Of a stretch of DNA of 24,398 bases, positions 1 through 24,398 are shown one piece after another (position 1 is the first letter of the stretch; each line of letters starts with the position of its first letter). This DNA comes from an uncultured Methanosarcinales archaeon (GTDB lineage: Archaea; Nanobdellota; Nanobdellia; Woesearchaeales; 0-14-0-80-44-23): positions 1 to 24,398 of the forward strand of contig CAYQKJ010000001.1 in assembly GCA_964418195.1 (NCBI GenBank), read 5' to 3'. A model generated the notes under the pieces. It had not been told where the DNA came from. It did no database searches and saw only the letters and a list, made by a program, of their open reading frames with translations. The position numbers were made by a program, and so were the translations under genes.

Positions 1-7484: not shown

Positions 7485-7557
7485 GCCCTGGTAGCATAGT
7501 AGCTAATGCGTCGCTCTCGTAAAGCGAAGACCGAGGGTGCAACTCCCTCCCGGGGCT
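7485..7557 (+). tRNA. trnT: tRNA-Thr(CGT), intronless, CCA not encoded
   Basis: Full cloverleaf: acceptor GCCCTGG/CCGGGGC, D stem GCAT/ATGC, anticodon stem TCGCT/AGCGA with loop CTCGTAA, T stem GAGGG/CCCTC, discriminator U73. Confidence 0.93.
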
Positions 7558-7808
7558 GTTTCTTAATAAGTTTTTTAATTACTTTCTCGGTTCATTATGT
7601 AATAATGCTTAATGGCAAATATCTTAATGAATATCTTAACGCTGTTTTGTTGTGTTGATATTGTGTCAATCTTAATTTTTAGATAAATCAGGAAAAAAAG
7701 CAACATAAAATATTATATAAGATATACATCATATGATATATTATTAAATAGTTCTTTGCTTATGATTATTTTGTAGCATAATGTTCTTCTTGTTTAAAAA
7801 TCGAAAAA

Positions 7809-7829
7809 TTCCATGGGAAACATCGGGGT
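7809..7829 (+). promoter_or_regulatory. ORB-like Orc1/Cdc6 box with G-string (TTCCATGGGAAACATCGGGGT)
   Basis: Fits the archaeal ORB pattern TTCCA-N3-GAAAC followed by a G run. Confidence 0.65.
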
Positions 7830-7891
7830 GTTGTTTTTTAAAATGGCTGAAAATGGCTTAATTAGCGCTTTAAAGCGATTTTAGCCAAATG

Positions 7892-7912
7892 TTCCATAAG
7901 AAATTATGGGGG
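7892..7912 (+). promoter_or_regulatory. ORB-like box with G-string (TTCCATAAGAAATTATGGGGG)
   Basis: Same pattern as 7809, and 17/18 identical to the minus-strand box at 15510-15527. Confidence 0.68.
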
Positions 7913-7945
7913 CGCGCCTCTTGTAAAATATAGTTTTCTAAAAAA

Positions 7946-7975
7946 TTATTTATAAACATAAGAGTTTATAAATAA
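7946..7975. promoter_or_regulatory. Perfect 12-bp inverted repeat with a TTTATAAA TATA box in each arm, upstream of tbp
   Basis: TTATTTATAAAC-ataaga-GTTTATAAATAA read directly from the sequence. Confidence 0.6.
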
Positions 7976-8047
7976 GTTTGCTCTAACTTCTTTAAAAAGG
8001 AGTTTAAAAAGAAAGTTGATTATTTTAAAAACAAATGGAGGATTAAA

Positions 8048-8602
8048 ATGGAAAAACGCGATATAAAAGTTGTTAATATTGTGGTGAGCAGTTCTTTGAA
8101 GCATGAAATCCCGCTTGAAAAAATGGCTGCAACCTTGAGCAACACTGAATACAATCCAGAGCAGTTCCCTGGTTTGGTCATAAGGATAAAGGATCCTAAG
8201 ACATCTGCACTGATTTTCAGCTCTGGAAACATAGTGTGCACTGGCGCGAGATCAATGGACAAAGTTGATGAGTCAATAAAAAAGATAATAAAGAGTTTGG
8301 AAAAAATTGGAATCAAGATAACCATAAAACCAGAGGTAACAATCCAAAACATAGTTGCTTCAGGCAGTATAGGTGTTGACTTAAACCTGAATGAACTTGC
8401 AATGAAACTGAAAAACACCGAATACGAGCCTGAGCAGTTCCCGGGCTTGGTTTACAAGCTTCCTGAAGCAAAGGCAACCTTCCTCTTGTTCAGCAATGGA
8501 AAGATAGTGTGCACAGGCACAAAATCTGAAGAAGAGGTAAACAAGGCATTAGACAAGCTGATAGAAAATCTGAAAGCAGTTATGAAGCAGAAGAAAAAAT
8601 AA
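8048..8602 (+). CDS. tbp: TATA-box-binding protein
   Basis: Two TBP repeats (EYNPEQFPGLVIRI...LIFSSGNIVCTGA and EYEPEQFPGLVYKL...LLFSNGKIVCTGT), GGAGGA RBS. Confidence 0.98.
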   Translation: MEKRDIKVVNIVVSSSLKHEIPLEKMAATLSNTEYNPEQFPGLVIRIKDPKTSALIFSSGNIVCTGARSMDKVDESIKKIIKSLEKIGIKITIKPEVTIQNIVASGSIGVDLNLNELAMKLKNTEYEPEQFPGLVYKLPEAKATFLLFSNGKIVCTGTKSEEEVNKALDKLIENLKAVMKQKKK

Positions 8603-8848
8603 ACGAAAATAAACTTCAATCACACTAATTTTTATTGCTTTATTAAATCCATTTTATTCGGGTGTCAGCATCAGATAACCTTTGCAATCAGATGCTTTTC
8701 GTTAAACTATTTTCAAAAAAAACTAATATCAAAAGCAATCTCAAAGCTAGAAAGACGAAAATATAAGCATTGGACATGTTATCAGACAAGATTTAAGTTT
8801 TTGAATTAGTTTTTCAGATTAGCAATTCGTCATAAAAAGAGGGAAAAA

Positions 8849-10885
8849 ATGGAGGCCTCGGAGCAAGTAAAGAAATGGATGGAATTCTTGGAAAGGTCTT
8901 ACCAGACCCAAATATTTGAGGCAAACAGGCAGGGTAAAAAATCAATCACTATCGATTTTTCAGAACTTGCAAAGTTCAGCCCAGAGCTGGCAGAAGACCT
9001 TCTTGAGCAGCCAGAAGACACGTTAAAGGCAGGCGAAATTGCAATTGAGCAGTTTGAGACCTTCAACAAAGAAGCTAAGCTCAGGATAAGGCTGGAAAAC
9101 ATTCCTGAATCTCAGCGCATAATGATTAGAAACGTAAGAAGTGAACATCTCAACAAGCTATTGGTAATAGATGGGCTTGTAAGGCAGAAATCTGATGTTA
9201 GGCCTCAAATAACAGCTGCAAAGTTTGAGTGCCCCAGTTGCGGAAATATAATTTCTGTATTTCAAAGCGGAATTTCATTTAAAGAACCTACAAGGTGCAG
9301 CTGCGGCAGACAGGGAAAATTCAAGCTTGTAAGCAAAGAACTGATTGATGCACAGGGGATTGTGTTAGAAGAGATTACTGAACAGCTGGAAGGCGGGGAA
9401 CAGCCTAAAAGGATAAATGTGCTTTTGAAAGATGAACTTGTAAGCCCGTTTACAGAGAAGAGAACAAATGCAGGCAGCAAGATAGAAATTATCGGCTGGG
9501 TAAGGGAAATTCCGATAATACTGAGGTCAGGCAAGCGCTCATTAAAGTTTGATTATGTAATTGAAGCCAATAATGTGTTCTCAAAAGAGGGCACATTTTT
9601 TGAGATGGAAATAAATAAGGAAGATGAAAATCAGATAATTGAACTTTCAAAGGACCCTAAGATATATGAAAAACTTGTTGCTTCTATTGCACCATCAATT
9701 TTCGGCTTTAATGAAGTCAAGGAAGCTTTACTGCTACAGTTGTTCAGTGGGGTGCAAAAAACAAGAAAGGATGGTACAATCTCTAGAGGAGATATCCACG
9801 TGCTGCTGGTCGGAGATCCTGGTTCTGGAAAATCACAAATACTGAAAAGGATAACTATTGTTGCTCCAAAAGGAAGATATATCTCAGGAAAAGGCGTAAG
9901 CGGCGCAGGTGTAACTGCATCTGTTGTAAAAGATGAATTTTTAGGAGGGTGGAGTTTAGAAGCAGGCGCTCTTGTTTTAGCCAATAAGGGAATATGTTGC
10001 ATAGATGAGCTGGACAAGATGAGTCCAGAGGACAGAAGCGCAATGCATGAAGCATTAGAACAGCAGACAGTCTCAATATCAAAAGCAACAATACAAGCCA
10101 CGCTAATGGCAGTAACAACTGTATTAGCAGCAGCAAATCCCAAATTCGGAAGATTTGACCCTTATGAAACAATGGTTGCAAAGCAAATAGACCTTCCTCC
10201 TACACTAATAAACAGGTTTGATCTTATATTTGCAATAAAAGATTTACCTGATAGGAAAAAAGATGAAAAAATGGCCAGGCACATACTTAGCCTGCATCAG
10301 AATCCAGATATGGATCTTGAAATAATACCCACACCTTTGCTCAGAAAATATATGGCATATGCTAAACAAAAATATGATAAACAGAAAATGAAGCCTGAGC
10401 TTACAGAAGCTGCTCTTGACGAGATAAGAAAGTATTATGTGGAATTGCGCTCAGCAGAAGTAGGCGGAGAGGAAGTCAGGAGCATCCCGATCTCTCCAAG
10501 GCAGTTGGATGCTTTGGTTAGAATGGCAGAAGCCTCTGCAAAAATCAGACTTTCGGAAAAGGTCACTAAGAAAGATGCAAGAAGGGCAATAGATCTTTTG
10601 CATTACAGTTTATTACAGGTTGCAAGAGACAAGGAAACAGGAAAAATTGACATAGACATAATATCAACAGGAGTGGCTGCAACAGAAAGAGAAAAAATAA
10701 CAAGGCTAAAGGAGATAATAGAAACACTTGAAGAAAAAGTCGGAAAGACAATACCTATTGAGCAAATACTAAATGCAGCCAGAGAGCAGCAGATAAGTGA
10801 GCCAGAAACAGAAGAAATGATTGAAAAGCTGAAGCGCTCGGGAGATATTTTTGAACCGAAGCACGGCTTCATACAAAAACTCTAA
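8849..10885 (+). CDS. mcm: MCM replicative helicase
   Basis: Zn finger CPSC...CSC, Walker A GDPGSGKSQ, Walker B CCIDELDKM, AAANP motif, Arg finger NRFD, C-terminal winged helix, no intein. Confidence 0.98.
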   Translation: MEASEQVKKWMEFLERSYQTQIFEANRQGKKSITIDFSELAKFSPELAEDLLEQPEDTLKAGEIAIEQFETFNKEAKLRIRLENIPESQRIMIRNVRSEHLNKLLVIDGLVRQKSDVRPQITAAKFECPSCGNIISVFQSGISFKEPTRCSCGRQGKFKLVSKELIDAQGIVLEEITEQLEGGEQPKRINVLLKDELVSPFTEKRTNAGSKIEIIGWVREIPIILRSGKRSLKFDYVIEANNVFSKEGTFFEMEINKEDENQIIELSKDPKIYEKLVASIAPSIFGFNEVKEALLLQLFSGVQKTRKDGTISRGDIHVLLVGDPGSGKSQILKRITIVAPKGRYISGKGVSGAGVTASVVKDEFLGGWSLEAGALVLANKGICCIDELDKMSPEDRSAMHEALEQQTVSISKATIQATLMAVTTVLAAANPKFGRFDPYETMVAKQIDLPPTLINRFDLIFAIKDLPDRKKDEKMARHILSLHQNPDMDLEIIPTPLLRKYMAYAKQKYDKQKMKPELTEAALDEIRKYYVELRSAEVGGEEVRSIPISPRQLDALVRMAEASAKIRLSEKVTKKDARRAIDLLHYSLLQVARDKETGKIDIDIISTGVAATEREKITRLKEIIETLEEKVGKTIPIEQILNAAREQQISEPETEEMIEKLKRSGDIFEPKHGFIQKL

Positions 10886-10992
10886 AGATTCGTTTGATTC
10901 ATTTTACATTTTCTCACAAAAATAAGAAGGGTGGATGCAAATAAGTTTAAGGAAATAAATGTGAAAATAAACAATTAATCGGGAGGTCAGAG

Positions 10993-11739
10993 ATGCCCCA
11001 ATTGCAAAATACGGAAAATTCTGAATCAAGTAAAAAAGCAGGAAACTTTATCCCAAATAAAAGACAGACTGCTTACAAAATAAAAATCAATACTCTACTT
11101 GAAGAAAAATATGTAAAGACAGATGGTTGGAACCCGAACTTCATAATTATGAATGGCATTGAGATTTCAAGAGTGAATGTTATAGGTGCTGTAATCTCGA
11201 ATGAGCTTGAGACCTTTGGGAGTGTTGCGTACAGGAATGTTATGATAGATGATGGCACAGGCAAGATAAGCCTGAGAAATTTTGAAAATCCTGAAGCGCT
11301 TTCCGGAATAGAAGTTGCTGATGTTGTGCTGGTCATAGGAAAGCTTAGAGAATATGGTTCTGAAAGATACATACTTTCTGAGATTGTAAAGAAGATAGAA
11401 GATAAAAGATGGATTGAGCAGAGAAATCTGGAAATAGAGTTACTCTTGAGAAAAATCAAAAGGAAAATGCCTGCAAAAGAGAATGAAGAAGCTGTTGTGA
11501 CAGAGGAAGTTGTTGAAAAAGCTGAGAATTTCATAGCAAAAGATGCAGAAATAAAAAATAATTCGCACTCTGTTTATGAGCTAGTTAAGGATTTAGACAA
11601 GGGAGACGGCGCAGACTACGAGGAAGTTCTGAAAAAAGCTAACTTCAATCACATAAAAAATGCAGAAAATGTCATAAGAAAGCTTTTGGAATCAGGAGAA
11701 ATCTTTGAGATAAGAGCTGGAAGGCTGAAAGTGATTTGA
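10993..11739 (+). CDS. RPA32-like OB-fold single-stranded DNA-binding protein with a C-terminal winged helix
   Basis: SRVNVIGAV and IDDGTGKI OB-fold motifs, an acidic linker, and a C-terminal wH ending LLESGEIFEIRAGRLKVI. GGAGG RBS. Confidence 0.8.
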   Translation: MPQLQNTENSESSKKAGNFIPNKRQTAYKIKINTLLEEKYVKTDGWNPNFIIMNGIEISRVNVIGAVISNELETFGSVAYRNVMIDDGTGKISLRNFENPEALSGIEVADVVLVIGKLREYGSERYILSEIVKKIEDKRWIEQRNLEIELLLRKIKRKMPAKENEEAVVTEEVVEKAENFIAKDAEIKNNSHSVYELVKDLDKGDGADYEEVLKKANFNHIKNAENVIRKLLESGEIFEIRAGRLKVI

Positions 11740-11768
11740 TAAATGTGATAAATCTCTTTACTTTTTTA

Positions 11769-11808
11769 TCTGTAGAAATTTATTGCTCTAATAAAAATCT
11801 TCTACAGA
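11769..11808. terminator. Hairpin between the convergent RPA-like and R15P isomerase genes
   Basis: TCTGTAGAA/TTCTACAGA outer stem plus TTTATT/AATAAA inner stem, preceded by a T-run. Confidence 0.4.
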
Positions 11809-11882
11809 ATTATAATCCTACCATCCTTCAATATGAGGAATAAGTATTAGCTCAGGCATATGAAAACTTACCTTTCCTGAAA

Positions 11883-12788
11883 TTATATAAAAAGCCAAGG
11901 ATATGTGCTTCTGACTTCTTGAACAAAAACATCAGCCCTGTATATGCCGATTTCAGAAATTATTCCTGTAATATTTTCAGGATTTACCTTCTCAAAAGCA
12001 TAGTTATTGATTCTAACCCCTTTAGGCGGCTTTTCCCAAATCTCTTCCTGACCGCGCATCTCCATGTTTTTCTCATAGCCGAAGATGCTTTCGACATCAA
12101 ATTTCCAAGAATCAGTGCATGCATAAAACGGAATCTCGAACTTGTTGGCAACTTCTGCGAAGAGTTCAGAGCCGATTTTGTTCACAACCTTCCCTTCTGA
12201 AGTTATGGCATCTGCTCCTATAAGCACAACATCTGCCTTCTTAAGCGCATAGCGCGCAGCAGAATCAATAAAAAGAGTTACGGGAATCCCGATTGAAGCG
12301 ACCTCTGCAGCAGTCGCCCTCCCTTGGAACCTTGGCCTAGTTTCAGTGTTGTAAACCTCAAAATGCTTTTTCTGCTTTTTTGCCTCTCTCAAAATTTCCA
12401 TAATAGTTGAAGAGTGGCAGTGCGTAAACACAACACTTCCATTCCTTATCTTTTGGGAAGCTATATGCGCAATTATTTCCTGTGCAGAATCGAAATGATT
12501 TAGTGCAGAGTCAATCCTTTCAACAATGCTTCTTGTGAGCTCGACAACGGAATCTGAATTAATATTCATAAAAACAAACTTTAATGCATTAAACATGCAT
12601 GGCTCAGTGGGCCTTGCAACAGCTAGCTTTCTCCTTGCTTCGAGCAACTCATTATAGAATACACCCGGAGTTTTTGCATCTGAATGCTTTATTGTCTCTT
12701 TTAATGCATTCAGAGCAAACTTTGCAATCACCTCTGCGCCCTGAATCTTCATATCCTTTATTTGCTTAACGTAATCATTAATTATCAT
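11883..12788 (-). CDS. e2b2: Ribose-1,5-bisphosphate isomerase (eIF-2B alpha/beta/delta family)
   Basis: IKDMKIQGA, RPTEP, THCHSST (catalytic Cys), ETRPRFQG, GADAI (catalytic Asp) and NKIGS. ATG 12788 preferred over TTG 12800. Confidence 0.88.
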   Translation of the reverse strand: MIINDYVKQIKDMKIQGAEVIAKFALNALKETIKHSDAKTPGVFYNELLEARRKLAVARPTEPCMFNALKFVFMNINSDSVVELTRSIVERIDSALNHFDSAQEIIAHIASQKIRNGSVVFTHCHSSTIMEILREAKKQKKHFEVYNTETRPRFQGRATAAEVASIGIPVTLFIDSAARYALKKADVVLIGADAITSEGKVVNKIGSELFAEVANKFEIPFYACTDSWKFDVESIFGYEKNMEMRGQEEIWEKPPKGVRINNYAFEKVNPENITGIISEIGIYRADVFVQEVRSTYPWLFI

Positions 12789-12814
12789 TTTTATTACCAA
12801 AAACTTGGCTTGCT

Positions 12815-12836
12815 AAAATATTTTATAAAATATTTT
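12815..12836. promoter_or_regulatory. Perfect 22-bp palindrome overlapping the probable TATA box of the R15P isomerase gene
   Basis: AAAATATTTTATAAAATATTTT is its own reverse complement and contains TTTTATAA. Confidence 0.5.
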
Positions 12837-12880
12837 GCTTTACAGATAATTAAGAAAACACTAAAAAAGAAATTTATGCC

Positions 12881-13114
12881 TTATTTTCTTGCAATTTTCT
12901 TCTCAATTTTTCTCTCTGCCTTTTCTATCTTTGCTTCTTCGTGCTCTAACTTTGTCTCTTCAGCAGCAAGCTTGTCTGTTAAGCGCATAATGTTAAAATC
13001 TATTCTTGCAATTCTTCGCTCAAGCAACACAAGAATTCTTAAACTGTATACTATAGCAAAAAGGGTTCCTATTATAATTGCCAAAGTTACATATAAAACA
13101 TTATCTAAAGCCAT
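12881..13114 (-). CDS. 77-aa single-TM plus coiled-coil hypothetical protein
   Basis: GGAGGTG RBS directly before the ATG at 13114 (MALDNVLY...), a hydrophobic helix and a charged heptad tail. Confidence 0.8.
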   Translation of the reverse strand: MALDNVLYVTLAIIIGTLFAIVYSLRILVLLERRIARIDFNIMRLTDKLAAEETKLEHEEAKIEKAERKIEKKIARK

Positions 13115-13194
13115 ACTATGCACCTCCTTTTTCTGCTAAAAAGAGAACACGCATATAAAAAGTTTTCTACATTCATCTGCATTCCTTTGCAGTT

Positions 13195-14142
13195 TTATTG
13201 TGAAGAGATGTAGGTTCCAAGACTCATATCAAAAACATATTTTGTGAGAGAAAAAACATTGTTTGATGCTATAACCCTTTTTTCCTCAACCAAAAAATTC
13301 AGAATCCTTTCTGTGTTTTCGCTCGGAAATTCTTTTAGAATCTCCTCGAGACACTTTTCTTTTTCTTTTTTAATAAAATCATAAATGGCTATTGCTTCCT
13401 CCTTTCCAGGAATTATGAAACAATCAGGGCAAACAGCAATGTAATAAACCGGCTGCTGCTTTGTCTTCTCCTTCTTTTCTACAACAACAGTGGGGTCATA
13501 GTAGCTTGCTGGCTTATACTGGCTAAATACCGGCTTATTGTCCTTGTCAAAAAAGTCATAATGCTGACTGCCTGTATCGTCGAAAAGCAGACGAATGGTG
13601 TGAGTGGCTGGTTTCTTGCACTGTCTAAAGGCGCCATTCGACTCCAAGATGTGCTTACAATACGCTTCATGAATCTCTATGATATCTGCTTTTGCAGTTA
13701 CGTATGGAACTGGCTCAAAAGGCTCTCCTCTGAAATTCTTGTCCAGCCCTGTGCCAACAACCACTCTTTTTTTGTTGCCCTCTCCTTTTTTCAGCTTTTC
13801 AAAAACATCTATGATTTTAACATCAAAGAAATTAACTTCGTCAAACACTACAACATCTATGAATTCCGGATTTTTTTCCACAACCTCAATTGCTTCTGCA
13901 GGATTTTCACTATCTATAGTTATTGCCTCGAAAACCACTTTTCCATCTGCGGTATTTGATATTATTTTGTCAGAAGGGGCTCTTTTGTCAATGTCCGGCT
14001 TAAAAACCAGCACCTTGCAGTCAGTATGATACTTTATGTTCTGCGCCCACCTTATGACCTCTTCTGTCTTGCCAGAGTTCATAGGGCCGATATGCATTAT
14101 GATTTTACCACGAGAATTATTAACGTCAAGAATAGATGCCAT
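13195..14142 (-). CDS. tdk: Thymidine kinase (type II, TK1-like) with insertions and a ~70-aa C-terminal extension
   Basis: GPMNSGKTEE P-loop, FKPDIDKR, DEVNFF, GLDKNFRGEPF, AVCPDCF. Confidence 0.92.
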   Translation of the reverse strand: MASILDVNNSRGKIIMHIGPMNSGKTEEVIRWAQNIKYHTDCKVLVFKPDIDKRAPSDKIISNTADGKVVFEAITIDSENPAEAIEVVEKNPEFIDVVVFDEVNFFDVKIIDVFEKLKKGEGNKKRVVVGTGLDKNFRGEPFEPVPYVTAKADIIEIHEAYCKHILESNGAFRQCKKPATHTIRLLFDDTGSQHYDFFDKDNKPVFSQYKPASYYDPTVVVEKKEKTKQQPVYYIAVCPDCFIIPGKEEAIAIYDFIKKEKEKCLEEILKEFPSENTERILNFLVEEKRVIASNNVFSLTKYVFDMSLGTYISSQ

Positions 14143-14333
14143 CACCCATCAAAAACGCCTATGGAGAACCACATTAATAAATATTATTGATTTTAAGGAT
14201 ATAGAACTGAGGACATTTGCTACTTAAAAATAGCAAAAATCGAAAGGTTTAAATAGTGGCTTGTTTTTCTCACTTTCAAATAGTTAAATGCTTTGTGTGT
14301 CTCTATTGCGGTGATAGGGGAGTTGATATTAAA

Positions 14334-15161
14334 ATGATTGTTCAGAAAAACTTTTTGATGAAACTAAAAGACTTTGGGCTCAACACATATGAGGCAAAAC
14401 TTTGGGTCGCACTGCTTTCAAGAGGCGTGTCAACTGCCGGCGAGCTTTCTGATATTGCAAATGTTCCAAGATCAAGAAGTTATGATGTTCTTGAATCATT
14501 AGAAAAAAAAGGATTTATTGTTATGAAATTGGGAAAACCAATAAAATACCTGGCTATACCGCCGGAAGAAGTGATAGAAAGGGTTAAGAAAAATATTATG
14601 GAAGATATGGAAGAGAGAACACAATTGCTGAGTGAGTTCAAAGCAAGTGAAGTTCTGACTGAATTAAATGCACTTTTCAAGGGCGGCATTGAATTGGTTG
14701 ATGTTACAGAAAAGTGCGGGGCAATAAAAGGAAGAGGACACATAGATAATCAGATTGAAAGCTTGGTTAAGAGTGCTGAAAAGAGGATAATTTTTCATAC
14801 GACTGCTTCTTCTTTAGTGAGAGATGCTCAAAAATTCTCGGATGTGTTTAAAAAACTAAAAGCAAGAGGTGTTAAAATAACTGTCGCTGCACCCAGAACA
14901 AAAGATAATTCAAGCATGTTGGATGCACTTTCAGAAGTTGCTGAAGTCAGAAATACTACGGATAAGGCAAGATTCGTCGTTGTGGATGGAAAGCAGCTGA
15001 TGTTCATGATGCTCGATGATAAAGAAGTACATCCGTCCTATGATACTGGAATCTGGGTGGATACAGGAATATTCGCAACTGTAATTGAAAAAATGTTTGA
15101 CTCCAGAACAAAAGAAATTAGTGCTGGTGAAATATCAGTGACAAGTTCGAAGAAAAAGTAA
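14334..15161 (+). CDS. TrmB-family transcriptional regulator or chromatin protein (HTH plus PLD-like domain)
   Basis: LKDFGLNTYEAK, AGELSDIANVPRSRSYDVLESLEKKG, ARFVVVDGKQL. ATG 14334 preferred, TTTAAATA at 14248-14255. Confidence 0.92.
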   Translation: MIVQKNFLMKLKDFGLNTYEAKLWVALLSRGVSTAGELSDIANVPRSRSYDVLESLEKKGFIVMKLGKPIKYLAIPPEEVIERVKKNIMEDMEERTQLLSEFKASEVLTELNALFKGGIELVDVTEKCGAIKGRGHIDNQIESLVKSAEKRIIFHTTASSLVRDAQKFSDVFKKLKARGVKITVAAPRTKDNSSMLDALSEVAEVRNTTDKARFVVVDGKQLMFMMLDDKEVHPSYDTGIWVDTGIFATVIEKMFDSRTKEISAGEISVTSSKKK

Positions 15162-15236
15162 TTTGCCGATGATTTTTCAAAACAATTTAGTGATGTAGCT
15201 GATAATCAGATTCTTTACATAAACACCATGAGAGAC

Positions 15237-15312
15237 ACAGTATGCATCAACAGGATGCATCAACAGTATGCATCAACAGGATGCATCAACAGTATGCATC
15301 AACAGGATGCAT
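15237..15312. repeat. Tandem array of six 13-bp units alternating ACAGTATGCATCA and ACAGGATGCATCA (26-bp higher-order period, last unit truncated)
   Basis: Read directly from the sequence. Each unit contains the palindrome ATGCAT. Confidence 0.97.
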
Positions 15313-15351
15313 ACAAAAAATCAAAAATCATAGTAGGCCTTCGTTAATTGT

Positions 15352-15422
15352 TTCAGAAACCTCTTTCGGAAATTGTAGAAATGCGTTTTTGGGCGCAACT
15401 GCAATTTCCTTTGGTTTCTGAA
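15352..15422. repeat. 71-bp imperfect inverted repeat or long hairpin
   Basis: TTCAGAAACC/GGTTTCTGAA (10 bp perfect), GGAAATTGTAG/CTGCAATTTCC (11 bp, one G.U) and TGCG/CGCA. Confidence 0.85.
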
Positions 15423-15509
15423 GAATAATTTTGATTTTATGATAAATCTAATTCTTAAATTTAGATTACAAAAATAAAAAAATAGAAAAAAACAAAAAAA
15501 AGACTGAGA

Positions 15510-15527
15510 CCATCATTTCTTATGGAA
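15510..15527 (-). promoter_or_regulatory. ORB-like box (TTCCATAAGAAATGATGG)
   Basis: TTCCA-N3-GAAAT core at the left border of the AT-rich region. Confidence 0.68.
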
Positions 15528-15593
15528 ATATGTTGTTGTTTTGTTGTTATTGAGCATGTTCAATATATTAATAAATTCAGAAATATGCATTTA

Positions 15594-15629
15594 AAAGATA
15601 TATTTAAAGATATATTTAAAAATATATTT
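15594..15629. repeat. Three tandem 12-mers AAA(G/A)ATATATTT in the candidate DNA-unwinding element
   Basis: AAAGATATATTT AAAGATATATTT AAAAATATATTT read directly. Confidence 0.8.
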
Positions 15630-15862
15630 TAAAAAATAAATAATCGAATCTATTTATTATGATTAATATTTTTATTTCTTTATTTATTTTATTATTTTTC
15701 AATATAGAAAAATATAAAAAAGAAAAAAAGTGTTAATAAAATAGATAAAACAATCATTATTTTTAATAATGATGTTTAAAAAATAATCAATTTGAAATAT
15801 TTTTTATAAACTTTATTTTTATTTAATTAAACAGCATAAACATTTTTTTGTTTTTGCTTTTT

Positions 15863-15882
15863 TTCCAAAAGAAGCATGGGTG
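15863..15882 (+). promoter_or_regulatory. ORB-like box (TTCCAAAAGAAGCATGGGTG)
   Basis: TTCCA-N3-GAA core with a G-rich tail, at the right border of the AT-rich region and inverted relative to the 15510 box. Confidence 0.55.
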
Positions 15883-16171
15883 TGAGATCATTTCATTTGC
15901 AATGCAGATTTTGTAAGAAAAAAGAAATTATGAATAGTTTTTTATTTTTTCTTGTCAATAAACTTAAGAATAATATGTATTTAAATAAAAATGAATATAA
16001 CGCTAAAAATTAATGGCATAACCACATCAGGCCCAGATTCCGACGACAAAAAAATAGGAAAGAAAAAATTTTTTAATTTAAATCTCGTAATAGCATCATT
16101 TAAATATCCCTCACGAATGATTGCTCAATCAAAAAGAGATTTTATTTCATATATCTCAGATAACACAAAGC

Positions 16172-16197
16172 TTTAAATACCTTTGTTTCATTTGGAA
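16172..16197. promoter_or_regulatory. cdc6 TATA box (TTTAAATA, 16172-16179) immediately followed by an ORB box (minus strand TTCCAAATGAAACAAAGG, 16180-16197)
   Basis: The TATA box ends 24 bp before the ATG at 16204, and the ORB has the exact TTCCA-N3-GAAAC core. Confidence 0.72.
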
Positions 16198-16203
16198 TTT
16201 TTT

Positions 16204-17415
16204 ATGGTGCAAAAAGAGGGTAGTAACTTCTTCGACAGATTTTTGACAAACAATTCTCTTTTCATAAATAAAAACGTTCTCCAATCGAATTATACTCCAA
16301 ATACAATACCTCACAGAGAAGAGCAGATAAAACAGATTGCTGAAGTTCTTGGTCCTGCGCTCAGGAGGGAAAGGCCATCTAATCTTTTTATCTACGGGCA
16401 GACAGGAACAGGAAAGACTGTTTCTGCAAAGTACATTCAGGAGCAGATGAAAAAACTGAGTTCAGACAAACAGATTCCCCTCAAGATGATTTATTTAAAC
16501 TGCAAACTCAAGAAAATTGCAGATACAGAATACAGGCTAATAGCCCAGCTTGCAAGGGAATTCGGAAAAGAAATACCTGCGACCGGGCTTCCGACAGACG
16601 AAGTCTACAAGATATTTTTCAGCGCTTTAGACAAGGAAAAACAGATTGTAATCTTAATACTTGACGAAATAGATCAATTGGTTAATAAAGCCGGAGAAGA
16701 ACTGCTTTATAATCTAACCAGGATAAATGAAGAACTGAAAAATTCACAGGTTGCTCTTGTAGGTATAACAAATCACATTCCTTTTGTAGACAATCTTGAT
16801 CCAAGAATAAAGAGTTCACTTTCAGAAGAAGAAGTTTTATTCCCGCCCTATAACGCGATTCAGATACAAAACATATTAAGCCAGAGAGCAAAAACAGCCT
16901 TCAAGCCAAATGTAATGGGTGAAGGTGTTATAGAAAAATGCGCAGCATATGCTGCAAGAGAGCACGGCGATGCCAGAAGAGCATTAGAACTGTTAAGAGT
17001 TTCTGGAGAGATTGCTGAGCGCAGAGGCAATTCAAAAGTTGACATAGAGCATGTTGATGAAGCAGATAAGAAAATAGAGAAAGATAGGATATTGGATGTG
17101 GTGGAAGTCCAGCCAAAGCACTTTCAGGCAACTCTTTACTCAATAATTTTGCTCGCTTCAAAGAGAAAATTATCAGCAATATTTACTGGAGAAGTTTATG
17201 AGGTTTACAGGGGAACATGCAGGCAGATAAACTTAAGACCATTAACCCAGAGAAGGGTTTCAGACATTGTGGGGGAATTAGATATGCTGGGCATAATAAA
17301 TGCGAAGGTAATTTCAAAAGGCAGATATGGCAGAACCAGAGAGATTTCTTTTTCAATGCCAAATGAAACCTCTGAGAAAGTAGAGAAAATCCTCAAAGAT
17401 GCTCTTGGGCTATAG
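16204..17415 (+). CDS. cdc6: Orc1/Cdc6 replication initiator
   Basis: PHREEQI, Walker A GQTGTGKT, YLNC, Walker B LILDEID, FPPYNA, GDARRALELLR, wH with ELDMLGII and GRYGRTR. ATG 16204 preferred over TTG 16183. Confidence 0.98.
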   Translation: MVQKEGSNFFDRFLTNNSLFINKNVLQSNYTPNTIPHREEQIKQIAEVLGPALRRERPSNLFIYGQTGTGKTVSAKYIQEQMKKLSSDKQIPLKMIYLNCKLKKIADTEYRLIAQLAREFGKEIPATGLPTDEVYKIFFSALDKEKQIVILILDEIDQLVNKAGEELLYNLTRINEELKNSQVALVGITNHIPFVDNLDPRIKSSLSEEEVLFPPYNAIQIQNILSQRAKTAFKPNVMGEGVIEKCAAYAAREHGDARRALELLRVSGEIAERRGNSKVDIEHVDEADKKIEKDRILDVVEVQPKHFQATLYSIILLASKRKLSAIFTGEVYEVYRGTCRQINLRPLTQRRVSDIVGELDMLGIINAKVISKGRYGRTREISFSMPNETSEKVEKILKDALGL

Positions 17416-17451
17416 GGTCTCTATATGATTAATTATTTTTTTATTATTCAC

Positions 17452-17500
17452 GTCATTAATAAAATTTCATTAATAAATATTCACTAATTTATTCACAAAA
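17452..17500. repeat. Degenerate ~14-bp tandem repeat TCA(T/C)TAAT between cdc6 and DP1
   Basis: GTCATTAATAAAAT TTCATTAATAAATA TTCACTAATTTA TTCACAAAA. Confidence 0.55.
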
Positions 17501-17681
17501 ATCATCATTTACAAAAACCAATTCATTCCATTTAACTTGATTCAATCATATTGCATTCAAAATACAAACGCTTCTGGCTTTTTCAAATTCATTTTTGGGG
17601 TGGATGAGAAATAGCATACTGATATAAAAAAGCAATATGGAAACATGAAGCGCTTAGCACAGCAAAAGGATTTACAAAAAA

Positions 17682-19322
17682 GTGGGTTTAATGGAAAAAG
17701 AGAGGGTAGACAAAGAGGAAGCTAATAAAGAAAAGATAGCTCTGCTCGTAAAAAAATTTGCAGAAAAGGGGCTGCTTCTCAGCCCAGATGCATTAGAAGC
17801 ATTGGCAGTTGAAGAACTGTCAAAAGAAAAGAGCTTAGAAACAACAGCGCACACAGATGAATCAAAAGAGTCGAGTATGCTTGTTGTAACCAAAGACGCC
17901 TTGAAATTTGCTGAGAAGGAAAAGGAAATAAACTGGGTTGAGTTTGAAAAGGCAAAGACTCTTCAGGAAAGAAAAAAGGATGACAGGATATACCAAAAGT
18001 TTGTGGAATATCTCAGCTCGGAAGAGAAGGGCGCTGAACTTTCCGGAGAGAAAAAAGTTCCTGATTCTGTTCAGATTATTGGGTGCTACGAGGAAATTTC
18101 AAAAGAGCGAAGCGTTCAGGATTTTGTGGATTTCTTTAATGCAAGATACAAGGTATTAGAGCAGATGCTGCGCAACAGGCAGGAATTAGAAAACCTGATG
18201 ACCATAAGCAGAGCTGAAAAAAAGAGAGAGCGCGAAACAGTCTCAGTTATAGGGCTTGTTTTTTCAAAAGAGAAGAGGAAGAATGGAAACATAATGCTCA
18301 CGCTGGAAGACCAGACAGACATTATAAAGATTTTTTTCAATAAAAACAAGAAAGAGCTTTTTGAAATGGCTGAGCAGATAGTTTTAGATGAAGTCATTGG
18401 GGTTTGTGGCACAGCAGGAGACAACATAATATTTGCAAATTCCATGGTGAGACCAGACATTCCGGCAACCATTGAGAAAAAGAGTTCTCCTGAAGACGGA
18501 TACGCAATCTTTCTCTCAGATCTTCATGTAGGCTCTAAAAATTTTCTGGAAGAAGAGTTCAATAAATTTCTAAGATGGATAAATGCAGAAGCAGGAAATG
18601 AAAGTCAAAAAGCAATTGCCGAAAAAATAAAATATGTGTTCATTGCAGGCGACCTAATAGATGGTGTCGGCATATACGCCGATCAGGATGAGGATTTGGT
18701 TACAAAGGATGTTTACGAGCAATACAGCGAATGTGCAAGGCTTCTGTCAAAAATTCCTCAGCGCATCAAGATAATAATATGCGCCGGCAATCATGATGCC
18801 ATGAGAATAGCAGAACCGCAGCCTACGCTTTACAAAGACTTTGCAGCAGAGCTCTGGAAGCTTCCGAATGTTGTGATGGTCAGCAATCCAGCTGTTGTGA
18901 ATATAGGCGCTTCTGAAAATTTCTCGGGATTCAATGTGCTGATGTACCATGGCTACAGCTTTGACTATTATGCTTCTGATGTTGACATGATAAGAATGAA
19001 AGGCGGCTATGACAGAGCAGACCTGATAATGAAATTTCTGCTGCAGAGAAGGCATCTCGCCCCAGCCCAGTCCTCAACCCTTTTTATCCCAGACCCACAC
19101 AGAGACCCCTTAATCATCACAAGAATTCCTGACATATTCCTAACTGGACACATCCATAAATGCACAGTTGCTCAATACAAGAACATAATACTCATAAGCG
19201 GAAGTTGCTGGCAGTCAAAAACAGCATTTCAAATAAGGATGGGTCATCATCCGCAGCCAGCAAGAGTTCCAATAATGAATCTCAAGACTAGGGAAGTGAA
19301 AATCCTAAATTTTGAAAAATAA
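17682..19322 (+). CDS. polB: DNA polymerase D small (exonuclease) subunit DP1
   Basis: OB fold plus calcineurin-like phosphoesterase motifs SDLHVGS, AGDLIDG, GNHD, HG and GHIH. Start at GTG 17682 or ATG 17691. Confidence 0.96.
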   Translation: MGLMEKERVDKEEANKEKIALLVKKFAEKGLLLSPDALEALAVEELSKEKSLETTAHTDESKESSMLVVTKDALKFAEKEKEINWVEFEKAKTLQERKKDDRIYQKFVEYLSSEEKGAELSGEKKVPDSVQIIGCYEEISKERSVQDFVDFFNARYKVLEQMLRNRQELENLMTISRAEKKRERETVSVIGLVFSKEKRKNGNIMLTLEDQTDIIKIFFNKNKKELFEMAEQIVLDEVIGVCGTAGDNIIFANSMVRPDIPATIEKKSSPEDGYAIFLSDLHVGSKNFLEEEFNKFLRWINAEAGNESQKAIAEKIKYVFIAGDLIDGVGIYADQDEDLVTKDVYEQYSECARLLSKIPQRIKIIICAGNHDAMRIAEPQPTLYKDFAAELWKLPNVVMVSNPAVVNIGASENFSGFNVLMYHGYSFDYYASDVDMIRMKGGYDRADLIMKFLLQRRHLAPAQSSTLFIPDPHRDPLIITRIPDIFLTGHIHKCTVAQYKNIILISGSCWQSKTAFQIRMGHHPQPARVPIMNLKTREVKILNFEK

Positions 19323-19355
19323 TAACAAAATAATAACTTGAAATGAGAATCTAAA

Positions 19356-22300
19356 ATGGCAGAAGCTAGTGCAGAAATAGAGAAATATTTCAAAGAAATT
19401 GAAGAGAAGCTGAACCAGGCATACAAAATAGCTGATGCTGCAAGGAAAAAAGGGCTTGACCCTGAGGAGCACACAGACATTCCTTTAGCAAGAGATATGG
19501 CTGAAAGGGTTCAGGGTATTATATCAGCAGTTGCTCCACAACTAGTTGGCTTAGGTATAATTAAAAGAATAAATGAGCTTGAAAAAAAATATGGAGCCCT
19601 AGACTGGAGAGTTGCTTTGGTGATTGCAGACGAAGTTGCCAGTGAAAAATTCTGCAAGTTCAAAAACAAATTGGAAGCAATGGAAGTGGGCATAAGAGCA
19701 GGCTTTACATATCATACCTTAGGAATAGTTTCTGCGCCACTAGAAGGATTTACTGAACTGAAAATAAAGAAGAGAAGAGACGGAAAAGAATACTTTGCAG
19801 CAAAGTTTGCAGGCCCTATTAGGGGAGCAGGCGGAACAGCAGCTGCATTTTCACTATTGATTGCCGATTATGTTAGAAAGAAAAACGGTTATGACCCGTA
19901 TGACCCCGATGATTTAGAAGTTGAACGCTATATAACAGAACTTGACGACTATCATGAAAGAGTCACAAACCTTCAATACCACGCAGGCCCTGAACAACTT
20001 CAATTCTTAATTAAACATCTCCCTGTAGAGGTTGATGGCGACCCAACTGAAAAATTTGAAGTAAGCAAAAATAAGGATTTGCCAAGGATTGAGACAAACA
20101 GAATCAGGGGCGGAGTGGCGTTAGTTGTTTCAATGCTTGCTCTCAAAGGGGATAAATTATGGAAGGAATTGAGCAAATGGGGAAAAGATTTCGGATTAGA
20201 TGACTGGAATTTCCTTGAGCAATTCATAAAAATAAAAAAAAGGGAAATGGCCAACATAGAAAAGCCTGCAGAAGAGAAGAAAGACAAAGAGAAAAGTGAG
20301 GAAACAACAGAGACAACAGCTGCAAATAATATAACATCCTTAGATAATAAGGAAGATGATAAAGGAGAGAAGAAGGAAGAGAAAAAGGATGAGAAAAAAA
20401 TACTGCCGAACTTTACATACATAGCAGATTTAGTTGCAGGAAGGCCTGTGCTTTCCTATCCAATGAGATTCGGAGGCTTCAGACTAAGGTATGGAAGGTC
20501 AAGATTAAGCGGATATTCTGCAACAGCAATACACCCTGCAACAATGCTCGTACTCAAGAAATATATAGCAACAGGCACACAGCTAAAAATTGAAAGACCT
20601 GGAAAGGCAACAGCCGTCACCCCTTGCGACACAATAGAAGGCCCGATAGTTAGACTTGATGATGATAGCGTAATGAAATTAAATTCTGAAAATGACGCCA
20701 GAAACCTTGCACCAAGAGTGAGAGAAATACTCTTTATTGGAGACATGCTGATTTCATACGGTGACTTCTTAGACAGGGCGCATATGCTGATTCCTGCAGG
20801 CTATACAGAAGAGCAGTATGCAAAGGAGCTTGAGAAAGCCATTGTGAACACTTTTGGAAGCATGGACTTGGACAAGCTTTCAGAGTTCACAGGAATGCAC
20901 AGAAAAATCTTTGAGAAAATATTGAAGAATCCTTTCTCAGCACCCGATACAAAAACAGCCATAATGATTTCTGAAAAACTGGGATTAGCTCTGCATCCGG
21001 CATACACACACTATTGGACTGGCATAACCAAAGAGCAGCTTAGAAAATTGATAGAATGGTTTAGGGAAGCCACAATCAGGGAAGAAACAGTTGAAGAAAG
21101 AAAAGCAGCTCAAGAACCAGTCCTTAGCTTGGAAAAACTATCTGAAGCAAAATCTTTTGATAAAGAAGAAAAAGATGAAAAAAAACATGTTAAAAAAATA
21201 ATCCTGCCAAGTAAAAAAGAGGAGAAAAGGATTCTTGAAATAATCGGCTTGCCTCATAAATTCGCTACAGAATTTGTCATAATTGAAAAGGATGAAGCAG
21301 ATATTTTCCTGAGAATATTTCCATTATTAAAATTAATAGAGCTAGAATCTGCTGAAAGCCCAAAAGTTCTTTCTGAAATCAACAAAGAAATGCAGATTAT
21401 AGAAGATTCAACGAATGTGCTGGAAGCGCTGAATACAATTTCTGCAATCAAAATAAAAGATAAGGCAGGCTGTTTTATTGGCGCAAGGATGGGAAGGCCT
21501 GAAAAAGCAAAGATGAGGCAGCTCATAGGAAGCCCGCATGCGCTTTTCCCAATAGGTGATGAAGGTGGAAAGATGAGAAGCTTCCAGGCAGCAATGGATT
21601 CTGGCAAGGTCACTGCAGAACTTCCACTCTATAAATGTGTGAAATGCGATACAAAAACAATATTTCCAATCTGCGAAAAATGCAATGAGCCTACAAAAAA
21701 ACTTTACTTTTGCGATAGTTGTGGAGAGCTTGAAAAGCCAAACTGCCCTCACAACAGCGCATTGCCCTATAAGACACAAATTATAGACATAAACTATTAC
21801 ATGAGCGCAACAATGTCAAAATTAGGAATAAAAGTGCTTCCTGACCTGATAAAAGGAGTTAGAGGCACAAGCAACAAAGAACATATTCCAGAACACTTGG
21901 CGAAAGGAATCTTAAGAGCAAAATATGAGCTCTGTGTAAACAAGGACGGCACAACAAGATATGACATGACAGAGCTTCCAGTAACCCACTTCAGAGCTGC
22001 AGAAATCGGAACACCAATAGAAAAACTAAAAGAATTGGGATACACTAAAGACATCAACAGCATGCCGTTGGAAAACGATGAGCAGCTTCTGGAGCTAAAA
22101 CCTCAAGATGTCATACTTCCAGGCGCAAAATATTCAATGGATGAGCCAGCTGATGAAGTTCTTTTCAGAATATCAAAGTTTATAGATGAGCTGCTAGTAA
22201 ACTTTTACGGATTAGAGCCATTCTATAATTTGAAATCAAAAGAAGATTTGATAGGATGCTTAGTGATAGGGCTTGCCCCCCATATTTCAGCAGGGATAAT

Positions 22301-23129
22301 TGGCAGGATAATAGGATTCTCAAACACCCAAGGTTGTTTTGCGCACCCACTATGGCATGCTGCACACAGAAGAGACTGTGACGGGGATGAAAATTGCGTT
22401 ATGCTGCTCATGGACGCATTATTGAATTTCTCAAGAAAATTCCTTCCAGACAAGAGGGGCTCAAGGACAATGGACAGCCCGCTTGTATTGACATCAAAGA
22501 TAGTGCCTGCAGAAGTTGATGATATGGTGCACAAACTTGATATCATGCCTTCTTATCCATTAGAATTTTATGAGGCATGTGAAAAATACCTGATGCCATG
22601 GGATATCAAGATTGAAACATTGGGCTCAAGGCTTGGCACAGAAAAGCAGTATGAAGAAATGTGTTTTACTCACGATGTAAAAAGCATGAATGAAGGCGTG
22701 ACATGCTCTGCTTACAAGACAATACCTTCCATGGAAGAAAAACTTGTTGGGCAGATGAAGCTTGCTGAAATGATTACAGCAGTTGATGAAGCAGATGTTG
22801 CTAGATTAGTTATAGAAAAGCACTTTATGAAAGACATAAAAGGCAATCTTAGAAAGTTTTCAATGCAGCAGTTCAGGTGCGTAAAGTGCAACGCAAAATA
22901 CAGGAGGCCTCCGCTTATAGGAATTTGCACAGCATGCGGCGGAAAACTCATGTTTACAGTTTCAAAGGGTTTTGTGCTTAAATATTTAGAGCCGAGCATA
23001 AGCCTTGCAAAAAAATACAATGTTCCCGAATACCTTAAGCACAGCCTTGAGCTCGTCAAGAGAAGAGTGGAGGGTGTTTTTGGCAAAGAAAAGGAAAAGC
23101 AGGAAGCATTGGGCAAATGGTTTGGCTGA
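19356..23129 (+). CDS. polC: DNA polymerase D large subunit DP2
   Basis: AGPIRGAGGT, RIRGG, GRPVLSYP, GGFRLRYGRSR, RMGRPEKAK, DGTTRYD, catalytic RRDCDGDE, and Zn fingers including CVKC...CTAC. No intein. Confidence 0.98.
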   Translation: MAEASAEIEKYFKEIEEKLNQAYKIADAARKKGLDPEEHTDIPLARDMAERVQGIISAVAPQLVGLGIIKRINELEKKYGALDWRVALVIADEVASEKFCKFKNKLEAMEVGIRAGFTYHTLGIVSAPLEGFTELKIKKRRDGKEYFAAKFAGPIRGAGGTAAAFSLLIADYVRKKNGYDPYDPDDLEVERYITELDDYHERVTNLQYHAGPEQLQFLIKHLPVEVDGDPTEKFEVSKNKDLPRIETNRIRGGVALVVSMLALKGDKLWKELSKWGKDFGLDDWNFLEQFIKIKKREMANIEKPAEEKKDKEKSEETTETTAANNITSLDNKEDDKGEKKEEKKDEKKILPNFTYIADLVAGRPVLSYPMRFGGFRLRYGRSRLSGYSATAIHPATMLVLKKYIATGTQLKIERPGKATAVTPCDTIEGPIVRLDDDSVMKLNSENDARNLAPRVREILFIGDMLISYGDFLDRAHMLIPAGYTEEQYAKELEKAIVNTFGSMDLDKLSEFTGMHRKIFEKILKNPFSAPDTKTAIMISEKLGLALHPAYTHYWTGITKEQLRKLIEWFREATIREETVEERKAAQEPVLSLEKLSEAKSFDKEEKDEKKHVKKIILPSKKEEKRILEIIGLPHKFATEFVIIEKDEADIFLRIFPLLKLIELESAESPKVLSEINKEMQIIEDSTNVLEALNTISAIKIKDKAGCFIGARMGRPEKAKMRQLIGSPHALFPIGDEGGKMRSFQAAMDSGKVTAELPLYKCVKCDTKTIFPICEKCNEPTKKLYFCDSCGELEKPNCPHNSALPYKTQIIDINYYMSATMSKLGIKVLPDLIKGVRGTSNKEHIPEHLAKGILRAKYELCVNKDGTTRYDMTELPVTHFRAAEIGTPIEKLKELGYTKDINSMPLENDEQLLELKPQDVILPGAKYSMDEPADEVLFRISKFIDELLVNFYGLEPFYNLKSKEDLIGCLVIGLAPHISAGIIGRIIGFSNTQGCFAHPLWHAAHRRDCDGDENCVMLLMDALLNFSRKFLPDKRGSRTMDSPLVLTSKIVPAEVDDMVHKLDIMPSYPLEFYEACEKYLMPWDIKIETLGSRLGTEKQYEEMCFTHDVKSMNEGVTCSAYKTIPSMEEKLVGQMKLAEMITAVDEADVARLVIEKHFMKDIKGNLRKFSMQQFRCVKCNAKYRRPPLIGICTACGGKLMFTVSKGFVLKYLEPSISLAKKYNVPEYLKHSLELVKRRVEGVFGKEKEKQEALGKWFG

Positions 23130-23170
23130 GAATCTGTTAATAATCTCTTAAGGAATAACTTTATTAATTT

Positions 23171-23401
23171 TTTAATGAGTTAGTTTTTAGTGAGATTTAA
23201 TGAATAATAGAAAATAATTTTTTGTTGCATCTGAATTTTTTGATCAATATAAATTTATGAAGTGTTTAAAATTATTAATTTTTAATGAACACGAATTTAG
23301 CGAGTTTAATAGATATTTGATGAATAAACAGTTTTTAATGAAAATGATTTTGGATTTGATGAATATAAGTTCATGCACAGCTAATGAAGAAGCATTATGA
23401 A
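23171..23401. repeat. Dispersed degenerate 9-mer array TTT(A/G)(A/G)(T/C)GA(A/G) downstream of DP2
   Basis: Copies at about 23171, 23186, 23196, 23281, 23296, 23316, 23334 and 23355, with partial copies at 23381 and 23395. Confidence 0.45.
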
Positions 23402-23513
23402 GCATCACAATCAAACCATACAAATAAAAACTATTTGGATAAAAATGTTTTCTATTTGTTTTTCAAATATTTTTTCTGCAAAAATTCTGCAATTCTACAA
23501 AAATCTTTATTGC

Positions 23514-23528
23514 CGAAACCTTTAAATA
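23514..23528 (+). promoter_or_regulatory. BRE/TATA promoter of aIF-2beta
   Basis: CGAAACC-TTTAAATA ends 24 bp before the ATG at 23553. Confidence 0.65.
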
Positions 23529-23552
23529 CTGCTTGAAAATCTCGTCAATAAT

Positions 23553-23960
23553 ATGAATTATGAACAAATGCTGGACAGGGGAAGAAAAAATATTCCTGAA
23601 TCGCTGCTTAATACTCAAAGGTTTGAAATTCCAAAAGTATTGGGACACATACAGGGCAACAGGACCATAATGAGCAACTTTCACGCGATTGCAACCACGC
23701 TTAGGAGAGCACCAGAGCATCTTCTAAAGTTTGTATTAAGAGAGCTTGCAACACCTGGAGAAATAAAAAAGTCAGCAGTCATAATCGGAAGAAAGGTTTC
23801 TGCTTCCATGATAAACCAGAAGATAGAGCAGTATGCGCAAACTTTTGTAATATGCAGAGAATGCAAAAGGCCTGATACAATGCTGATAAAAGACGGTGAA
23901 ATCACTTTTCTGAAATGCCAGGCCTGCGGCGCAAAATACCCTGTTGAAACCTTAAAATAA
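23553..23960 (+). CDS. eif2b: Translation initiation factor 2 beta subunit (aIF-2beta)
   Basis: YEQMLDR, RFEIPK, GNRTI-NF, C-terminal Zn ribbon CRECKRPDT...CQACGA. Confidence 0.95.
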   Translation: MNYEQMLDRGRKNIPESLLNTQRFEIPKVLGHIQGNRTIMSNFHAIATTLRRAPEHLLKFVLRELATPGEIKKSAVIIGRKVSASMINQKIEQYAQTFVICRECKRPDTMLIKDGEITFLKCQACGAKYPVETLK

Positions 23961-23981
23961 ACCTTTAAACATAAGATAAAA

Positions 23982-24293
23982 ATGATTGTAAAGATTCATA
24001 ACACAGAAAGGGGACTTCTTATAGCAATTGCAGATGACGAGCTTATTGGAAAGAAGTTTGAAAAAGGAAAACTGCAACTGGACTTGACTTCTGATTTCTA
24101 CAAGGGAAAGCATATGAAAGAAAAAGAAATTCTCGAGCTCATTGAAAAAGCATACATTCTTAACATTGTCGGGGAAAATTCAGTGAAATTTGCAATCAAA
24201 AACAAACTGATAAAAGAAGAAAACATTCTAAAAGTGGCAAAAGTGCCGCATGCTCAGTGTCTTTTTCTAAAGCAGAATGCAGACGATGAATGA
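23982..24293 (+). CDS. DUF424-family protein
   Basis: MIVKIH, DDELIGKKF, LDLTSDFYKG, LNIVGENSV and VPHAQ match the family from memory. Confidence 0.85.
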   Translation: MIVKIHNTERGLLIAIADDELIGKKFEKGKLQLDLTSDFYKGKHMKEKEILELIEKAYILNIVGENSVKFAIKNKLIKEENILKVAKVPHAQCLFLKQNADDE

Positions 24294-24398
24294 ACACAAT
24301 AATGATTTTTTTATAAAACTTTTTCTCATTATATTTATTCCAAGTCAGATATTTTTCCGCACATAAAATATTTTATAAACACTAATTTTAGAGATGTT

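Follow-up and report, generated by a model that had tools for sequence, protein, structure and literature searches.

The two ORBs that lie upstream of the tbp gene in the archaeal genome analyzed here probably serve the tbp(-mcm-rpa32) promoter as an operator for Orc1/Cdc6 that is confined to the order to which this genome belongs. Their distance and orientation relative to the promoter are fixed and are kept across Woesearchaeota, and for this reason the boxes look like a promoter element that is read by the initiator, and not like a second origin of replication. We also lean, if only slightly, towards a broader proposal: that Orc1/Cdc6 of the Woesearchaeales acts as a sequence-specific transcription factor that controls TBP, MCM and RPA32 through promoter ORBs, which would make it an archaeal counterpart of the DnaA regulon.

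Genomic context of the tbp locus

The window, the complete stretch of 24,398 nucleotides that was analyzed, is contig C1 of a 1.04-Mb MAG (223 contigs, 37% GC, approximately 90% completeness), and the DNA runs behind this MAG are freshwater sediment metagenomes. The closest relatives in the public genome collection are MAGs named Candidatus Woesearchaeota or Nanoarchaeota. The genes for TBP, the replicative helicase MCM and an RPA32-like protein follow each other on the plus strand (Table 1); after them come three unrelated genes, a 1-kb AT-rich intergenic region, orc1/cdc6 and the genes for both PolD subunits. No hidden RNA or small gene was found in the region between tRNA-Thr and tbp (7558-8047), as Rfam and ARAGORN returned only the tRNA itself, and the short ORFs that are present there look like AT-rich noise.

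Table 1. Position of the genes, ORBs and promoter elements in the window.
Feature	Position	Strand	Remarks
tRNA-Thr	7485-7557	+	Rfam/ARAGORN; 490-bp gap between tRNA-Thr and tbp
Distal ORB, TTCCATGGGAAACATCGGGGT	7809-7829	+	PWM 26.0 bits; G-string end directed at tbp
Proximal ORB, TTCCATAAGAAATTATGGGGG	7892-7912	+	PWM 27.4 bits
First consensus TATA box, TTTATAAA	7949-7956	+	37 bp past the end of the proximal ORB
Second consensus TATA box, TTTATAAA	7965-7972	+	53 bp past the ORB; preceded by purine-rich, BRE-like AAGAG
Shine-Dalgarno-like GGAGG	8037-8041	+	6 bp before the tbp ATG; GGGGG or GGAGG at the equivalent place in most relatives
tbp (TATA-binding protein, 184 aa)	8048-8602	+	Pfam TBP, E 5e-63
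mcm (replicative helicase, 678 aa)	8849-10885	+	Pfam MCM, MCM_OB, MCM_lid, MCM_WH_arc; downstream of tbp, same strand
RPA32-like OB-fold protein (248 aa)	10993-11739	+	phmmer against PDB: Pyrococcus RPA32 chains, E 1e-12; Pfam OB match weak
Left ORB of the canonical origin	15507-15527	-	TTCCA end towards the unwinding region
AT-rich unwinding region of the cdc6-linked origin	15528-15862		335 bp, 12.2% GC; 120-bp windows down to 6.7%
Right, degenerate ORB of the canonical origin, TTCCAAAAGAAGCATGGGTGT	15863-15883	+	13.5 bits
ORB over the cdc6 TATA box (16172-16179) and expected transcription start	16177-16197	-	Ends 7 bp before the ATG
orc1/cdc6, presumed reader of the boxes	16204-17415	+	Pfam Cdc6_C, Cdc6_lid, AAA

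Two full ORBs precede tbp

Both boxes upstream of tbp match the dyad core TTCCA-N3-GAAA exactly, and in both a G-string is found 4 bases 3' of the core, which identifies them as full ORBs and not mini-ORBs. Their consensus is identical to that of the boxes beside cdc6 in 30 relatives and in five genomes from sister orders. An earlier note on this DNA had described two boxes in direct orientation, a near-identity of the second box to one beside cdc6, and better G-strings than in the boxes near cdc6, and on each of these points it was accurate. Both boxes are on the plus strand with 83 bp from start to start; the first 18 bases of the proximal box show one mismatch to the minus-strand sequence at 15510-15527 (TTCCATAAGAAATGATGG), a match of 17 out of 18; and the G-strings read GGGGT and GGGGG upstream of tbp, versus GGTCT, GGGTG and GGTAT in the cdc6-side boxes.

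The core TTCCAN3GAAA occurs four times in the window, where 0.53 copies are expected, and none of 100 shuffles reached this number. The complete 1.04-Mb MAG contains 24 copies, with a G-string on only three of them. A genome-wide PWM scan, proposed in the earlier note as a measure of the background rate, identified five sites of at least 20 bits at three loci: two upstream of tbp, one at the origin and two on contig C223. No such site appeared in any of five shuffled genomes. The extended pattern YTCCAN3GAAAN4GG is found 3-7 times per genome in five relatives whose genomes are closed or nearly so, against 0-2 times for a reversed-pattern control, and these matches gather upstream of tbp and beside cdc6. 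The motif, which the earlier note had allowed might prove frequent at random, is thus rare by the scan as well as in the relatives. Motif identity, rarity and conserved orientation and spacing are thus established by the sequences, whereas binding of the initiator to these boxes and the sign of its effect are predictions.

The boxes are conserved across the order and follow tbp

Conservation upstream of tbp, also suggested in the earlier note as a check, was assessed in two sets of loci. The first comprised the tbp loci of 30 genomes of the same order, mostly of different families and with TBP 75-93% identical, 29 of which had usable upstream sequence. The second comprised 72 distinct loci from MAGs named Woesearchaeota or Nanoarchaeota and overlaps in part with the first. 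Boxes were present in 24 of the 29 relatives, spread over different families, with one to four ORBs per locus at 113-366 bp before the tbp start and all on the tbp strand. Likewise, 51 of the 72 loci in the second set have boxes upstream of tbp, and the orientation is almost uniform (62 plus-strand boxes versus a single minus-strand box). At the threshold used, boxes were absent upstream of tbp in 5/29 and 21/72 relatives, respectively.

Thirteen of the 24 box-bearing relatives have a distal box, 78-86 bp upstream of the proximal one. This range also describes the box-to-box distance wherever two or more boxes are present (median 85, n = 15), and corresponds to approximately eight helical turns; part of this conservation could be simple inheritance. 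The upstream neighbor, on the other hand, varies between relatives in identity, strand, size and distance, with tRNA-Thr found in this place only within the family, whereas tbp-mcm is constant. Conservation of the boxes therefore follows tbp and not the flank.

Outside of the order the picture is different. Among 19 genomes that represent sister orders in the class, none has an ORB of at least 12 bits upstream of tbp; mcm comes after tbp in 12 of the 19, and the tandem TATA boxes at tbp are kept. Five of these genomes that were checked carry the same ORB consensus, as inverted pairs, beside their own cdc6, and this makes the absence of ORBs upstream of tbp meaningful. Judged by this distribution, the tbp-ORB module seems to have arisen within the Woesearchaeales-type order.

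The gene downstream of tbp is equally constant within the order: mcm follows tbp on the same strand in 30/30 genomes, with gaps that range from -14 to 495 bp, many of them 60 bp or less or overlapping. Such short or overlapping gaps point to an operon as the ancestral state, and a tbp-mcm operon is likely to be ancestral. In the window, T-runs are present in the 246-bp gap, and a consensus TATA box is missing from it. With a gap of this kind, a separate promoter may drive mcm and rpa32 here, and their co-transcription with tbp in this genome is no more than a prediction.

The boxes are phased to the TATA boxes of tbp

To describe the position of the boxes relative to the promoter, the relatives were aligned without gaps on the proximal box, using TTTAWAWA as the TATA consensus and counting offsets from the end of the box. 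A TATA box is located at +37/+39 in 17 of the 24 relatives and at +53 in 13 of the 24. The offsets in the 72-locus set peak at +23, +37, +39 and +53, of which +53 is the top peak. In most loci, the initiator motif thus keeps a fixed distance from the core promoter, and it is oriented as tbp is.

The ungapped consensus of the second TATA region reads AaaAg.attTataaa, in which the purine-rich AAAAG precedes the TATA sequence, and the second TATA box of the window (7965-7972) is likely the core promoter of tbp. The rest of the interval between box and TATA is poorly conserved in sequence. The distances further out are scattered, with 19-200 bp from TATA to ATG and 91-301 bp from box to ATG. This scatter, set against the fixed box-box and box-TATA distances, indicates that indels are tolerated past the promoter and ahead of the boxes, but not between the boxes or between box and TATA. 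The boxes would be situated approximately 70-190 bp upstream of the predicted start, which is further than many archaeal activator sites and speaks against a role as operator.

The tbp promoter is also characterized by tandem TATA boxes. Relatives have two to five consensus copies, and in the window there are two perfect copies of TTTATAAA that are 16 bp apart. Of the 684 regions upstream of long ORFs that were examined in the MAG, only 4 have two perfect copies, and five matches to TTTAWAWA are found solely at tbp. Tandem TATA boxes also occur upstream of tbp in sister orders without ORBs; they may reflect TBP autoregulation or dual promoters.

The cdc6-linked origin and the cdc6 promoter

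The canonical origin of the window is located beside cdc6 (Table 1). At the left edge of this region (15237-15312) we observed an array of six 13-bp units, in which ATGCATCAACAG is followed alternately by G and T, that are unlike the ORB.

A minus-strand box is found 5-60 bp before the cdc6 start in most relatives. The corresponding box in the window, at 16177-16197, has a weak "G-string" (GGTAT), which is explained by its overlap with the cdc6 TATA box. The position of this box is typical of an autorepressor and implies such a putative role at cdc6; it further implies that the cdc6 transcript is leaderless or has a very short leader.

The tbp site as a possible second origin

The earlier note had considered that the tbp boxes could belong to a second or split origin served by the same initiator. 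In this scenario Orc1, bound to the direct boxes, would load MCM onto the tract at 7558-7808, and the site would function as a second, auxiliary or dormant origin, or as half of one. The ORBs are genuine, with G-strings better than those on the cdc6 side, and their TTCCA ends face an AT-richer tract with the same polarity as at the cdc6 unwinding region. Moreover, known origins include cases in which two direct ORBs lie to the same side of the unwinding region. The AT-rich tract that was reported to the left of the boxes indeed exists, with 18% GC at 7700-7760 and 21.9% at 7558-7808, but comparable values are found in the other intergenic gaps of the window (12.8-30.7%). Its GC content contrasts with the 12.2% of the cdc6 unwinding region, so it is not an exceptional AT-rich element, and none of the 40 lowest-GC windows along the stretch falls in 7558-7808.

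The tract is not conserved either. It measures 251 bp between tRNA-Thr and the distal box in the window, versus approximately 90-137 bp in family members, and the GC content of the 150 bp that precede the distal box in relatives often matches that of the entire locus, or these bases are coding sequence. In several families the upstream ORF ends -8 to 52 bp before a single box, leaving no room for an unwinding element. The boxes also lack an inverted partner: no minus-strand box of at least 12 bits is present within 700 bp upstream, in the window or in relatives. Furthermore, there is no adjacent initiator gene, as cdc6 starts 8.2 kb away, and a complete canonical origin is located only 7.6 kb from the boxes. 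At this distance the tbp and cdc6 sites are too close to be separated by GC skew, which in the window tracks the coding strand.

The relation between the two genes in relatives points in the same direction. The tbp and cdc6 genes share a contig in 27 relatives, at distances of 1.3-28 kb (median approximately 10 kb) and with cdc6 in either orientation, which argues against one split origin. While the distance to cdc6 varies, the distance to the TATA box holds to approximately 2 bp, and this rigid phasing is left unexplained if the boxes are part of an origin. On these grounds the proposal of a second or split origin is not supported, and we consider an origin at this site quite improbable.

One relative (G035, L070:150-1560) speaks for an origin. 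Its tbp and cdc6 genes are divergent and 1.3 kb apart, and the single tbp box adjoins a stretch of 13-14% GC; apart from this box there is no strong box, and a weak one adjoins cdc6. The promoter box in this genome might double as an origin box. More generally, tbp-mcm and cdc6(-polD) form a conserved "replication island"; in 24 of the 27 relatives the transcription of tbp runs towards cdc6 and thus head-on to forks that leave the origin.

Candidate readers of the boxes

Pfam Cdc6_C gives a single match in the MAG, which is the origin-linked orc1/cdc6. A protein search revealed a second, divergent Orc1/Cdc6 paralog on the minus strand of contig C4 (C4:11057-12091; L095:2028-3101). This protein of 357 aa is 32% identical to the origin-linked one and contains the AAA+ domain and the Cdc6 lid domain, whereas its C-terminus is not recognized by Pfam Cdc6_C. 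Its gene is preceded by a 420-bp AT-rich region without ORBs. A paralog of this type is encoded in most genomes of the order, and also in 9 of the 10 sister-order genomes tested. We considered the paralog as an order-specific reader and rejected it as a correlate of the module, as it is class-wide and also occurs where tbp has no ORB.

The suggestion in the earlier note of an Orc1 operator at tbp-mcm-rpa gains comparative support from the orientation of the boxes, their spacing of 78-86 bp, the TATA offsets and the occurrence in many families. Its wording that the "same initiator" is involved needs a caveat, however, as the second, divergent Orc1/Cdc6 paralog is encoded as well. As the boxes are canonical ORBs, the simplest candidate for their reader is the origin-linked Orc1. 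Alternatively, the promoter function could be unchanged and the boxes be read by the C4 paralog as a dedicated transcription factor, similar to Orc1-2 of Sulfolobus, where a non-initiator Orc1 paralog is documented as a global regulator (PMC9738581). The conservation of the paralog in most genomes of the order fits with this, but as it is also found in 9 of 10 sister-order genomes without an ORB at tbp, it does not track the module. In addition, the tbp boxes are canonical ORBs that are almost identical to the origin boxes, and the divergent winged-helix domain of the paralog would argue for another DNA specificity. We therefore regard the paralog as an unlikely reader.

We also compared tbp boxes with origin boxes of the same genome over 10 variable positions. 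The observed value was 5.73 versus 5.35 ± 0.22 after permutation, and 98 of 2000 permutations reached the observed value; the difference is not significant, and one genome adds a self-match.

A model for the proposed operator

In the operator reading, which we favor, the two boxes would be high-affinity Orc1/Cdc6 sites that form the upstream part of the tbp promoter, and ancestrally of the tbp-mcm-rpa32 transcription unit. Each box would be occupied by one initiator monomer, with its AAA+/G-string side towards the promoter, and the approximately eight helical turns between the boxes would place both monomers on the same face of the DNA. Bound 37 and 53 bp before the two TATA boxes, the initiator would modulate the recruitment of TBP, TFB and RNA polymerase. 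As an outcome, the synthesis of the helicase, the single-strand-binding subunit and TBP would be coupled to the amount or the nucleotide state of the initiator. Activation or cell-cycle gating appears more likely than repression at tbp, since the boxes are located upstream of the TATA boxes and not over them, whereas the cdc6 box covers both TATA box and start. The operator reading is further supported by the third ORB locus in the family (C223 and its counterpart in G002), where the boxes are also oriented with the gene and a TATA box is found 52-55 bp past the box end.

Binding of Orc1 could also have another purpose. As an origin-proximal sink or architectural site approximately 10 kb from oriC, comparable to datA, the boxes would act by titration or inactivation of Orc1, or by looping to the origin, with a greater effect on the timing of initiation than on transcription. 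The location of tbp within 1.3-28 kb of cdc6 in the 27 relatives, with tbp directed towards cdc6 in 24 of them, is compatible with this role, and the tbp boxes, with stronger G-strings than the origin boxes of this family, would be filled first. A sink, however, needs neither the strict tbp orientation nor a TATA distance conserved to the base pair, one or two boxes offer little titration capacity, and sister orders do without the boxes. We consider such a function very unlikely, and return to the operator below.

A third ORB locus with iteron-like repeats

The third locus identified in the PWM scan, at C223:878-1005 (G000, L062), contains two tandem full ORBs that are 24 bp apart (starts at 921 and 945) and that sit within eight GTCTCA repeats at multiples of 11 bp. 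The array is located approximately 80 bp upstream of a gene in the same orientation for a protein of approximately 140 aa, with a coiled coil and a winged-helix-like part, and a TATA box is found 52 bp past the second box. The arrangement is kept in a closed genome of the family (G002, L031:1935-2060), where the upstream neighbor differs. This locus appears to be either an iteron-type second origin or another autoregulated promoter that is read by the initiator.

A related organization was observed in two genomes from sister orders (G061, L063:780-1060; G086, L064:780-1060). Here a single full ORB is followed by lineage-specific direct repeats, with several CCGACA-type units in one genome and three copies of GGTTATTCACTTCCT in the other. 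Downstream of these arrays lies a gene for a winged-helix protein with weak DnaD_N/HTH matches. An ORB combined with iterons and a small DNA-binding protein, at a site other than the cdc6 origin, may recur throughout the class.

Comparison with known systems

The boxes upstream of tbp are the same element as the ORBs of Sulfolobus oriC1, Aeropyrum oriC1 and Pyrococcus oriC, which consist of the TTCCA-N3-GAAA dyad and a G-string. The tbp site differs from these archaeal origins in that its boxes are direct only and phased to TATA, with no inverted partner, no exceptional AT region and no initiator gene next to it. The Orc1/Cdc6 initiators of archaea are considered to be specific for origins. 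The Pyrococcus ORB consensus has conserved TTCC and GAA motifs, and purified Pyrococcus Cdc6 shows high affinity for one full ORB by itself (Matsunaga et al.; PMC1904270). Genome-wide ChIP found the Cdc6 protein of Pyrococcus abyssi bound in vivo to essentially only oriC, which the authors contrast with DnaA at promoters (PMC1904270), and a transcriptional role for an initiator-type Orc1 would consequently be without direct precedent.

In full-text literature searches we found no account of a tbp or mcm promoter that contains ORBs, nor any of Woesearchaeota/DPANN origins. If the proposed operator is real, the ORB pair at the tbp-mcm-rpa32 promoter, kept across the order, would be the first archaeal case of an initiator that also regulates genes in the manner of DnaA. 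Replication licensing would then be tied to the expression of the helicase and a general transcription factor, and global transcription capacity to the status of the initiator. For the annotation of DPANN genomes it would mean that an ORB cluster is not automatically an origin.

The promoter motif of Orc1-2 in Sulfolobus is short and is not a full ORB. The boxes described here are canonical full ORBs, and their target would be the tbp-mcm unit instead of damage-response genes. What the systems would have in common is a protein of the Orc1/Cdc6 family at promoters, which in Sulfolobus is a regulator of the DNA-damage response (PMC9738581), and a divergent paralog is present here too. Bacterial DnaA boxes in promoters, as in dnaA autoregulation and the DnaA regulon, follow the same logic, in which the origin motif is reused at replication genes, here including cdc6 itself (16177-16197), and the initiator would have a second role as their transcription factor. 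DnaA belongs to another protein family and another domain of life, however, and the archaeal promoter is of the TBP/TFB type. By analogy, the closest functional counterpart of the proposed operator is the DnaA box in promoters, and the closest within the archaea is Orc1-2 of Sulfolobus.
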